Below, one piece after another: positions 1 through 64,000 of a stretch of DNA of 64,000 bases. Within the stretch, counting starts at the first letter, position 1. Each line of letters opens with the position of its first letter. Made by a program: the position numbers and the translations under genes. The stretch is from assembly GCA_902535365.1 (NCBI GenBank), contig CACATF010000001.1:68077-132076 (forward strand), read 5' to 3'. This DNA comes from an uncultured SAR86 cluster bacterium (GTDB taxonomy: Bacteria > Pseudomonadota > Gammaproteobacteria > Magnimaribacterales > TMED112). Under the pieces are notes generated by a model. That model ran no database searches, was not told the origin of the DNA, and worked only from the letters and a program-made list of their open reading frames with translations.

Positions 1-1
1 A

Positions 2-1321
2 GGGGGCTCAATAGGAAGCAGTGTCGCTAAAGAGCTGTCATCAGAAGAAAACGATGTTGTTGTCATTGACAACAATAAAAAAAACCTTGAACCATTAAAA
101 TCAATAGAAGGAATTAAGACTGTTTGCGGAAATGGCTCATCACCAAGAACATTATCTCAGAGTGGTTTAGACGATGAATCATTGCTTCTATGTTTAACAG
201 ACTCTGAAGAAACAAACTTGCTTGCATCTATTGTCGGTAAGCATAAATTTAATGCTGGAAGAATTGTTTGTAGGCTTAAAGGCTCCGAATATACAAAAAT
301 TGCCAAGGAAATAACCCCTTTTGTTGATTACTTTATCAATCCAGAAGATTTAATAACAGATGAGATTAACAGCTTACTTCATCATCCAGGATCTCTTGAA
401 ATCCTTGATTTTGCAGAAGGTTCCATAAAACTAGTTAGTGTAAGAGCAAAAACATCTGGGCTTTTGGTAGGTCGCCAAATCAAAGAGCTTAAAAATGATT
501 TACCTGACTACGAAACAAGAATACCAGCCATCTATAGGAATGATGAGCTGATTATTCCTAATGGTGAAACAGTTATAAATGATGGTGATGAAGTGTTTTT
601 TATTGCAGATGAAAAACATATAAGCGATGTCACAAGAGAGCTGCAAAAATTAGAAAGCAAATATAAGAATATATATATTGCGGGGGCTGGGAACATTGGA
701 AAATCATTAGCTAAGAAAACAAATGAAGACTTTAATATAAAGTTAATTGAAAAATGTGAAGAACAATCTGAATTAGCAAATGAGGCTCTTGATAATGTTT
801 TAGTATTGAATGCAGATGCGGCGGATAAAGACTTTCTAGATTCTGAATCTATTCAAGATTGCGATGTGTTTGTTGCTGTTACCCATGATGATGAGTCAAA
901 TGTTTTGTGCTCTTTAATGGCGAAAAAGCTTGGGTCTAAAAAAACTGTAACAATTATTAATAATGAAGCTTATTTTGATCTTGTTGGTAAAAATGAGTTG
1001 GACATTATCATTTCTCCTGTTCAGATCACCGTTTCACATATTCTTAAATACATAAGAAAGGGTACAGTCTCTAATGTGCATAAAGTTAAAAAGGGTAAGG
1101 CAGAAGCTATCGAATTATTAATTGATGACAGAGTTAAAAATATTTCCGGAAAAACAGTTGGGGATTTAGATCTTAATGAAAATATCGATATTCCCTGCAT
1201 CAAAAGAGATGAAGATATCTTAATGGCTCATGGAGCAACTGAAATTTTAGATAATGATCATTTAATTGTCTTTTATAAGAACAAGGATGATATAGAAGAC
1301 TTCTATAATAGATATAAATGA
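2..1321 (+). CDS. trkA: Trk potassium uptake system NAD-binding protein TrkA (5' end outside window)
   Basis: The frame is open from nt 2 (GGSIGSSVAKELSSEENDVVVID, Rossmann-type N-terminal half) and runs without a stop into track ORF 182..1321. A second dinucleotide-binding motif GAGNIGKSLA is present. The stop overlaps the trkH start (ATGA). Confidence 0.9.
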   Translation, partial: GGSIGSSVAKELSSEENDVVVIDNNKKNLEPLKSIEGIKTVCGNGSSPRTLSQSGLDDESLLLCLTDSEETNLLASIVGKHKFNAGRIVCRLKGSEYTKIAKEITPFVDYFINPEDLITDEINSLLHHPGSLEILDFAEGSIKLVSVRAKTSGLLVGRQIKELKNDLPDYETRIPAIYRNDELIIPNGETVINDGDEVFFIADEKHISDVTRELQKLESKYKNIYIAGAGNIGKSLAKKTNEDFNIKLIEKCEEQSELANEALDNVLVLNADAADKDFLDSESIQDCDVFVAVTHDDESNVLCSLMAKKLGSKKTVTIINNEAYFDLVGKNELDIIISPVQITVSHILKYIRKGTVSNVHKVKKGKAEAIELLIDDRVKNISGKTVGDLDLNENIDIPCIKRDEDILMAHGATEILDNDHLIVFYKNKDDIEDFYNRYK

Positions 1322-2754
1322 ATACCACTCTTAAGTTACTGAGATTTTTAGGGCCAACTGTTTTATTTTTCAGTACATTTGTTGCTTTGCCAGCTCTAGT
1401 GTTTGGTGCAATAAATAACAATCTTGATCAAATATTATTAAACATATGTGTTGGATCATTATTTTACTCATTATTAATAATGTTCACATTGAGGCGAAAA
1501 AAGTTTTCTTATACTCCAAGAGACGGTTTTTTAATAACTTTTGTATGTTGGGTGTTTATTTCATTAATAGCCTCTTTGCCGTTCTATTATCAAGGCTTAA
1601 GTTTTAGTGATTCATTTTTTGAGGCTGTGTCTGGTTTAACAACAACTGGTTCTACAGTTTTACAAAACATAGAGTCCTATCCAGATTACTTGTTGCTCTA
1701 TAGGCAGTTACTCCAATGGGCCGGCGGTGTCGGGTTAGTAATTGTTGTTTTGGCAATAATTCCTGCTGTATCAGGGGGCATGAAAGTGCTTCAGGCAGAA
1801 ACTTCTGGGTTTGCTGATAAAAGCTTTTCACCAAGGCTAAGAGAAACAGCAAGATCATTGTTAGGATTCTATTTTCTTCTTACTGTAGTTTGTGTTTTTG
1901 CTTACTGGGCAGCTGGAATGACTCTGTTTGAAGCAGCTACTCATTCATTTAGTACTGTATCAATTGGTGGTTTTTCAATATACACCGATAATTTTGGTCA
2001 TTTTAATAACCAAGCAATCGAAAGTATTGCAACCATATTTATGTTGCTCTCTGCAATGAATTTTGGTCTTCATTTTTTATCGCTTTCAAAAGGAACAATT
2101 AAATATTATTTACAAAATGATGAGTTTAAGTTTTTCTTGGTGGTGGTTTTGTTTGCTGTGCTTGTTTCTGTAATTACTTTAAATGTAAAAGAAGGTATGA
2201 GCTTCTATGATTCTTTGCGTTTTGGAATCTTTCAAACCGTTTCAATTGTTACAACTACTGGGTTTACCCTTGAGCCCCTAAATAATTTAGGAACTGTAGT
2301 TCCATTGTTTATTTTTATCATAGCTTTTATTGGGGCATGCTCTGGTTCTGTTGGTGGGGGCATGAAAGCCTGGAGAGTTTTAATGTTATTGCGTGTTGGT
2401 TTTACAAATATCACAAAATTAATGCACCCGAATGCAGTTGCGCATGCGAAAATGAATAATGAAAAAATACAACCTTCTCAAATTGAAGCTGTATTTTCAT
2501 TTATAGCCATTTACATAACATTTTTTCTGATTTTTATGTTTGTATTAATTTTTCAAAACGTTGATTTTTACTCGTCGTTCGCTGGAACTGCAGCTGCAAT
2601 CAACAATCTTGGCCCTGGACTAGGAGAGCTATCAGAAAACTACTCATCATTAAGCAATTTCTCAAAAATTACACTTGCTTCTGCGATGATTGTAGGGAGG
2701 TTGGAGTTATTTGGTGTTTTAATTTTACTAGTACCAGCATACTGGCGCAGCTAA
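1318..2754 (+). CDS. trkH: Trk potassium uptake system membrane protein TrkH
   Basis: 478-aa polytopic membrane protein with repeated pore-loop-like motifs (SGLTTTGS, VTTTGF, NNLGPGLG). It is translationally coupled to trkA. Confidence 0.9.
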   Translation: MNTTLKLLRFLGPTVLFFSTFVALPALVFGAINNNLDQILLNICVGSLFYSLLIMFTLRRKKFSYTPRDGFLITFVCWVFISLIASLPFYYQGLSFSDSFFEAVSGLTTTGSTVLQNIESYPDYLLLYRQLLQWAGGVGLVIVVLAIIPAVSGGMKVLQAETSGFADKSFSPRLRETARSLLGFYFLLTVVCVFAYWAAGMTLFEAATHSFSTVSIGGFSIYTDNFGHFNNQAIESIATIFMLLSAMNFGLHFLSLSKGTIKYYLQNDEFKFFLVVVLFAVLVSVITLNVKEGMSFYDSLRFGIFQTVSIVTTTGFTLEPLNNLGTVVPLFIFIIAFIGACSGSVGGGMKAWRVLMLLRVGFTNITKLMHPNAVAHAKMNNEKIQPSQIEAVFSFIAIYITFFLIFMFVLIFQNVDFYSSFAGTAAAINNLGPGLGELSENYSSLSNFSKITLASAMIVGRLELFGVLILLVPAYWRS

Positions 2755-3594
2755 TCAATAAATATTTTTTTGGTTACCTCTTAATTTCCTAAACTTTTTG
2801 TACTCCCAACCATAAAGTGGAATTGATTCCTTAATTGCATGCTCAAATAACTGATTCATTTCTAACATATTTATCTTTTGTGAGATCTTATTACAATTGA
2901 GCTTATATTTTTTATTTTCACCTTTCGTGAAGTAAATAAAATATAAATTATGAGACCCTCTAAATGAGAGTTTTTCTATAATATCGACAGTTAAGCACTC
3001 TTGGTTAAAGAAATAGCTGTAAGTTTCTTTATTGGTGTGCGGGACTAAATCTGAAGCAATCACAAAATCTTCTTTTTGATTAAATTTAGAAAGCAATGAT
3101 TTAATTCCGGACATATTAGCAGGAATAAGTTTTGCGCCCTTTTCGGATCTGCTTTCTTTTATAGCTTTTTCAATATTCTTGTTTTTGGCTGGTGTATATA
3201 AAATATTTATGCCTTTGTTTTTTTCTGATATCAAAAATAACATTACATCCACACAACCCATGTGCATAGTCATAAAAATTTTTGGATTTTCATCCTGAAC
3301 TATGTTTTCAGGGTTTTCTACAAGTTTTTTGTAGTTGTTTGGATTCCCCCAAATATAAGGGTATTCAAACAAAAGCTCCATGGTGTATAAAAAACTTTGC
3401 TTGATAAGTTTTTCATCATTAAAACCACAGTAGATTAGGTTTTTTTTGGTCACTTTGTACGCGCTGACATTTAACAATATAGCTAAGTGGCCCAAAACCC
3501 ATGAAAGAAACCTAAGTATTGGCCACGGAATTATTGAAATTGACTTAAAAAGTATCCGAATCATACTTAAAATAATAAAATACCTAATTAGCAT
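2755..3594 (-). CDS. Lipid A biosynthesis late acyltransferase family protein (LpxL/LpxM-like)
   Basis: N-terminal TM anchor, HX4D motif (HMGCVD) and a C-terminal YGWEYKKFR tail resembling the conserved QYxWxHxRFK. The track ORF starts at 3639, which would overlap the divergent glyQS start. I therefore chose the Met at 3594; 3564 is also possible. Confidence 0.7.
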   Translation of the reverse strand: MLIRYFIILSMIRILFKSISIIPWPILRFLSWVLGHLAILLNVSAYKVTKKNLIYCGFNDEKLIKQSFLYTMELLFEYPYIWGNPNNYKKLVENPENIVQDENPKIFMTMHMGCVDVMLFLISEKNKGINILYTPAKNKNIEKAIKESRSEKGAKLIPANMSGIKSLLSKFNQKEDFVIASDLVPHTNKETYSYFFNQECLTVDIIEKLSFRGSHNLYFIYFTKGENKKYKLNCNKISQKINMLEMNQLFEHAIKESIPLYGWEYKKFRKLRGNQKNIY

Positions 3595-3610
3595 ACAATA
3601 GGAACGACAA

Positions 3611-7971
<4,361 letters not shown>

Positions 7972-7972
<1 letters not shown>

Positions 7973-9069
7973 TATAGAAGCAAAGGCATTAGAACTAATG
8001 TTTGGTTTGGATCACTGCTTTTAATAAGTGCGCTACTGTCTTTGCCAAAACTTGTCATTGTGATTTCTTTATCCTCAATGGTAGCGAGCACTTCTCTCAA
8101 ATAATTTACATTAAATGCTATGTCAAAAATGCCTGAATCCCCGTGAAAATCAAGTTTTTCTTCCGCAGACTCCTGGTCGGGGTTGTGTGCTGATACTTCT
8201 AGCTTACCTTCTTCAGTTCTAAGCTTCACTCCTTTGAATTTTTCACTAGACAAAACTGAAACACGTGAAAGGGTATTAATAAGATCTTTTCTTTTTAATG
8301 AAATTGATACACCATCTCCAGTCGGAATAACCTGGTTATAGTTAGGGTAGTTTCCATCGATCAATTTGGATTTAAATGTAAATTTTTTAGACATAAATAC
8401 TATGTTGTTTGCATTGATGTAGAACTGGATCTCAACATCTTCTTTGGGAAGGATTTTCATCAACTCTATGGTTGTTTTTCGTGGAATAATTCCACTAAAA
8501 TCACCTTCTCCTGCTAACTCAGACTTATATATAGCTAGTCGGTGTGCGTCTGTAGCGACCATGTTTAGGGCATTTAGAGACTTTTCAAACAGACATCCGT
8601 TTAAATAATGCCTCCAATCTTGATTGGCCATAGCAAATGATGTTTTTTGGAAAAGCTCCAATAGTTGAGATGATTTTATAGAAAAAATATTCTCGCTTTT
8701 TACACTATCAAATTCAGGAAAGTCTGCTCCAGGAATTGTAGAAAGACTGTATCTTCCGGATTTGGATTTAACTGTAAGTTTGCTGCTGCCTTCATCTAAT
8801 TCAAAACTAACATCTCCATCTGGAAGCTCTCTCACTATGTCAGCTGTTTTTTTTGCAGGAATAGTTATTTCGCCGGGTCTTTCAACATTTATATCGAAGA
8901 TTTCCACCTCAAGCTCAACTTCAAGATCTGTGCTTTGAAGCTTAACCGTTGAACCCTCACACTTAACAAGGATGTTGCTTAAAATTGGTAGTGTTTGTTT
9001 TTTGTCTGCAACAGCAGCAAGAGATTGAAGCTCGTTTATTATTTGTTCTTTATTGGCTGTAAACTTCAT
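7972..9069 (-). CDS. dnaN: DNA polymerase III beta sliding clamp
   Basis: 365 aa with three-domain clamp length and the typical MKF..R..L start. Located between dnaA and recF, with a 1-nt overlap with the recF start. Confidence 0.93.
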
Positions 9070-9070
9070 T

Positions 9071-10369
9071 TTAAGCGGATAAACTTCTTCTTAGCTTTTT
9101 GTAATCTTCATCTATCTCTAAGTTTTCTTTTTTAAGTTCTTTTGTTTTTTCACAAGCATGAATAACGGTTGTATGGTCCCTGCCACCAAAAGCTTCTCCT
9201 ATCTCAGGAAGGCTGTGGTTTGTAAGCTCTTTGGCAAGTGACATTGCAATTTGACGAGGTCTTGTGATGGACCTGTTTCTTCTTTTAGACAATAAATCAC
9301 TAAGCTTAATGTTGTAATAATCAGACACAACTCTTTGGATGTTGCCTATGGTTACCATTTTTGCCTGAATAGCCAAAACATCTCTTAAAGAATCTTTAAT
9401 TAAGTTTATATCTATATCGGTTTTGGCAAATTTCGCGTTAGCAGCAACTCTTTTTAAAGCGCCCTCTAACTCTCTCACATTTGACTTAACTTGTTGTGCG
9501 ATAAAAAAGGCACAGTCTTCTGGTAAATTGATTTCCATTTCTTCGGCTTTTTGTAGAAGAATAGCTGTTCTTGTTTCTAGGGCTGGTGGATCTATAACAA
9601 CAGAGAGCCCCCACCCAAAACGTGATTTCAGCCTGTCTTCAAGGCCCTCAATTTCTTTAGGGTACCTGTCGCATGAAAAAATCATTATATTTCCACTCTC
9701 AATTAAGCTATTAAAGGTGTGGAATAGTTCGTCTTGTGATTGTTCTTTGCCTGCAAAAAACTGTATATCATCAATTAGTAGGGCATTAAGACCTCTATAA
9801 AACTTCTTAAACTCATTTATTGCTCCAAGCTGAAGGGCTTTTACCATATCACTCACAAACCTCTCAGAGTGTACATAACAAATTTTTGCGTTTGGTCTGT
9901 CTTCTAGGAGTTTGTTGCCTATTGCGTGCATAAGGTGTGTTTTCCCCAAACCAACACCACCGTAAACAAACAACGGGTTGTATTGGGTTTGTGCTGCTTG
10001 TTCTGCAACCTGTTGAGCTGCAGCAAAAGCTATTTGATTTGACTTGCCTGATACAAAAGTTTCAAAAGTATAGTTTTTATTTAGCCCTGTTGTTGTTGGT
10101 TTTGTTTGTGCGGACTGCTTAACAGAAACATTTAAAATAAATTTGTTTCTTCCAAGGTGTGTTTCTAAGAACTTGGTAATCTGTGGAAGATATTTATCTT
10201 TAAAGAAGTCTTCAACAAAACTATTTGGCGCATAAATTGTGAAGTTGTTTTCCTTTAAATCAAACTGGAGGGGTTTAATCCATGAGTTGAACTCTGTGGT
10301 ATTAATTTCCTTTTCAAGCTGCTTAACGCTTTTGTTGAAAATATTTATTGATGAAACCTTGTTAGACAT
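9071..10369 (-). CDS. dnaA: Chromosomal replication initiator protein DnaA
   Basis: 432 aa with AAA+ Walker [11 protein letters not shown], Walker B LLIDDIQF and the C-terminal DNA-binding signature [11 protein letters not shown]. Confidence 0.95.
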
Positions 10370-10386
10370 GCCGATAAGTTTATAAT
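10359..10386 (+). promoter_or_regulatory. Putative sigma70 promoter for rpmH (TTGTTA-16 nt-TATAAT)
   Basis: -35 TTGTTA at 10359..10364 (inside the dnaA 5' end) and a perfect -10 TATAAT at 10381..10386. By eye only. Confidence 0.4.
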
Positions 10387-10438
10387 ACTTAAGCTTTTAA
10401 AAACATGTAATAAATACATTGTTTTTTTGTGAAAAAAC

Positions 10439-10447
10439 TGTGGATAA
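10439..10447 (-). promoter_or_regulatory. Perfect DnaA box (TTATCCACA on the minus strand)
   Basis: Plus-strand TGTGGATAA lies 4 nt upstream of the rpmH ATG, in the 81-nt dnaA-rpmH spacer. Confidence 0.7.
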
Positions 10448-10450
10448 AAA

Positions 10451-10585
10451 ATGAAAAGGACACTAAAAGTTACAAACATAAAGAGAAAGAGAACACACGG
10501 CTTTAGAGAAAGAATGTCTACAAAAGCTGGTAGATCTGTTCTGTCTAATCGAAGAGCGAAGGGCAGAAAGTCTTTAGCTGTCTAG
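10451..10585 (+). CDS. rpmH: 50S ribosomal protein L34
   Basis: Manual translation gives [44 protein letters not shown] (44 aa), below the ORF-track size cut-off. Canonical position before rnpA. Confidence 0.93.
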
Positions 10586-10587
10586 TT

Positions 10588-10911
10588 TTGGAAAAAAACA
10601 AACTCACACTCTCAAAAGAAAACCGTATGAAAAAAATCCGAAAGGATATGTTTTTGTGGTCAAAAACTTCCATTGTTAAGGGGTTGGATGTGCATTTTCA
10701 AAAAAATGATGACTCTGTATCTAAAATAATAGTCTTGGTGCCCAAGAGGGTTGTGGCGCTTGCTGTAGAGAGAAATAATTTAAGAAGAAGAGTAAAAGAA
10801 ATGTTTAGAAAAAATATTTCTCGGTCTCATGGTGGTAATTTTTTGGTAAAATTTAACAGCGTTCCAGCTTCTTTTGATGTGGAGTTGGAGAAATATTTTA
10901 GAAATGTTTAA
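10588..10911 (+). CDS. rnpA: Ribonuclease P protein component
   Basis: 107-aa basic protein with an RNR-like motif (ERNNLRRRVKEMFR), immediately after rpmH. TTG start assumed. Confidence 0.8.
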   Translation: MEKNKLTLSKENRMKKIRKDMFLWSKTSIVKGLDVHFQKNDDSVSKIIVLVPKRVVALAVERNNLRRRVKEMFRKNISRSHGGNFLVKFNSVPASFDVELEKYFRNV

Positions 10912-12412
10912 TCCGAGACTTTTTTTTGCAGGCAGCACTTTGTTGTTGTTGTTGTTTTTAATTTTTGAGTGGAATACCCAAGATAAAAAACAAAAGCTGG
11001 AGAGATCTATTGAGCTTCAATCAGACTTTATTCCCACCGACACAATAAACATTAGAAATAACAACCTTGATCTTTACATAGACCTTAATGATGGTTCTTT
11101 AAGAAAGGCTTATGTTTTGGAAAAACAAGAAAGAGATGGTCTGTTTAAAACAAGACTGATGTCAGATGACGAATCTTTAAGGTTTTATTTTAAAAGCTCT
11201 GTGTCGGGTTTTGCCAATAACTCGCCTTTTGTTGTGGAAAATTTTTCAGATGACTATTTGAAAATATCAGCAGATGACGCTTCTGGGAACAGGCTTACAA
11301 AAACCTATTATTTCGAAGATAAGCACATCTTGTTTGTGGAGGATAGGCTTGATTTAAGCACTGCTACTTTTGGCACTGTGCCTTTTTTTAAAACCTTTTA
11401 CAGAGAAAATAAAAAATCAATTGATTATGGGGTGTCATTTTCAAGAGACCACCTTGCATACAGCACGTCAGAGGATGTGTTTAATGACGAGCAGCTGTCG
11501 TCTGTAAGTAAAAGAGAGGATTATCTTGGTCATTGGGTTGGGTACTCTCAAAAACATTTTGTAGTTGCTGTTTTTAATGATGAAGAGCAACAAAAACTAT
11601 CTCTCTACCCGGTGGATAGAAATGGGTTGTATCGGTTTGGTCTTACAGAAGACCCTGTGATTGAAAACGGGCAACTGGTTTCTCAAACAAAAATTTATAT
11701 TGGCCCAAAACAAAAAGATATTTTAGAGGTGGTGGCCCCTCATTTTAAATACAACCTGGATTTGGGTTTTGTTTATGGTGTTGGGGAATGGTTTATTGTT
11801 CTTTTAAACTTCTTTTATGGCTGGGTTGGCAATTGGGGCGTGGCGATAATTTTGTTAACCATTCTTTTTAAGGCTGTTTTGTCTCCTCTTCAAATCATGC
11901 AAATAAACTCAATGGTTAAGATGAGAAGGTTGCAACCAAAACTACAAGAAATTCAAGAAAGACACAAAAACGATAGACAAAAACTTGGTATGGAGATGAT
12001 GCAGCTCTATTCGAAGGAAAAATTTAATCCATTTGCAGGGTGTTTTCCAATGATTCCCCAAATACCGATCTTTTTGGCTATGTTTTGGGTAACAAGAGAG
12101 GCTTTTGAGTTTAGGGGTGAATCGTTTTTATGGATCCCTGATCTTGCCGAGTCTGACCCCTTCCTTATAACCCCTATTCTAATGGGTGTGATGATGTATT
12201 TGTCACAGAAAATGATGCCGAAACCCCCACAGTCTTCTCAGGGGATGCAGGCGCAAATTGCACAACAAATGATGGTTGTTTTCCCACCCATGATCACGCT
12301 TATATTTTTGTTTATGCCCGCTGGTGTGGTGATTTATTCTGTTATAAACATGGCGCTATCAATCATTCCTCAGGTCTTAATCCTTGGGCGCGTAGAAAAA
12401 ACAAGTGGCTGA
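10904..12412 (+). CDS. yidC: Membrane protein insertase YidC
   Basis: N-terminal TM, a large periplasmic domain and the C-terminal 5-TM insertase core (RLQPKLQEIQERHKNDRQKLGMEMMQLY). The start is placed at the Met (MFNPRLFF) that overlaps the rnpA stop. Confidence 0.9.
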   Translation: MFNPRLFFAGSTLLLLLFLIFEWNTQDKKQKLERSIELQSDFIPTDTINIRNNNLDLYIDLNDGSLRKAYVLEKQERDGLFKTRLMSDDESLRFYFKSSVSGFANNSPFVVENFSDDYLKISADDASGNRLTKTYYFEDKHILFVEDRLDLSTATFGTVPFFKTFYRENKKSIDYGVSFSRDHLAYSTSEDVFNDEQLSSVSKREDYLGHWVGYSQKHFVVAVFNDEEQQKLSLYPVDRNGLYRFGLTEDPVIENGQLVSQTKIYIGPKQKDILEVVAPHFKYNLDLGFVYGVGEWFIVLLNFFYGWVGNWGVAIILLTILFKAVLSPLQIMQINSMVKMRRLQPKLQEIQERHKNDRQKLGMEMMQLYSKEKFNPFAGCFPMIPQIPIFLAMFWVTREAFEFRGESFLWIPDLAESDPFLITPILMGVMMYLSQKMMPKPPQSSQGMQAQIAQQMMVVFPPMITLIFLFMPAGVVIYSVINMALSIIPQVLILGRVEKTSG

Positions 12413-13676
12413 TTCAATATACGCCCTAGGAACCCCTATTGGGCGTTCTGCTGTAGCTGTTATAAGGGTCTCTGGCAGTGGTTTTTCAAAAGGTTTTATA
12501 AAATTTTTAAATATCCCTATTGATAAAAAGGGGTCCTGGTTGCGGTCTTTAGATCTTGGCGATTTTTCCGATCAGTGTCTGGTTTTAAATTTTCCCGGAT
12601 CAAGTTCATACACTGGCGAGCATGTTGTAGAAATTCATTGTCATGGAAATCCATTAATAGTGTCTCGCTTATTGGCGGTCTTGAGTGAGTTCGGTCTCAG
12701 GGAAGCTGAAAAAGGAGAGTTCACAAGAAGAGCATTCGTTAACAACAAAATGTCATTGTCAGACGCTGAGTCTGTTATGACCGGCATTCAAGCTGGCTCC
12801 GTCCAGGAGCTTGCTGCTCTTGAAGATTTTAGAAGCGGTCTTCTGGGTAAAAAGCTATCTGACTTAGCAGAAAAAATTACTGAGGCTCTAGCAACGATAG
12901 AGTCCCAGTTAGATTTTTCAGATGAAGAAGATGTGGGCGACCTTTCGGTTGATAAGTCTAAGAAAATGGTTGGCTCTCTAAGCGCTTCTGTCGAAAGCTT
13001 GTTGAAGAACTACCAGCCTTATAGCGCTGAATCTAAAAAGAAAACTGTTGTTTTGTTTGGTGAGCCCAATGTGGGAAAGTCGTCTCTTTTTAATGCTCTT
13101 TTGGGTGAGGGTGTAGCTATTGTTTCACCAACACCAGGAACAACAAGAGATGTGGTTAGAAAAAGGATGTTTGTTGATGGTATAGATGTTGAGCTCGAAG
13201 ATACGGCCGGTTTAAGATCCCAAACATCTTCTGATATAGAAGATATGGGGATTGAAATGGCAAAGAGTGCGGTTGAGGGTGCTGATCTGGTTGTTTATGT
13301 TTTTGATAGCCCTGAAAAGGTTAGCAACAAAACTGATGGTATGGTTGTTTTAAACAAAACAGATAGCCATAAGAGCAAAGTGAAGGGTGTTTATTGTGTG
13401 TCTGCCAAAACAGGCGAAGGCATCGAAGATCTTTCGCACGCTATTGGAAAAGCGGTTAGAGATGATTTTGACAGTGATCTTGTGTCTGAAAGGATTTATA
13501 GAGGTTTGTCCGGTGTTGTGGCTCTGCTTAAAAACTCTGGGGTTGCGTCAGATTATTACGAACAAACATCACAAAACCTTAGAGATAGTCTTGTTTTGTT
13601 GGAAGAGATTAACGGTACTTTTGACAATGAGGATGTTTTGGACCAAATATTTAATAAGTTCTGTATAGGGAAATAG
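12405..13676 (+). CDS. mnmE: tRNA modification GTPase MnmE
   Basis: G-domain motifs GEPNVGKSSLFNAL, DTAGLR and NKTD, plus the diagnostic C-terminal FCIGK. GTG start. Confidence 0.9.
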   Translation: MADSIYALGTPIGRSAVAVIRVSGSGFSKGFIKFLNIPIDKKGSWLRSLDLGDFSDQCLVLNFPGSSSYTGEHVVEIHCHGNPLIVSRLLAVLSEFGLREAEKGEFTRRAFVNNKMSLSDAESVMTGIQAGSVQELAALEDFRSGLLGKKLSDLAEKITEALATIESQLDFSDEEDVGDLSVDKSKKMVGSLSASVESLLKNYQPYSAESKKKTVVLFGEPNVGKSSLFNALLGEGVAIVSPTPGTTRDVVRKRMFVDGIDVELEDTAGLRSQTSSDIEDMGIEMAKSAVEGADLVVYVFDSPEKVSNKTDGMVVLNKTDSHKSKVKGVYCVSAKTGEGIEDLSHAIGKAVRDDFDSDLVSERIYRGLSGVVALLKNSGVASDYYEQTSQNLRDSLVLLEEINGTFDNEDVLDQIFNKFCIGK

Positions 13677-13693
13677 TTTTGCTGTTTATTAAA

Positions 13694-13824
13694 TGTTGAT
13701 AAGTATTTATTAACACCTTATGAACACCAAGAACATTACAAACTAAAAGGATACCAACAGAGATTACTCAGGCTTTTGTTTGGCTGAGGTCCTTACAAAA
13801 CGCTATAATCACGACTTATTAACA
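13694..13824. promoter_or_regulatory. Cluster of four DnaA-box-like 9-mers (TTATNAACA); candidate oriC core
   Basis: TGTTGATAA at 13694..13702 (TTATCAACA on the minus strand), TTATTAACA at 13707..13715, TTATGAACA at 13718..13726 and TTATTAACA at 13816..13824. Each is one mismatch from TTATNCACA. An AT-rich tract (13826..13860) follows. Confidence 0.35.
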
Positions 13825-13860
13825 GAAAACTAAACACTTAATAAAAACAATAAAAAAAAG

Positions 13861-15675
13861 ATGACATATATATTTGATTTAGTAGTAATAGGAGGTGGGC
13901 ATGCAGGTGTTGAAGCAACCTTGGTTGGAAAACGCTTTGGTTTAAATGTTGCCTTGATTACTTTAGACAAAGACAAATCAGGAAGAATGTCTTGCAATCC
14001 AGCAATTGGAGGGATTGGGAAAACGCACCTAGCTAAAGAGATTGATGCTTTGGGTGGATATATGGCAGAAGCAACAGATCTAGCGGGCATACAGTTCAAA
14101 ACACTCAACAAGAAAAAAGGGCCTGCTGTTCAGGCAACCAGAGCACAAACTGACAAAGAAATATACGAAAAAACAATACAAAAAAAACTGATAAAAGAAG
14201 GAATTACTGTAATAGAAGATGAGATTAAAGATTTTTTATTTGAAAAAGGCCAAGTCCTTTCAGCGGTTGGGGCTAAAGAAGAGTACAAAGCAAAAGCATA
14301 CGTGTTAACAACAGGCACCTTCTTAAATGGTTCGATCTTAATAGGCGATAACAAACAGGAAGGCGGCAGAATTGATGAAGACAAATCAGCAGGACTAGAA
14401 AAGTTTTTTACAAACCTAAACATCACCACTGGTAGGCTCAAAACAGGCACCCCTCCAAGACTTTCGAGCAAAACAATTAATTATGACAAGCTTGAAATTC
14501 AACCAGGAGATGAAAAAGAAACCTACATGTCGTATTTGGGGCAAAAAAACCAACACCCTAAACAAGTCTCATGCCACATCACAAAAACAAACCCAACAAC
14601 ACACAAAATCATTAAAAACAACATAAAAAGATCAGCCATGTATTCAGGCCTGATCAGTGGAGTTGGGCCCAGATATTGCCCATCAATAGAAGACAAAATA
14701 ACCAGGTTTTCTGGCAAAGAGAGCCACCAAATATTTGTAGAACCTGAAGGGCTTAACACAGATTGGGTATACCCGAATGGGATATCTACAAGCCTGCCAA
14801 AAGACACACAAGAAGAATACATAAGATCAATAGCAGGCTTTGAGCAGGCAAAAATTCACCAATACGGATACGCCGTGGAGTACGACTATATCGACCCAAG
14901 AAACCTAGACAAAACCCTGTTACTAAAAAACACAAAAAACCTCTTTTTGGCAGGGCAAATAAACGGCACCACAGGCTATGAAGAGGCGGGAGCACAAGGC
15001 ATTGTTGCAGGGATTAATGCAGCTCTTTTAATAAAACATGAAGACCCATGGATTCCTCAAAGACAAACAAGCTACTTAGGGGTGTTGGTAGATGATCTCA
15101 CCAGGTTTGGTGTTAGCGAGCCCTATAGAATGTTCACATCAAGAGCAGAGCACCGACTAATATTGCGCCAAGACAACGCTGACCAAAGAATGTTTGAGAC
15201 AGCGACTAAATACAACATTATATCTGAGGAAAGGAAAGAAATATTTTTAGAAAAAGAATCACAAAAGAAAAAAATAAAGAAAACACTAGACACTACCAAA
15301 ATAAAAATTGGTGACAAAACCAAAACAGCAACAGATCTTTGCAAAAGAAATGACTATAGCGAAAAAGATGTGGGCAAGATTGTGAAACTTTCAGGACAAA
15401 AGTTTCTCGAAACATATTACGACATAAGATATTCAGGATATGTTGTAAAACAGCAAAGAGAGCTTGAAAAAATGAAAAACTTAGAAGAGTTTGAGTTGGG
15501 GCTGATATTTGATTACAAAGAGGTGGTAGGTTTGTCTGGAGAACTTCAAGAAAAACTAAACAAAACCCAACCCAAAAACTTACACGAAGCATCATTGCTT
15601 GAAGGCATTACACCAGCAGCCCTTAATGTTTTAACAATCCATTTGAAAAAAATCGATGCAATTAGAGCTAACTAA
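13861..15675 (+). CDS. mnmG: tRNA uridine 5-carboxymethylaminomethyl modification enzyme MnmG (GidA)
   Basis: 604 aa with the FAD-binding start FDLVVIGGGHAGVEA and conserved GxNGTTGYEEAAAQG-like GQINGTTGYEEAGAQG. Confidence 0.95.
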   Translation: MTYIFDLVVIGGGHAGVEATLVGKRFGLNVALITLDKDKSGRMSCNPAIGGIGKTHLAKEIDALGGYMAEATDLAGIQFKTLNKKKGPAVQATRAQTDKEIYEKTIQKKLIKEGITVIEDEIKDFLFEKGQVLSAVGAKEEYKAKAYVLTTGTFLNGSILIGDNKQEGGRIDEDKSAGLEKFFTNLNITTGRLKTGTPPRLSSKTINYDKLEIQPGDEKETYMSYLGQKNQHPKQVSCHITKTNPTTHKIIKNNIKRSAMYSGLISGVGPRYCPSIEDKITRFSGKESHQIFVEPEGLNTDWVYPNGISTSLPKDTQEEYIRSIAGFEQAKIHQYGYAVEYDYIDPRNLDKTLLLKNTKNLFLAGQINGTTGYEEAGAQGIVAGINAALLIKHEDPWIPQRQTSYLGVLVDDLTRFGVSEPYRMFTSRAEHRLILRQDNADQRMFETATKYNIISEERKEIFLEKESQKKKIKKTLDTTKIKIGDKTKTATDLCKRNDYSEKDVGKIVKLSGQKFLETYYDIRYSGYVVKQQRELEKMKNLEEFELGLIFDYKEVVGLSGELQEKLNKTQPKNLHEASLLEGITPAALNVLTIHLKKIDAIRAN

Positions 15676-16243
15676 AACACAAGAAAAAAACCTTAAGGCG
15701 CTTGCAGAGCAAATAATCGACCGAAACACCCAACACAACCTTACCGGATATAAAAATATAGAGAAGCTATACAAAGAACAGATTATCGACTGTGTCAAAG
15801 CTCTTCATGCTTGCAAAACAGGCCTAGAAAAAACAGTAGTTGATTGCGGCTCGGGCGCAGGCCTTCCAGGGCTGGTGTGGGGCGTGATGGACAGCTCTTT
15901 AAGCATAGTGACCATTGACAGTAATCTTAAAAAAATTAATTTCCAGACAAAAGCAATAAAAAACCTACAACTAAACAATATAAAACCAATTCACACCAGA
16001 ACCGAAGATCATATAGAACAAAAGAAACACACCATCGTGACCAAAGCATTTAGCTCAGTTAAAAAAACAATAGAGGTCAACAAAAACAAAAAAAACAAAA
16101 AAAACCTAATGTTAATTAAAAAGGACAACGAAAAAACACATCAAGAGTTATTGGACGCAGCTCCTTTGATATATGATTACAAGAGACACACCTATTCCCA
16201 TAACAAAGAAAGTATGGTGGTCTTAGAAATTTATGACAGTTAA
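15656..16243 (+). CDS. rsmG: 16S rRNA (guanine527-N7)-methyltransferase RsmG (GidB)
   Basis: SAM-binding motif [10 protein letters not shown]. Located after mnmG. Contains a Lys/Asn-rich low-complexity insert. Confidence 0.85.
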
Positions 16244-17015
16244 AATTGCCATTACAAACCAAAAAGGAGGTGTTGGAAAAACAACAACAGCAGTTAATCT
16301 TGCTGCCTCTCTCGCAAAAGCAAAAAGAAAAGTACTGCTTATTGATATAGATCCGCAAGGTAACGCAACATCTGCAGCTGGAGCCGACAAACACTCCGAA
16401 GCATCTTTGTACGAGTATTTCGAAAACAAAGACGACATTAAAGAATATATTCTAGAAGCCACAGGCGGCTATAAAATAATTCCATCAAACACGAACCTGG
16501 TCGCAACAGAAAAAATCATTGAAAAAACTCCAAATAGAGAGAAATTCTTCTCTAATAATTTAAAAAAAATTGAGAAAGGGTTTGATTACATAATTATTGA
16601 TTGTCCACCAGCCCTAAACCTGCTAACAATTAATGCCATGGAGTATTGTAAAAACGTAATGGTTCCTGTTCAGTGTGAGTATTACGCCCTGGAAGGGTTG
16701 GTGACCTTAAAACAAACAATCAAAGAGCTCAACCAAGCCCTTAAACTAAACATCAAAATAGTTGCCATACTCAGAACAATGGCTGATTGGCGAAACAGGC
16801 TTACTAGAGAGGTATCAGACCAACTTGAAACACACTTTAAAAAAGAAGTTTTAAATACAATTATTCCAAGAAACGTGAGGCTTGCCGAAGCACCAAGTTA
16901 TGGCCAATCTATAGTTGATTATGATATAAAGTCTATTGGAGCAGAAGCATTCCTAAGTCTCTCAGGTGAATTTATAAGGAAATTTGAAAATGCCAAAAAA
17001 AACATCTCTAAATAA
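16233..17015 (+). CDS. parA: Chromosome partitioning ATPase ParA (Soj)
   Basis: Deviant Walker [12 protein letters not shown]. 260 aa, followed by parB. Confidence 0.9.
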
Positions 17016-17865
17016 AGGCCTTCAAGCACTTTTGGGCGACGTTGCTTCTCCAAAAACAACAAAACCAAAACCAAAAACAACAGCAAAAAAACCAACAACT
17101 GAAGCAAAAGACAAAAACGAAATTGCCCTCACCCAAATTAAAACAAACCAATACCAGCCAAGGCTTTCGTTTGATGAGAAAAAGCTGCAAGAGCTTGCAG
17201 AGTCAATAAAAAAACACGGCGTGGTACAGCCTATATTGGTGAGGGAAGCCGATAAAGGATACGAGTTAATTGCTGGCGAAAGAAGAATGAGAGCATCTAA
17301 GCTCGCAGGCCTAAAAAAAATACCGGCAGTTATTGCAAAAGTTTCAAATACCCAGTCTCTTGAAATAGCAATTTTAGAAAACGTACAAAGAGAAGACCTA
17401 AACCCATTAGAAGTTTCAAAAGGCTATCAAAGACTGAAGAATGAGTTTGGTTACACCCAAGAACAGGTTGCAAAAAGCGTTGGAAAACCAAGAAGTTCCA
17501 TTGCCAACTCATTAAGGCTTCTTTCTCTATCACCAAAAGCACAAACCGAACTTGAAAAGGGAACAATTTCTGAGGGACATGCAAAAGTTCTTCTGGGAAC
17601 CGATCCAGCTAAAGCAGAAGCGCTGCTTGAAAGAATACTTGCTGAAAAGCTTTCTGTAAGGGATTTAGAAAAACTGTCCCAACCCACTAAAGCCACTTAT
17701 AATAAAACTCAAAAAACACGAGACGAGCTTAATTTAGAATCAGCGCTGAGCTCAAAACTAGGATCAAAAGTTACAATTGAAGACCAGAAAGGCAAAGGCA
17801 AAATGGTCATCAAATATTATTCTTATGATGAGTTGGATGGAATCATTGAGAAATTTTCCAACTAA
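16990..17865 (+). CDS. parB: Chromosome partitioning protein ParB (Spo0J)
   Basis: ParB-box [12 protein letters not shown] and HTH region [23 protein letters not shown] chose the ATG at 16990 (MPKK...) rather than the TTG at 16984. Confidence 0.9.
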
Positions 17866-17883
17866 GACTACAAAGACAGCTAA

Positions 17884-18906
<1,023 letters not shown>

Positions 18907-18919
18907 GGAGGTTGTGAAT

Positions 18920-19150
18920 ATGGAAGTAGAAGCTGCAAAATTTATCGGAGCAGGATTAATGTTTGGTCTGGCTGCAATTGGTGCTGGAGTGGGTGCTGGA
19001 GTACTCAGTTCAAAACTTATTGAATCAATTGCTAGACAACCAGAACTTGAAGATCAACTTAGACCTACATACTTTTTGGGTATTGGTCTTGTCGACGCGG
19101 TACCAATGATTTCAGTTGGTTTAGCGTTCTATGTATTGTTTGTCGCGTAA
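18920..19150 (+). CDS. atpE: F0F1 ATP synthase subunit c
   Basis: Hairpin proteolipid with ARQPE and the carboxylate in GLVDAVPMI. GGAGG lies 8 nt upstream of the ATG at 18920; the track starts at the GTG at 18914. Confidence 0.9.
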   Translation: MEVEAAKFIGAGLMFGLAAIGAGVGAGVLSSKLIESIARQPELEDQLRPTYFLGIGLVDAVPMISVGLAFYVLFVA

Positions 19151-19153
19151 CTA

Positions 19154-19630
19154 ATGAATTTAAACGCTACTTTACTTGGACAAATGATAGCTTTCGGGCT
19201 ATTTGTTTGGTTTTGTTGGAAGTTTGTATGGCCACCCCTTTTGGCTGCTATGGAAGAAAGAGCACAAAAAATTGAACAGGGCCTAAAAGACTCTGAAGAG
19301 AGTGCAAAAAAAATTCTAGAAGCTGAAGAAGAAAGTAAAAAAATGCTTACCAAGGCTAAAAACGAAGCAAAGAAAATAATGGATAACGCAAAAAGCCAGT
19401 CTGAAAAAATGGTTGAAGAGGCAAAAACCAAAGCCAGCGATGAAAAAGAAAGAATTGTTGGTTCTGCACAATCTGAGATTGAAAAAGAGGTTGTTAATGC
19501 CAAGAAAAACCTAGAAAAAGACTTCGCTACAAGCGTTATGGCAGCAGTTAAGAAAATCGTTGCTAAAGAAGTGTCTCTTAGCAATCACCAAGATACAGTC
19601 GATAAAAGTTTGGACGATTTTAGGAAATGA
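19154..19630 (+). CDS. atpF: F0F1 ATP synthase subunit b
   Basis: 158 aa with one N-terminal TM and a long charged helix. Operon position supports the call. Confidence 0.9.
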
Positions 19631-20145
19631 ATAAATTGCTTGAGGTTTACTCTAAAGGTTTGTTTAACTCACTAACAAATGAGCAAGTTGGTGATATTGT
19701 ACAGTTATTTCAAAACATAACTCTTTCAGATCCAAAAAAGGAATTGGGAGAGATGTTTAAAAATAGAACAATAAAAAAAGATGACAAAATTGCCGCAGCA
19801 TTAGAGCTTGTTGGTGATGACGCGAACTTACAAGCATTTATAAAAACACTTGCAACCAATGGCAGGCTAGACCTTATCCCAGAGGTTTTTGGGTTTTTTG
19901 TAGACTATGCCTCAAGAAGACAAAACAATGTGCCAGTGAAAGTAACAGTAAATGAAGAACCATCTGAAGATGTAAAACAAAGGGTGTCATCCTTTGTGGC
20001 AGCAAACATAAGTGGTTCTACACCAATCAAGTATGAAATAAACAAATCCATGATGGGTGGGGTTGTTTTGAAGTACAAAGATAATGAAATAGACCTAAGT
20101 GTCGATAACAAATTAAACGGATTGAATTCAGTTTTAATAAATTAA
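19627..20145 (+). CDS. atpH: F0F1 ATP synthase subunit delta
   Basis: 172 aa, OSCP-like, between atpF and atpA. ATGA overlap with atpF. Confidence 0.85.
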
Positions 20146-20155
20146 AGGAGAAAAA

Positions 20156-21703
20156 ATGACAACAAAAATTAACCCTTCAGAAATATCCAGCATCGTAAAG
20201 AAAAAAATTGATGGATATAAAGGAGCTGCTACAGAAGCAAATGTGGGAGAAGTTCTCTCAACTGCTGATGGTATCGTGCAGATTTATGGGCTAGAAGACG
20301 CAATGTACGGTGAGCTTCTTGATTTTGGCGAAGGCACTTTAGGCATGGCGCTTAATCTTGAGACCGACTCAGTTGGAGCTGTGGTTCTTGGGGATGCTGC
20401 ACATATCAAAGAAGGCCAGAAAGTCAAAACAACAGGAAGAATTCTTGAAGTTCCTGTTGGTGAAGGTTTGAAGGGTCGAGTAATTGATGCTTTGGGTAGA
20501 CCTATTGATGGCAAGGGTGAGGTAGCAGCTGAGATGAATTCTCCAATTGAGGTTGTTGCTCCTGGTGTTATTGATAGACAATCAGTTGATCAGCCAGTTC
20601 AAACTGGTATCAAATCAATTGACGTTATGGTGCCTATTGGTAGAGGTCAAAGAGAGCTGATTATTGGAGACCGCCAAACAGGTAAAACCGCTATTGCAGT
20701 CGATGCAATTATCAGACAGAAAGATTCAGGTATAACTTGTGTTTATGTGGCAATTGGTCAAAAACAATCTACTGTTGCTACTGTTGTTAGACAGCTTGAA
20801 GAAGCTGATGCTTTAAAGAACACAATTGTTGTTTCAGCAAGTGCCGCTGAAAGCGCGTCACTACAATTTATTGCACCATATTCTGGTTGCACAATGGGCG
20901 AGTATTTTAGAGATAGAGGCGAAGATGCTCTAATCATCTATGATGATCTCTCTAAACATGCTGTGGCTTATAGACAAATTTCATTACTTCTAAAAAGGCC
21001 TCCAGGACGAGAAGCTTTTCCAGGAGATATTTTCTATCTGCACTCAAGATTGCTTGAGCGAGCAGCTAGGGTCAACCCTGATTATGTTGAAAGGTTTACA
21101 AATGGCAAGGTTAAAGGCAAAACAGGTTCACTTACAGCCCTACCCATAATTGAAACCCAGGCAAGTGATGTTTCTGCCTTCATTCCAACAAATGTTATTT
21201 CAATTACAGATGGTCAAATCTTCCTTGAAACTGATTTGTTCAACTCAGGCATTAGACCAGCTATTAACGTAGGTATTTCGGTATCAAGGGTTGGTGGTGC
21301 AGCTCAGACCAAAATAATTAAAAAACTTGGCGGTGGTGTTAAGTTAGCACTAGCCCAGTTTAGAGAGCTTGAGTCATTCTCACAATTTGCCTCTGATCTT
21401 GATGATGCAACAAAAGAGCAGCTAGAAAATGGTCAGCGCATTACAGAGCTATTTAAACAGACACAATTCTCACCAAGATCTGTTGCTTGTATTTCAATTG
21501 TTCTCTATGCCATTGAAAACAAGTACTTATCAAATATTGAGAAAGAAAAAATGCAGTCATTTGAAGAAAACTTAAGAACCCACCTAAAATCCAATTACGG
21601 AGATGTTTGGGAAGAAGTAAACAAAACAGGCGACTGGAATGATGATCTTGATAAAAAATACAAAGAAATATTAGACACATTCATGAAGGAAGGTTCTTGG
21701 TAG
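20156..21703 (+). CDS. atpA: F0F1 ATP synthase subunit alpha
   Basis: P-loop GDRQTGKT, 515 aa, strongly conserved throughout. Confidence 0.97.
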
Positions 21704-24382
<2,679 letters not shown>

Positions 24383-24416
24383 TTTCAGTCCAAGAAAAAA
24401 ACATTAAAATCTCTTA

Positions 24417-25775
24417 ATGGGATTAAGTATCGTAATTCTTGCTGCAGGTGAAGGCAGAAGAATGAAAACAGATAAACCAAAACCTTTGGTCAATTTAGCT
24501 GACCTCCCGCTTGTGCAATACCCGCTAAATACAGCAAAAGCGCTTAAACCAGAACGAATAGTGTTAGTAACGGGCTATAAAAAGGATGAAGTAAAAAAAT
24601 ATGTGCTTGAAAATAATGCAGGTGATTTTATTTTTTGTGAACAAAAAGAGAGGCTTGGCACCGGGCACGCTGTTAAACAAGCAGCGCCCTACTTGCCTGA
24701 CACAGGGAAAACCTTGGTTTTATATGCGGACGTTCCTTTAATTTCTACTGCAAGCCTGAATAAGCTTATTAAATCTGCACAACGCAAGAAGATCTCAATT
24801 CTTACTTCAAAAATCACAAAACCAAAAGGCTATGGGAGGATTATCAGAGACGAAAAAATGAACCCAACAAATATCAGAGAGGAAGCTGATGCATCAACAC
24901 AGGAAAAAACAATCAATGAAATTTTTACAGGCATCATGATTGCTGACAATGAGTTTTTAAAGAATGGTTTAAAAGGGTTAGTGAGAAATAATAAAGCAGG
25001 AGAGTACTATCTTACTGATTTGGTGGAGTACGCTAGTAAACGTAAGCTTCCAATTGGCTCAACAGAAGCAAAAGAGCTTGAGGTATTTGGGGCTAATAAT
25101 AAAAAAGAACTTGAAGGCCTTTACAACGCTATGGTTGCATTGAATATAGATGCAGCTAAGAAAAAAGGAACATTCTTTAAAGACACATCCACTTGTTATG
25201 TGGAGGGTGTTTTAAAAGTTGGCAAGGATGTATCGATCGGCAACAATGTCACAATTAAAGGCAATGTAGTTCTTGGTAACGATGTCTCAATAGGTTCAAA
25301 TGTAGTTCTCTCAAACACAAAGATTGGATCCAACTCGACTATTAAAGAATTTTGTTCAATTGAAGACTCGAAAATTGCTGAAAATGTGGAGGTTGGACCA
25401 TTTGCTAGGCTAAGAAATGGTGCAGTGCTTGATAGTTCAGCAAAAATTGGAAATTTCGTAGAAGTGAAAAAGTCCCGCATTGGACAAAACACCAAAGCCA
25501 ACCATCATGCTTACATTGGAGACGCCGATATAGGTAAGAAAAGCAATATTGGGGCAGGCACTATTACTTGTAACTATGATGGTGAAAACAAACATAAAAC
25601 TAAAATTGGTGACTCAGTTTTCATTGGCTCCAATTCATCATTAGTTGCACCGCTTAAAGTAGGCAAGAAGTCATATGTGGCTGCTGGCTCGGTTGTTACA
25701 TCAGATGTACCAGCTGGATCTTTAGCTTTTGGGCGAGCAAAGCAAAAAAATAAATCTAACTGGAAGAAAAAATAA
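24417..25775 (+). CDS. glmU: Bifunctional UDP-N-acetylglucosamine pyrophosphorylase / GlcN-1-P N-acetyltransferase
   Basis: N-terminal LAAGEGRRM nucleotidyltransferase fold and C-terminal hexapeptide-repeat beta-helix. Located before glmS. Confidence 0.93.
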   Translation: MGLSIVILAAGEGRRMKTDKPKPLVNLADLPLVQYPLNTAKALKPERIVLVTGYKKDEVKKYVLENNAGDFIFCEQKERLGTGHAVKQAAPYLPDTGKTLVLYADVPLISTASLNKLIKSAQRKKISILTSKITKPKGYGRIIRDEKMNPTNIREEADASTQEKTINEIFTGIMIADNEFLKNGLKGLVRNNKAGEYYLTDLVEYASKRKLPIGSTEAKELEVFGANNKKELEGLYNAMVALNIDAAKKKGTFFKDTSTCYVEGVLKVGKDVSIGNNVTIKGNVVLGNDVSIGSNVVLSNTKIGSNSTIKEFCSIEDSKIAENVEVGPFARLRNGAVLDSSAKIGNFVEVKKSRIGQNTKANHHAYIGDADIGKKSNIGAGTITCNYDGENKHKTKIGDSVFIGSNSSLVAPLKVGKKSYVAAGSVVTSDVPAGSLAFGRAKQKNKSNWKKK

Positions 25776-27598
25776 TGTGCGGCATAGTTGGCGGCGTTAC
25801 AGAAAGAAACATAGTGCCTATTCTTATAGAAGGGCTCCATAGGCTTGAGTATCGTGGTTATGATTCTGCAGGCATAGCATACAGGACAGAAGAAAATGTT
25901 TCATTGGTTAAAAGTCTTGGCAGAGTTCATGACCTAGAAAAGAAACTCGACAAAAAAGCTACAAGCAATATTGGAATTGCTCACACCAGATGGGCGACTC
26001 ATGGCATTCCATCAGAAAAAAATGCGCACCCACATGCATCAAACAAAAATATTTATGTTGCGCACAACGGCATAATTGAAAACCATGAAGATTTAAAATC
26101 TGAACTGAAAAGCGAGGGTTTTAAACTTTACTCACAAACTGACTCAGAAGTAATAGGCCACCTTATAGAGTTTTATAAACAACGTGGCATGGATTTTGAT
26201 TCTAGCGTTATGAAAGCAATCTCTAGATTAAAAGGAGCCTTTGCTCTTGCTGTTATGGACAAGAATGATCCAGAAACACTTATTGGTGTTCGTCAAAGCA
26301 GCCCTTTGGTTGTAGGTGAGGGTTTTGATGAGAGCTTTCTTGCGTCAGACATTATGGCACTATCACCAGTCACCAATAAGTTTAAATTTTTAGAAGATGG
26401 CCAAGTGGTCTTTTTAAGCAAAGACAAAGTTAGTATATGCAGCAAGGACGGCAGAGCAGCAAAAGTACCAACCAAAGAGGTAGATTCAACTGCGTACACT
26501 AATGATCTTAGTGGGTATAACCACTTCATGGAAAAAGAAATATTTGAACAACCAGAATCTGTACAAAGTGCTTTAGAAGGAAGGATCACAAACAAAGGCA
26601 CAAGAGAGGGAATTTTTGGTGCAGGTTTCGAAAAGAAATTAAAAAATATTGAGAATATTCAGATAGTGGCTTGTGGCACTAGTTATCACGCCGGCAGAAT
26701 CTTTGAATATTGGTCCCATAAATTTTTAGGCATCAATTGTCGAGTTGATTATGGTAGTGAGTATCAGTACCAAGAGCCCGTAAAGACTAAAAAAACATTA
26801 TTGATGACTATTTCACAATCAGGCGAGACTGCAGACACCTTAGCCTCGTTAAAGTTTGCTAAAAAAACCGATGATCCTTTAACACTTACTATCTGTAATG
26901 TCGCAAACAGTTCACTTTGCCGAGAGTCTGAGTACACACTTTTAACTAATGCAGGTCCTGAAATAGGTGTTGCCTCAACCAAAGCATTTGTGACACAGCT
27001 TGCTTGCTTAAACTTATTGCTGCTTACATTGATGCAAGTCAAAGGAGCAAAACCTGGGACAATAAAAAATATTGCCTCCTCATTAATTGAGCTTCCTGAT
27101 CAATTAGCCAAAACTCTTAAAATGACCGACACCTATAAAGCAGCCGCCAAATTATTGTTTAAAAGACACAGCACATTGTTCTTGGGCAGGGGTCTTTATT
27201 TTCCAATTGCTCGAGAAGGTGCACTGAAACTTAAAGAAATTTCTTATATTCATGCTGAGGCCTATCCGGGAGGTGAGCTTAAGCATGGTCCATTGGCAAT
27301 GATCGATAAAAATATGCCAGTGATCGCCCTTGTGCCTGACAATGAACATCTTGATAAGATCACATCGAACATTGAAGAAGTGGCAGCAAGAAAAGGGAAA
27401 GTCATCACGATTGGCCCTTTAAAGAAAACAACTCTTAATAAAGATGGTGGGCATATAAAGATCCCAAAAACACTCGATTTGTTGAATCCAATTATTTGTG
27501 TGGTGCCGCTGCAGTTAATTTCTTATTACACAGCCTTGCTCAAAGGCACCGATGTGGACAAACCTCGCAACCTGGCGAAAAGTGTGACCGTCGAATAA
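25775..27598 (+). CDS. glmS: Glutamine--fructose-6-phosphate aminotransferase
   Basis: Ntn start MCGIVG, two SIS domains and a C-terminal KSVTVE. 607 aa. Confidence 0.96.
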   Translation: MCGIVGGVTERNIVPILIEGLHRLEYRGYDSAGIAYRTEENVSLVKSLGRVHDLEKKLDKKATSNIGIAHTRWATHGIPSEKNAHPHASNKNIYVAHNGIIENHEDLKSELKSEGFKLYSQTDSEVIGHLIEFYKQRGMDFDSSVMKAISRLKGAFALAVMDKNDPETLIGVRQSSPLVVGEGFDESFLASDIMALSPVTNKFKFLEDGQVVFLSKDKVSICSKDGRAAKVPTKEVDSTAYTNDLSGYNHFMEKEIFEQPESVQSALEGRITNKGTREGIFGAGFEKKLKNIENIQIVACGTSYHAGRIFEYWSHKFLGINCRVDYGSEYQYQEPVKTKKTLLMTISQSGETADTLASLKFAKKTDDPLTLTICNVANSSLCRESEYTLLTNAGPEIGVASTKAFVTQLACLNLLLLTLMQVKGAKPGTIKNIASSLIELPDQLAKTLKMTDTYKAAAKLLFKRHSTLFLGRGLYFPIAREGALKLKEISYIHAEAYPGGELKHGPLAMIDKNMPVIALVPDNEHLDKITSNIEEVAARKGKVITIGPLKKTTLNKDGGHIKIPKTLDLLNPIICVVPLQLISYYTALLKGTDVDKPRNLAKSVTVE

Positions 27599-27681
27599 AA
27601 AATAAAACCTATTTTTACAACCACCACAAAAAGTTCCTTAAATTATGTATTATAAAAAGACGCTTAAATATAAGGAGTCAT

Positions 27682-28077
27682 ATGAATATAGTTGAAGCAG
27701 TTGTATCTGTTTTTAAAAATTGGAATAACTTCAGTGGCAGAGCATGCAGAAGTGAATTTTGGTACTTTTGTCTTGCACTGGGTTTGGCATCAAATGCAAT
27801 TGTATTTTTCGAAATCTATACTGGCATGGTCACAACAAACCACATGTTCGATGTCGTTCCAATTCAGGATATGGGTATTTTAAGTTTAATTTTTTTTATT
27901 TTAACTTTCATACCATCCATTTCAGTTACCTCAAGGCGACTTCAGGACAGAGGAGTTTCCGGTTGGTGGCAATTATCCTATATAACTATTATCGGAATTC
28001 TTGTTTTAACAATAATTTGCATATTTCCAGGCAAAAAAGATGAAAATAAATGGGGAAAAAACCCTCTACAAAAATAA
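27682..28077 (+). CDS. DUF805 (YhaH/YhaI-like) inner membrane protein
   Basis: Family-typical GRACRSEFW and SRRLQDRGVSGWW motifs and a C-terminal KWGKNP. AGGAG lies 5 nt before the ATG at 27682. The longer track ORF (27496) reads through the glmS 3' end. Confidence 0.75.
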   Translation: MNIVEAVVSVFKNWNNFSGRACRSEFWYFCLALGLASNAIVFFEIYTGMVTTNHMFDVVPIQDMGILSLIFFILTFIPSISVTSRRLQDRGVSGWWQLSYITIIGILVLTIICIFPGKKDENKWGKNPLQK

Positions 28078-28107
28078 GTTTTATAGGAAATTTGAAGAAA
28101 ACTTATA

Positions 28108-28155
28108 AAATTAAATGATTAATCTTGCTACGGACACTCTGTTACTGTCGAATAA
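28108..28155 (+). repeat. 48-nt intergenic repeat, copy A
   Basis: aaattaaatgattaatcttgctacggacactctgttactgtcgaataa. 41/48 identical to copy B by manual alignment. Ends 3 nt before the ATG at 28159. Confidence 0.7.
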
Positions 28156-28158
28156 ACA

Positions 28159-28383
28159 ATGATAGAAGCAATAAAAAAATTTATTAAAAATGATTATTTG
28201 GTGTCTCGGTCATTCCCTTGGACAGTGAACTTAACTACCTTCTTTTTTTTATTTTTAGTTTTTATAGTTCCACTTTTTTTTCAAGACCAAACAACAAAAC
28301 AAACACTACCATGGGTGTTTTTAATAATATGGGGAACATATTATTTTTTCTTAAGGAAAAAACTTTTAAGCAAAATTAAATGA
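28159..28383 (+). CDS. Hypothetical small membrane protein (74 aa, about 2 TM)
   Basis: ATG-initiated ORF with two hydrophobic spans and a basic tail. No family recognised. Confidence 0.45.
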   Translation: MIEAIKKFIKNDYLVSRSFPWTVNLTTFFFLFLVFIVPLFFQDQTTKQTLPWVFLIIWGTYYFFLRKKLLSKIK

Positions 28384-28420
28384 TCAATGTTGCTACTGAT
28401 ACTCGGTTACAGTTGAATAA
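28373..28420 (+). repeat. 48-nt intergenic repeat, copy B
   Basis: aaattaaatgatcaatgttgctactgatactcggttacagttgaataa. Overlaps the last codons of the 74-aa ORF and precedes the next small ORF. Confidence 0.7.
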
Positions 28421-28431
28421 CTACAGTTATC

Positions 28432-28647
28432 TTGGTTGAGCAATTTTCTTTAATTAGTTACTCTAATTTATTAATGACTATTAATATTTACAAACTTAGA
28501 GAAACCATAGGGGTGCTTTCTGCATTTATAGTTTTTTTTATTTTAAAAAGTATTGGGACTTCTGAGTTTTTAGCATTTCCACTTTGTATGCTAATAGGTT
28601 GGAGAGTTGCTTCTTATTTCAAAAACAATGAAAAAGAGCTGGGTTAA
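28432..28647 (+). CDS. Hypothetical small membrane protein (71 aa from TTG; 57 aa if ATG 28474)
   Basis: ORF with two hydrophobic spans. The start is uncertain. Confidence 0.35.
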   Translation: MVEQFSLISYSNLLMTINIYKLRETIGVLSAFIVFFILKSIGTSEFLAFPLCMLIGWRVASYFKNNEKELG

Positions 28648-28662
28648 TTCTTTGCCTTTGTT

Positions 28663-28950
28663 ATGGAAATAAATTGGGTTATTTTAGGCTGGCTAATCGA
28701 TATGCTGCTTAATGGCTTTGTGTGGCTTGTTATCGCAGCAATTTTTCTTACATTAATCGATTTGACTGACACATGGACAAGAAAAGCCCTTAAGCTCATG
28801 GATAAAGCTGATATATGGATAAGAAAATTTGTAGAAAGCTTATTTGAATGGGTTCAAAAGAAGAATCTTAAAATAATCGCTAGCATTATTTTGTTAATTA
28901 TTCTTGGTGTTCTTGCTCAGCTAGAAATAATTCCTAAGCTGATAACTTAA
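28663..28950 (+). CDS. Hypothetical membrane protein (95 aa)
   Basis: ATG-initiated ORF with N- and C-terminal TM spans flanking an amphipathic Lys/Trp segment. Confidence 0.45.
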   Translation: MEINWVILGWLIDMLLNGFVWLVIAAIFLTLIDLTDTWTRKALKLMDKADIWIRKFVESLFEWVQKKNLKIIASIILLIILGVLAQLEIIPKLIT

Positions 28951-28969
28951 TATAAAAGGACATAAAAAA

Positions 28970-29437
28970 ATGAACAATAAACTTATAACACTACTTCTTC
29001 TTTTAATAGCGCCCTCCATAATTGCTGATGATCAACAAACAGAAATAGATGCTTTGCTTGATGGTCTTCACCAGGATGCACATGAAGCTAATTTTAAGAC
29101 TTACTTTGCTCGTTACACTTCGGATGCCATTTTTCTTGGCACTGATAAGACAGAGCGCTGGACCATAGAAGAATTTAAAGAGTATGCCAAGCCAGCATTT
29201 GCTGACGGTCATGGCTGGACCTATACAGTTGTAGAGCGCAACTGGGAAGGTGAAGGCAATACGAGGTGGTTTGATGAAATTTTATTCAATGGAAAGTTAG
29301 GCCATTGCAGAGGAACAGGTGTTGTTGAGTTTAAAGATGGTAAATGGAAGATTGCTCACTATGCTCTAACCATGTTGGTTCCTAATGAAATAGCTGCAGA
29401 TGTTGGGTCACAAACCCAAGAGGCCGATAAGCTATAA
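28970..29437 (+). CDS. Secreted NTF2-like (SnoaL/DUF4440-like) protein
   Basis: Signal peptide MNNKLITLLLLLIAPSIIA, 155 aa, and a cone-fold-like pattern (FLGTDKTERW...GHCRGTGVVEFKDGKWKIAHY). GGA is present upstream. Confidence 0.6.
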   Translation: MNNKLITLLLLLIAPSIIADDQQTEIDALLDGLHQDAHEANFKTYFARYTSDAIFLGTDKTERWTIEEFKEYAKPAFADGHGWTYTVVERNWEGEGNTRWFDEILFNGKLGHCRGTGVVEFKDGKWKIAHYALTMLVPNEIAADVGSQTQEADKL

Positions 29438-29452
29438 AAGAACAACCAATAA

Positions 29453-29929
29453 ATGTTACGCATCATTTCAAAAATTTACTCTTTATTAATATTTGCACAA
29501 ATAGTAAGCTTCGAGCTGCTTGACGCAATACACAGCAACCCCCTTCGCCGTTATGGTTTAATTTTGATGACGACTCCAGTTATTTATCACTTGATTCAAG
29601 AGCTTTTTTTTAAGAACAAATCAGCTGAAAACAATAACCTAAAAATATACTCATTTGCATACATCTGTTTATATGTACTTTGGTGTCTGTTCGACATTAT
29701 TTACTACACATTTACTATGGGAAGCATATCTGGCTACATGGCTATTATGCTTTATGCGACTGGCATGTTGTTTCTTGCCCCTGTGTTATATAGTTTCACA
29801 AAAAATCTATTCCCTAAAAGCAAAGTTCCGTTATATATTCTTATTGCTTATGTAGTTTTAATCTTCGTAGCGTTCGTTCTTCCGGGCGAGCTTAATGAAA
29901 GAGGATTTTATGACACCATTTCTGACTAA
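29453..29929 (+). CDS. Hypothetical polytopic membrane protein (158 aa)
   Basis: 4-5 hydrophobic spans. No family recognised. Confidence 0.5.
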   Translation: MLRIISKIYSLLIFAQIVSFELLDAIHSNPLRRYGLILMTTPVIYHLIQELFFKNKSAENNNLKIYSFAYICLYVLWCLFDIIYYTFTMGSISGYMAIMLYATGMLFLAPVLYSFTKNLFPKSKVPLYILIAYVVLIFVAFVLPGELNERGFYDTISD

Positions 29930-30158
29930 AGTAAGACAATTCACGGGATGGGCACTGATTATCGTCTCAACAGTACTGATGTTTGTGAGTATATTTGTTG
30001 CCACTACTGGTGAACTATTAAAAGGCGGAGGCATCTATGTGGCTAGCCAATTGACCTGGTATCCTGGTCTTGCATTATTGGGCCCAGAAATTATCCAAAA
30101 AAGCAAAGATCTATGGAATAATTTTGTTGATAAAATAAGGGGCCGCAAGAAAAAATGA
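29910..30158 (+). CDS. Hypothetical small membrane protein (82 aa)
   Basis: The ATG at 29910 is preceded by AGAGGA. Two TM spans and a basic tail GRKKK. The track start at 29895 is less likely. Confidence 0.45.
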   Translation: MTPFLTKVRQFTGWALIIVSTVLMFVSIFVATTGELLKGGGIYVASQLTWYPGLALLGPEIIQKSKDLWNNFVDKIRGRKKK

Positions 30159-30352
30159 TTTGCATCAAAACAGAAATACCAAAGGAAATATGTGACATAG
30201 ATGATGAGCTAAAAGCAATATATCACTCTCATGACACAGTATGCATCTGGGTCTTTGGCTCCCGAGAAGACAGAAATAATTTTCTTGATGAAACAGCAGG
30301 GATGAAAAAAGAAGAAAGAGAAGCACACTATTCAGAAAACTATGATCAGTAA
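30155..30352 (+). CDS. Hypothetical acidic cytoplasmic protein (65 aa)
   Basis: ATGA overlap with the previous ORF. No recognisable family. Confidence 0.4.
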   Translation: MICIKTEIPKEICDIDDELKAIYHSHDTVCIWVFGSREDRNNFLDETAGMKKEEREAHYSENYDQ

Positions 30353-31478
30353 GATTAAAAACCTCCTTTTTTTAGTATTGCTTGCCTCTTGTGGTAGTGA
30401 TTCGTCCCCCGTAAAGAACACAGCCCCTGAATTAATTGCCTTGCTTGATTATGCAATAGATGAGAACACAACAGAAGTAACTACCTTTCAAGCATACGAC
30501 GCTGACGGAGATATCATCACCTATTCAATAAGTGGCACTGATGCTGATTTATTGTCAATTGGAAGCTCATCTGGGATTCTTTCATTTATTGATCCTCCTG
30601 ATTATGAAAATCCACAGGACAATGACCTTGATAATATTTATGTTCTTACTGTAACTGCTTCAGATGGTGAGTTTGCAGTATCTCTAGGAATAATCGTCAC
30701 TATAAATGATGTGGTTGAAGGATCGGGCGGACTAAATATGCTGCTTATGGGCAATAGTTTCTTTAAGCCTTATGCAGAGAGATTTCGCGAACTAGCACTA
30801 GATGCAGAATTTTTAGAACATAAAGACACCACAGTTTTTAGAGGGGGTGATAATGGCACTCCAATTGGGTTATGGAATAATGCAGATACACAAACTGAAA
30901 TCAAACAAATTCTTGATTCTGGTGACATCCAAATGCTTGGGATGACTTGGTACTATAATGAAAATAACCCCTTATCTGGATTTACAGAATGGATAGATTA
31001 CGCTTTGCAAAACAACCCTAATATAAAAATTTTTGTATCCATACCACCCATAGATTTTCCAGTAGATTGGCAGCAAAGAGCAGAAAGTTTTGGTTATAAC
31101 AATGTAAGAGAACTATATGAGTTTGTGGTTAGTGACCTCACGCACAAGGCGGTGATTGATCAATTGCGTGAAAGATATCCGTCAACAGAAATATTCACAC
31201 TCCCAACCGGGTGGGCAACATTTGATTTGGTTAATCAATATGAAAATGATTTGCTGTTGGATGAGGTTTCTTTGTTTGGTTCTTACGATGATTCAATATT
31301 TACTGATACTAAAGGACATCAAGGCAAAATTGTTATCACCACAGGAGCCCTTATATGGTTGAGTGGGTTGTATAGTGTCAACTTAAGAACTAATGAATTT
31401 GATACAGGTTTTAACACTGATCTTCATTCAATTGCTGAGGAAATAATGGATCTACAAGACCCAAATTACAAGCAATAA
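30342..31478 (+). CDS. Lipoprotein with cadherin-like repeat and SGNH/DUF4886-like hydrolase domain
   Basis: Lipobox LLASC. The cadherin-like segment is ITYSISGTDADLLSIGSSSGILSF...YVLTVTASDG...VTINDV. The C-terminal domain has MGNSFF and a TDTKGHQG block resembling GDSL/SGNH blocks I and V. Confidence 0.7.
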   Translation: MISKIKNLLFLVLLASCGSDSSPVKNTAPELIALLDYAIDENTTEVTTFQAYDADGDIITYSISGTDADLLSIGSSSGILSFIDPPDYENPQDNDLDNIYVLTVTASDGEFAVSLGIIVTINDVVEGSGGLNMLLMGNSFFKPYAERFRELALDAEFLEHKDTTVFRGGDNGTPIGLWNNADTQTEIKQILDSGDIQMLGMTWYYNENNPLSGFTEWIDYALQNNPNIKIFVSIPPIDFPVDWQQRAESFGYNNVRELYEFVVSDLTHKAVIDQLRERYPSTEIFTLPTGWATFDLVNQYENDLLLDEVSLFGSYDDSIFTDTKGHQGKIVITTGALIWLSGLYSVNLRTNEFDTGFNTDLHSIAEEIMDLQDPNYKQ

Positions 31479-31483
31479 GAAAC

Positions 31484-31511
31484 TTACAAGATATTAAATT
31501 TGGTATATAGT
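31484..31511 (+). promoter_or_regulatory. Putative sigma70 promoter (TTACAA-16 nt-TATAGT) for the Cys-rich micro-ORF
   Basis: The -10 ends 6 nt before the ATG at 31518 and there is no Shine-Dalgarno, implying a leaderless or near-leaderless transcript. A TG at 31501..31502 could alternatively form an extended -10 with TATATA. Confidence 0.3.
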
Positions 31512-31517
31512 AAAAAC

Positions 31518-31565
31518 ATGTGTAAGTGTTGCAAATGCTGCGAGTGCGCTTGTTGCTCAAAGTAA
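31518..31565 (+). CDS. Cysteine-rich micro-ORF, 15 aa: MCKCCKCCECACCSK
   Basis: Manual translation: atg tgt aag tgt tgc aaa tgc tgc gag tgc gct tgt tgc tca aag taa. It has 8 in-phase Cys codons and is locally GC-richer than the flanks (about half G+C by my count). It lies directly upstream of the Met/His-rich barrel gene. Not in the ORF track. Confidence 0.45.
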   Translation: MCKCCKCCECACCSK

Positions 31566-31585
31566 AATTTATTAATTAAACTTCT

Positions 31586-31606
31586 AAATATTGGCGTACA
31601 ATATTT
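31586..31606. promoter_or_regulatory. Perfect 8-bp inverted repeat AAATATTG-N5-CAATATTT
   Basis: Lies between the micro-ORF stop (31565) and the barrel gene ATG (31623). It could be a weak AT-rich hairpin or a protein-binding palindrome, and it overlaps a possible TTAAAC-17-CAATAT promoter. Confidence 0.4.
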
Positions 31607-31622
31607 TAATTATTCTGGGCTT

Positions 31623-32747
31623 ATGAAAAACACAATTTCCTTACTATTTTTTTTAACAACATCAATTTGGGCATGCAGCAATCCGCAGTCTGATGGTCAT
31701 GGCTCAATTAAAAATATGCAACATGATGAGCATATGATGCACGAAGAGCATGACATGGATCATGCTGATCATATGATGATGCATGACCCGTACCCAGTTG
31801 GTGTTATGGGCAGCTTGCACCACGAAGGTTTTATGTTTTCTATCAAGCATGGGCGCATGACTATGGAGGGCAATATATTGGATGGTGACAACATAGCCAC
31901 GGCAGATATTTTGCAAATGCCAAATCCACTAGGGAACATGCCAGCAAACCTCTCAGTAGTTCCTGAATGCATGGACATGAGCATGACTATGGTTGAGGGT
32001 ATGTATGCTTTTTCTAAGGACATTACCTTTATGTTGATGGGTACATTTATGTCGAAAGATATGACGCTTAATACATTTGCACCGATGATGAATAGAGATC
32101 TGCTTGGCCAGTTCAACACATCATCTTCAGACTTATCTGAATTAACATTTAGCACTCTGTTTAGAATTGCACAGCATGGGCCATCACAATGGCACGGTGA
32201 AGTTGCCTATCAAAAATCAGTGGGAGCAAATGACCAAAAAGACACCGTCTTAACACCTATGAATATGATGATGGAAATGGTGTTGCCGTATGGCATGCAA
32301 AGCGGTGATGGTGCCTCTAGATTAATTCTTGGTATAACCAACACAAGAAAAATAAATGAAAAACTTACTTGGGGCAATCAGTTAAAAAGAAATGCTGTAT
32401 TAGATAAAAAAGATTGGTCATATGGAAATCGTACAGAGCTGAACTCTTGGCTTCAATATCCTCTTAACGAGACAGTCAACCTGTCTTCAAGACTTAAGTT
32501 TGTAAGCCAAGGCGCAATTTCTGGCAACAGCCCATTAATTAGCGCTCCCGTCCAAACAGCAAACCCGGCAAACTATGGTGGAGAAGAGCTGCACTTGGGC
32601 TTTGGGGCAAACTTCAAGCTCAATATTTTTCCAGACGGCAATGATGTGCTGGGCATTGAAATCTTAACGCCACTGATGCAAGACAAAAACAACCTACAAA
32701 TGAAAACAGACTACCAAGTTATTGTTGGGTACCAAAAAAGTTTTTAG
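31623..32747 (+). CDS. Met/His-rich putative outer-membrane beta-barrel protein
   Basis: Signal peptide with a possible lipobox (IWAC). N-terminal tract HGSIKNMQHDEHMMHEEHDMDHADHMMMHD. About 33 Met in 374 aa by my count. Amphipathic strand patterns and a C-terminal VGYQKSF (terminal Phe) are typical of OMP beta-signals. Confidence 0.7.
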   Translation: MKNTISLLFFLTTSIWACSNPQSDGHGSIKNMQHDEHMMHEEHDMDHADHMMMHDPYPVGVMGSLHHEGFMFSIKHGRMTMEGNILDGDNIATADILQMPNPLGNMPANLSVVPECMDMSMTMVEGMYAFSKDITFMLMGTFMSKDMTLNTFAPMMNRDLLGQFNTSSSDLSELTFSTLFRIAQHGPSQWHGEVAYQKSVGANDQKDTVLTPMNMMMEMVLPYGMQSGDGASRLILGITNTRKINEKLTWGNQLKRNAVLDKKDWSYGNRTELNSWLQYPLNETVNLSSRLKFVSQGAISGNSPLISAPVQTANPANYGGEELHLGFGANFKLNIFPDGNDVLGIEILTPLMQDKNNLQMKTDYQVIVGYQKSF

Positions 32748-32755
32748 AGTCTCGA

Positions 32756-33115
32756 TTGAAAAAAATTAACCTTAAATCTAAATTTTCCAAGTTTAACGAC
32801 CTCTGGTCACCAAAAGTTATTGCTGAGATGAATGATTATCAATTCAAGCTCGTAAAAATCAAAAATGATTTTACATGGCATGCACATGAAGACACAGATG
32901 AAGTATTTATTGTCATTGAGGGGAGCATGCAGATAGAGTTTGAAGATGAAACCATTGAGCTTAATGAGGGTGAAATGTATGTGGTGCCCGCAGGCAAGCT
33001 TCATAAACCTCTCGCTCCCAAAGAAGCTAAAATCATGCTAGTTGAGCCAAAAGGAGTTGTTAATACTGGCAATAAAGTTAATGAGCTAACAGCTGAAAAC
33101 GATCAGTGGATCTGA
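32756..33115 (+). CDS. Small cupin-domain protein
   Basis: 119 aa with cupin motifs WHAHEDTDEVFIVIEG and GEMYVVPAGKLHKP. TTG start 8 nt after the barrel gene stop. Confidence 0.75.
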   Translation: MKKINLKSKFSKFNDLWSPKVIAEMNDYQFKLVKIKNDFTWHAHEDTDEVFIVIEGSMQIEFEDETIELNEGEMYVVPAGKLHKPLAPKEAKIMLVEPKGVVNTGNKVNELTAENDQWI

Positions 33116-33121
33116 TGCTTG

Positions 33122-33337
33122 TTACTCAGGCAAAACAAACAAGTCCTCAACAGAACATTTAAGAGTCTTGGCTATCTTTAATGCCAAGACTGTTGATGGC
33201 ACATAAACACCATTTTCTATTGAGTTGATGCTCACTCTAGAAACCCCTGCCTTTTCAGAGAGTGCCTGCTGGGTTAAACCAGCAGACATACGAATAGTTT
33301 CTAAATTATTAAGAAGCTTTCTGTGATCTTTGCCCAA
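33122..33337 (-). CDS. XRE-family helix-turn-helix transcriptional regulator (71 aa)
   Basis: The HTH_3 pattern LTQQALSEKAGVSRVSINSIENGVYVPSTVLALKIAKTLKCSVEDLF resembles short Cro/CI-type regulators that follow small membrane proteins. Confidence 0.8.
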   Translation of the reverse strand: MGKDHRKLLNNLETIRMSAGLTQQALSEKAGVSRVSINSIENGVYVPSTVLALKIAKTLKCSVEDLFVLPE

Positions 33338-33348
33338 AGTTCGCCTTC

Positions 33349-33765
33349 TTACCTCTTTTCAAAATCTTCAACTGCCTTGTTAATCTCATCACTTTCTCTC
33401 GGATAAAGATAACCAGCAATAAGAAGCCCTATACCTATAGTGAAAACGAGGGCTCCAACACCTTTTAAGATATCACCAAAAAAAAAGATACCAAAGAGAA
33501 ACAAACCTATTCCTGTAAATGCTGTAGTTACACCATCTTTTCTGTAATCTCGAGGGCTTTTTTTATCCTCTTTAAAACTAGCCAATAAATCTTCAACAAC
33601 AGCAGGATCTTCAATGTTTTTACTCACTTCAATCATGGCATTGTATTTTTCCTTCCTTTCTTTTGCTTGGAAAGAAAAGACTATAAAAATAATAGCAACT
33701 GGTAGAAGCGCACCAATGTACGCAACACCAACGCCCAAAACTGCAACAAGATTATCTTCATTCAT
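33349..33765 (-). CDS. Membrane protein partner of the XRE regulator (138 aa)
   Basis: One N-terminal TM, a charged middle segment and two C-terminal Gly/Phe-rich TMs. AAGGAG lies 6 nt upstream of the ATG. Its stop is 11 nt before the HTH gene. Confidence 0.6.
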   Translation of the reverse strand: MNEDNLVAVLGVGVAYIGALLPVAIIFIVFSFQAKERKEKYNAMIEVSKNIEDPAVVEDLLASFKEDKKSPRDYRKDGVTTAFTGIGLFLFGIFFFGDILKGVGALVFTIGIGLLIAGYLYPRESDEINKAVEDFEKR

Positions 33766-33784
33766 TTTGCACTCCTTATGAATG

Positions 33785-33802
33785 TGTAAAGTATACCTTA
33801 CA
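33785..33802. promoter_or_regulatory. 18-bp palindromic operator, copy 1 (TGTAAAGTATACCTTACA)
   Basis: Half-sites TGTAAAGTA and TGTAAGGTA around a central GTATAC. On the minus strand it contains TATACT, a likely -10 for the membrane-protein/XRE operon. Confidence 0.6.
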
Positions 33803-33811
33803 TTTAATGAA

Positions 33812-33829
33812 TGTAAAGTATACCTTACA
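33812..33829. promoter_or_regulatory. 18-bp palindromic operator, copy 2 (TGTAAAGTATACCTTACA)
   Basis: Identical to copy 1 and 27 bp away. Its minus-strand TTTACA lies 16 nt upstream of the TATACT in copy 1, which is -35/-10 geometry. Confidence 0.6.
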
Positions 33830-33837
33830 TTAATAAA

Positions 33838-33866
33838 TTGGCACGCAAGCTATTTCGCAATAAAAT
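33838..33866 (+). promoter_or_regulatory. Putative sigma70 promoter for the dioxygenase gene (TTGGCA-17 nt-TAAAAT)
   Basis: By eye. It starts 8 nt downstream of operator copy 2 and lies about 40 nt upstream of the ATG at 33905. Confidence 0.35.
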
Positions 33867-33904
33867 TAAACTGTGGGTATGTGCAAAATTTTATTTGGGG
33901 CAAT

Positions 33905-34591
33905 ATGATTGAACAGTTTTTTGATCAATCCAGTTCGTCCTTTACTTATTTGGTCTCTTCCAGCAAGCATAATGCTTTCATCATTGATCCTGTTAAAGAA
34001 AATAACGAGATCTACATTGAGTATCTTGACCAACACCAACTCAATCTCAACTTCATTCTAGAAACCCACACTCACGCTGATCATGTCACCGGTTCAGGTG
34101 CGCTGATTGACATGTTTGGCTGCAAAACTTTTTGTGGCATGGTCTCTGATAACACCAACATTGAAACACTTCATGATGGCCAAGAAATCTTGTTAGATGA
34201 TTTAAGCATTCAGGCCATATACACACCTGGTCACACCGATGATTCTTATTCATACCTGCTCAAGTCTTCTGAAAACACTTATTTGTTTTCTGGTGACACC
34301 CTGCTAATTAATGGCTGCGGTAGAACAGACTTTCAGAATGGTGATCCTGAACAGCTCTACGATTCAATCACGCAGAAACTATTTTCATTAGACGCTGATA
34401 CCATTGTTTTCCCTGGGCATGACTACAATAATGCAACAAGCACAACTATTGCAGACCAAAAAGAGACCAACCCAAGACTAGTCAACAAATCCAAAGATCA
34501 ATTTATTGAAATAATGAATAATCTAAACTTGCCCACACCAAAACTTATGGATGTAGCGGTGCCATTAAACCTAAAACTGGGAAAAGAGTAG
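33905..34591 (+). CDS. ETHE1-like persulfide dioxygenase (MBL fold)
   Basis: Key motifs are FFDQSSSSFTYLV, HTHADHVTG, YTPGHTDDS, LLINGCGRTDFQNGDPEQLY, FPGHDY and ETNPRL, which match sulfur dioxygenase-type metallo-beta-lactamases. The track ORF (33782) is extended artificially through the operator repeats. Confidence 0.85.
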   Translation: MIEQFFDQSSSSFTYLVSSSKHNAFIIDPVKENNEIYIEYLDQHQLNLNFILETHTHADHVTGSGALIDMFGCKTFCGMVSDNTNIETLHDGQEILLDDLSIQAIYTPGHTDDSYSYLLKSSENTYLFSGDTLLINGCGRTDFQNGDPEQLYDSITQKLFSLDADTIVFPGHDYNNATSTTIADQKETNPRLVNKSKDQFIEIMNNLNLPTPKLMDVAVPLNLKLGKE

Positions 34592-34797
34592 TGTCAAAAT
34601 TTAATTTTTTCTTAGTTTGGGTCTTTGGCTTCTTCGCGCTGCTATCATTTGATCTTTTTGTTGAGGCTTTTGTGTTTGAGTGGCTTGCATGGAATGGCAC
34701 TGACAAAAATGATTGGTTCTTTGTTTTGTGGTGGGGTTGTGTTGTTGTTTGGTTCATTTATGGAATCAAACGGATATTTTTTAAAAATAGTTTATGA
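34591..34797 (+). CDS. Hypothetical Trp/Phe-rich small membrane protein (68 aa)
   Basis: The GTG start overlaps the dioxygenase stop by 1 nt. Two TM spans. Confidence 0.4.
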   Translation: MSKFNFFLVWVFGFFALLSFDLFVEAFVFEWLAWNGTDKNDWFFVLWWGCVVVWFIYGIKRIFFKNSL

Positions 34798-34804
34798 TTT
34801 AAAT

Positions 34805-35101
34805 ATGAAAAAATTCATAACTATAGCACTAAGTTTTTTAATTTCTTCCTGTGCAGCATCTCTTGGAAATACAGACAATATGCAAAGAACAGTTGTCTCT
34901 AACCTTACACCTGAATACGCATGTATCATTAACCACCACTATTCCCATCATGGGGAAGAAGTGCCAACAGACATTAGAGTGTATCTTGAAGTCACAGATA
35001 CCAATTGCGAGACTATAGGCAAGCACTCAGAAAAAAAACCAAAGAAAGCTGAGAAGCCAGAAGAGGAAGAAGAGTTAATTAAGAAAAAAAGGTTTTATTA
35101 G
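34805..35101 (+). CDS. Small lipoprotein with His cluster and Lys/Glu-rich tail (98 aa)
   Basis: MKKFITIALSFLISSC lipobox, the segment NHHYSHHGEE and the tail KKPKKAEKPEEEEELIKKK. The upstream part of track ORF 34625 is discounted. Confidence 0.55.
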   Translation: MKKFITIALSFLISSCAASLGNTDNMQRTVVSNLTPEYACIINHHYSHHGEEVPTDIRVYLEVTDTNCETIGKHSEKKPKKAEKPEEEEELIKKKRFY

Positions 35102-35382
35102 GTCAGCCTATAACACTCAATAGATTCTGCCTGTTCTTTATACAAAAATTTTTCCCTTTGTCTTGTATCGTTGTCCCATTTGAGGGTGGCAGAAGCTTGC
35201 CATATGTTATGTTTGAGTTTTTTTACATCGATGCGATATTTGTAATTTGGTTCATTAGCATATTTCGCTAATCTTCTTTCACAGTCCCGCTTTATGCTGG
35301 CTTTTGAAAAAAAATCATGTACCGAAGTCTCGTCTTCTTTTGTGACCCCTATGCCTAAATTCAATCTGAGTAGCTCAAACAT
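35098..35382 (-). CDS. Hypothetical protein (94 aa)
   Basis: ATG-initiated ORF convergent with the lipoprotein gene (4-nt overlap). No family recognised. Confidence 0.4.
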   Translation of the reverse strand: MFELLRLNLGIGVTKEDETSVHDFFSKASIKRDCERRLAKYANEPNYKYRIDVKKLKHNIWQASATLKWDNDTRQREKFLYKEQAESIECYRLT

Positions 35383-35484
35383 TTTATGTAAATATTAAAA
35401 ACACATTATATGATCATTTATTGAACATATCTACGGTGTTTTATAAGTGCTTAACAACCCGCTATGTGGTAAATTAAGCATGTG

Positions 35485-36573
35485 ATGAGAATTGGGGTTC
35501 CTGCCGAAATAAAAAATAATGAACACAGAGTTGGGTTAACGCCTGAATCAGTTTATGAGCTTTGTTCTGCCGGTCTCTCAGTCAACATTCAGTCACAGGC
35601 TGGTAGTGCTATTGGTTTCACAGATCAAGATTATCAGCAATCTGGAGCAACCATCTTATCCTCTGCATCAGATGTTTATGAGTCATCAGATCTGATCGTC
35701 AAAGTAAAAGAACCTCTGCCAGAAGAATTTAAGTTTTTATCACCAGACAAAACGCTTTTTACATACCTGCACTTAGCTGGCAACAAATCACAAGCAGTGG
35801 AACTAATGAATACCGGAGTAACAGGCATCGCTTATGAAACCGTCACTTCTTCGGATGGATCATTGCCGCTTCTGGCTCCAATGAGCAAAATAGCAGGCCA
35901 AATTAGTGTTGTGGTTGGACAATATTTCCTGCTCAAACCCAATGGAGGTATTGGAACGATTCTTGGTTTAGTTGAAAACATCGAGCGACGAGTTGTTACT
36001 GTGATTGGAGCAGGCGTTGCTGGTACGGAAGCAATTAAAAAAGCAATTGCCAACGACGCACACTTAAAGATATTAGATCTCTCACAAAAAAGATTGGACG
36101 AACTCAAAGAACAATTTGGCACCAACAACATTGAGTATATTTTATCGGATAGCAGCTCAATATCTTCTGCTTTGGAGGCATCAGATTTAGTGATTGGCTC
36201 TGTGTACGTTCTGGGCAAAGAAGCGCCTAAAGTTATTACCGAAGAAATGATTAAAAAGATGAAACCAGGTAGCGTGTTGGTTGATATTTCAATTGATCAA
36301 GGCGGGTGTATTGAGAGCAGCAAGCCGACTACGCACGATGCTCCTGTTTTTAATAAACATGGTGTTGTGCACTATTGTGTAACTAATATGCCTGGCGCAG
36401 TACCACTCACAGCCACCCTTGCTCTAAACAACGCAACACTACCTTACGTAAAAGCATTGGCCACTCAAGGAGTTGATGAGGCCCTTAAAAATGATAGCCA
36501 CTTATTTAATGGGTTAAATATTAAAAATGGTGAGGTTGTTAACCCTGCTGTAAAAGAAGCACTTGAATCATGA
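35485..36573 (+). CDS. ald: Alanine dehydrogenase
   Basis: MRIGVPAEIKNNEHRVGLTP start, NAD motif VIGAGVAGTEA and AlaDH/PNT family length. The ATG at 35485 is preferred over the GTG at 35482. Confidence 0.93.
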   Translation: MRIGVPAEIKNNEHRVGLTPESVYELCSAGLSVNIQSQAGSAIGFTDQDYQQSGATILSSASDVYESSDLIVKVKEPLPEEFKFLSPDKTLFTYLHLAGNKSQAVELMNTGVTGIAYETVTSSDGSLPLLAPMSKIAGQISVVVGQYFLLKPNGGIGTILGLVENIERRVVTVIGAGVAGTEAIKKAIANDAHLKILDLSQKRLDELKEQFGTNNIEYILSDSSSISSALEASDLVIGSVYVLGKEAPKVITEEMIKKMKPGSVLVDISIDQGGCIESSKPTTHDAPVFNKHGVVHYCVTNMPGAVPLTATLALNNATLPYVKALATQGVDEALKNDSHLFNGLNIKNGEVVNPAVKEALES

Positions 36574-37511
36574 ATAGGCTTTTATTTTATGCGCCACTGG
36601 GCTTGTCATTTTTATTTTTCATTGTCTACGTATTGCTAGCTGCGAATACTAATTTCATCTCTGTTGAGGCTGGATACGCAATCGGCGAGGTCTCTAGGTG
36701 GTGCGAAAGAATTAGTGATAGCTATTTTAGAGAACAGTCTAATGCATTAAGCAACATAGGCTTTATGACAACCGGATTGATTATGTTCTGGATACTAGCA
36801 CGTGAAACAAGAATTAGTGGAAGTAGATTTCATGGTAGCGCCCCCACAGCCATTCTTTATGCGGCAACAGCATGGTTTTTAGGCCCAGGATCGCTTTTAA
36901 TGCATGGCACACATACAACATGGGGCCAATGGGCAGATTGGTTAAGTATGATTATGTATATTTCTATTCCCTGGCTAGTAAATTTATTCACAACCAAAAA
37001 CTGGAGAGAAAGTTTGTTTATTAAGACTTACTTGATCATAGTTGGGCTGTATGGTTTTCTAAGTTGGCACCTAGGAACAGGGCTAGGAATAAATTTCAAT
37101 TTTTGGTTTTTATCCATAGCTTTGTGGGTCATCACAGAAGTTCTGCAAAGTCTCTACACCCCAATCATAAGAATTTTATCGGGTTTTGTTGGCATAGGTG
37201 TTATGTCAGTATTTGGTGTCTTTCCAAATGAGATCTTTACAAATCTAGATCAATATTGGTGGATTGCTCTTTTTTGGATACCGGCAATTTTTATCAATAA
37301 AAAAAGCGATTATTCAAAAAGATATACCCCTTGGTTTTGGTTAGGTGTTTTCTTTTATGTATCTGCATTTATTATTTGGCTGCAAGGCTACCCAGAGCAA
37401 CCACTTTGCAATCCTGACTCAATTTTTCAACCACATGCAATGTGGCATTTACTATCTGCGTGCGCAACATTCTCATTTTTCTTTTTCTTCAGAACAACAA
37501 AACTAAGGTAG
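36570..37511 (+). CDS. Seven-TM alkaline-ceramidase-like (CREST superfamily) putative hydrolase
   Basis: Motif pattern E-x2-N-x2-SN (REQSNALSNIGF), a mid His cluster (LMHGTHTTWGQWADW) and C-terminal HAMWHLLSA, as in the ceramidase/PAQR-type family. ATGA coupling to ald. Confidence 0.5.
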   Translation: MNRLLFYAPLGLSFLFFIVYVLLAANTNFISVEAGYAIGEVSRWCERISDSYFREQSNALSNIGFMTTGLIMFWILARETRISGSRFHGSAPTAILYAATAWFLGPGSLLMHGTHTTWGQWADWLSMIMYISIPWLVNLFTTKNWRESLFIKTYLIIVGLYGFLSWHLGTGLGINFNFWFLSIALWVITEVLQSLYTPIIRILSGFVGIGVMSVFGVFPNEIFTNLDQYWWIALFWIPAIFINKKSDYSKRYTPWFWLGVFFYVSAFIIWLQGYPEQPLCNPDSIFQPHAMWHLLSACATFSFFFFFRTTKLR

Positions 37512-37523
37512 TATCATATAAAG

Positions 37524-37820
37524 ATGAGAAGTTTAGGTTTAGGTTTTGCTTATTTGTGCATTTATACGACTCCAATTCAGATTGGCTTCATCATTTGGCA
37601 ATTATTTATCATCTTTACAACTGATTACACTTTTTTAGACATGTCCACCAAAGAGTTCCTAGTTGATAACCTTAAATTTCTTCATGACTGGATTTACTCA
37701 TGGTTCTGGAATGCTTTTCTTGATTTTTTTTATCAATTCCCAGCTGTTGTAATGAGCACCCTTAAAACTGTCGTTAATTATTATTTGGGCTTTTGGTTAT
37801 TAGGCAAATTTAAAACATAG
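37524..37820 (+). CDS. Hypothetical membrane protein (98 aa)
   Basis: ORF with aromatic-rich hydrophobic spans. No family recognised. Confidence 0.4.
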   Translation: MRSLGLGFAYLCIYTTPIQIGFIIWQLFIIFTTDYTFLDMSTKEFLVDNLKFLHDWIYSWFWNAFLDFFYQFPAVVMSTLKTVVNYYLGFWLLGKFKT

Positions 37821-37824
37821 TTTA

Positions 37825-38529
37825 ATGAGAAGAGCTGCCTTTCTATTATTTTTAATCTGTTCCTTTGTTAGAAGTGAGTTGATGGATGAACTGACAGCAG
37901 AAGAAGATGTATTTAAAGCAGGCCTTAAGTTGGTTGGTCTTGAAAAGGGCCTTCACTTGCTGGAAGACCATCCGGCAGAGAAAGATGAAGTTGTAATAGC
38001 AATACATGGTGTTGCAACACTTGGCTATGAGTGGGTGTATCCGCTTAGCAAGCTCGATACAGAAACAAATATAGTTGCTTTTTACCGATGGGCTCCAGTC
38101 TCGACATCTTGTTCTACACACGAGGCAGAAGAGTTAATCAAAGCAATTAACAATGATCTCAATCAATATTCTAAAATTAAATTAATTGGCCATAGCGCAG
38201 GTGGTTTTCTTGTTTCAAACATACTTGATTCAATTGAAACCGACCGAAAGATAGAGGCGCATATTATTGCTTCACCACTGAAAGGCACTAAGCCACTCAA
38301 TGAGCTTTGTGGTTACTCACCATTAGAAAATCTCAAAGATAATGTTGTCTTATATGAATGGCGAACCCAAAAAAAACTAGATGCTGTTTATAAGCTGATG
38401 CCTTTCGACCCTCAGATAGTAGAAATTGAGGGAAGCATAGTTACACGCTTGCCTGATAAATATAAAAACAATAGACTAGGTCATAACTGGTCAATCAGTT
38501 GGGTTGTTGACCACATTTCAAAAAAATAA
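37825..38529 (+). CDS. Secreted alpha/beta hydrolase (lipase/esterase-like)
   Basis: Signal peptide, an oxyanion-region IAIHGV and the nucleophile elbow GHSAGG. Confidence 0.6.
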   Translation: MRRAAFLLFLICSFVRSELMDELTAEEDVFKAGLKLVGLEKGLHLLEDHPAEKDEVVIAIHGVATLGYEWVYPLSKLDTETNIVAFYRWAPVSTSCSTHEAEELIKAINNDLNQYSKIKLIGHSAGGFLVSNILDSIETDRKIEAHIIASPLKGTKPLNELCGYSPLENLKDNVVLYEWRTQKKLDAVYKLMPFDPQIVEIEGSIVTRLPDKYKNNRLGHNWSISWVVDHISKK

Positions 38530-38531
38530 TT

Positions 38532-39506
38532 ATGCTTCCAGAAATTTTAAAAAATAATCTCTCTGTTCCTGTTGTGGGTGCACCTTTGTTTATCATCTCA
38601 AGACCAGGCCTTGTTATTGCACAGTGTAAAGCTGGCGTTGTTGGATCTTTCCCAGCTTTGAATGCTAGACCTCAGGAGGTTCTTTCAGACTGGATAAAGG
38701 AAATCAAAGATGAATTGGGTCAATACAAAGAAGACAATCCTGAAAAACCCGTAGCACCATTTGCAGTCAATCAAATATGCCACTTGAGTAATGATAGGCT
38801 CTTTCAGGATGTTGAAACTTGTGTAAAACACGAAGCACCAATAATTATTACATCTCTTAGACCGCCTGAAGATTTAGTTAAAGCAATTCACAGTTATGGA
38901 GGACTAGTCTTTCATGATGTTATAAGCACTCGCCATGCCCAAAAAGCAGTTGAACAAGGCGTTGATGGATTAATCTTAGTTTGTGCGGGAGCTGGTGGAC
39001 ATGCTGGAGCTTTATCACCATTTGCGCTCTTAAGAGAAACACGAGAATGGTACGATGGAACAATACTTTTATCTGGTGCAATTTCAGATGGTTACTCTGT
39101 TGCTAGTGCTCTAGCTATGGGAGCGGACCTCGCATATATGGGTACCAGGTTTATTGCAACCGAAGAATCAGAAGCCGATGATGATTATAAACAAATGCTT
39201 ATCGACTCAGCTGCAAAGGATGTTGTTTATACAAACTATTTCAGTGGCGTGCATGGCAACTACCTATCACCATCTGTTGAAAAAGCAGGCATGGACCCAT
39301 TAAATCTGCCAGATGCTGACAAATCAAAAATGAATTTTAATTCTGGTGGAAATGCTGAAAAGAAAGTTTGGAAAGATATCAAAGGCTCTGGCCAAGGCAT
39401 TAATTCAATCAAAAGTTCTCCAAAAGTGGCTGATCTTGTTGAGCAAATCACGGGTGAATTTCGTTCAGCTAACCAGGAATTCAAAAATAAAGCGGACAAC
39501 TATTAA
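38532..39506 (+). CDS. Nitronate monooxygenase family flavoprotein (NMO/FabK-like)
   Basis: TIM-barrel FMN oxidoreductase pattern (GAGGHAG, GTRFIATEES). 324 aa. Confidence 0.85.
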   Translation: MLPEILKNNLSVPVVGAPLFIISRPGLVIAQCKAGVVGSFPALNARPQEVLSDWIKEIKDELGQYKEDNPEKPVAPFAVNQICHLSNDRLFQDVETCVKHEAPIIITSLRPPEDLVKAIHSYGGLVFHDVISTRHAQKAVEQGVDGLILVCAGAGGHAGALSPFALLRETREWYDGTILLSGAISDGYSVASALAMGADLAYMGTRFIATEESEADDDYKQMLIDSAAKDVVYTNYFSGVHGNYLSPSVEKAGMDPLNLPDADKSKMNFNSGGNAEKKVWKDIKGSGQGINSIKSSPKVADLVEQITGEFRSANQEFKNKADNY

Positions 39507-39558
39507 AAATACAAGTTGAGCCAATTTATTAGTAATAAGATTCAAGTATAATAACCTT

Positions 39559-40347
39559 GTGGAAGTAGCTGCATTTGTCATTTCAATCTTTGCTTTAGTT
39601 TTTGCCCTTATTGGTATGGGTTTAGCTATGCGAGCTTTATATATACTGGGTGTGAATGCTGGTTTAGATAAACAGTTTGAAGAAAAACCCAACCCAACCC
39701 CAGCAGCTGTAAAAATTGAAAAAGAATTTAAAAAGCCACTAAGAGTCGAGGGAGATAAAATTATCTATAACGATGATCCTTTGATTTATGTTATCGAAGA
39801 TTTCATTTCGTCTGATGAGTGCGATCACTTCGTTGAGGCGTCAGATTCTAAATTAGAAAGAGCTAAAACTATCGGAGGCAAAGATGGGATCTATCATGAA
39901 AATAGAACAGGAAGTAATTGTTGGATACCACACAGCCATTCCACTACCACAAGAGAAGTGGGTCAAAGAATTGCTGATCTGATTGGCTTCCCTCTGCGCA
40001 ATGCCGAATCATATCAAATTGTTTATTACACTGGCGGTACACAATATAACGATCACCACGATGCATTTAATGATGAAACTGAAGAAGGCAGGAAACATCT
40101 TAAAAGAGGTGGCCAAAGAATATACACAGCAATTGCTTATCTAAATGATGTTGAGGAAGGCGGAGCCACAGAATTTAGAGACCTAAATATATCTGTCAAA
40201 CCAAAGAAAGGATCAATATTGGTTTGGAAAAATGTCCTTCCTGGAACAACAAAAGTACACCCACTTTCACTGCATGCAGGCAGGCCTGTTACAGGCGGTG
40301 AAAAGTATGCATTCAATCTTTGGTTCAGAGAGAATAAGTTCGTCTAG
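39559..40347 (+). CDS. Membrane-anchored prolyl 4-hydroxylase-like 2OG-Fe(II) oxygenase
   Basis: N-terminal TM (GTG start). P4Hc-like core with an HxD (DHHDAF), a distal His (LHAGRPV) and a 2OG-binding Lys (EKYAFNLWF). Confidence 0.75.
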   Translation: MEVAAFVISIFALVFALIGMGLAMRALYILGVNAGLDKQFEEKPNPTPAAVKIEKEFKKPLRVEGDKIIYNDDPLIYVIEDFISSDECDHFVEASDSKLERAKTIGGKDGIYHENRTGSNCWIPHSHSTTTREVGQRIADLIGFPLRNAESYQIVYYTGGTQYNDHHDAFNDETEEGRKHLKRGGQRIYTAIAYLNDVEEGGATEFRDLNISVKPKKGSILVWKNVLPGTTKVHPLSLHAGRPVTGGEKYAFNLWFRENKFV

Positions 40348-40350
40348 TCA

Positions 40351-42522
40351 ATGGACGTATCCAATATCTTAAATGATCTTAATGATGCTCAGCGTCAAGC
40401 AGTTACATCTGAATCTCAAAAGCTTCTTGTTCTGGCTGGAGCTGGGTCTGGTAAAACTAAAGTACTTGTTCATAGGATAGCTTGGCTAATAGAGGCATTA
40501 TCTAATTCAACTCACAGCATTCTGGCAGTTACTTTTACTAATAAAGCAGCGAGTGAAATGACAGGCAGAATTGAATCTATTCTTAATCAGCCAATCCCTG
40601 AAATGTGGTGCGGCACCTTTCATTCAATCTCAAACAAGTTACTGAGACGTCACTATGCTGAGGCTGGTCTTGAAAAAGATTTCAGCATTTTAGATAGCGA
40701 TGACCAGTTAAGGGTGATTAAAAGAATTCTAAAAGAGCTAGAGTTAGATGATGACCAATGGCAGCCTGAGAAGGTTAGATGGCAAATTAATAATTGGAAA
40801 GATGATGCGCTTCGACCTAAAGACATAGATGACAAGGGTGATTTTAACCTTGAGATGTTAAAACGCATATATGCCCAATATGAAGCCTATATGAAAAGAG
40901 AAAACCTATTAGATTTTGCAGAGCTTATCCTAAGGTCTTATGAGCTAATAAGAGACAACGCTGACATTAGAAAGCTTTATCAAAATAAGTTTAGAAATGT
41001 GCTGATCGATGAGTTTCAAGACACAAATGCTATTCAATTTAAATGGATTAAAAATCTTGTAGGAGAAAAATCAACACTAACCGCTGTTGGAGATGATGAT
41101 CAATCTATTTACGGGTGGCGGGGAGCAAAAATTGAAAATATTAATAAGTTTGCTAAAGAAAAAGAAACAGAAATTGTAAGACTAGAACAGAATTATCGAT
41201 CAACTGGAAATATTCTTAATGCAGCCAATGCTGTTATTGGTAAAAACTCTAACCGATTAGGCAAGAAGCTCTGGACAGAGGGCAACGACGGCGACAAGAT
41301 CGATATTTATGAAGCATATAATGAGCAAGAAGAAGCGAACTTTGTTGCTGAAAATATTCATAAAATATTTGACGGAGGCGATCAATACAAAGATACAGCT
41401 GTTTTATACAGATCTAATGCGCAGTCCAGAACCATAGAAGAGTTCCTTCTAAGACAAGACATACCTTATGTCATATATGGTGGGGTAAGGTTCTACGAAA
41501 GAATGGAGATTAAAAATGTCATTAGTTATTTAAGATTGATAGTAAATAGAAATGACAACACAGCTTTTGAAAGAGCCATAAGCGTTCCACCACGAGGCAT
41601 TGGTGAGAAAACTATTGCCAATATCAGGGCAAGCTCTCAAGAACAAGAAATATCATTGTTCCAGGCATCGAAAAACATGCTGAAAGACGGCTCTTTGAAA
41701 GGAAAGGCGTCAGCTTCAATGGAGCAGTTTACTAATTTTATTGAAACATCTGCAGAACAAATTAATGAGTTCAGTTCTGAAGAATTTGTGGAGATGGTGA
41801 TCTCAAAAAGTGGGCTAATTGACCACCACATGAAAGAAGCTGGAGAAAAGGGAAGAATTAGAGTTGAGAATATTAATGAATTAATATCAGCAGTTAAGTC
41901 CTTTGAGTCCGCCAATAAAGACGAAGACATGTCGGATTATGATAGCTTCATTGCCGCGTTTCTTAGTTCTGTTTCTTTGGATATGGGTGAAACACAAGCC
42001 TCAAAGTCTGATGATGCTGTTCAACTAATGACCATACATTCCGCTAAAGGACTGGAGTTTAAATATGTCTTTCTGGTTGGCATGGAGGAATCATTATTTC
42101 CTCATTCCAGATCAATGGATAATCTTAATGAACTCGAGGAAGAGAGACGATTGTGCTACGTTGGTATAACTCGTGCTCGTTTCAAGCTATTTTTAACTTA
42201 TACTGAATTTAGGAGACTTTATGGTCATGAATCATACAACCCTCCCTCCCGTTTTATCAATGAGATTCCTAATGAACATATTGAGTTTCTAAGACCAAAA
42301 CAAACATACAAAAACAGTTACTTTGCATCAGCTTCATCTGTTACCTCAAACAATGAAAGTGCGCCTTATAATCTTGGTGAATCTGTGCATCACAAAGTAT
42401 TTGGCGATGGTGTTGTTTTGAGCGTTGAAGGCAATGGTGATGCAGCAAGGATACAGGTAAGCTTTTCTCAGGTTGGAACAAAATGGCTGGTTGCATCGTA
42501 TGCTAACTTAGAAAAAATATGA
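40351..42522 (+). CDS. uvrD: DNA helicase II UvrD
   Basis: SF1 motifs AGAGSGKT, TFHS, DEFQDTN, YRS, VGITRA and others. 723 aa. Confidence 0.93.
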   Translation: MDVSNILNDLNDAQRQAVTSESQKLLVLAGAGSGKTKVLVHRIAWLIEALSNSTHSILAVTFTNKAASEMTGRIESILNQPIPEMWCGTFHSISNKLLRRHYAEAGLEKDFSILDSDDQLRVIKRILKELELDDDQWQPEKVRWQINNWKDDALRPKDIDDKGDFNLEMLKRIYAQYEAYMKRENLLDFAELILRSYELIRDNADIRKLYQNKFRNVLIDEFQDTNAIQFKWIKNLVGEKSTLTAVGDDDQSIYGWRGAKIENINKFAKEKETEIVRLEQNYRSTGNILNAANAVIGKNSNRLGKKLWTEGNDGDKIDIYEAYNEQEEANFVAENIHKIFDGGDQYKDTAVLYRSNAQSRTIEEFLLRQDIPYVIYGGVRFYERMEIKNVISYLRLIVNRNDNTAFERAISVPPRGIGEKTIANIRASSQEQEISLFQASKNMLKDGSLKGKASASMEQFTNFIETSAEQINEFSSEEFVEMVISKSGLIDHHMKEAGEKGRIRVENINELISAVKSFESANKDEDMSDYDSFIAAFLSSVSLDMGETQASKSDDAVQLMTIHSAKGLEFKYVFLVGMEESLFPHSRSMDNLNELEEERRLCYVGITRARFKLFLTYTEFRRLYGHESYNPPSRFINEIPNEHIEFLRPKQTYKNSYFASASSVTSNNESAPYNLGESVHHKVFGDGVVLSVEGNGDAARIQVSFSQVGTKWLVASYANLEKI

Positions 42523-43118
42523 TCAAAGTAGAATTGCGTGAGCTTGGAACTATTGAATATCAAGCTTGTTACAACCAGATGATTGGACTTATTAATGAAA
42601 GTCCAAAGTTTCATTCTATTTGGGTTCTGGAGCATGAGCCAGTTTTTACCCTGGGTATTAGTGAAAAAGAAATACAAGAAAATCTCGATCATAATCCACC
42701 GATCGTCAAGACGGACAGAGGTGGAAAGATTACTTACCATGGTCCTGGCCAGCAAGTTTTTTACTTTATTTTTGATTTGAAACAATTGCCTTTTAAGCCA
42801 TCTGAGCTAACAAAAAAAATCCTAGAAACCACAAATCAGTGCTTTCATGATATTGGTTTGGATTCAACCATCAATGAAAAAGACCCTGGAATTTACGTAA
42901 ATGGTGAAAAGGTCGCATCTATTGGCATGAGAATTAAAAAAAACTATTCATACCATGGAATTAGCATTAACTTTGAAACAGATACAGCAACATTTAACAC
43001 TTTCAACCCATGCGGCCTAGATGTTAAGGCTTGTAATTTGGTAGATTACATAAATATAGATAAAAAAGAGCTTATTAATAAACTAAAAACAAGATATATA
43101 GAGCTCACACAAACATGA
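42519..43118 (+). CDS. lipB: Octanoyltransferase LipB
   Basis: Motifs [12 protein letters not shown] and KVASIG. Located before lipA with ATGA overlaps. Confidence 0.9.
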
Positions 43119-44083
43119 AAGATATTATTCCAACAGTAAAGATCATTAACCATGCTGGTGTGCAGTCAGTTAAAGATGGCATGAAGGCCAATGCGTACTC
43201 ACTTGTTGAAAGAGAGAAGAAACCAAGTTGGATAAGAATGACAGCAAATCAGGCAAATAAGAATTACACACTTATAAAAGACAAAGTGAAGGATTTGCAA
43301 CTGAGCACAGTATGTGAGGAAGCAAAATGCCCTAACCTATCCGAGTGTTGGTCTAGGGGTACAGCCACCTTCATGTTGATGGGCGATACATGCACCAGAG
43401 CTTGCCAATTTTGCTCAGTGAATACTGGGAACCCAAAAGGTTGGTTAGACAAGGAAGAGCCTGATAAGGTGGCAAACACAATAGCCCAGATGGACCTGAA
43501 ATACATTGTTCTGACTTGTGTGAACAGGGATGATATTGCAGATGGTGGGGCTCAACATTTCGCCGATACTGTTAATGCAATCAAAAATAAAAGCCCTCAA
43601 ACAGAAGTTGAAGTTTTAACCTCTGATTTTAATGGCTCACGAGATGCTATCCGCACTGTTGTTGAATCGCCAATTAAAGTTTTTGCACAAAATGTTGAAA
43701 CAGTTGAGCGACTAACACATCCAATCAGGGATCCAAGAGCAGGCTACAAAAAAACACTAGAGGTTTTGAAAGCTGCAAAAGAAATTAACCCAAACATAAT
43801 TACTAAGACAAGCATTATTCTCGGTTTAGGCGAAACAGATGCAGAAATATATCAGACATATGAAGATCTAAGAGCACATGATGTTGATATTGTTACCCTT
43901 GGACAATACTTGAGGCCAACACTAAATCATCATCCAATTGATCGATGGGTAACGCCTGAAGAATTTGAGCAATATCGTCTCGAGGGCTTAAAGCATAACT
44001 TCCTTGAAGTTATCTCAGGACCTATGGTAAGGTCTAGCTATAGGGCAGAGAGGGCACTTGATTTTAATAATGCAGGATTATAA
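43115..44083 (+). CDS. lipA: Lipoyl synthase LipA
   Basis: Radical-SAM CxxxCxxC (CTRACQFC) plus the N-terminal [12 protein letters not shown] cluster. Confidence 0.95.
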
Positions 44084-44085
44084 AA

Positions 44086-44829
44086 ATGATTGTTATTTCA
44101 CCAGCAAAAAGACTAGATAATAAAAAAGCAGATTCTAGCTTGCCAGTAACAGAACCAATTTTTAAGGATGAGGCTAAAAAACTTGCCTCTGAATTATCCA
44201 AACTAAACTCAAACCAGTTGGGAGAGCTCATGGGGGTGAGCGAGGCTATTGCAGAGCTTAATGTGGAGAGATATAAAAACTGGGGCAAAGCACAAAGCCC
44301 TGAGACAAGAGCAATATTTCAATTTGAAGGCGATGTTTTTAAAAATCTAAATGCTAGAGAGTTTGCTGCTGATGACGAAAGCTATATGAATGATAATTTA
44401 AGAATTTTATCAGGCATATATGGTCTTCTTAAACCATCGGATGCTATGAACCCCTACAGATTAGAAATGGGAACAAGACATCAGTTTGGAAATGATCATA
44501 GCTTATACGAGTTTTGGGGAGCAAAAATTGCCAATGCACTAAATGCAGATATTGGCGATGGATTGTTATTTAATCTGGCTTCTGAAGAATATTTCTCTTC
44601 AGTTAAAAAATATTTAGATAACGATAAGGTCATAAACTTTAGGTTTTTATCAAATGTTGCTGGTAAAGAAAGAGTTGTTGGTGTTATTGCAAAACGTGCA
44701 CGTGGTGCAATGGCAAGATTTTTGATTACAAATCGCGTCAAAGATACAGAATCTATAAGCAATTTCTCTGAATTAGGTTTTAAGTTTAAAGACTTTGAAA
44801 AGAACTGCTTTACCTTTGTTAGCTCTTAG
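44086..44829 (+). CDS. yaaA: Peroxide stress protein YaaA (UPF0246)
   Basis: MIVISPAKRLD start and family-typical length and pattern. Confidence 0.85.
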   Translation: MIVISPAKRLDNKKADSSLPVTEPIFKDEAKKLASELSKLNSNQLGELMGVSEAIAELNVERYKNWGKAQSPETRAIFQFEGDVFKNLNAREFAADDESYMNDNLRILSGIYGLLKPSDAMNPYRLEMGTRHQFGNDHSLYEFWGAKIANALNADIGDGLLFNLASEEYFSSVKKYLDNDKVINFRFLSNVAGKERVVGVIAKRARGAMARFLITNRVKDTESISNFSELGFKFKDFEKNCFTFVSS

Positions 44830-44974
44830 CTTCTTTTTCAATTAAATCGTCAACAATTTCCATAAGCTCATCAACTAATTGAAATGTTTCATGAAAAGAG
44901 AACACAACTTCTCTATCTCTGCTTAATAAATGTAGACCGTCTTTAAGTTTTTTAAGTTGTTCTTGGTTGGACAT
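44819..44974 (-). CDS. Possible small acidic protein (51 aa)
   Basis: Manual translation gives MSNQEQLKKLKDGLHLLSRDREVVFSFHETFQLVDELMEIVDDLIEKEAKS. It overlaps the yaaA 3' end by 11 nt, has no obvious SD, and is below the track cut-off. Confidence 0.25.
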   Translation of the reverse strand: MSNQEQLKKLKDGLHLLSRDREVVFSFHETFQLVDELMEIVDDLIEKEAKS

Positions 44975-45109
44975 ATTGCTGATATTCTAATGAACTTTCA
45001 AGGCAAAGCAATGTCAAAATTTGTTGAAAAAGGTAAAAAAATAGTGGTAATATACTCTTCCACTGATTTGATAATAAACAATATTTATATTATATTATAA
45101 AAATCTATT

Positions 45110-45958
45110 ATGAGTTATGCTTTAGCGCTAACAAATCCTGGGTCAGATCTTGATAGATATTTGTCTCAGGTATATTCAATACCTGTTCTCACCAGAGAAG
45201 AGGAGCTAGAGCTCACCCAAGAATTCTTTAAAACTGAAGATGTTCAGATTGCCCACAAGCTTGTAATCTCCCATTTACGCTTTGTTGTACACATAGCAAA
45301 GTCATATGCAGGTTATGGTTTGCCATTGGCAGATATTATTCAAGAAGGTAACTTAGGGCTCCTAAAAGCAGTGAAAAAATTTGACCCTGAAAAAGGTGTA
45401 AGACTTGTCTCTTTCGCAGTGCATTGGATCAAAGCTGAAATTCATGAATTTATTCTGAAGAATTGGAGAATAGTTAAGATTGCTACAACGAAAGCACAAC
45501 GAAAACTGTTTTTTAATCTAAGAAGTAAGAAAAAAAGCACAGGCTGGCTCACTGATAAAGAAGCAAGAAAAATAGCTGAAGATCTAGATGTGTCTTATAA
45601 AGAAGTTATGCATATGGAAAACAGACTTAATTCTACTGATACACCATTTGATTTACCTTCGGATGAAGAGGATGATGAAAAAGCATTTTCCCCAAGCCAA
45701 TACTTGGAAGACCATTCATTCAACCCAGAACATATCGCTGAAAAAGATAACTGGGAAGAAGTTAATCATGGCGCGTTACTAAAGAACATTGCGTCCTTGG
45801 ACAAAAGGTCACAAGACATCATCAGAGCAAGATGGTTAGATGACGTTAAGCTCACACTTAATGAGTTAGCTGAAAAGTATTCTGTGTCGGCAGAAAGAAT
45901 TAGGCAAATTGAGGCTACTGCATTCAAAAAGCTTAAAACTTCATTAGTGAATATTTGA
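45110..45958 (+). CDS. rpoH: RNA polymerase heat-shock sigma factor RpoH (sigma-32)
   Basis: Sigma70 regions 2 and 4 plus the diagnostic RpoH box QRKLFFNLR. Confidence 0.93.
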   Translation: MSYALALTNPGSDLDRYLSQVYSIPVLTREEELELTQEFFKTEDVQIAHKLVISHLRFVVHIAKSYAGYGLPLADIIQEGNLGLLKAVKKFDPEKGVRLVSFAVHWIKAEIHEFILKNWRIVKIATTKAQRKLFFNLRSKKKSTGWLTDKEARKIAEDLDVSYKEVMHMENRLNSTDTPFDLPSDEEDDEKAFSPSQYLEDHSFNPEHIAEKDNWEEVNHGALLKNIASLDKRSQDIIRARWLDDVKLTLNELAEKYSVSAERIRQIEATAFKKLKTSLVNI

Positions 45959-45999
45959 ATAAATATTCTCCAATCTTCTAATACCATATAATCACTTCA

Positions 46000-46638
46000 A
46001 TGATTAAGACTTTTAGTTCACGGGCTGGCCGACTATCACCAAAAAACAAGAAATTTCTGTCAACAGAATCGGAGTGCTTATTAAGTGCTGGAGAAAAACC
46101 AATCACTCAAAACCCAATTGCATTAGACATAGGGTTTGGGGATGCTCAATCATTTTCAGAAGATGTTGCTGCAAATGAAAATGTGACTTTTATTGGTATT
46201 GAGCCCTATAAGAAGGGTTTTGCTCGTGCGGTAGAATTCTTTGAGGAAACAAAGCCTGCAAACCTATATCTCTTTAATGGTGACGCTCGTGAGTTCATAG
46301 AGCTAATGGATTTTTCAGTAAACTTTATTCGGATTCACTTTCCTGATCCTTGGCCAAAGAAAAGACACACGAAAAGAAGGCTCATTTCCAAGCAATTTTT
46401 AAAAACACTTAGCAAAATACTTTGCCCAGATGGTTTGGTGCAAATCGTGACTGACTCAAAGATTTATCAGATGCATATCGATGAAGTGCTTGAGTATCAA
46501 CAATTATTTGAAACTACAAACTCTTTCCCAATTTCATACCAAGTTTCTACTTTTCATAAAAAGGGCCTAAACAAAGGCCACACAATAAAAGAGTATAATT
46601 TGAAACTTATTACCCCATGTAATCAAACATCAGGATAG
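46000..46638 (+). CDS. trmB: tRNA (guanine46-N7)-methyltransferase TrmB
   Basis: Motifs DIGFGDA and HFPDPWPKKRHTKRR. Confidence 0.9.
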   Translation: MIKTFSSRAGRLSPKNKKFLSTESECLLSAGEKPITQNPIALDIGFGDAQSFSEDVAANENVTFIGIEPYKKGFARAVEFFEETKPANLYLFNGDAREFIELMDFSVNFIRIHFPDPWPKKRHTKRRLISKQFLKTLSKILCPDGLVQIVTDSKIYQMHIDEVLEYQQLFETTNSFPISYQVSTFHKKGLNKGHTIKEYNLKLITPCNQTSG

Positions 46639-47161
46639 TTAATATTCTTTCTGTTAATTGCAAAACAAAAAAGGCAACAAGAGGGCTCAAATCAAAACCT
46701 CCAGTTGGCGGAATAACATTCCTAAAAATAGAGACAGTTGACTCATAAAGTTCTTGCAATAGCGTGGTAAAAGAGTTGTAGAAGCTTGCCCCAAAGCTAT
46801 ATAGCCAACTTAAAATCACCCCAGCGATAATTACAAACTTCAATATCCCAATAAGTGCTCGAGCAGTTTCAAAAAAAGTGAAATTAATGATGGTGCCAAG
46901 ACTCAGGCCCGGCAATATAAAATAAAAAGTCACACCATTGATAAGCAGGGCGGCGAAAAGCAGGCCAATATTAAATTTTTTGTAATAAATATTCATTATT
47001 AGCAAAATGGGATACAGAATTATCTTTAATATGCGAGCTATTTTGTTGTAAGAGTCAGCTTTTGCTAGATCTATCAAAAATAACAACAATATTAGGTAGA
47101 CCACAATAGTTTTTATATTCAACAAAAGAGCTAAAAAAGTGGTTACTTCTAAAAAATTCAT
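46610..47161 (-). CDS. yggT: YggT family membrane protein
   Basis: Duplicated YGGT-type hydrophobic repeats with a C-terminal IPPTGGFDLSPLVAFFVLQL. Located downstream of yggS. Confidence 0.7.
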   Translation of the reverse strand: MNFLEVTTFLALLLNIKTIVVYLILLLFLIDLAKADSYNKIARILKIILYPILLIMNIYYKKFNIGLLFAALLINGVTFYFILPGLSLGTIINFTFFETARALIGILKFVIIAGVILSWLYSFGASFYNSFTTLLQELYESTVSIFRNVIPPTGGFDLSPLVAFFVLQLTERILTILMFDYMG

Positions 47162-47796
47162 TATTTTCTCTTTCCAAAAATTTTCGTGCCAATTCTGATC
47201 ATTGTTGACCCATGCTTAACAGCATCTTCCCAATCATTAGACATGCCCAAAGACAAAATTTCAATATTTTTATTCATCACACGAATTCGGTTATAGAGAT
47301 TATTGCATTGGTCAAACTGCACTGCTCGTTCTGTTTCAGAGATATTGTTTTCAGTGATCCCCATTAAACCGCATACTTTTACATTTGAATCTTCAGGGTG
47401 TTGTTCAATGATATTAATTATTTCTTTTTCAGTAAGGCCACTTTTTGTATCCTCATGCCCTAATTTTAATTGCAGCAGAATGTTAATCTCTTTTTCTAAT
47501 CCTGTTTTAAGCAAATGGTTATAAACTTTTGTGCGCCCAACAGACTGAATTAATGATGAATATTGGGCAATGAGTTTTATTTTGTTTGTTTGAATATTGC
47601 CTAAAAAATGCCAATTAATATCTTTGGGCAGTTGTTTCCTCTTTTCAACTAGTTCTTGAATAAAGTTCTCACCAAAATCTCTGTGTCCCTCATTGTAGAG
47701 AGCTATAATTTTTTCGACACTATGTTTTTTTGAGACAGCAACCAAACAAGTGCCGTTGAGATTGCTCCTTATGGATTTGTAGGTTTCAAGATTCAT
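47161..47796 (-). CDS. yggS: PLP homeostasis protein YggS
   Basis: Motifs LVAVSKKH, FGENFIQE and WHFLGNIQTNK. Confidence 0.85.
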   Translation of the reverse strand: MNLETYKSIRSNLNGTCLVAVSKKHSVEKIIALYNEGHRDFGENFIQELVEKRKQLPKDINWHFLGNIQTNKIKLIAQYSSLIQSVGRTKVYNHLLKTGLEKEINILLQLKLGHEDTKSGLTEKEIINIIEQHPEDSNVKVCGLMGITENNISETERAVQFDQCNNLYNRIRVMNKNIEILSLGMSNDWEDAVKHGSTMIRIGTKIFGKRK

Positions 47797-48277
47797 TGTT
47801 TATCTTTATGCAAGACCTGATCTCAAGAGAGTCCATGTTAAAGCGACGCAACACTTCTCGTGCATTATTGGTTTGAGATCTATTTTCAAAAGGACCCACT
47901 ATAACTTTGTAGTTGAACCCATTTGCACTACTAACATTTTCAACTTCGGCAGTGTAATCAATATTTTGTAGTTGTTCGACTTGGCTCATGGCAGCTTCAT
48001 AGGACCTAAAACTTCCTGATTGAGCAAAATACCTACACTCCTCTTCTGGCACAACCTCAACGATATCTAAATTATTAAAAGAGTCCTCTTCAAGAATTGT
48101 TTGAAACTCGTATTCAATTTCTTGCACCTCAAATTCATTCAAATCCAAAAAATTCTCATCATCGTCAAGAAAATACATCACTGAAATAGAAGAAATTGCT
48201 GCGACTATGAACGCTAGCGATATTGTTGGGACAGCTTTAAGAGGAAATTTTTTGTTCTTATAGGAAATATCAGCCAT
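47786..48277 (-). CDS. SPOR domain-containing membrane protein
   Basis: N-terminal TM and a C-terminal SPOR-like repeat (YFAQSGSFRSYEAAMSQVEQL...YKVIVGPFENRSQTNNAREVL). Follows argS. Confidence 0.65.
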   Translation of the reverse strand: MADISYKNKKFPLKAVPTISLAFIVAAISSISVMYFLDDDENFLDLNEFEVQEIEYEFQTILEEDSFNNLDIVEVVPEEECRYFAQSGSFRSYEAAMSQVEQLQNIDYTAEVENVSSANGFNYKVIVGPFENRSQTNNAREVLRRFNMDSLEIRSCIKINNES

Positions 48278-48278
48278 A

Positions 48279-49988
48279 TCACATCTTTTCTAGAGGCTTA
48301 ACATTAAGCAGCCTGAAGCTTTTCTCAATCACTAATTTAGTAGTCTCTGTAATCAATAATCTTGCATTGGATACAGCCTCATCGTCACAAATAACGGGGC
48401 TTGTTTCGTAAAATGAATGAAAAGAAGCAGCAAGCTCTTTAACAAAATGCACTAATGAGTGAGGCGATCTTTCCTCAGTGTACTCTTTAATGTGTTTTGG
48501 AAAATTTAGCACCTTAACTAGCAAGTCAAAGTTTGCATTAATTTCTTGATCAGATATTTTTTCTTGTGGATTAAATCTTTTTTTACGAAGAATAGAATTG
48601 CAGCGAACATAAGCATACTGACTGTAGAAGTATGGGTTATTTTTGCTTTCCTCTTTTGCCAGGTTGATGTCAAAATCCATTGTGTGGTCTGATTTTTTTT
48701 CTAGGAAAAAGAATTTTATTACATCAGGCCCCAATTCTTTTCTTAGATCTTCTAATGAATAGAATTCCCCTCGTCGAGTCGACATGCTTCGCTTATTGCC
48801 ATCCTCATATAAATTAACAAGCTGATAAAGCATAAACTCGATATCTTGCTTATCATTTTTCATGACATCAAAAGCAGCTGTAAGCCTTGGTATATAGCCA
48901 TGATGATCAGCACCAAACACATTGATGCATAAATCATACTCTCGATCAATTTTATTCTTATGGTAGCCAACATCTGTCATGTAGTAAGTCGGCTCACCAT
49001 TCTCTCTGACCAGTACTCTGTCTTTATCGTCTGCAAAATCTGTTGATTTAAACCAACTAGCACCATCTTTTTTATATGTGTGCCCTTTGTTTTCAATGTC
49101 GATGAAAGATTTAGCTAAATCAGATTCGCTTTTATTGATTGAGCCCAATGAGCTCTCATGAAACCAGGTATCATGGTCAATGCCAAACTCTTCAAGCTCC
49201 CCTTTTATGATCTGCAGAATATTGGTCACTGCAAACTCTCTTGCGGCATTCCATAATTCTGGTGAAGTGTTTTTTAAATGGGCTGAGATTTGATCAAGCC
49301 TTTCATCTTTATCATCAGAAAGGCTGTCAAAGCTCAAGGTTAAATCGTTATCGCTTTGAGTTTTTTTAAATTGCAGTGCTAATGCATGTATATATTCACC
49401 TTCGTAGGTACCATCGGCATCAAAATCATCGCAATAAGCATTCAGAAGCAGACTGCTTGTCAGGATAGCTATTTGTCTGCCAGCATCATTAACATAATAT
49501 TCTTTGGTTACTTGGTAGCCAGAATTTTCCAGCAAGTTGGAGAGAACCATCCCCAAGATAGCGCCTCTACCATGCCCAACATGAAGTGGACCAGTAGGAT
49601 TTGAAGAAACAAATTCAACAAGAACACTGCCTTTATGTGTTTCAAGCTTGCCCCAATCTAGTCCTTGGGCAAGTATATTTTGCAAAGCATTTGCCTTGTC
49701 CTCAGTCTTTATAAATACATTAATGAACCCTGGCCCTTCAATGCTTATTTTTTCAATTGAGGTATTGTTGAGCTGTTGAACTATTTGATCTGCTAATTCT
49801 CGAGGGGATAATTTAAATTGTTTTGATAGTTTTAATGCACAACTTGTCGCATAGTCCCCATGATCTTTCTCAGTACTAATATCGAAAAAAACTAATCTAT
49901 CTATTTCTTCGCTGAGGGATAGGTTTGCTTTTTTTGCAAGTTCAGCAACTATATTCTTTAGATCAGCATCAAGACTATCTAATATCAT
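48279..49988 (-). CDS. argS: Arginine--tRNA ligase
   Basis: Class I HIGH (NPTGPLHVGHGR), an MSTRRG (KMSKS-like) motif and a DALR anticodon-binding domain. Confidence 0.95.
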   Translation of the reverse strand: MILDSLDADLKNIVAELAKKANLSLSEEIDRLVFFDISTEKDHGDYATSCALKLSKQFKLSPRELADQIVQQLNNTSIEKISIEGPGFINVFIKTEDKANALQNILAQGLDWGKLETHKGSVLVEFVSSNPTGPLHVGHGRGAILGMVLSNLLENSGYQVTKEYYVNDAGRQIAILTSSLLLNAYCDDFDADGTYEGEYIHALALQFKKTQSDNDLTLSFDSLSDDKDERLDQISAHLKNTSPELWNAAREFAVTNILQIIKGELEEFGIDHDTWFHESSLGSINKSESDLAKSFIDIENKGHTYKKDGASWFKSTDFADDKDRVLVRENGEPTYYMTDVGYHKNKIDREYDLCINVFGADHHGYIPRLTAAFDVMKNDKQDIEFMLYQLVNLYEDGNKRSMSTRRGEFYSLEDLRKELGPDVIKFFFLEKKSDHTMDFDINLAKEESKNNPYFYSQYAYVRCNSILRKKRFNPQEKISDQEINANFDLLVKVLNFPKHIKEYTEERSPHSLVHFVKELAASFHSFYETSPVICDDEAVSNARLLITETTKLVIEKSFRLLNVKPLEKM

Positions 49989-50551
49989 TCCTTCACTCTA
50001 CCTACATATGAACCATCTCGGGTATCTATTTTGACGGTATCATCCTCATTTACAAATAAAGGGACCTGAACCTCGATACCGGACGAAAGTTTTGCTGGTT
50101 TAAGGGTATTGGAAACAGTATCACCTTTAAGGCCGGGTTCAGTGCTCACAACTTTTTTTTCAACAAAAGTCGGAGGCTCAATATTTAAAACAGCGCCATC
50201 CCAAAAAAGAATTTTGCACTCCTCCTCTCCATCTAGCCAATGCTTAATCTCACCAAGTTGCTCACTGTTAACCTCGACTTGTTCGTAAGTTGATTGATCC
50301 ATAAACACGTAATTTTCCCCTTCGTTGTAGAGAAATTGAAAATCTTTTTCAATAACATCAGCGCTTTCTACACTCTCTCCAGACTTGAAAGTTCTCTCCC
50401 AAACCTTTTGGGTACGCAGGTTATAAAGTTTGGTTCTCATAACTGCTTGCCCCTTTCCTGGCTTATGGAACTCATATGAAAGAACAGAACATGGCTCTCC
50501 TTCAATAAGTAGCTTCATGCCTTGTTTGAACTGGTTGGTTGAATACTTCAT
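49985..50551 (-). CDS. efp: Elongation factor P
   Basis: 188 aa with the conserved loop HKPGKGQAVMRTKL (Lys-type modification site). Confidence 0.95.
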   Translation of the reverse strand: MKYSTNQFKQGMKLLIEGEPCSVLSYEFHKPGKGQAVMRTKLYNLRTQKVWERTFKSGESVESADVIEKDFQFLYNEGENYVFMDQSTYEQVEVNSEQLGEIKHWLDGEEECKILFWDGAVLNIEPPTFVEKKVVSTEPGLKGDTVSNTLKPAKLSSGIEVQVPLFVNEDDTVKIDTRDGSYVGRVKE

Positions 50552-50591
50552 TTTTGCAAATTATTGTCTCATAATTTCCTTAGGAAAAATT

Positions 50592-51479
50592 ATGGCAAAA
50601 TCTATTTTACAACCTTTAACGTTTCTTTCTATTACGGTTTTTACATTTTTAATCTGTTGGTTGCTTGGAGTAACTGTCAGCGAAAATACATTATCGATAA
50701 ATGGCACTTCTTTAATTATGAAAGCTATGTGCATCTCTTTTATAATTCATGGAGTTCTTTTCATACCTTCATACCTTTTTCAAACAGAAAAATTTTATGA
50801 CCTCACTGGGTCTGTGACCTACGTTACTACTCTTGGCTACGTTGTCTATGAGGCTTATCAACTCACTGGTGGCCTAGATATAAGAACCTTAGTTATTGCA
50901 GCCTGCATAATGATTTGGACATTAAGGTTAGGAAGTTTTCTTTTTTGGAGAGTACTAAAAGATGGGGAGGACAAGAGGTTTAGATCTATTCTGCCAAGTT
51001 TTACACAGCTTTTAATGACCTGGGCGCTTTCAGCAGCTTGGGTGTTCATACAATCTCTTTCAGCCCTAGTTGCAATTACTGCACTAACTCGCGTTGAGTT
51101 TGGTGTTTTAGGTTATATTGGGCTAGCTTTATGGGTCTTTGGCTTTCTGTTTGAAGTGTTGGCTGATCATCAGAAAACACAGTTTAAGGCTAACCCTGCA
51201 AACGAAGGCAAATTCATAAACGAAGGGTTATGGACTAAATCACGACATCCAAATTATTTTGGAGAGATTGTTCTTTGGCTTGGTATATCAGTAATGTCTG
51301 TTTCAGTAATGTCTGGAATGCAGTATGTTTCATTAATATCGCCTGTCTTTAGTTTTATGCTCATTTACTATGTTAGTGGTGTAAGAATGCTTGAAGCTAG
51401 GTCAGATAAAAAATGGGGAAATTCAGCAGAATATCAAGACTACAAAAAGAATGTACCCATCTTTGTGCCTAAACTTTAA
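50592..51479 (+). CDS. DUF1295 / steroid 5-alpha-reductase-like membrane protein
   Basis: C-terminal GLWTKSRHPNYFGEIVLWLG motif. The start is placed at MAKSILQ because the track ORF start (50430) overlaps efp on the opposite strand. Confidence 0.75.
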   Translation: MAKSILQPLTFLSITVFTFLICWLLGVTVSENTLSINGTSLIMKAMCISFIIHGVLFIPSYLFQTEKFYDLTGSVTYVTTLGYVVYEAYQLTGGLDIRTLVIAACIMIWTLRLGSFLFWRVLKDGEDKRFRSILPSFTQLLMTWALSAAWVFIQSLSALVAITALTRVEFGVLGYIGLALWVFGFLFEVLADHQKTQFKANPANEGKFINEGLWTKSRHPNYFGEIVLWLGISVMSVSVMSGMQYVSLISPVFSFMLIYYVSGVRMLEARSDKKWGNSAEYQDYKKNVPIFVPKL

Positions 51480-51581
51480 AAACGTGTATTTTATACATCT
51501 AAAAAAAGCCCCAAAAAGGGTGTAAAATCTAATGAATTTGGTATATTTAACCACCAAGTTTAAAAAAAGGGTAAAAAAATC

Positions 51582-52331
51582 ATGAAATCGTACGTATATT
51601 TATTATCCCTATTGGCGTTTTTTGCATTAAGTGATGGCGCTGATATTGACCAGATTCTGGAAGTGAATGACAACAATATTGTTCAGTCAGAATCATCTCA
51701 AGAAAAGGTTGATAATCTTGCCGATGAAAAAGATTCACTCCTTGCCGAATGGAAGGTTGTGGTAAAACAAGTCGAAGGATTAAAAATCTATAATGCTCAA
51801 AAGAGACAACAGATCAAAGCCCAGGAAGAAAGGCTTGTAACCCTAGCTGAACAAACAAGACAAGTTGTTGTTATTCAAAGACAGATTCCACCACTTATGG
51901 AAAGAATGGCAGACAGTCTTGAACAGTTTGTTAATCTAGATGCTCCATTCTCACTTAACGAAAGAGTTAAGAGAGTTAACCAGGTTAGAAATACATTATC
52001 TGATCCTAAGGTGACAGCATCTGAGCAAGTTAGACAAGTTCTAGAAGCTTATAACATTGAAAGAGAATACGGCAGAACAATCGAAACATATGAAGATGCT
52101 ATTGTTCTTGACGGCGAGGAAAAGGTTGTAAACATTCTAAGAATTGGAAGGCTTGCACTTTTGTATCAATTAAAAGATCAAAGCGAAGCTGGAATCTGGG
52201 ATACAGAAACAAACCAGTGGGTAAAAGTTGATGGGTACAGAATTCCTGTCAGAGACGGTATCAGGATGGCAAATAAGGTTGCTCCTTTAGATCTGCTTTC
52301 TGTGCCTGTTAAATTTGAAGGAGGTGAATAA
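51582..52331 (+). CDS. DUF3450 periplasmic protein of TonB2-type system
   Basis: Signal peptide, a coiled coil and a conserved EAYNIEREYGRTIE segment. It is the first gene of a ttp/exbB/exbD/tonB-like operon. Confidence 0.75.
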   Translation: MKSYVYLLSLLAFFALSDGADIDQILEVNDNNIVQSESSQEKVDNLADEKDSLLAEWKVVVKQVEGLKIYNAQKRQQIKAQEERLVTLAEQTRQVVVIQRQIPPLMERMADSLEQFVNLDAPFSLNERVKRVNQVRNTLSDPKVTASEQVRQVLEAYNIEREYGRTIETYEDAIVLDGEEKVVNILRIGRLALLYQLKDQSEAGIWDTETNQWVKVDGYRIPVRDGIRMANKVAPLDLLSVPVKFEGGE

Positions 52332-53710
52332 TGAGAGCTATTAAGATCCTATTAATCTCCTCACTATTATTTTCTGTAAATCTTTTTGCACAAGAAGCTG
52401 AAACAGCACCTGCACCAACTAACTTGGATAAGTTGCTTGAGCTTGTAAAGGAAGGCAGAACCCAAGAACAGTCTGAGAATGATAAGCGAGAAGCTGAATT
52501 TAAAGCTTCAAGAGACAAGCAAAACGAAATTTTGAAAGCTGAGCAAAGAGAGCTTGCAAGACAAGAAAGAATTGCTGATCAATTAGAAGAAGAGTTTAGA
52601 AAGAACCAAGAAAAATTAAGAGTTGCTGAAGAAGCATACTTGAAACAATTAGGTTCTTTAAATGAGCTATTTGGACACATGCAAAGTATTAGTACTGATT
52701 CAAGAGTAACTTTTGAGTCATCTCTTACTGCTGCTGAGTTTGGTAAAGACAGAGAAGACTTCCTTAAAAACTTAACTCAAAAAATGGGCGAATCTACAGA
52801 GCTTCCAACTATAGAAGAAATTGAGCGTGTTTGGTACGAGATCATGCGTGAAATGAAAGCTACAGGTGAAGTAAGCAGATTTAGTGCTCAAGTCATTAAT
52901 GTTGATGGTACACAAACCAATTGTGACGTTGTAAGAATAGGTGTGTATAACGCAGTTTGTGGAAACAAATACTTAGAGTATGTTCCAGCAAAAGGCCAAT
53001 ATCAGTTCTTAGCAAGACAACCTGCGGGCAGATACACAAGCTCAGCAGGAAGAGTTTCTGATGCTGATGCGTCAAGCGGTTATGTAGGTTTCTCAGTGGA
53101 CCCAAGCGGCCCATCAGGTGGAGCATTGCTTGCTAACTTAGTACAAAACCCATCTTTAATCGAGAGAATTAACCAAGGTGGATTAATCGGTTACATCATT
53201 CTAGCTATTGGTGCGATAACTATGCTTTACGCAATTTATAAGTACACAATGCTATGGATGACAAGTAGAGCGGTTCAAGAACAACTAGCTAATGACAAAC
53301 CAGATGATTCAAATCCTCTTGGAAGAGTCCTCAATGTTGGTAAAACACATATGAAAGACGAGATAGACAGACTTGAGTTAAAACTTGCTGAAGCAATTAT
53401 GGGCGAAAGGCCTGCAATTGAAAGAGGTATAAGTTTTGTGAAGATTGTCTCAGTTGTTGCGCCACTAGCTGGTCTTTTAGGAACAGTTACAGGTATGATT
53501 ATCACATTCCAACAAATTACATTGTTTGGTACAGGTGATCCAAAAATCATGGCTGGTGGTATATCACAAGCACTTGTTACAACAGTTCTTGGTCTTGTGG
53601 TCGCTATTCCAACAACACTTGCACACTCATTCTTGCAGTCATCTGCAAGATCTGTTGTGGATGTTTTAGAAGAACAAGCAACTGGTATTGTTGCTGAAAA
53701 AGCTAAATAA
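52331..53710 (+). CDS. Long MotA/TolQ/ExbB-family proton channel protein (TtpC-like)
   Basis: 459 aa with an N-terminal periplasmic coiled coil and a C-terminal ExbB-type TM core (GLLGTVTGMIITF). Confidence 0.8.
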   Translation: MRAIKILLISSLLFSVNLFAQEAETAPAPTNLDKLLELVKEGRTQEQSENDKREAEFKASRDKQNEILKAEQRELARQERIADQLEEEFRKNQEKLRVAEEAYLKQLGSLNELFGHMQSISTDSRVTFESSLTAAEFGKDREDFLKNLTQKMGESTELPTIEEIERVWYEIMREMKATGEVSRFSAQVINVDGTQTNCDVVRIGVYNAVCGNKYLEYVPAKGQYQFLARQPAGRYTSSAGRVSDADASSGYVGFSVDPSGPSGGALLANLVQNPSLIERINQGGLIGYIILAIGAITMLYAIYKYTMLWMTSRAVQEQLANDKPDDSNPLGRVLNVGKTHMKDEIDRLELKLAEAIMGERPAIERGISFVKIVSVVAPLAGLLGTVTGMIITFQQITLFGTGDPKIMAGGISQALVTTVLGLVVAIPTTLAHSFLQSSARSVVDVLEEQATGIVAEKAK

Positions 53711-53712
53711 CA

Positions 53713-54255
53713 ATGTACTGGCTTACTGAGCTTTATATTTCTCTTAGAGACTTTATGGAACAGGGTGGGCCAGTATTATGGTATATAGCATTTCTAGTTA
53801 CATTCATGTGGGCTTTAATTTTTGAAAGAGTTTACTACTTCCTTTTCGTTCATGACGATTTTGCCCAAAACATAAGAAGTAAATATCTTTCAATGAAATT
53901 TAAATCCCCATGGCACAAAAACCAAACCAAAACCAGATTCATATCTGAAGGAAAAATATCAATTAATAGAAATGTTCAACTCATACAGGTATGTATTGCA
54001 TTATGTCCACTTTTTGGATTGATGGGTACAGTTACTGGTATGATCGAAGTTTTCCAAGTTATGGCTTTTACTGGTGGTGGTGACGCAAGGTCTATGGCTG
54101 GAGGTGTGTCAAAAGCAACTCTTCCAACAATGGCTGGTATGGTATCATCATTATCAGGAGTATTAGCTATGATTTGGGTCAAAAACCAAGTTGAATCAAA
54201 TGAATTGATGATGGTTGATTATGTAACTGGATCAAGCAAACAAGGAGCAAAATAA
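53713..54255 (+). CDS. exbB: Biopolymer transport protein ExbB
   Basis: 180 aa with the MotA/ExbB core GLMGTVTGMIEVF. Confidence 0.85.
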   Translation: MYWLTELYISLRDFMEQGGPVLWYIAFLVTFMWALIFERVYYFLFVHDDFAQNIRSKYLSMKFKSPWHKNQTKTRFISEGKISINRNVQLIQVCIALCPLFGLMGTVTGMIEVFQVMAFTGGGDARSMAGGVSKATLPTMAGMVSSLSGVLAMIWVKNQVESNELMMVDYVTGSSKQGAK

Positions 54256-54665
54256 TGAGAAGAAATGCAATAAGTGCAGCTGCTCGAGAAGAAGAAAGTG
54301 AAATTAATTTAACACCTATGCTTGATGTTGTTTTCATCATGCTCATTTTCTTCATTGTTACAGCTAACTTCATTAAAGAACCTGGCTTAGAAGTAAATAG
54401 ACCGGATTCTGATACATCTGAAATACAAGAAAATGCTGCAATTCTGATAGCCATTGGTGGAAATGATGAAATTTACATGGATGGAAGAAGAATTGATGTG
54501 AGACAAGTAAAAGCTAATGTATTGAAACTTTTAGCTGACAATCCACAAGGTACTGTGGTTATTCAGGCTGATGAGACTGCAAGTGCTGATGCCATTATTC
54601 AGGTAATGGATGGCGCTAGAGATGCAGGAGTTTTTGATATTTCTTTAGCTGCTGAACCAGATTAA
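54255..54665 (+). CDS. exbD: Biopolymer transport protein ExbD
   Basis: The INLTPMLDVVFIMLIFFIV anchor is typical of ExbD/TolR. Confidence 0.88.
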   Translation: MRRNAISAAAREEESEINLTPMLDVVFIMLIFFIVTANFIKEPGLEVNRPDSDTSEIQENAAILIAIGGNDEIYMDGRRIDVRQVKANVLKLLADNPQGTVVIQADETASADAIIQVMDGARDAGVFDISLAAEPD

Positions 54666-54668
54666 TTT

Positions 54669-55298
54669 ATGACTACTGATACTAAACGTTATACATTTGT
54701 AGCGATGGCGCCTTTGGTGGCTTTTCTGCTATTTGTATTTATGGTTTTATTGGTCAGTACTGGAGATCAGGGTGATGTCGTTAAGGGTCGAAAGATTGGT
54801 GATGTCATTATGCCTGATAGAGAAATTGAAACTATTATGAACGAGGAAGTTGAGCCGCCTGAAGAGCCAGAAGTAGCTCCACCAGATATTGCTCCTCCTC
54901 AGCTAGATGTTACTCCAATTGCTGTTTCTGCATCAGGCGCAAAACCTGATATCAACTTTAATCAAGGCTCAGGATCATTGTTCAGAGATGGAGACTATAT
55001 TCCTTTGTTTAAAGTACAACCAGTTTATCCTAGAAGAGCACAAGAAAGAGGTATCGAGGGCTATGTCATTGTTGCATTCACAATTACAGAATCAGGTACT
55101 ATCGAAGATCCATATGTAATTGAGGGCAAGTGCAGGTCGCAAAATAACAGAGATGGCGATTATAATGATTGTAGTATGTTTAATTCAGCAACTATGAGAG
55201 CAGCACTAAAGCTTAAATACAAACCGACTGTTAGAGATGGTAAGACAGTCGCTGTTGAGGATGTGCCACATAAATATACTTTTGAGTTGGAGTCCTAA
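54669..55298 (+). CDS. tonB: Energy transducer TonB
   Basis: N-terminal TM, a Pro/Glu-rich spacer (EEVEPPEEPEVAPPDIAPPQ) and a C-terminal TonB domain (YPRRAQERGIEGYVIV). Confidence 0.85.
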   Translation: MTTDTKRYTFVAMAPLVAFLLFVFMVLLVSTGDQGDVVKGRKIGDVIMPDREIETIMNEEVEPPEEPEVAPPDIAPPQLDVTPIAVSASGAKPDINFNQGSGSLFRDGDYIPLFKVQPVYPRRAQERGIEGYVIVAFTITESGTIEDPYVIEGKCRSQNNRDGDYNDCSMFNSATMRAALKLKYKPTVRDGKTVAVEDVPHKYTFELES

Positions 55299-56875
55299 TG
55301 AGATTTTTATTTGTACTATTAGCATTAATTTTTTCTTTTGAAAGCTATCCAGAAATGCCAAACCCAGAAGTGGGATTGCCAGAACTAGCTTCTGAAGATG
55401 ATCTAAGATTAATGCAGAAAAGAAGATCTAAGGTTCTTACACAATCTGTCGCAAGGAAAGTTACTACCATTGTTGAGGCTCTTGATGAAGCAGGGCTTAT
55501 TGAAGACGAAAAAACTCTATTAATTAAAGCTAAAAAACCTGAAGAAGCAGCAGCAAAAGATGTAGAGATCAAAAGAGTCATTGCAAAAGGCCAAAGAGAA
55601 TTAACAGATCTTCAAAACAGACTAGACAGTTTAAAGAGTTATGACAGATCAATGGTTTGGTACTATCAGGCCTATATCAATCTTGCTTATGCAGATAATG
55701 TAAGAGGTGCAAGAGATAATTATTTAAGTTTAATTCAAGAAGAAGATGCAACACCACAAATAAAGCTTGCTGCATATTACACCTTGTCCCAATTATATTT
55801 GTCTGAAGAAGATTACGAGAACGGCATTAAGTATCTGCTCACATGGTTTGGCAAGACTCCTGAGGTAACACCACAGGCCTATGTATTATTGGGCCAAGCA
55901 TATTATATGAAAAATGATTATGTAAAAGCCTTTAACAATGTAAAAGAAGCAAAAAGACTAGCAGATGAGAAAGGGTTTTCTTTCAGAGAGAACTGGTACT
56001 CATTGTTGCTTGCCGGGATGGGCGAGTTAAATTTAAGAGAAGAGCAAATTCCAATTTATGAAGAGGTTCTTGAAAAATTCCCTAAAAAGAAATATTTCGT
56101 AAACCTGGCTGGGCTTTATAGTGAAATGGATAATTCCAGAGCGTACACAGGACTATTGAAAACAGCTTACACAAAACAACTTCTAGATAAGCCAAGTGAG
56201 TTTCAATCATTATCACAAATGCTACTAGCAGCTGGGAATCCATATTGGGCAGCAGAAGTTATGCTTACAGGCATGTCCAGAGTCCCAGGCTTGGTTGTGG
56301 TTGATCAAATTTGTGAAATGAGTAAAGTATTAGATGAGGACGGCAATCTCAAAACTGACAGTGACGGTGTTGTTGAAGAGCTTGTTTGTACAGATGTATA
56401 TGGGCCTGCATTTGTCACACCTGGTTCCCCGCAAGCCTTAGAGGCAGATGCAGAGCCAATATTAGAGGAAGATAAGAGAAATCTTACCATCCTTGCTGAA
56501 TCATTAAGAGCAGCCAAAGAAAGAGAAGCTGCAATCGAAATATTTGAAAAATTAGCAAAAGTTACTGATGACGGAGAAGCTTATATAGCTATAGGCAATC
56601 TTTATTATCAAGAAGATGAAATTGATCAAGCTATTGCGGCTATAGATAAAGGGCTAAAAAAAGGCAAGCTTAAGAATCCAGGTTTTGCACAACTAACATT
56701 AGGGCAAGCCCTCTTTGAAAAAGAGAGATTTGATGAAGCCAGAGAAGTATTTAATAAGGCAACTCAAAGCAAGAGTGACGCTGTGAAGAAAACAGCAAGG
56801 TCTTGGTTGAAATATACAGACAGCGAACAAGAAAGAGTTAAAAACCTTAACCTAAGAAGAGAATCTATTTCTTAA
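55298..56875 (+). CDS. TPR-repeat protein of TonB2-type system (TtpD-like)
   Basis: 525 aa with a signal peptide and multiple TPR-like helical repeats. It is the last gene of the cluster. Confidence 0.7.
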   Translation: MRFLFVLLALIFSFESYPEMPNPEVGLPELASEDDLRLMQKRRSKVLTQSVARKVTTIVEALDEAGLIEDEKTLLIKAKKPEEAAAKDVEIKRVIAKGQRELTDLQNRLDSLKSYDRSMVWYYQAYINLAYADNVRGARDNYLSLIQEEDATPQIKLAAYYTLSQLYLSEEDYENGIKYLLTWFGKTPEVTPQAYVLLGQAYYMKNDYVKAFNNVKEAKRLADEKGFSFRENWYSLLLAGMGELNLREEQIPIYEEVLEKFPKKKYFVNLAGLYSEMDNSRAYTGLLKTAYTKQLLDKPSEFQSLSQMLLAAGNPYWAAEVMLTGMSRVPGLVVVDQICEMSKVLDEDGNLKTDSDGVVEELVCTDVYGPAFVTPGSPQALEADAEPILEEDKRNLTILAESLRAAKEREAAIEIFEKLAKVTDDGEAYIAIGNLYYQEDEIDQAIAAIDKGLKKGKLKNPGFAQLTLGQALFEKERFDEAREVFNKATQSKSDAVKKTARSWLKYTDSEQERVKNLNLRRESIS

Positions 56876-57368
56876 GATACTCGATCACTTCGAAAGAAAA
56901 TTCATTCACATCAGATTTTGCAAAATGTTCTGATTTGTCCAGATCCCATTCTGAAAGATTAAAGCTAGGAAAATAAACATCACCTTGAATGTCTGGAGCA
57001 TCTACCCAAGAAATAACTAGTTTATTTACGTGCTTCATGCCTTCATCAAAAATTCTAGCTCCACCTATAAGAACAATCTCATCTTGGTTTGCAGAGATAG
57101 AATAATTGGTGGCTAATTCTATGGCATCAGTAAGATTCCGAACTATTGTTAAACCTTCAGTTTCAGCCATTGTGCTTGAAACGACAATATTGAATCGATT
57201 AGGCAAAGGTCTGCCTATTGAGTCATAAGTATTTCTTCCCATTATGATGGCTTTATTCATTGAGTAGTTTTTAAAATGCTGTAGATCGTCTTTTAACTTC
57301 CAAGGCAGGTCATTATTAACACCAATAACATTATCGGCATTCATTGCGACTAAAGATGAGATGATCAT
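56865..57368 (-). CDS. folA: Dihydrofolate reductase
   Basis: Motifs [12 protein letters not shown] and [19 protein letters not shown]-type overlap with thyA. Confidence 0.9.
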
Positions 57369-58153
57369 ACTGCTACTTTAGCAGGGATATGTGGATGAAA
57401 CTGATAATTAACAAGCTCAAAGTCTTCAAACTCAAACTCATCAATTGATTTTTTAGGTTGTACTATTATTTTTGGTGGCTCAAGCGGGTTTCTGCTTAGC
57501 TGTTCTTCCGCTTGTTCAAGATGGTTTAAATATAAATGGGCATCACCTAATGTATGCACAAAGTCTCCAACCTCTAAATCACACACTTTAGCTATCATGT
57601 GTGTAAGTAAAGCATATGAAGCAATATTAAAAGGCACGCCTAAGAAGATATCAGCACTTCTTTGATAGAGCTGACATGAAAGCTTGCCATCTACAACATA
57701 AAATTGAAATAGAATATGGCAGGGAGCTAAGGCCATGCTTGGTATATCAGCAACATTCCAAGCGCTTACAATATGTCTTCTGCTATCAGGGTTATTTTTA
57801 ATCTGATCAATGACTCCTGTAACCTGGTCATAGATGCCATTGGCCCCCTCCCATTTGCGCCACTGTTTACCATAAACCGGGCCAAGGTCACCGTTATCAT
57901 CCGCCCACTCATCCCAAATTGATACTCCATTCTTTTTCAAGTACTTAATATTGGTATCCCCTTTTAAAAACCATAAAAGCTCATAGGCAACAGATTTAAA
58001 ATGGATTTTTTTGGTTGTGACTAATGGAAAAGACTCTTCTAAGTTAAAGCGCATTTGGTGGCCAAAAACAGACAAGGTTCCTGTTCCTGTTCGGTCCCCT
58101 TTTTGCTTGCCAGTATCTTTAACTCTTTGAAGTAAATCTAGGTATTCTTGCAT
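57365..58153 (-). CDS. thyA: Thymidylate synthase
   Basis: The sequence [20 protein letters not shown]-like ALAPCH is highly conserved ThyA sequence. Confidence 0.96.
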
Positions 58154-58953
58154 TATTTTCGGTTAAGAATGATTACTCCTAATATTATCATAGGTATTGA
58201 CAATATCTGTCCCTGAGTTAAAAAACTAAACAATAAAAAGTCACTTCCCCACACCAGATCAGGCGTCCTAAATATTTCAGCTATAGAGCGCGCAACTCCA
58301 TAACCAATAAGAAAAATACCAGAAAGCTTTCCGGCATTGCTAGATGGCTTAAAGAAATAATTTAACAATATGTATAAAACAATTCCTTCTAAAAAAGCTT
58401 CATAAAGTTGCGAAGGATGTCGGACTAAGCCCTCAGGATCAGAAGGAAAAATCATGCCCCAAGATACATCAGTTGGACGACCATATAGTTCCGCATTGAT
58501 AAAGTTGGCTATTCTGCCAAGAAATAAGGCAATAGGAACTTGTGGGACAAGCCAATCGGTGAGTTGAAAAAACTTATACCCTTTTCTATATGCAAAAATC
58601 CAAACACCAACCATCACACCGATGACACCGCCATGAAAAGACATACCTCCTTGATATATTTTTAAAAAATAGAAGGGATCCTGAAGTTGTAGATGAAAAT
58701 CGTAAAAAAGCACACTGCCCAATCTTCCACCAATAACAGCACAAAGCAATCCATAAACAATCACCAGATCTTCAGCATCATTTTTTTCCATTTGGATATT
58801 AAATTTGCTTCTTGTTTGCAGCATTCGTAGGTAAATTAGATAGGCTCCCACTACATATGCCAGTCCATACCAATAGATATTTATTGATTCGCCCCAAAAC
58901 CCAGAAATAGGAATTGAAATGGCTACCGGATCAATATTTGGATATTCAATCAT
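58153..58953 (-). CDS. lgt: Phosphatidylglycerol--prolipoprotein diacylglyceryl transferase
   Basis: The Lgt pattern (IDPVAISIP...[25 protein letters not shown]) is present. The start is placed at MIEYPNIDP, sharing a TAATG junction with the upstream gene. Confidence 0.9.
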
Positions 58954-59741
58954 TATGCAAAAAACCAATATAAAAATATTGGTACCAATTGAAGAGCGTA
59001 CAGCGTTTGAAAAACCTTCTCATTAACTTGTTGTGTCATGTATGCTCCAAATCTTGAAGAAAATGAACTAAATATCACTATACACAATAATGAAAGATAG
59101 TTTACATATCCAATTGAATAGTCAGGAAGGCCATTAGTTCCCAGGCCTAAGTATATATATGTTCCAGAACCAATTAATCCTACTGGGAGAGTGCAAGCAA
59201 CTGAAGTTCCAGCAGCTCTTTTCATATTTTCTCCCATAAATTTTAGAAATGGTCCTATAAAAATACCCCCTCCTATCGCAAAAGTTGTTGAGACTGTCCC
59301 AACAAACCCTCCGAATGGAACTGCTTGAATAATAGGTATATTTACATGCCCCTCAACAGACTTCATCTTAAAAAACATACGCAATGAAATTAGAAAAATG
59401 AAAAGAGCAAAAACCTTTTTAAAAAGATCTTTCTCTGCTCCTACAGAAATAAATGCACCTAAAATAGCACCAAATGCAATTCCAGCAAAAAGTTTATAGA
59501 AATTTGTCCAAGATATATTTTTATTTCTGTGATGCACTGGTATCGCAGACAATGAGTTAATTACAATACATGCTAGTGCTGTTCCAAGAGCTATGGGGAT
59601 GCTTATCTCATCAGAGTACCCCATCTGCGTATATAAGAAATGAAGTGCTGGGACCAACACCAAACCTCCACCAACACCAAAGAACCCTGCTAAAAAACCT
59701 GAGAGAATCCCTATTAAAGGATAAATAAGTAGCTCAATCAT
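58953..59741 (-). CDS. TauE/SafE (TSUP) family anion exporter
   Basis: 262 aa with 7-8 TM and duplicated GxGGG motifs (GFFGVGGG, AIGGGIF). Confidence 0.8.
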   Translation of the reverse strand: MIELLIYPLIGILSGFLAGFFGVGGGLVLVPALHFLYTQMGYSDEISIPIALGTALACIVINSLSAIPVHHRNKNISWTNFYKLFAGIAFGAILGAFISVGAEKDLFKKVFALFIFLISLRMFFKMKSVEGHVNIPIIQAVPFGGFVGTVSTTFAIGGGIFIGPFLKFMGENMKRAAGTSVACTLPVGLIGSGTYIYLGLGTNGLPDYSIGYVNYLSLLCIVIFSSFSSRFGAYMTQQVNEKVFQTLYALQLVPIFLYWFFA

Positions 59742-60843
59742 CAGACAATTTTTTTGCTTCCTTCGAGCCTAGTGATACAAGACCTTGTATTCTTGATGAT
59801 ACTGAACCTTTGCCATCTATTAATTTATTTCGTGCATCATCATATTTTTTTTGCGACTGTGCTATGGAATTGCCTAAACTATCCATAACTTCTGTAAAAC
59901 CACCAAGCTTATCAACTAATTTTTGAGCTTCGTCATAAACCTTAATTACACTCTCTCTTTGACCATCAAGTCGCCATAAGTTTTCAACCATTTTGATAGA
60001 TATATGAAGTATGGAGGGGCTAATTAAAGCGATGCGTTTCTTGTCAGCATAAGCAACTAAATCTGGGTCAAACTTTAAAGCTACACTTAGTGAATCATCT
60101 ATCCCAAGAAACATGAAAATTAAATCTGGTGTATTTAATTCCTCAATTTGATGATATTTGGTATTGCTAAGATCATTGATTCTATCTCTGATGTTTTTAG
60201 TTAGTAATTTGCCAAGTTTTTGCTTTTCTTCATCAGAATCAGTGTTGCAATATTGGTTATATACAGTGAATGAAAACTTTGAATCAATAATAATATTTCT
60301 ATTTTGTGGTAAATAGATAACAGCATCGGGTATCTCCCTGCTGACATCGCCATCAGATTTGACTGTGAAACCTTTTTGCAACAGATAGTGAGTATTTTCT
60401 TCAAGTCCTGAACCCTCAAGGAGCATTTCTAGCTTGAGCTCGCCGTAATCACCTTGAGTTTTACTATCTCCTGACAATGCTTTAGTTAATTTATTAGCAT
60501 CTGATGTAATTTGGTTGGTTTGTTCAATAAGGTTATCGATTGTGAGCTTAGTCTTGGTATGAAACTCGTGTTGTTGACTAGTGTTCTTTCTAACTTCTTC
60601 TTCAAATTCTTTTATTCTTTTCTTAAAGGGCTCAATAATGTTTTCAATATTTTCTTTTGAAGATTTTTTGAAGTCTTCTTCCCTTTTTGCATAAACAGAT
60701 TCTATTGAGTTTGAAATTTTTTCTTCCAGTTGCTCAGATAAAACTGAAGAATCTGATTTTTTCTTGGCATCATTGATTAAAAAAACAATTGTTCCTAAAG
60801 CAATGAGCAAAAATATTGTTAAAATTGTGACTACTAGATCCAT
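59734..60843 (-). CDS. rmuC: DNA recombination protein RmuC
   Basis: N-terminal TM, a coiled coil and a C-terminal RmuC nuclease-like domain (PDAVIYLPQNRNIIIDSK). Confidence 0.85.
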   Translation of the reverse strand: MDLVVTILTIFLLIALGTIVFLINDAKKKSDSSVLSEQLEEKISNSIESVYAKREEDFKKSSKENIENIIEPFKKRIKEFEEEVRKNTSQQHEFHTKTKLTIDNLIEQTNQITSDANKLTKALSGDSKTQGDYGELKLEMLLEGSGLEENTHYLLQKGFTVKSDGDVSREIPDAVIYLPQNRNIIIDSKFSFTVYNQYCNTDSDEEKQKLGKLLTKNIRDRINDLSNTKYHQIEELNTPDLIFMFLGIDDSLSVALKFDPDLVAYADKKRIALISPSILHISIKMVENLWRLDGQRESVIKVYDEAQKLVDKLGGFTEVMDSLGNSIAQSQKKYDDARNKLIDGKGSVSSRIQGLVSLGSKEAKKLSDD

Positions 60844-60845
60844 AG

Positions 60846-62042
60846 ATGAATATTTTAGAACAAATTAGAAAAGAACTCCCCTGGCTTGAAGATAAAGTCT
60901 CATATGATCTAACCAGAGGAAAACCATCAAGTGATCAATTAGATATTTCACAGCAATATTTAGAGAAAATAAATCAGCCTTATCATATAGATGGAGTGGA
61001 TATACGAAATTATGGCCTGCCTGAAGGGTTGCCATCGGCAAAAGCTTTGGGTGCAGATATAATGGGCACTTCAGCAGAAGAGACACTTGCATTGGATAAT
61101 TCGTCTCTATCATTAATGCAGCAGATTTTGTCATGCGGTTATTTCCTTGGGTTCGACAAAGCAAAACTTGACCAAAACAGCAAATTTATTTGTCCTGTGC
61201 CAGGCTATGATAGGCATTTTAAGCTTTTAGAAAATTTTGGTTTTGAAATGATATCCATACCCTTTGCGGATGATGGTCCTGATCTGCAAGCTTTAGCTCA
61301 GGTTCTTGAGCAAGAAGCTAATGTTGCTGGCATAGTTTGTGTGCCTAGACATTCAAATCCTACAGGGCACTCATATTCCGATGCCAATGTGTCTGAAATG
61401 TTCAATCTGATTTCACAAAAGAAAGATAATTTTATGATTCTTTGGGACAATGCGTACGCATGCCATGACCTAAAACCTACAATCAAACAAAGCAGCGCTA
61501 ATGAGATTGCAAAAAACTGTGGAGTATGGGACAACTTGTTTCATTTAAGCTCAACTTCAAAGATAACACTTGCTGGTTCTGGCATTGCATTTCTATCAAT
61601 GTCTTCTTCAAACATAAATCAATTCATTGATTACAGAAACTCTGTCACACCTGGACCAAATAAAATGAATCAGGGTCTGCATGTCGAATATTTCAAAACT
61701 ATCAGTATCGAAGAGCAGATGAATAAACTTAAAGAAGTTATTTTGCCCAAATTTGAACTTACTGAGCAATACCTTAGCGAGCTTCAGCAAGAAGGGCTTT
61801 GTGAATACAAAAGCCCGACAGGCGGATATTTCTTCACCTTTGATTCTACTTCTGGAAAAGCAAAAGAAATTATTGATCATTGTGACCAGCTAGGCTTGAA
61901 ACTTCTGCCTCTAGGCTCATGCCACCCAAATGGAAAAGACAGCGCTAATAGAACAATACGGATAGCGCCTACCTTCCCTGATTTACAATCTCTTGAAAGA
62001 TGCATGCAAATCTTCTCAAAAGTTGTTAAATATTTGAACTAA
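60846..62042 (+). CDS. PLP-dependent aminotransferase (class I/II fold, Asp_aminotransf-like)
   Basis: Motifs DLTRGKPSSDQLD, PRHSNPTG and SSTSKITLAGSG (PLP Lys). 398 aa. Confidence 0.75.
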   Translation: MNILEQIRKELPWLEDKVSYDLTRGKPSSDQLDISQQYLEKINQPYHIDGVDIRNYGLPEGLPSAKALGADIMGTSAEETLALDNSSLSLMQQILSCGYFLGFDKAKLDQNSKFICPVPGYDRHFKLLENFGFEMISIPFADDGPDLQALAQVLEQEANVAGIVCVPRHSNPTGHSYSDANVSEMFNLISQKKDNFMILWDNAYACHDLKPTIKQSSANEIAKNCGVWDNLFHLSSTSKITLAGSGIAFLSMSSSNINQFIDYRNSVTPGPNKMNQGLHVEYFKTISIEEQMNKLKEVILPKFELTEQYLSELQQEGLCEYKSPTGGYFFTFDSTSGKAKEIIDHCDQLGLKLLPLGSCHPNGKDSANRTIRIAPTFPDLQSLERCMQIFSKVVKYLN

Positions 62043-62068
62043 TTTTCTTTGACCATATCAAAGTATGT

Positions 62069-62524
62069 ATGATGAAAAACTTACTTTATATTCTTTTATT
62101 TGCTGCTACATTTGCAATCTTCGCAGATAACCACAGGATGGGGCCTGAAATGAAACAGAAAATGTGGATGGCAAAAATTAAGCTTGATCTAGCAGAAATG
62201 AAGGGACCGCGCTCTGTTGCAGAGGTAAAAGAGATGCGAGAAAACAGGCTTGCTGATCTGGATTTGTTAATTAACTCTGGGAAATACAAAGCAGAACAAC
62301 TTGCAAGGCTTGAAGGTGCTCGAGATAGATTAATGAGCATGGAGCTTCCAACACAAGAAATGCTGAATGAACGTCATCAAACTCGTATTAAAAGAGCTAA
62401 ACAGATGATGAAGAATAAAGCTCAGATGAGAAACGGAATGGACCGAGAAAGACAAAAAAGATGGATGCGTCAACGCGAACTTAGGGAGGAAAGAGCTTTA
62501 AAGAATAAAAGACGTAAGTACTAG
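62069..62524 (+). CDS. Secreted basic helical protein (151 aa), function unknown
   Basis: Signal peptide followed by Met/Arg/Lys/Glu-rich helices. No confident family assignment. Confidence 0.45.
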   Translation: MMKNLLYILLFAATFAIFADNHRMGPEMKQKMWMAKIKLDLAEMKGPRSVAEVKEMRENRLADLDLLINSGKYKAEQLARLEGARDRLMSMELPTQEMLNERHQTRIKRAKQMMKNKAQMRNGMDRERQKRWMRQRELREERALKNKRRKY

Positions 62525-62527
62525 TTT

Positions 62528-63127
62528 TTAGTCGTCGTAATCTGCCCATAACAGATTAGCGGCCACTGACCTGAAAGGACGCCAGTCTCTTGCTAAGAAA
62601 GTCATATCCTCAACGCTCGGACGTTCTTTCAGGTTTTTTAATCGCCTAACCCCTTCTTGCAAACCTATATCACCAACCGGCCATATGTCTTGTCTACCCA
62701 GACAAGCCATTAAATAACAATCTGCTGTCCAAGTCCCAATGCCTTTTAACTGGCACATATATTTCTGTGCTTCGACATCTTCCATTTTCTCCAAATCTTT
62801 AAAATCAAATTTTCCCGACAATTCTTGATCTGCTACACCTTTAAGATAATTAATCTTTGGTCTGCTTAAACCTGCTTTTCTTAAGTCATTATCAGATAGA
62901 TTAAGGAAATCTTTTGCGCAAACCTCATTCATCAGTAAAAAAACCTTTGTTTTGATTGAATTGGCAGCTGCAACGGATATCTGTTGTTCAATAATTAACG
63001 CACATATGCCTGCAAAACCATCTGGTCTTAAAAAAAAGTCGATGTCATGATCGGGAACAAACCTTTTAAATTCTGGTTCAACTGTTAAAAGATGTTTTAT
63101 ACCATCCTGGAAGATATTTTGATTCAT
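62528..63127 (-). CDS. DNA-3-methyladenine glycosylase II family (HhH-GPD, AlkA-like)
   Basis: HhH motif LKGIGTWTADCYLM and a catalytic-region WPVGDIGL. Confidence 0.8.
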   Translation of the reverse strand: MNQNIFQDGIKHLLTVEPEFKRFVPDHDIDFFLRPDGFAGICALIIEQQISVAAANSIKTKVFLLMNEVCAKDFLNLSDNDLRKAGLSRPKINYLKGVADQELSGKFDFKDLEKMEDVEAQKYMCQLKGIGTWTADCYLMACLGRQDIWPVGDIGLQEGVRRLKNLKERPSVEDMTFLARDWRPFRSVAANLLWADYDD

Positions 63128-63768
63128 CCTTTAAGCAAACCATCTTGAATAAGCAATTTTTTGAAATCATCGAATCTATCTTGGCCAAAAAAAGTTTGGT
63201 TTTTATAAACAAGTAGCGGAACACCATGATGGCCTGCCAATTTTTGATCCTTCTGATTATTTTCAATCTGCTTTATTAGATTATTTGTATTAGATTCAGT
63301 CTCTGCTTTAAGTGAATGATAATCTAAACCAACATTGCTGCATGCTTTTTCTAAGTTTGAAGTTTCATTCCAGCCTTTTTTGGTCCCAAAAACTAAACTT
63401 GATAGCTCATATGCAAGCTCAAGCCCAACACCCTCATTATGCGCTTGCTGGCCCAGATGACATAAATCAAAAATATATGGCTGGTGAGCATCAATTTTTC
63501 CAGTTAAGTAACTTTGTTTAATGGGATCAGGTTTTGGCGTATAGAATGGCATTCCAAGTCTCTTTGCTACTCTGCGCATGTCAATCATTTTATGACTAAA
63601 GAATGTTAAGAAATTTTTTCCTTTGAAAAACTCTGGTTGACGAATTGCCAATGGATAAACAAGTTTAAATTCAATATCAATATTATGGTTTTGCTTCAGA
63701 TCTATAACACGAGGCAAAATAAGATAAGAATAAGGACTTCTATAAGAAAAATAAAAATCTATCTTCAT
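63124..63768 (-). CDS. DsbA-like thioredoxin-fold protein (2-hydroxychromene-2-carboxylate isomerase family)
   Basis: The FYFSYRSPYSYL start (SPYS replaces CxxC) is typical of the HCCA isomerase/DsbA_FrnE group. Confidence 0.75.
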   Translation of the reverse strand: MKIDFYFSYRSPYSYLILPRVIDLKQNHNIDIEFKLVYPLAIRQPEFFKGKNFLTFFSHKMIDMRRVAKRLGMPFYTPKPDPIKQSYLTGKIDAHQPYIFDLCHLGQQAHNEGVGLELAYELSSLVFGTKKGWNETSNLEKACSNVGLDYHSLKAETESNTNNLIKQIENNQKDQKLAGHHGVPLLVYKNQTFFGQDRFDDFKKLLIQDGLLKG

Positions 63769-63772
63769 AAGT

Positions 63773-64000
63773 TTAATTTGTAACCCAAACTGATTCTTCG
63801 TCTTCGCTATGGCCTTCTTCCGCTGCTTCTTTTAAATTCCTATCCACATCAACATTGGCAAGCAGAGGCGGTTTGTAAATGAAGTTTTTAGCTCCTTCAG
63901 AGTGTTGATTTATAAGTGCCATTAGCTCATATACTTTTTCAGGATATTGATCAGAAAGTTCAAGTTGTTCAGTGGGGTCATCTGCTAAGTTGAATAACCA
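63773..64000 (-). CDS. Sulfatase, C-terminal 75 codons only (5' part outside window)
   Basis: Manual minus-strand translation gives WLFNLADDPTEQLELSDQYPEKVYELMALINQH...SVWVTN*. The LFNLxxDPxExxxLSxxxPEKV motif is the conserved sulfatase C-terminus. It is not in the ORF track because no start lies in the window. Confidence 0.7.
   Translation of the reverse strand, partial: WLFNLADDPTEQLELSDQYPEKVYELMALINQHSEGAKNFIYKPPLLANVDVDRNLKEAAEEGHSEDEESVWVTN

Follow-up and report, generated by a model that had tools for sequence, protein, structure and literature searches.

The question raised by this locus is whether a 15-codon reading frame with eight cysteine codons, placed in a short gap ahead of an outer-membrane barrel gene, is a genuine gene and, if so, whether it acts through its peptide or through the effect of its translation on the gene that follows. 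The window, i.e. the whole stretch of 64,000 nucleotides that was analysed, derives from an uncultured SAR86 cluster bacterium, and SAR86 is among the most abundant heterotrophic groups in the ocean. The features of the region, in window coordinates, are:

30344..31570, + strand: block of 1.23 kb comprising a cadherin-domain lipoprotein gene (30342-31478), the promoter and the micro-ORF, absent from the locus of the closest genome (L001)
31483..31511, + strand: predicted sigma-70-like promoter, CTTACA-17-TATAGT, whose -10 hexamer ends 6 nt before the micro-ORF ATG
31518..31565, + strand: 15-codon micro-ORF encoding MCKCCKCCECACCSK, member of a conserved peptide family of SAR86 and marine phages
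31566..31622, + strand: AT-rich spacer of 57 nt from the micro-ORF stop to the barrel ATG, with no terminator and no unusual structure
31623..32747, + strand: gene for a Met/His-rich, predicted outer-membrane beta-barrel protein of 374 aa without Pfam or NCBIfam family
32756..33115, + strand: gene for a Cupin_2 protein of 119 aa, with a TTG start at 32756, 8 nt past the barrel stop
33122-33337, - strand: XRE-type HTH gene, paired with the DUF6249 gene
33349-33765, - strand: DUF6249 membrane protein gene, paired with the XRE-type HTH gene

The stop of the lipoprotein gene (31478) and the ATG of the barrel gene (31623) are separated by 144 nt, within which the micro-ORF runs from an ATG at 31518 to a TAA at 31563-31565 and reads atg tgt aag tgt tgc aaa tgc tgc gag tgc gct tgt tgc tca aag taa, giving the peptide MCKCCKCCECACCSK. 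Three CC pairs and two single cysteines account for eight of its 15 codons, in the spacing C-x-CC-x-CC-x-C-x-CC, at the same coordinates and with the same reading as in an earlier note on this DNA, which had further claimed that the ORF is not random and that it is richer in G+C than its AT-rich spacer. Both claims hold: a search for the motif TGYNNNTGYTGYNNNTGYTGYNNNTGYNNNTGYTGY gives a single match in the 64-kb window, also when two mismatches are tolerated, against a chance expectation of 0.00 per window in 100 dinucleotide-preserving shuffles, the frame is conserved across relatives, and the G+C content is 44% vs 21% in the remaining spacer and 36.8% in the window. A search for a second Cys-rich leaderless sORF across the 64-kb window found none.

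Comparison with other genomes revealed intact copies of the pattern M-C-x-CC-x-CC-x-C-x-CC-(x)(K)-stop at 18 further SAR86 genome loci and on about 40 marine metagenome contigs, and the ORF is identical in the close relatives L234-L237. In the cellular set, 34 peptide variants are encoded by 47 distinct DNA versions of 13-15 codons, each ending in TAA, TAG or TGA; the Cys codons are kept in frame and both TGT and TGC are used at every one of them, a point that the earlier note had proposed to check. Uncultured marine viral contigs contribute 13 further distinct DNA versions, which are SD-led ORFs of 13-14 codons with the same spacing, one phage version of the peptide being CKCCKCCNCTCC. Across these 60 distinct DNA versions start, frame, length and stop are preserved despite changes in the x codons, and C-x-CC-x-CC-x-C-x-CC is present in all 42 peptide variants, although for the copies from metagenomes and viruses part of this Cys invariance stems from the pattern used to find them. 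A looser scan of the SAR86 loci (ORFs of up to 60 aa with at least five Cys and at least 30% Cys) returned only full-pattern copies, with one Cys2-to-Tyr variant. About half of the metagenome pattern matches were TGY microsatellites with poly-Cys frames on GC-richer, probably eukaryotic contigs, and these were discarded.

The x positions hold only D, E, K, R, S, T, N, Q, A, P or G, and in the cellular versions only D, E, K, S, T, N, Q, A, P or G, with no hydrophobic or aromatic residue in about 30 (position, residue) states, against a background of 35.5% ILVFMWY in the proteins of the window, and this Cys-rich, hydrophilic composition is metallothionein-like and unlike that of known leader peptides. 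A search for decayed copies with an nhmmer cassette model found none, so that the cassette is either intact or wholly absent. Taken together, this conservation indicates that the micro-ORF is a genuine small gene of an unannotated family of 13-15 residues with eight invariant Cys. The family is missing from all annotations of the SAR86 and marine viral contigs because gene callers skip ORFs this short; NCBIfam, searched with a tandem-duplicated peptide (the single peptide being shorter than 20 residues), gave no match, and no description of it turned up in the literature, which was searched with the motif strings as well as for Cys-rich peptides or metallothioneins in SAR86.

With regard to expression, a sequence scan recovered a promoter-like site ending at 31511, which is the site named by the earlier note, parsed there as TTACAA-16-TATAGT and here as CTTACA-17-TATAGT. 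A TAnnnT -10 hexamer lies 6 nt 5' of the ATG in about 50 of the 54 unique cellular loci, where no SD accompanies it, and conservation of the cassette is limited to -19..-7 (atTTaGTtTATAaT) and the ORF. Such a geometry implies a leaderless transcript starting at or adjoining the A of the ATG, which strongly backs the previous suggestion of a leaderless promoter and is compatible with a leaderless sORF in the usual sense of a transcript that starts at AUG/GUG. We infer that the cellular micro-ORF is translated from a leaderless mRNA. It was also correctly noted that no SD-like motif precedes the micro-ORF in the window, an absence that says little by itself since only 14 of the 62 long genes of the window carry such a motif. 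The phage copies, on the other hand, lie within same-strand gene strings and are SD-led, with AGGAG, GAGG or AGGG 5-9 nt 5' of the start in 23 of 31 viral matches, and the fact that identical Cys spacing is retained with two start solutions, the cellular -10 geometry and the phage SD, argues that the constraint acts on the peptide.

The reading favoured here, to which a probability of roughly one half is assigned, is that the product is a stand-alone, trans-acting Cys8 thiolate mini-metallothionein encoded in an island of variable content, with genes related to the envelope, metals and thiol stress; a minimal metallothionein-like peptide was one of two hypotheses of the earlier note, and coding conservation, composition and contexts favour it. 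The SAR86 micro-ORF would be transcribed from its own promoter, with its AUG at or adjoining the 5' end of a leaderless mRNA, and the transcript would read on into the next gene, whichever that is, here the Met/His-rich barrel and the cupin. The peptide itself would be the functional product, most likely a cytoplasmic thiolate cluster that binds soft metals (Cu(I), Zn, Cd, Hg), and it would be co-produced with the island, which includes MerC, PepSY_TM, HXXEE, the Met-rich barrel, an MBL/HAGH hydrolase, a periplasmic MsrA-Trx-MsrB, glutaredoxin and a NosD-like protein.

Metallothioneins, among them the 25-residue Cu-MT of Neurospora crassa and the bacterial SmtA/BmtA and MymT, combine an extreme Cys fraction in CC and CxC motifs with an absence of aromatic and hydrophobic residues and a filler of K, S, T, D, E, N, A, G and P, and the alpha-domain of mammalian metallothionein also has CCxCC. 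The micro-ORF peptide is like them in its small size, its extreme Cys fraction in CC/CxC motifs, its small or charged, hydrophilic filler, its lack of a signal peptide and its metal-related neighbours; unlike them, it has about half the shortest established length and no demonstrable family homology, and its metal binding is putative. To our knowledge no peptide this short is established as a metallothionein, the shortest being a fungal one of about 25 residues, and we know of no metallothionein that is expressed from a leaderless mRNA or has phage-borne copies. The fuller proposal, according to which the family would be the shortest known ribosomally encoded metallothionein-type peptide, leaderless in SAR86 and an auxiliary gene in marine phages, and might also sense Cys codons in cis, is put forward tentatively, its odds falling a little short of even. 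Chalkophore or methanobactin precursors, which are linked to copper handling and to outer-membrane transport genes, resemble the micro-ORF product as small Cys-containing peptides near an outer-membrane gene. However, a methanobactin-type RiPP is made from the precursor MbnA with MbnB/DUF692 and MbnC, and the micro-ORF peptide has no leader segment and no export signal; no RiPP maturase (DUF692/MNIO, radical SAM, YcaO) was found in the Pfam-scanned neighbourhoods, in agreement with what had been stated for this locus.

The gene content around the cassette bears on whether the peptide has a fixed partner. The 1.23-kb block is a clean indel relative to L001, which keeps 31571 onward and so has the same 50 nt 5' of the barrel without the micro-ORF, while L234-236 carry the micro-ORF without the lipoprotein and L237 carries both. 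A mobile element was considered as the source of the block and rejected, the junctions showing short microhomology only and no terminal repeats. The description of the micro-ORF as heading a barrel and cupin operon stands in this lineage and fails elsewhere, where the first downstream gene differs from locus to locus: at least 15 different kinds follow the cassette, at spacings of 12-140 nt, including MBL/HAGH, MerC, PepSY_TM, HXXEE, NosD-like, TauD, esterase, methyltransferase, SMR and PNP_UDP genes, among others. The cassette usually lies between two same-strand genes, and nearly always just 5' of a same-strand gene; in L158 the downstream neighbours are convergent, which leaves no downstream gene to regulate. 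Metal- and thiol-related genes of these neighbourhoods comprise MerC, PepSY_TM, HXXEE, MBL/HAGH_C, Glyoxalase_3, MsrA-Trx-MsrB, NosD-like and glutaredoxin genes.

Two further observations concern the surroundings of the cassette. The pair of XRE-type and DUF6249 genes is found beside it in other SAR86 loci as well, in divergent orientation at L006/7/12/13/28/29 and in convergent orientation at L158. Operator-like palindromic repeats are present at 33785-33829, and a link of these with the micro-ORF promoter was considered and rejected because the repeats lie near no cassette. The cassette island is hypervariable, and a restriction-type gene (HSDR_N/Mrr_cat) is sometimes present.

As regards the downstream genes of the window, the barrel protein contains 33 Met (8.8%) and 14 His, with the tract HGSIKNMQHDEHMMHEEHDMDHADHMMMH, which bears out the earlier figure of about 9% Met and the Met/His N-terminal tract, and 17 of its Met are invariant across 22 homologues; 285 homologues were found. 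No family was matched in Pfam (E <= 0.01) or NCBIfam (E <= 1), and a profile of the barrel found no sequence relative in the PDB. An AlphaFold2 model (pLDDT 72), for which the best Foldseek matches were FapF (5o65) and the COG4313 channel 4rl8 (TM about 0.72), confirms the product of 31623-32747 as a predicted outer-membrane beta-barrel, like the 12-strand channels of FapF/COG4313. Membership of CopB/PcoB, to which the barrel had been likened, was discarded at the level of sequence family, as there is no Pfam CopB match and the resemblance in the Met/His-rich N-terminal tract amounts to no more than an analogy. The neighbouring gene, reported 8 nt past the barrel, is indeed a cupin (Cupin_2, TTG at 32756). 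Neighbourhoods of barrel homologues in Porticoccaceae and Vicinamibacterales held no conserved partner and no Cys ORF. The metal and thiol gene neighbourhood, together with the His/Met tract and the 17 invariant Met of the barrel, points to metals and thiols, in keeping with a metallothionein, and the diversity of downstream genes, the arrangement in L158 and the lack of a conserved RNA structure favour a peptide that stands alone.

Against a metallothionein, synonymous sites are not free, and the leaderless start and upstream position match those of mycobacterial Cys-sensing sORFs. Codons 2 and 4 are almost always TGT and codons 10 and 13 almost always TGC, Glu9 is GAG in 32 of 34 and Lys15 AAG in 26 of 37, compared with a window usage of 61% TGT, 66% GAA and 76% AAA, and this position-specific bias suggests either a further constraint at the nucleotide level or a cassette that has spread recently. 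It has been demonstrated experimentally that the mycobacterial polycysteine leaderless sORFs (Ms5788A/Rv0815A) are Cys-responsive attenuators (Canestrari et al. 2020, bioRxiv 10.1101/834739); their Cys tract pairs very stably with the downstream SD, the operons that they control serve cysteine and sulfur metabolism, and their length and Cys arrangement vary (bioRxiv 10.1101/834739). These sORFs, and a Cys-Cys uORF (uORFC-8-2) that precedes cysS in Rhodobacterales (PMC8632094), contradict the statement of the earlier note that no system with this architecture has been described.

The main rival, possible though unlikely, is that the micro-ORF works in cis as a leaderless sORF that senses Cys-tRNA, in the manner of the 'Cys ribulon' element Ms5788A of mycobacteria. 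A shortage of charged tRNA-Cys (due to sulfur limitation, or to oxidation or metal capture of the thiol pool) would then make ribosomes stall on the eight Cys codons, stalling would alter the downstream cistron via 5'-end shielding, reinitiation or, in one clade, a blocked stop-codon hairpin, and the diverse downstream genes would form a regulon with a common cis element. Consistent with this, the micro-ORF is likewise leaderless (predicted), very short, unannotated, endowed with at least two consecutive Cys codons and placed 5' of same-strand genes, and a conserved cassette of promoter and ORF precedes many different genes, some of them sulfur- or thiol-related (TauD, PNP_UDP nucleosidase, MsrAB, MBL/HAGH, glutaredoxin). 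The synonymous bias suggests selection at the RNA level, and in the L003/6/7/9/10/12/13 clade a perfect 8-bp hairpin, ATTGTTGC-TCATAA-GCAACAAT, covers the stop together with the final two Cys codons, with duplex z reaching -3, and does not involve the start of the next gene.

The Cys tract, however, shows no general complementarity to the downstream start or SD (mean duplex z -0.36 over 70 loci and +0.27 in the window, in a crude test in which duplexfold permitted very loose interior loops), the leader fold of the window is not unusual (z = 0.14), and no terminator-like site was found on the + strand in 31300-33400. Cys-codon attenuators, candidates for which reportedly occur in Actinobacteria, likewise have a short uORF with tandem Cys codons 5' of another gene, and are distinguished by conserved stems, a terminator U-run and targets in Cys-tRNA or Cys metabolism; the window micro-ORF has neither terminator nor structure and starts at the predicted 5' end, the terminator/antiterminator hairpins and U-run of classical attenuators are lacking, and in some loci the spacer, at 12-13 nt, is too short to accommodate a switch. 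The barrel and cupin follow in the window and a mixture elsewhere (MerC, PepSY_TM, MBL/HAGH, TauD, PNP_UDP, MsrAB, SMR and esterase genes, among others), mostly envelope, metal and stress genes that differ by locus. Also unlike the mycobacterial sORFs, the family has a fixed Cys spacing with hydrophilic filler, SD-led phage copies that retain this spacing inside gene strings and a cellular copy (L158) without a downstream same-strand gene, and codon sensing needs neither fixed spacing nor the exclusion of hydrophobic residues. Moreover, the 50 nt upstream of the barrel are unchanged in the cassette-free L001, and a protein with 33 Met is not expected to be induced by sulfur starvation. The second hypothesis of the earlier note, a uORF acting as a sensor in cis, is therefore weakened by the lack of conserved pairing between Cys tract and start and of a terminator.

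A trans-acting peptide other than a metal store is quite improbable. It might buffer thiol redox state or take up oxidants, carry persulfide or sulfur, serve as a ligand related to Fe-S, act as a small modulator by binding a protein partner or, in phages, be a factor for host takeover or against defence. The evidence for a functional peptide serves this alternative as well as it serves a metallothionein, and the MsrAB, glutaredoxin and MBL/HAGH neighbours (the last possibly persulfide-dioxygenase-like), the hypervariable island with its occasional restriction-type gene and a phage ORF located 8 nt 5' of a NifU-like gene are in keeping with it. On the other hand, no partner gene is conserved across loci, the NifU adjacency is one case, and a peptide in which 13 residues include eight Cys, arranged in CC and CxC motifs, bears the classical signature of a metal-thiolate cluster. 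The phage contexts can be described as follows: the gene next to the ORF in that single locus (L206) is a NifU-like Fe-S assembly gene, PHROGs assigned phage neighbours mostly to proteins of unknown function, and blastn of two phage cassettes and of a 1.2-kb flank against cultured phages found no copy of the ORF, the sole match being a domain in common with the 'cytidyltransferase' of HTVC008M/Melnitz.

Finally, the region might go untranslated, either as a chance ORF or as an element conserved at the level of DNA or RNA (an sRNA or a TGY-periodic site for protein binding). This would account for the unusually conserved synonymous positions but is highly implausible, given the zero expectation in shuffles, the preservation of start, frame, length and stop across 60 distinct DNA versions, the two independent kinds of translation-start signal, the noise-only result of Rfam over 30000-34000 at E <= 10 and the lack of a significant leader fold.

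Whichever reading is right, the peptide is short enough to be synthesised, which makes the main question directly testable without a SAR86 culture. Should a Cys-tRNA sensor be involved instead, the mycobacterial 'ribulon' concept would be extended to Gammaproteobacteria. If the peptide binds metal, a dominant ocean bacterium would possess a metallothionein pared down to a minimum along with its streamlined genome, and phages a new class of auxiliary gene, which would matter for the cycling of Cu, Zn, Cd and Hg in the sea and for the question of how small a functional protein can be. In conclusion, if the fuller proposal is true, host and virus would have in common a peptide family that takes part, so far unseen, in the handling of trace metals (Cu/Zn/Cd/Hg) or thiols in the surface ocean.

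The 15-codon, eight-cysteine micro-ORF has the start, stop and sequence claimed for it in the earlier note, running from ATG 31518 to TAA 31565 as MCKCCKCCECACCSK within a 144-nt gap:

30342-31478: cadherin-domain lipoprotein gene, upstream edge of the gap
31518-31565 (+): micro-ORF
31623-32747: 374-aa barrel gene (Met/His-rich outer-membrane beta-barrel), downstream edge of the gap

Its G+C content is 44%, versus 21% in the remainder of the spacer, versus 36.8% for the window. The window's 64 kb contain a single instance of its in-phase TGY motif, two mismatches being tolerated, and 100 dinucleotide-preserving shuffles of the window contain none. A promoter-like site (CTTACA-17-TATAGT) ends 6 nt upstream of the ATG, and a Cupin_2 gene starts 8 nt past the barrel stop.

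Judging by homologues of the barrel protein, the window is of SAR86 origin, the best genome locus (L001, 93% identical) belonging to the single-cell genome AG-911-K08. When 80 genome loci were scanned for any short ORF with ≥ 5 Cys and ≥ 30% Cys, 18 SAR86 loci proved to carry the pattern M-C-x-CC-x-CC-x-C-x-CC-(x)(K)-stop on the same strand as the barrel, and essentially no comparable ORF appeared in the other loci. A pattern scan of metagenome contigs, with TGY microsatellites removed before counting, added about 40 low-GC copies of marine origin. This cellular set comprises 34 peptide variants of 13-15 codons throughout, with TAA, TAG or TGA as stop codon and with the residues between Cys limited to D/E/K/S/T/N/Q/A/P/G; hydrophobic or aromatic residues are absent from the variable positions, as compared with 35.5% ILVFMWY in the window's proteins. 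The expected in-frame maintenance of Cys codons with synonymous variation is borne out across its 47 distinct DNA versions, both TGT and TGC being seen at each Cys codon. In one single-cell genome locus (L011, 2291-2338) Tyr (TAT) replaces Cys2 (MYDCCKCC...) and a metagenome contig with identical flanks (L093, 351-398) has TGT; the Tyr may be genuine but rare, or else an error of amplification or sequencing.

When the genome loci were searched with a nucleotide profile of the cassette (promoter plus micro-ORF), neither decayed nor frame-shifted copies turned up, indicating that the cassette is either intact or wholly missing. Close relatives differ in what they carry: a 167-nt cassette is present in L009 and absent from L008; a clean 1.23-kb block (30344-31570) with lipoprotein gene, promoter and micro-ORF is missing from L001; in L234-L236 the lipoprotein alone is missing, the micro-ORF ahead of the barrel gene being identical to the window's; and L237 has both. 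The lipoprotein gene (30342-31478) varies in presence among strains with 93-95% identical barrel proteins (L001, L234-L237), and L234-L236 have an additional glutaredoxin gene, placed between those for the cupin and the HTH protein, which the window lacks; this is a fast-turnover island.

Among 54 unique cellular loci, about 50 have a TAnnnT hexamer (TATAAT, TATACT, TAAAAT, TATATT or the like) whose end is exactly 6 nt upstream of the ATG, with no Shine-Dalgarno (SD)-like motif present. Between clades, conservation is confined to positions -19..-7 (consensus atTTaGTtTATAaT) and the ORF, and extends neither to the -35 region nor to any sequence past the stop. With such a hexamer, transcription would begin on the A of the ATG or an adjacent base, and from promoter geometry the cellular mRNA would accordingly be leaderless, in agreement with the sigma70-like promoter and leaderless transcript proposed earlier. 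A missing SD alone is not diagnostic, because only 14 of the window's 62 long genes have such a motif; a -10 hexamer at the 6-nt distance is rare among them (1/62). A few ordinary window genes, at 24417 (glmU-like, 452 aa), 34805 and 37524, have TAnnnT 6 nt before the ATG, and translation in this SAR86 genome may often start from leaderless mRNAs or independently of an SD.

Scanning viral contigs for the same pattern gave 31 hits, 23 of which are 13-14-codon ORFs, MC[KSTR]CCKCC[NS]C[TND]CC(E), with Cys spacing identical to the cellular one. These phage ORFs have no preceding -10 hexamer, carry a canonical SD (AGGAG, GAGG or AGGG) 5-9 nt upstream, and are internal to same-strand gene strings in which the SD of the gene that comes next either overlaps the ORF's stop or lies after it. 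Their neighbours match phage families (HTVC008M-type 'cytidyltransferase', primase and one NifU-like gene directly downstream), and no copies were found in cultured phage genomes. Two unrelated translation-start modes on one frame constitute the strongest argument for translation and peptide-level constraint. The micro-ORF is very probably a translated, selected small gene.

The barrel + cupin operon described in the earlier note exists in the window's lineage only; across the cellular loci, many different genes come directly after the cassette (MBL/HAGH_C hydrolase, PepSY_TM, MerC, HXXEE, barrel, 91-aa membrane protein, NosD-like beta-helix protein, TauD, BD-FAE esterase, methyltransferase, SMR pump, PNP_UDP nucleosidase, adhesin-E-like lipoprotein, HSDR_N/Mrr-type protein), at 12 to about 140 nt from the stop. 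Since 41 of about 57 loci have a same-strand upstream gene whose end lies 20-90 nt from the ATG, the cassette usually lies inside a co-directional string and not at an operon head, and in L158, where the downstream neighbours are solely convergent, there is no downstream cistron. Recurrent neighbours, among them MerC, PepSY_TM, HXXEE, the Met-rich barrel, a VTT/DedA protein, MBL/HAGH, a Glyoxalase_3 VOC protein, a periplasmic MsrA-Trx-MsrB fusion, glutaredoxin, cupin and an XRE-HTH/DUF6249 pair, lend the island a character of envelope, metal and thiol-stress functions. A near-perfect palindrome, TGTAAAGTATACCTTACA, occurs as two tandem copies at 33785-33829, in the short stretch between the DUF6249 gene (-) and an MBL-fold gene (+), as well as at L001 6278-6322 and as one copy at L028 5843, and nowhere near micro-ORF cassettes; the pair resembles an operator, which the XRE-type HTH protein encoded alongside (33122-33337) might bind.

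The barrel protein (8.8% Met, with a His/Met tract near the N-terminus) matches no Pfam or NCBIfam family, and its AlphaFold2 model is an outer-membrane barrel with FapF and the COG4313 channel as best structural matches. It is one of a large protein family, for which homology search gave 285 database hits (E <= 0.001) as well as 122 genome loci, ranging over SAR86, Porticoccaceae, Vicinamibacterales, Parvibaculales and Maricaulis, and 22 diverse members share 17 invariant Met and a conserved C-terminal QKSF. A PepSY_TM gene almost always precedes the barrel gene in SAR86, the window lacking it there. In L009 and several other loci the gene string containing the barrel ends, after the Glyoxalase_3 gene, with the MsrA-thioredoxin-MsrB fusion (L009 5904-7166, 420 aa, signal peptide; also in L003, L006-L008, L010 and L012), which suggests envelope repair of oxidised Met.

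Cys-rich metal peptides are a known class, and the most probable function of the micro-ORF product, at a probability of about 0.5, is that of a trans-acting thiolate peptide and putative soft-metal ligand, i.e. a minimal metallothionein, which would be expressed together with envelope, metal and thiol-stress genes. This reading draws on a Cys spacing that stays fixed across two different expression settings, the metallothionein-like filler residues, the independence from any particular downstream gene, the stand-alone copy in L158, and the MerC and His/Met-rich barrel neighbours. The metallothionein-like peptide first proposed is to that extent retained, its pairing with the barrel in this lineage only. 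The SAR86/phage peptide is about half as long as the shortest established metallothioneins.

A less likely, though serious, alternative is a Cys-tRNA-sensing leaderless regulator acting in cis, as in the other earlier proposal of a sensor uORF. Synonymous codon choice depends strongly on position (TGT at codons 2 and 4, TGC at 10 and 13, GAG for Glu9, AAG for Lys15) and differs from the window's codon usage, with p-values inflated by non-independent sequences; this, and the same-strand gene nearly always next after the cassette, would favour a nucleotide-level role. Of described systems, the mycobacterial polycysteine leaderless sORF (short ORF) comes closest; in it, ribosomes stalled at Cys codons keep the Cys tract from pairing with the downstream SD in a very stable duplex (bioRxiv 10.1101/834739). 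Whereas that duplex defines the mycobacterial attenuators, the SAR86/phage family lacks it: ORF-versus-downstream duplex energies are no better than with shuffled downstream sequence (mean z -0.36 over 70 loci; window +0.27), the window leader folds no better than shuffles (z = 0.14) and no terminator was found in it. Moreover, some spacers are too short for any switch, and L158 offers no gene to control. A structure-independent cis effect, such as a stalled ribosome shielding the 5' end or reinitiation control, is possible. A perfect 8-bp hairpin, ATTGTTGC-TCATAA-GCAACAAT, is specific to the clade of L003/6/7/9/10/12/13 and metagenome relatives, whose peptides end in ...CDCCS (e.g. L003 2075-2100; likewise in L006, L007, L009, L010, L012, L013, L115, L143 and L149), and is absent from the window's clade. 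Its 5' arm lies within the last two Cys codons, the stop codon is in the loop and a T-rich stretch follows; the hairpin is not near the next start, and it could be a stabiliser, weak terminator or attenuator.

It is unlikely that the peptide has some other trans role, be it redox, sulfur or Fe-S chemistry or the binding of a partner; a single possible hint comes from a viral contig (L206 3577-4061, IMGVR_UViG_3300030330_001955), where the phage ORF MCKCCKCCNCTCCE precedes a NifU-like Fe-S cluster assembly gene (phrog_8429) by 8 nt. That the region is an untranslated element is highly improbable.

The earlier statement that no described system has this architecture does not hold, given the mycobacterial sORFs and the Cys uORFs known upstream of cysS (PMC8632094). 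No description of the peptide family itself was found in the searchable literature, and what is new, on present sequence evidence, is a predicted Cys8 peptide family common to an abundant uncultured marine bacterium and phages, of high interest because its key question is open to direct test with a short synthetic peptide.

Follow-up and report, generated by a model that had tools for sequence, protein, structure and literature searches.

Results

Gene Organization of the Locus

The locus lies within a 64-kb stretch of DNA from a marine gammaproteobacterium of the SAR86 cluster (hereafter, the window) and consists of a two-gene operon on the minus strand, 19 nt upstream of which sits a pair of 18-bp palindromes. 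We refer to the promoter-distal copy as box 1 and to the promoter-proximal copy as box 2. Besides the first operon gene, which encodes a membrane protein of the family DUF6249, the surroundings comprise a cupin gene and a divergent gene for an MBL-fold enzyme. The features of the locus are as follows:

33122..33337, minus strand: XRE/HTH_3 regulator of the CylR2 type, 71 aa, second gene of the operon and presumed box-binding repressor
33349..33765, minus strand: DUF6249 membrane protein, 138 aa, first gene of the operon (Pfam PF19762, E 2e-15)
33772..33777, minus strand: Shine-Dalgarno sequence AAGGAG, separated by 6 nt from the ATG at 33765
33785..33804, minus strand: box 2, putative promoter-proximal operator, identical to box 1
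33795-33790, minus strand: TATACT at the centre of box 2, proposed -10 element (promoter scan)
33812..33831, minus strand: box 1, putative promoter-distal operator, reading AATGTAAGGTATACTTTACA on the operon strand
33817-33812, minus strand: TTTACA, the 3′ hexamer of box 1, proposed -35 element (promoter scan)
33838..33866, plus strand: TTGGCA-17-TAAAAT, candidate promoter of the divergent MBL-fold gene (promoter scan, 10/12)

The 71-aa regulator matches the Pfam family HTH_3 (PF01381) over residues 13-66 (E 7.8e-15, with 55 bits where 23 are required), and its gene follows the DUF6249 gene after a gap of 11 nt. Its AlphaFold model (pLDDT 85) consists of five helices arranged in the five-helix, lambda-repressor-like fold, and its recognition helix reads SRVSINSIENG. 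The AAGGAG sequence and the ATG of the operon were located at 33777-33772 and 33765 of the minus strand, as the first-pass annotation of this DNA had claimed, and a GGAG-type motif is common at the equivalent position in related proteobacterial and Marinimicrobia loci. In the searchable literature, DUF6249 occurs in three papers, as an annotation label only, and its function is uncharacterised there. Elsewhere, DUF6249 genes adjoin ECF sigma factors or ABC exporters.

Both by reading the sequence and by pattern search, TGTAAAGTATACCTTACA was found in two exact plus-strand copies, at 33785-33802 and 33812-33829, so that the earlier description of two identical palindromes 27 bp apart holds. A repeat finder likewise returned a start-to-start distance of 27 bp and traced the identity of the two copies to 20 nt (...ACATT). 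When compared with its own reverse complement, each copy shows two mismatches, which amount to one A/C mispair, and each is therefore palindromic at 16 of its 18 positions, or near-perfect, as had been stated. With up to three mismatches allowed, TGTAAAGTATACCTTACA has no other site in the 64-kb window; shuffled versions of the window gave a mean of 0.14 box matches, and none of 100 shuffles reached four. The relaxed pattern TGTAA-N8-TTACA, with at most one mismatch, yielded a single extra match in the 64 kb, at position 45262, which is at chance level, and further regulon sites for the box motif were found nowhere in the window. The palindrome sequence appears in no paper of the searchable literature.

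The Boxes Overlap a Predicted Core Promoter

The first-pass annotation had proposed that, on the minus strand, the distal copy supplies TTTACA and the proximal copy supplies TATACT, 16 nt apart. A promoter scan reproduced this arrangement (TTTACA-16-TATACT, 33817 to 33790, 10/12). Because 8 promoter-like matches were found in 2 kb against 5.4 expected, and matches of 10/12 are common in AT-rich DNA, the hexamer match alone is weak evidence. The reading of the window boxes as -35 and -10 elements is supported by the register in three distant twin-box relatives (L139, L160 and L110), in which TTGACA forms the end of box 1 and is separated by 16-17 bp from the TATACT of box 2 on its downstream side, just as the two hexamers are placed in the window. 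In relatives with a single box, TTGACA is followed after 3 nt by the palindrome.

The register was also compared between the two types of locus that are defined below by the recognition helix of the regulator. In the V-type (type-A) loci, to which the window belongs, the centre of box 2 reads TAnACT in 12 of 13 cases, the exception being L138, which has TTTACT at the proposed -10; the centre of box 1 is more variable. In the K-type loci, the best -35/-10 reading is displaced upstream by about 5 bp inside the boxes, with TTTACT in box 1 followed, after 17 bp, by TG-n-TAAGTT in box 2. Given this shift and the exception of L138, the exact promoter register is not uniform. When the loci were arranged by phylum, box 1 was found to carry TTTACT in 24 of 26 proteobacterial loci, where the spacing is 27 bp in 25 of 26 and box 2 starts with TGA or TGG. 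The bacteroidotal loci have TTTG in box 1 (27 of 36) and TAnnTTTG in box 2 (31 of 36), with a spacing of 28-32 bp, and we take these features to match the -33/-7 promoter grammar of that phylum. As judged from the sequence, then, the boxes overlap the core promoter. The transcription start is predicted to lie near 33783-33785, which would place box 2 at about -19 to -2 and box 1 at about -46 to -29.

Conservation of the Module across Phyla

A scan for the regulator, in which each species was represented by one genome, gave at least 441 loci. We examined the best 80 of 441, in which the regulator is 73-99% identical to that of the window; the value of 99% belongs to the closest SAR86 relative (L001). 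The closest relatives of the regulator are 79-100% identical to it, and an identity of 75-90% extends across at least five phyla, mostly in uncultured marine bacteria. The hosts of the best 80 loci include SAR86 and other Gammaproteobacteria, Flavobacteriaceae and other Bacteroidota, Balneolaceae, Marinimicrobia, Hellea and a few others. A DUF6249 gene adjoins the regulator gene in 79 of these 80 species-representative loci, with an identity of only about 40-55% outside the SAR86 clade.

For the boxes, 81 loci were considered, namely the best 80 and the window. Two 18-bp boxes are present on the operon strand, just 5′ of the first gene, in about 70 of the 81, and in most of the loci without twin boxes the upstream DNA is too short. 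Start-to-start distances range over 24-36 bp, with 41 loci at 27 bp and 18 at 28 bp, and the end of box 2 usually lies 13-25 nt from the first start codon. Because the box consensus was built from the same loci in which it was then counted, the box counts favour it; the footprint profile and the constancy of position are independent of the consensus. In that profile, for which non-identical loci were aligned on box 1, the information content comes close to its maximum in both boxes and falls to low values in the 9-bp spacer and on either side of the pair. Elsewhere in the 5-kb loci, the box consensus finds few matches, and those that are strong come from further modules: L060 contains a second membrane-protein/HTH operon with its own box pair, and L061 and L067 each contain a paralogous pair of a 128-aa membrane protein and a 66-aa HTH protein, again with its own box pair. 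Across phyla, then, the boxes have kept their sequence, their number, their spacing and their position.

The Type of Box Follows Residue 35 of the Regulator

The helix motif 'VSRVSIN', with valine at residue 35, occurs at eight genome loci, which are the window, L001-L004 (SAR86-like), L008, L010 and L039 (Marinimicrobia), and at the metagenome loci L088, L125, L137, L138 and L159. Every 'VSRVSIN' locus with enough upstream DNA carries near-perfect palindromes of the form TGTAA(A/G)GTATACTTTACA. At the loci with the motif 'VSRKSIN', in which residue 35 is lysine, the boxes are of the form TGTAAC...GTTACA in 62 of 62 cases, with box 1 reading TGTAAC(C/G)TTT(A/G)C-TTCTCA and box 2 reading TG(A/T/G)(T/A)A(A/C)(G/C)TTT(G/A)C-GTTACA; in these K-type boxes, strong outer half-sites (TGTAAC and GTTACA) are combined with weaker inner ones. 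Val35 is accordingly found with boxes of the form TGTAA(A/G)...TTTACA and Lys35 with TGTAAC...GTTACA, so that the pair of alternatives is at box position 6, with A:T for valine and C:G for lysine. A lysine at C:G where a valine stands at A:T is chemically sensible. The boxes change together with the recognition-helix residue, and an association of this kind is expected if the linked protein reads the boxes. Because the V-type proteins are most similar to one another and to the regulator of the window, we count the association as about one evolutionary event, and it probably goes back to a single ancestral split.

The Palindrome in Metagenomes

Metagenomes were scanned with TGTAARGTATACYTTACA, a pattern of 16 specified bases for which chance matches are expected in a collection of that size. 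The perfect palindrome TGTAAAGTATACTTTACA accounted for 67 of the 83 metagenome matches listed, and a small CylR2-like XRE gene was present within 1.5 kb in 33 of the 80 metagenome loci listed; among those listed that are flanked by 1 kb or more at each end, an XRE gene was nearby in 17 of 35. The XRE-linked palindromes came from soil, sludge, freshwater and the sea, and the XRE genes typically encode 'VSRQTI.AIE..KY.PS' (40-150 bits). Neither the excess of perfect palindromes nor the proximity to XRE genes among the matches listed is random. The scan shows an enrichment near XRE genes among the matches listed, from which no clean regulon is derivable. Among the orphan palindromes, some precede dnaK, with TTGACA at a distance of 3 nt, and others are by HlyD/ABC exporter genes; such sites may be trans targets of CylR2-like regulators. 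The HlyD and lambda-P-like neighbours of the orphan palindromes have no homologue in the window.

The first-pass annotation had held that a dispersed repeat found at many unrelated loci would speak against its proposal. In the sense intended there, this is not what we found; on comparative grounds, the palindrome appears as the operator type common to a large family, and not as a junk repeat.

The Divergent MBL-Fold Gene

On the plus strand, the promoter scan also found the TTGGCA-17-TAAAAT sequence that had been put forward as a promoter of the divergent gene, and the distal box does end 8 nt before TTGGCA. The open reading frame that starts at 33782 reads MCKVYLTFNECKVYLTL through the repeats. 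In L001, the orthologous frame is exactly 228 aa long and starts at the equivalent of the window ATG at 33905; the N-terminal extension of the window frame is therefore spurious, as had been suspected, and the start of the neighbouring gene is corrected to ATG 33905. The name 'persulfide dioxygenase' given to its product at first pass was a guess. The MBL-fold protein resembles enzymes of the GloB/Blh type, which is as far as the assignment goes, since none of its NCBIfam scores reaches the cut-off (GloB, 119 bits against 200.8; Blh, 101 against 625).

The further proposal that the regulator could also control this gene was not supported. Of the 80 loci, only L001 has the MBL-fold gene upstream, and the remaining 79 have no such neighbour; beyond this set, it occurs in two near-identical metagenome contigs, L088 and L159, and the candidate promoter is conserved only in these very close relatives (L001, L088 and L159). 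The upstream neighbours at the other loci are unrelated, 39 being divergent and 32 co-directional. Moreover, relative to the proposed MBL promoter, the distal box would have its centre near -52 and would lie outside that promoter. Because the neighbour is confined to the closest relative, co-regulation of the MBL-fold gene is unsupported by the sequence comparison, although it may yet occur in the clade of L001 and the window.

Discussion

Relationship to Known Systems

To what kind of regulatory system might this operon belong? A profile search of solved structures placed CylR2, the cytolysin repressor of Enterococcus faecalis, first (E 1.4e-15), and the regulator is 45% identical to CylR2 over 60 aa in BLASTP. 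The AlphaFold model superposes on CylR2 with a TM of 0.80/0.86 (Foldseek), and the next structural neighbours are a Deinococcus homologue, followed by controller proteins of restriction-modification (R-M) systems, lambda repressor, ClgR, HipB, P22 c2, SinR and 434 Cro. A literature search on the second closest structure, DR_2454, gave nothing relevant. According to reviews, CylR2 is a repressor that binds the cytolysin promoter (PMC3709268), and CylR1, which is co-transcribed with it, is a putative three-helix membrane protein needed for induction (PMC3709268; PMC5454873).

For the CylR2 site, we relied on these reviews and on the sequence of a cytolysin plasmid (L081). In L081, cylR1 (94 aa) lies directly before cylR2, and the palindrome TTGTCAAGTG-T-CACTTGACAA is found just upstream of the ribosome-binding site of cylR1. 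This palindrome of the CylR2 operon, also written TGTCAAGTG-T-CACTTGACA, is presumably the 22-bp CylR2 site of Rumpel et al. 2004. The two systems share several features. The half-site TGTAAAGTA of the window resembles the cytolysin half-site TGTCAAGTG; both regulators consist of one XRE domain, about 66-71 aa in length, whose fold has N- and C-terminal strands; and in each case the regulator gene directly follows the gene for a small multi-pass membrane protein in one operon. They differ in that DUF6249 is unrelated to CylR1 (BLASTP E 11), which is without a Pfam family, and in that the window has two boxes instead of one prominent palindrome, with a half-site spacing that is 1 bp shorter. 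The window also has no lanthipeptide operon or peptide signal, its divergent gene encoding an MBL-fold enzyme; the sole recognisable target is the operon itself; and the hosts are marine Gram-negative and Bacteroidota lineages. In both the window and L081, the palindromes are at the place expected of a CylR2-like module, and binding at them is presumed. From its sequence, the locus is probably a module of the CylR2 type, in which a membrane protein and an XRE protein are encoded behind a twin operator that serves autoregulation and is part of the promoter.

A similar organization has been described for the YoaS-YozG operons, in which a membrane protein and a small Cro/C1-type HTH protein are encoded in one operon and upstream inverted repeats have been read, by bioinformatics only, as autoregulatory operators (bioRxiv 10.64898/2026.09.15.751765). 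The membrane partner there is of the family DUF2975, whereas that of the window matches DUF6249 only, and the repeats there are diverse in sequence, whereas the boxes described here are highly conserved, form pairs of fixed spacing and are tied to promoter elements. The class of modules that combines a membrane protein, an HTH protein and repeats is thus already being recognised bioinformatically, in this preprint of September 2026. Resemblances extend to the C proteins of R-M systems, which are likewise small XRE dimers with two adjacent palindromes (C-boxes) in their own promoter and are among the structural neighbours; the window differs in having no restriction-modification genes, in the sequence and spacing of its boxes and in a geometry that does not indicate activation from the distal site. 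HipB and the Cro and cI proteins of phages 434 and P22, also structural neighbours, are dimers of the XRE fold that bind a palindrome overlapping promoter elements. The HipB operator, TATCC-N8-GGATA, has the same 5-N8-5 layout. In contrast to these systems, the window contains neither a toxin partner nor a phage context, and all matches of the regulator to NCBIfam models are below their cut-offs.

A Model of Autoregulation

We consider it likely that the boxes are operators through which the 71-aa XRE protein, acting inside the operon promoter, represses its own synthesis. In the proposed mechanism, one regulator dimer would occupy each 18-bp palindrome, with the half-site TGTAA[A/G]GTA and the 5-N8-5 geometry. 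Box 1 would hold the -35 and box 2 the -10 of the sole promoter of the DUF6249-XRE operon; because the boxes would carry these elements, a protein bound to them would exclude RNA polymerase, and the operon would thereby repress itself. By analogy with CylR1/CylR2, and more speculatively, DUF6249 may sense a signal from the membrane or envelope and relieve the repression. We infer binding, the stoichiometry of the dimers, the exact -35/-10 elements and start, and the sign of the regulation. A distance of 27 bp corresponds to about 2.6 helical turns and would place two dimers on different faces of the DNA, so that the arrangement is not one predicted by simple cooperative binding. Autorepression by a small XRE dimer at palindromes in its own promoter is textbook knowledge, and the mechanism as such is unsurprising.

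How well do other explanations account for the boxes? One of them takes the boxes to act as RNA, in a 5′ leader that is transcribed from an upstream promoter and whose hairpin controls translation or stability. The minus-strand RNA of 33840-33763 does fold into a 20-bp hairpin between box 1 and box 2 (-26.4 kcal/mol, z -7.6), in which the sole asymmetry of each box becomes a G-U pair on the operon strand; however, any duplicated palindrome folds into a hairpin, and an Rfam scan of 33000-34700 with E up to 1 gave only two chance matches to microRNAs. What is conserved is the sequence (TGTAAC/GTTACA across phyla) and not the pairing, and position 7 of box 1, which is C or G, varies independently of the base with which it would pair. 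In many relatives there is just one box, located between TTGACA and the -10, and no conserved promoter lies 5′ of box 1, which in several loci is separated by 9-15 nt from the end of the preceding gene. The type of box, moreover, follows a residue of a DNA-recognition helix. An RNA function is therefore very improbable, and we rejected it on account of the single-box relatives, the promoter geometry and the absent covariation of pairing. Alternatively, the XRE protein might be a dose-dependent switch in the manner of C proteins, with activation from the distal box at low and repression from the proximal box at high concentrations. The two palindromes before the operon resemble C-boxes, C.BclI, C.AhdI and C.Esp1396I are structural neighbours (TM about 0.65-0.75), positive regulation has been reported for GakR, a homologous regulator of a bacteriocin, and in Marinimicrobia the two boxes differ consistently at position 6 (A in box 1, G in box 2), which suggests unequal affinities. 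Under the preferred promoter reading, however, the centre of box 1 lies near -37 and the whole of the -35 is inside the box, which favours occlusion over contact activation; the closest characterised relative, CylR2, is a repressor (PMC3709268); and restriction-modification genes are not found nearby in the window. We regard such a switch as unlikely.

Could the operon be a toxin-antitoxin-like pair, in which the XRE protein is an autoregulating antitoxin and DUF6249 a membrane toxin? Weak, sub-threshold similarities to the antitoxins HipB/Y4mF, HigA and MqsA in NCBIfam would agree with this, as would the operator layout shared with HipB and the annotation of one structural neighbour (3omt) as a 'putative antitoxin'. 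The scores are nevertheless below the cut-offs (34.2 against 71.65, 21.8 against 79 and 18.5 against 47.7 bits), DUF6249 is not a known toxin family and has partners other than the XRE protein, as mentioned above, and the pair is present in at least 441 species-representative genomes with a regulator that is 75-90% identical, unlike fast-evolving toxin-antitoxin loci; we give this explanation very little weight. An unlinked regulator might also bind the boxes, or they might be a non-regulatory duplicated promoter fragment or repeat, since the perfect palindrome by dnaK and the HlyD/ABC exporter genes has no XRE gene within 1.5 kb and about half of the well-flanked metagenome matches listed are without a nearby XRE gene. 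Against this, the DUF6249-XRE link is near-universal and position-specific, the box type follows the recognition helix of the linked protein, the paralogous modules of L060, L061 and L067 carry their own boxes, and the window holds no further copies, which together make either possibility extremely improbable.

The proposal of the first-pass annotation that the boxes are an autoregulatory operator has gained strong comparative support from the cross-phylum footprint, the helix residue, the relationship to CylR2 and the TTGACA-16/17-TATACT arrangement of relatives. On these grounds, the boxes are very probably a real autoregulatory operator pair.

Implications

The autoregulation model offers an operator, described at the level of sequence, for a regulator that is conserved across at least five phyla, and it ties the uncharacterised membrane family DUF6249 to a regulatory pair like CylR1/CylR2. 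The Val35/A:T and Lys35/C:G combinations constitute a clean specificity pair that is directly testable. Furthermore, a single promoter-operator design would appear to have been fitted to two promoter grammars.

A broader reading, which we put forward tentatively and hold to be possible but doubtful, is that DUF6249 and the XRE protein form a phosphorelay-free cassette of membrane sensor and repressor, of the CylR1/CylR2 type, that is widespread in abundant marine bacterioplankton, with boxes retuned in each phylum and TGTAAAGTATACTTTACA as the operator shared by the family. The hosts concerned are SAR86, Flavobacteriaceae, Marinimicrobia and others, and a self-contained promoter-operator would travel and persist with the cassette. 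Its boxes would double as -35/-10 elements in Proteobacteria and as -33/-7 elements (TTTG/TAnnTTTG) in Bacteroidota, tuned to the sigma factor. If this were true, TGTAAAGTATACTTTACA could serve as the operator of a very large CylR2-like family, from which regulons would become predictable from sequence, and dnaK and the HlyD/ABC exporter genes beside the orphan palindromes would be candidate members of such regulons.

Variation in the module

The DUF6249 protein of the window is 138 aa long, compared with 167-190 aa in its closest relatives (loci L001-L004), in which about 40 extra residues (MNLKKQIEEIKEF…) extend the N-terminus; the window protein lacks them. Despite this difference, the distance from box 2, the palindrome nearer the start codon, to that codon is unchanged at 19-20 nt. 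At three loci, box 2 and the ribosome-binding site are separated by a longer leader, which contains an additional palindrome of the GTGTGAC...GTCACAC type. At some loci there is a third small membrane ORF, or DUF6249 paralogues stand in tandem (L040, L057, L059 and L078). In two Polaribacter-like genomes, a second, adjacent module encodes a 126-128-aa membrane protein, which had no Pfam match, and a 66-aa CylR2-like HTH protein, and it has its own box pair, two TGTAA-N8-TTACA sequences 40 bp apart. In L060, a different 141-aa membrane protein precedes a second HTH of the K-type (with the VSRKSIN helix).

Window 33349-33765 (-), DUF6249 gene; L001 counterpart, 1959-2489
L016 ~2056-2095, L036 ~2055-2095, L065 ~2067-2100, additional leader palindrome
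L061 1215-1873, L067 2863-3508, second, adjacent module
L060 2832-3541, second K-type HTH module with its own type-B boxes (second box type)

Palindromes beside other genes

Among the matches listed in the pattern scan, TGTAAAGTATACTTTACA was also found at the following metagenome loci.

L109 ~2647, L132 ~5353, L157 ~9103, perfect copy upstream of dnaK
L098 4129, L102 3928, L108 2489, L114 2676, L123 1225, between lambda-P-like and HlyD-family genes
L105 10669, adjoining an ABC ATPase gene

At the three dnaK loci (HSP70 match, E 1e-250), TTGACA lies 3 nt from the palindrome, the same layout as in single-box XRE promoters, and no CylR2-like XRE gene was found within 1.5 kb. In some lineage, the palindrome at this position may serve as a heat-shock operator. 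In at least five marine contigs (GC ~0.36), it is flanked by genes for a 222-aa lambda-P-like protein and an HlyD-family adaptor; these sites and that beside the ABC ATPase gene may be trans targets. In Porphyromonas, a MacB-type exporter adjoins a DUF6249 gene (PMC12094164). No homologues of the lambda-P-like or HlyD-family neighbours were found in the 64-kb window. A 374-aa protein encoded in the window has a Met/His-rich N-terminal region (…MQHDEHMMHEEHDMDHADHMMMHD…) and no Pfam match; metal binding in the envelope is a possible role.

Window 31623-32747 (+), Met/His-rich protein

Conservation of the regulator

The best 80 of 441 regulator loci (L001-L080; HTH at ~2501-2713, DUF6249 gene upstream) come from Proteobacteria, Bacteroidota, Balneolaceae, Marinimicrobia and others. 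Identity in these loci is 73-99% for the 71-aa regulator, whereas for the co-encoded DUF6249 protein it is just ~40-55% beyond the SAR86 clade. Because the regulator is conserved and its partner divergent, we consider that either the DNA-binding protein is under very strong constraint or the cassette has been transferred repeatedly.
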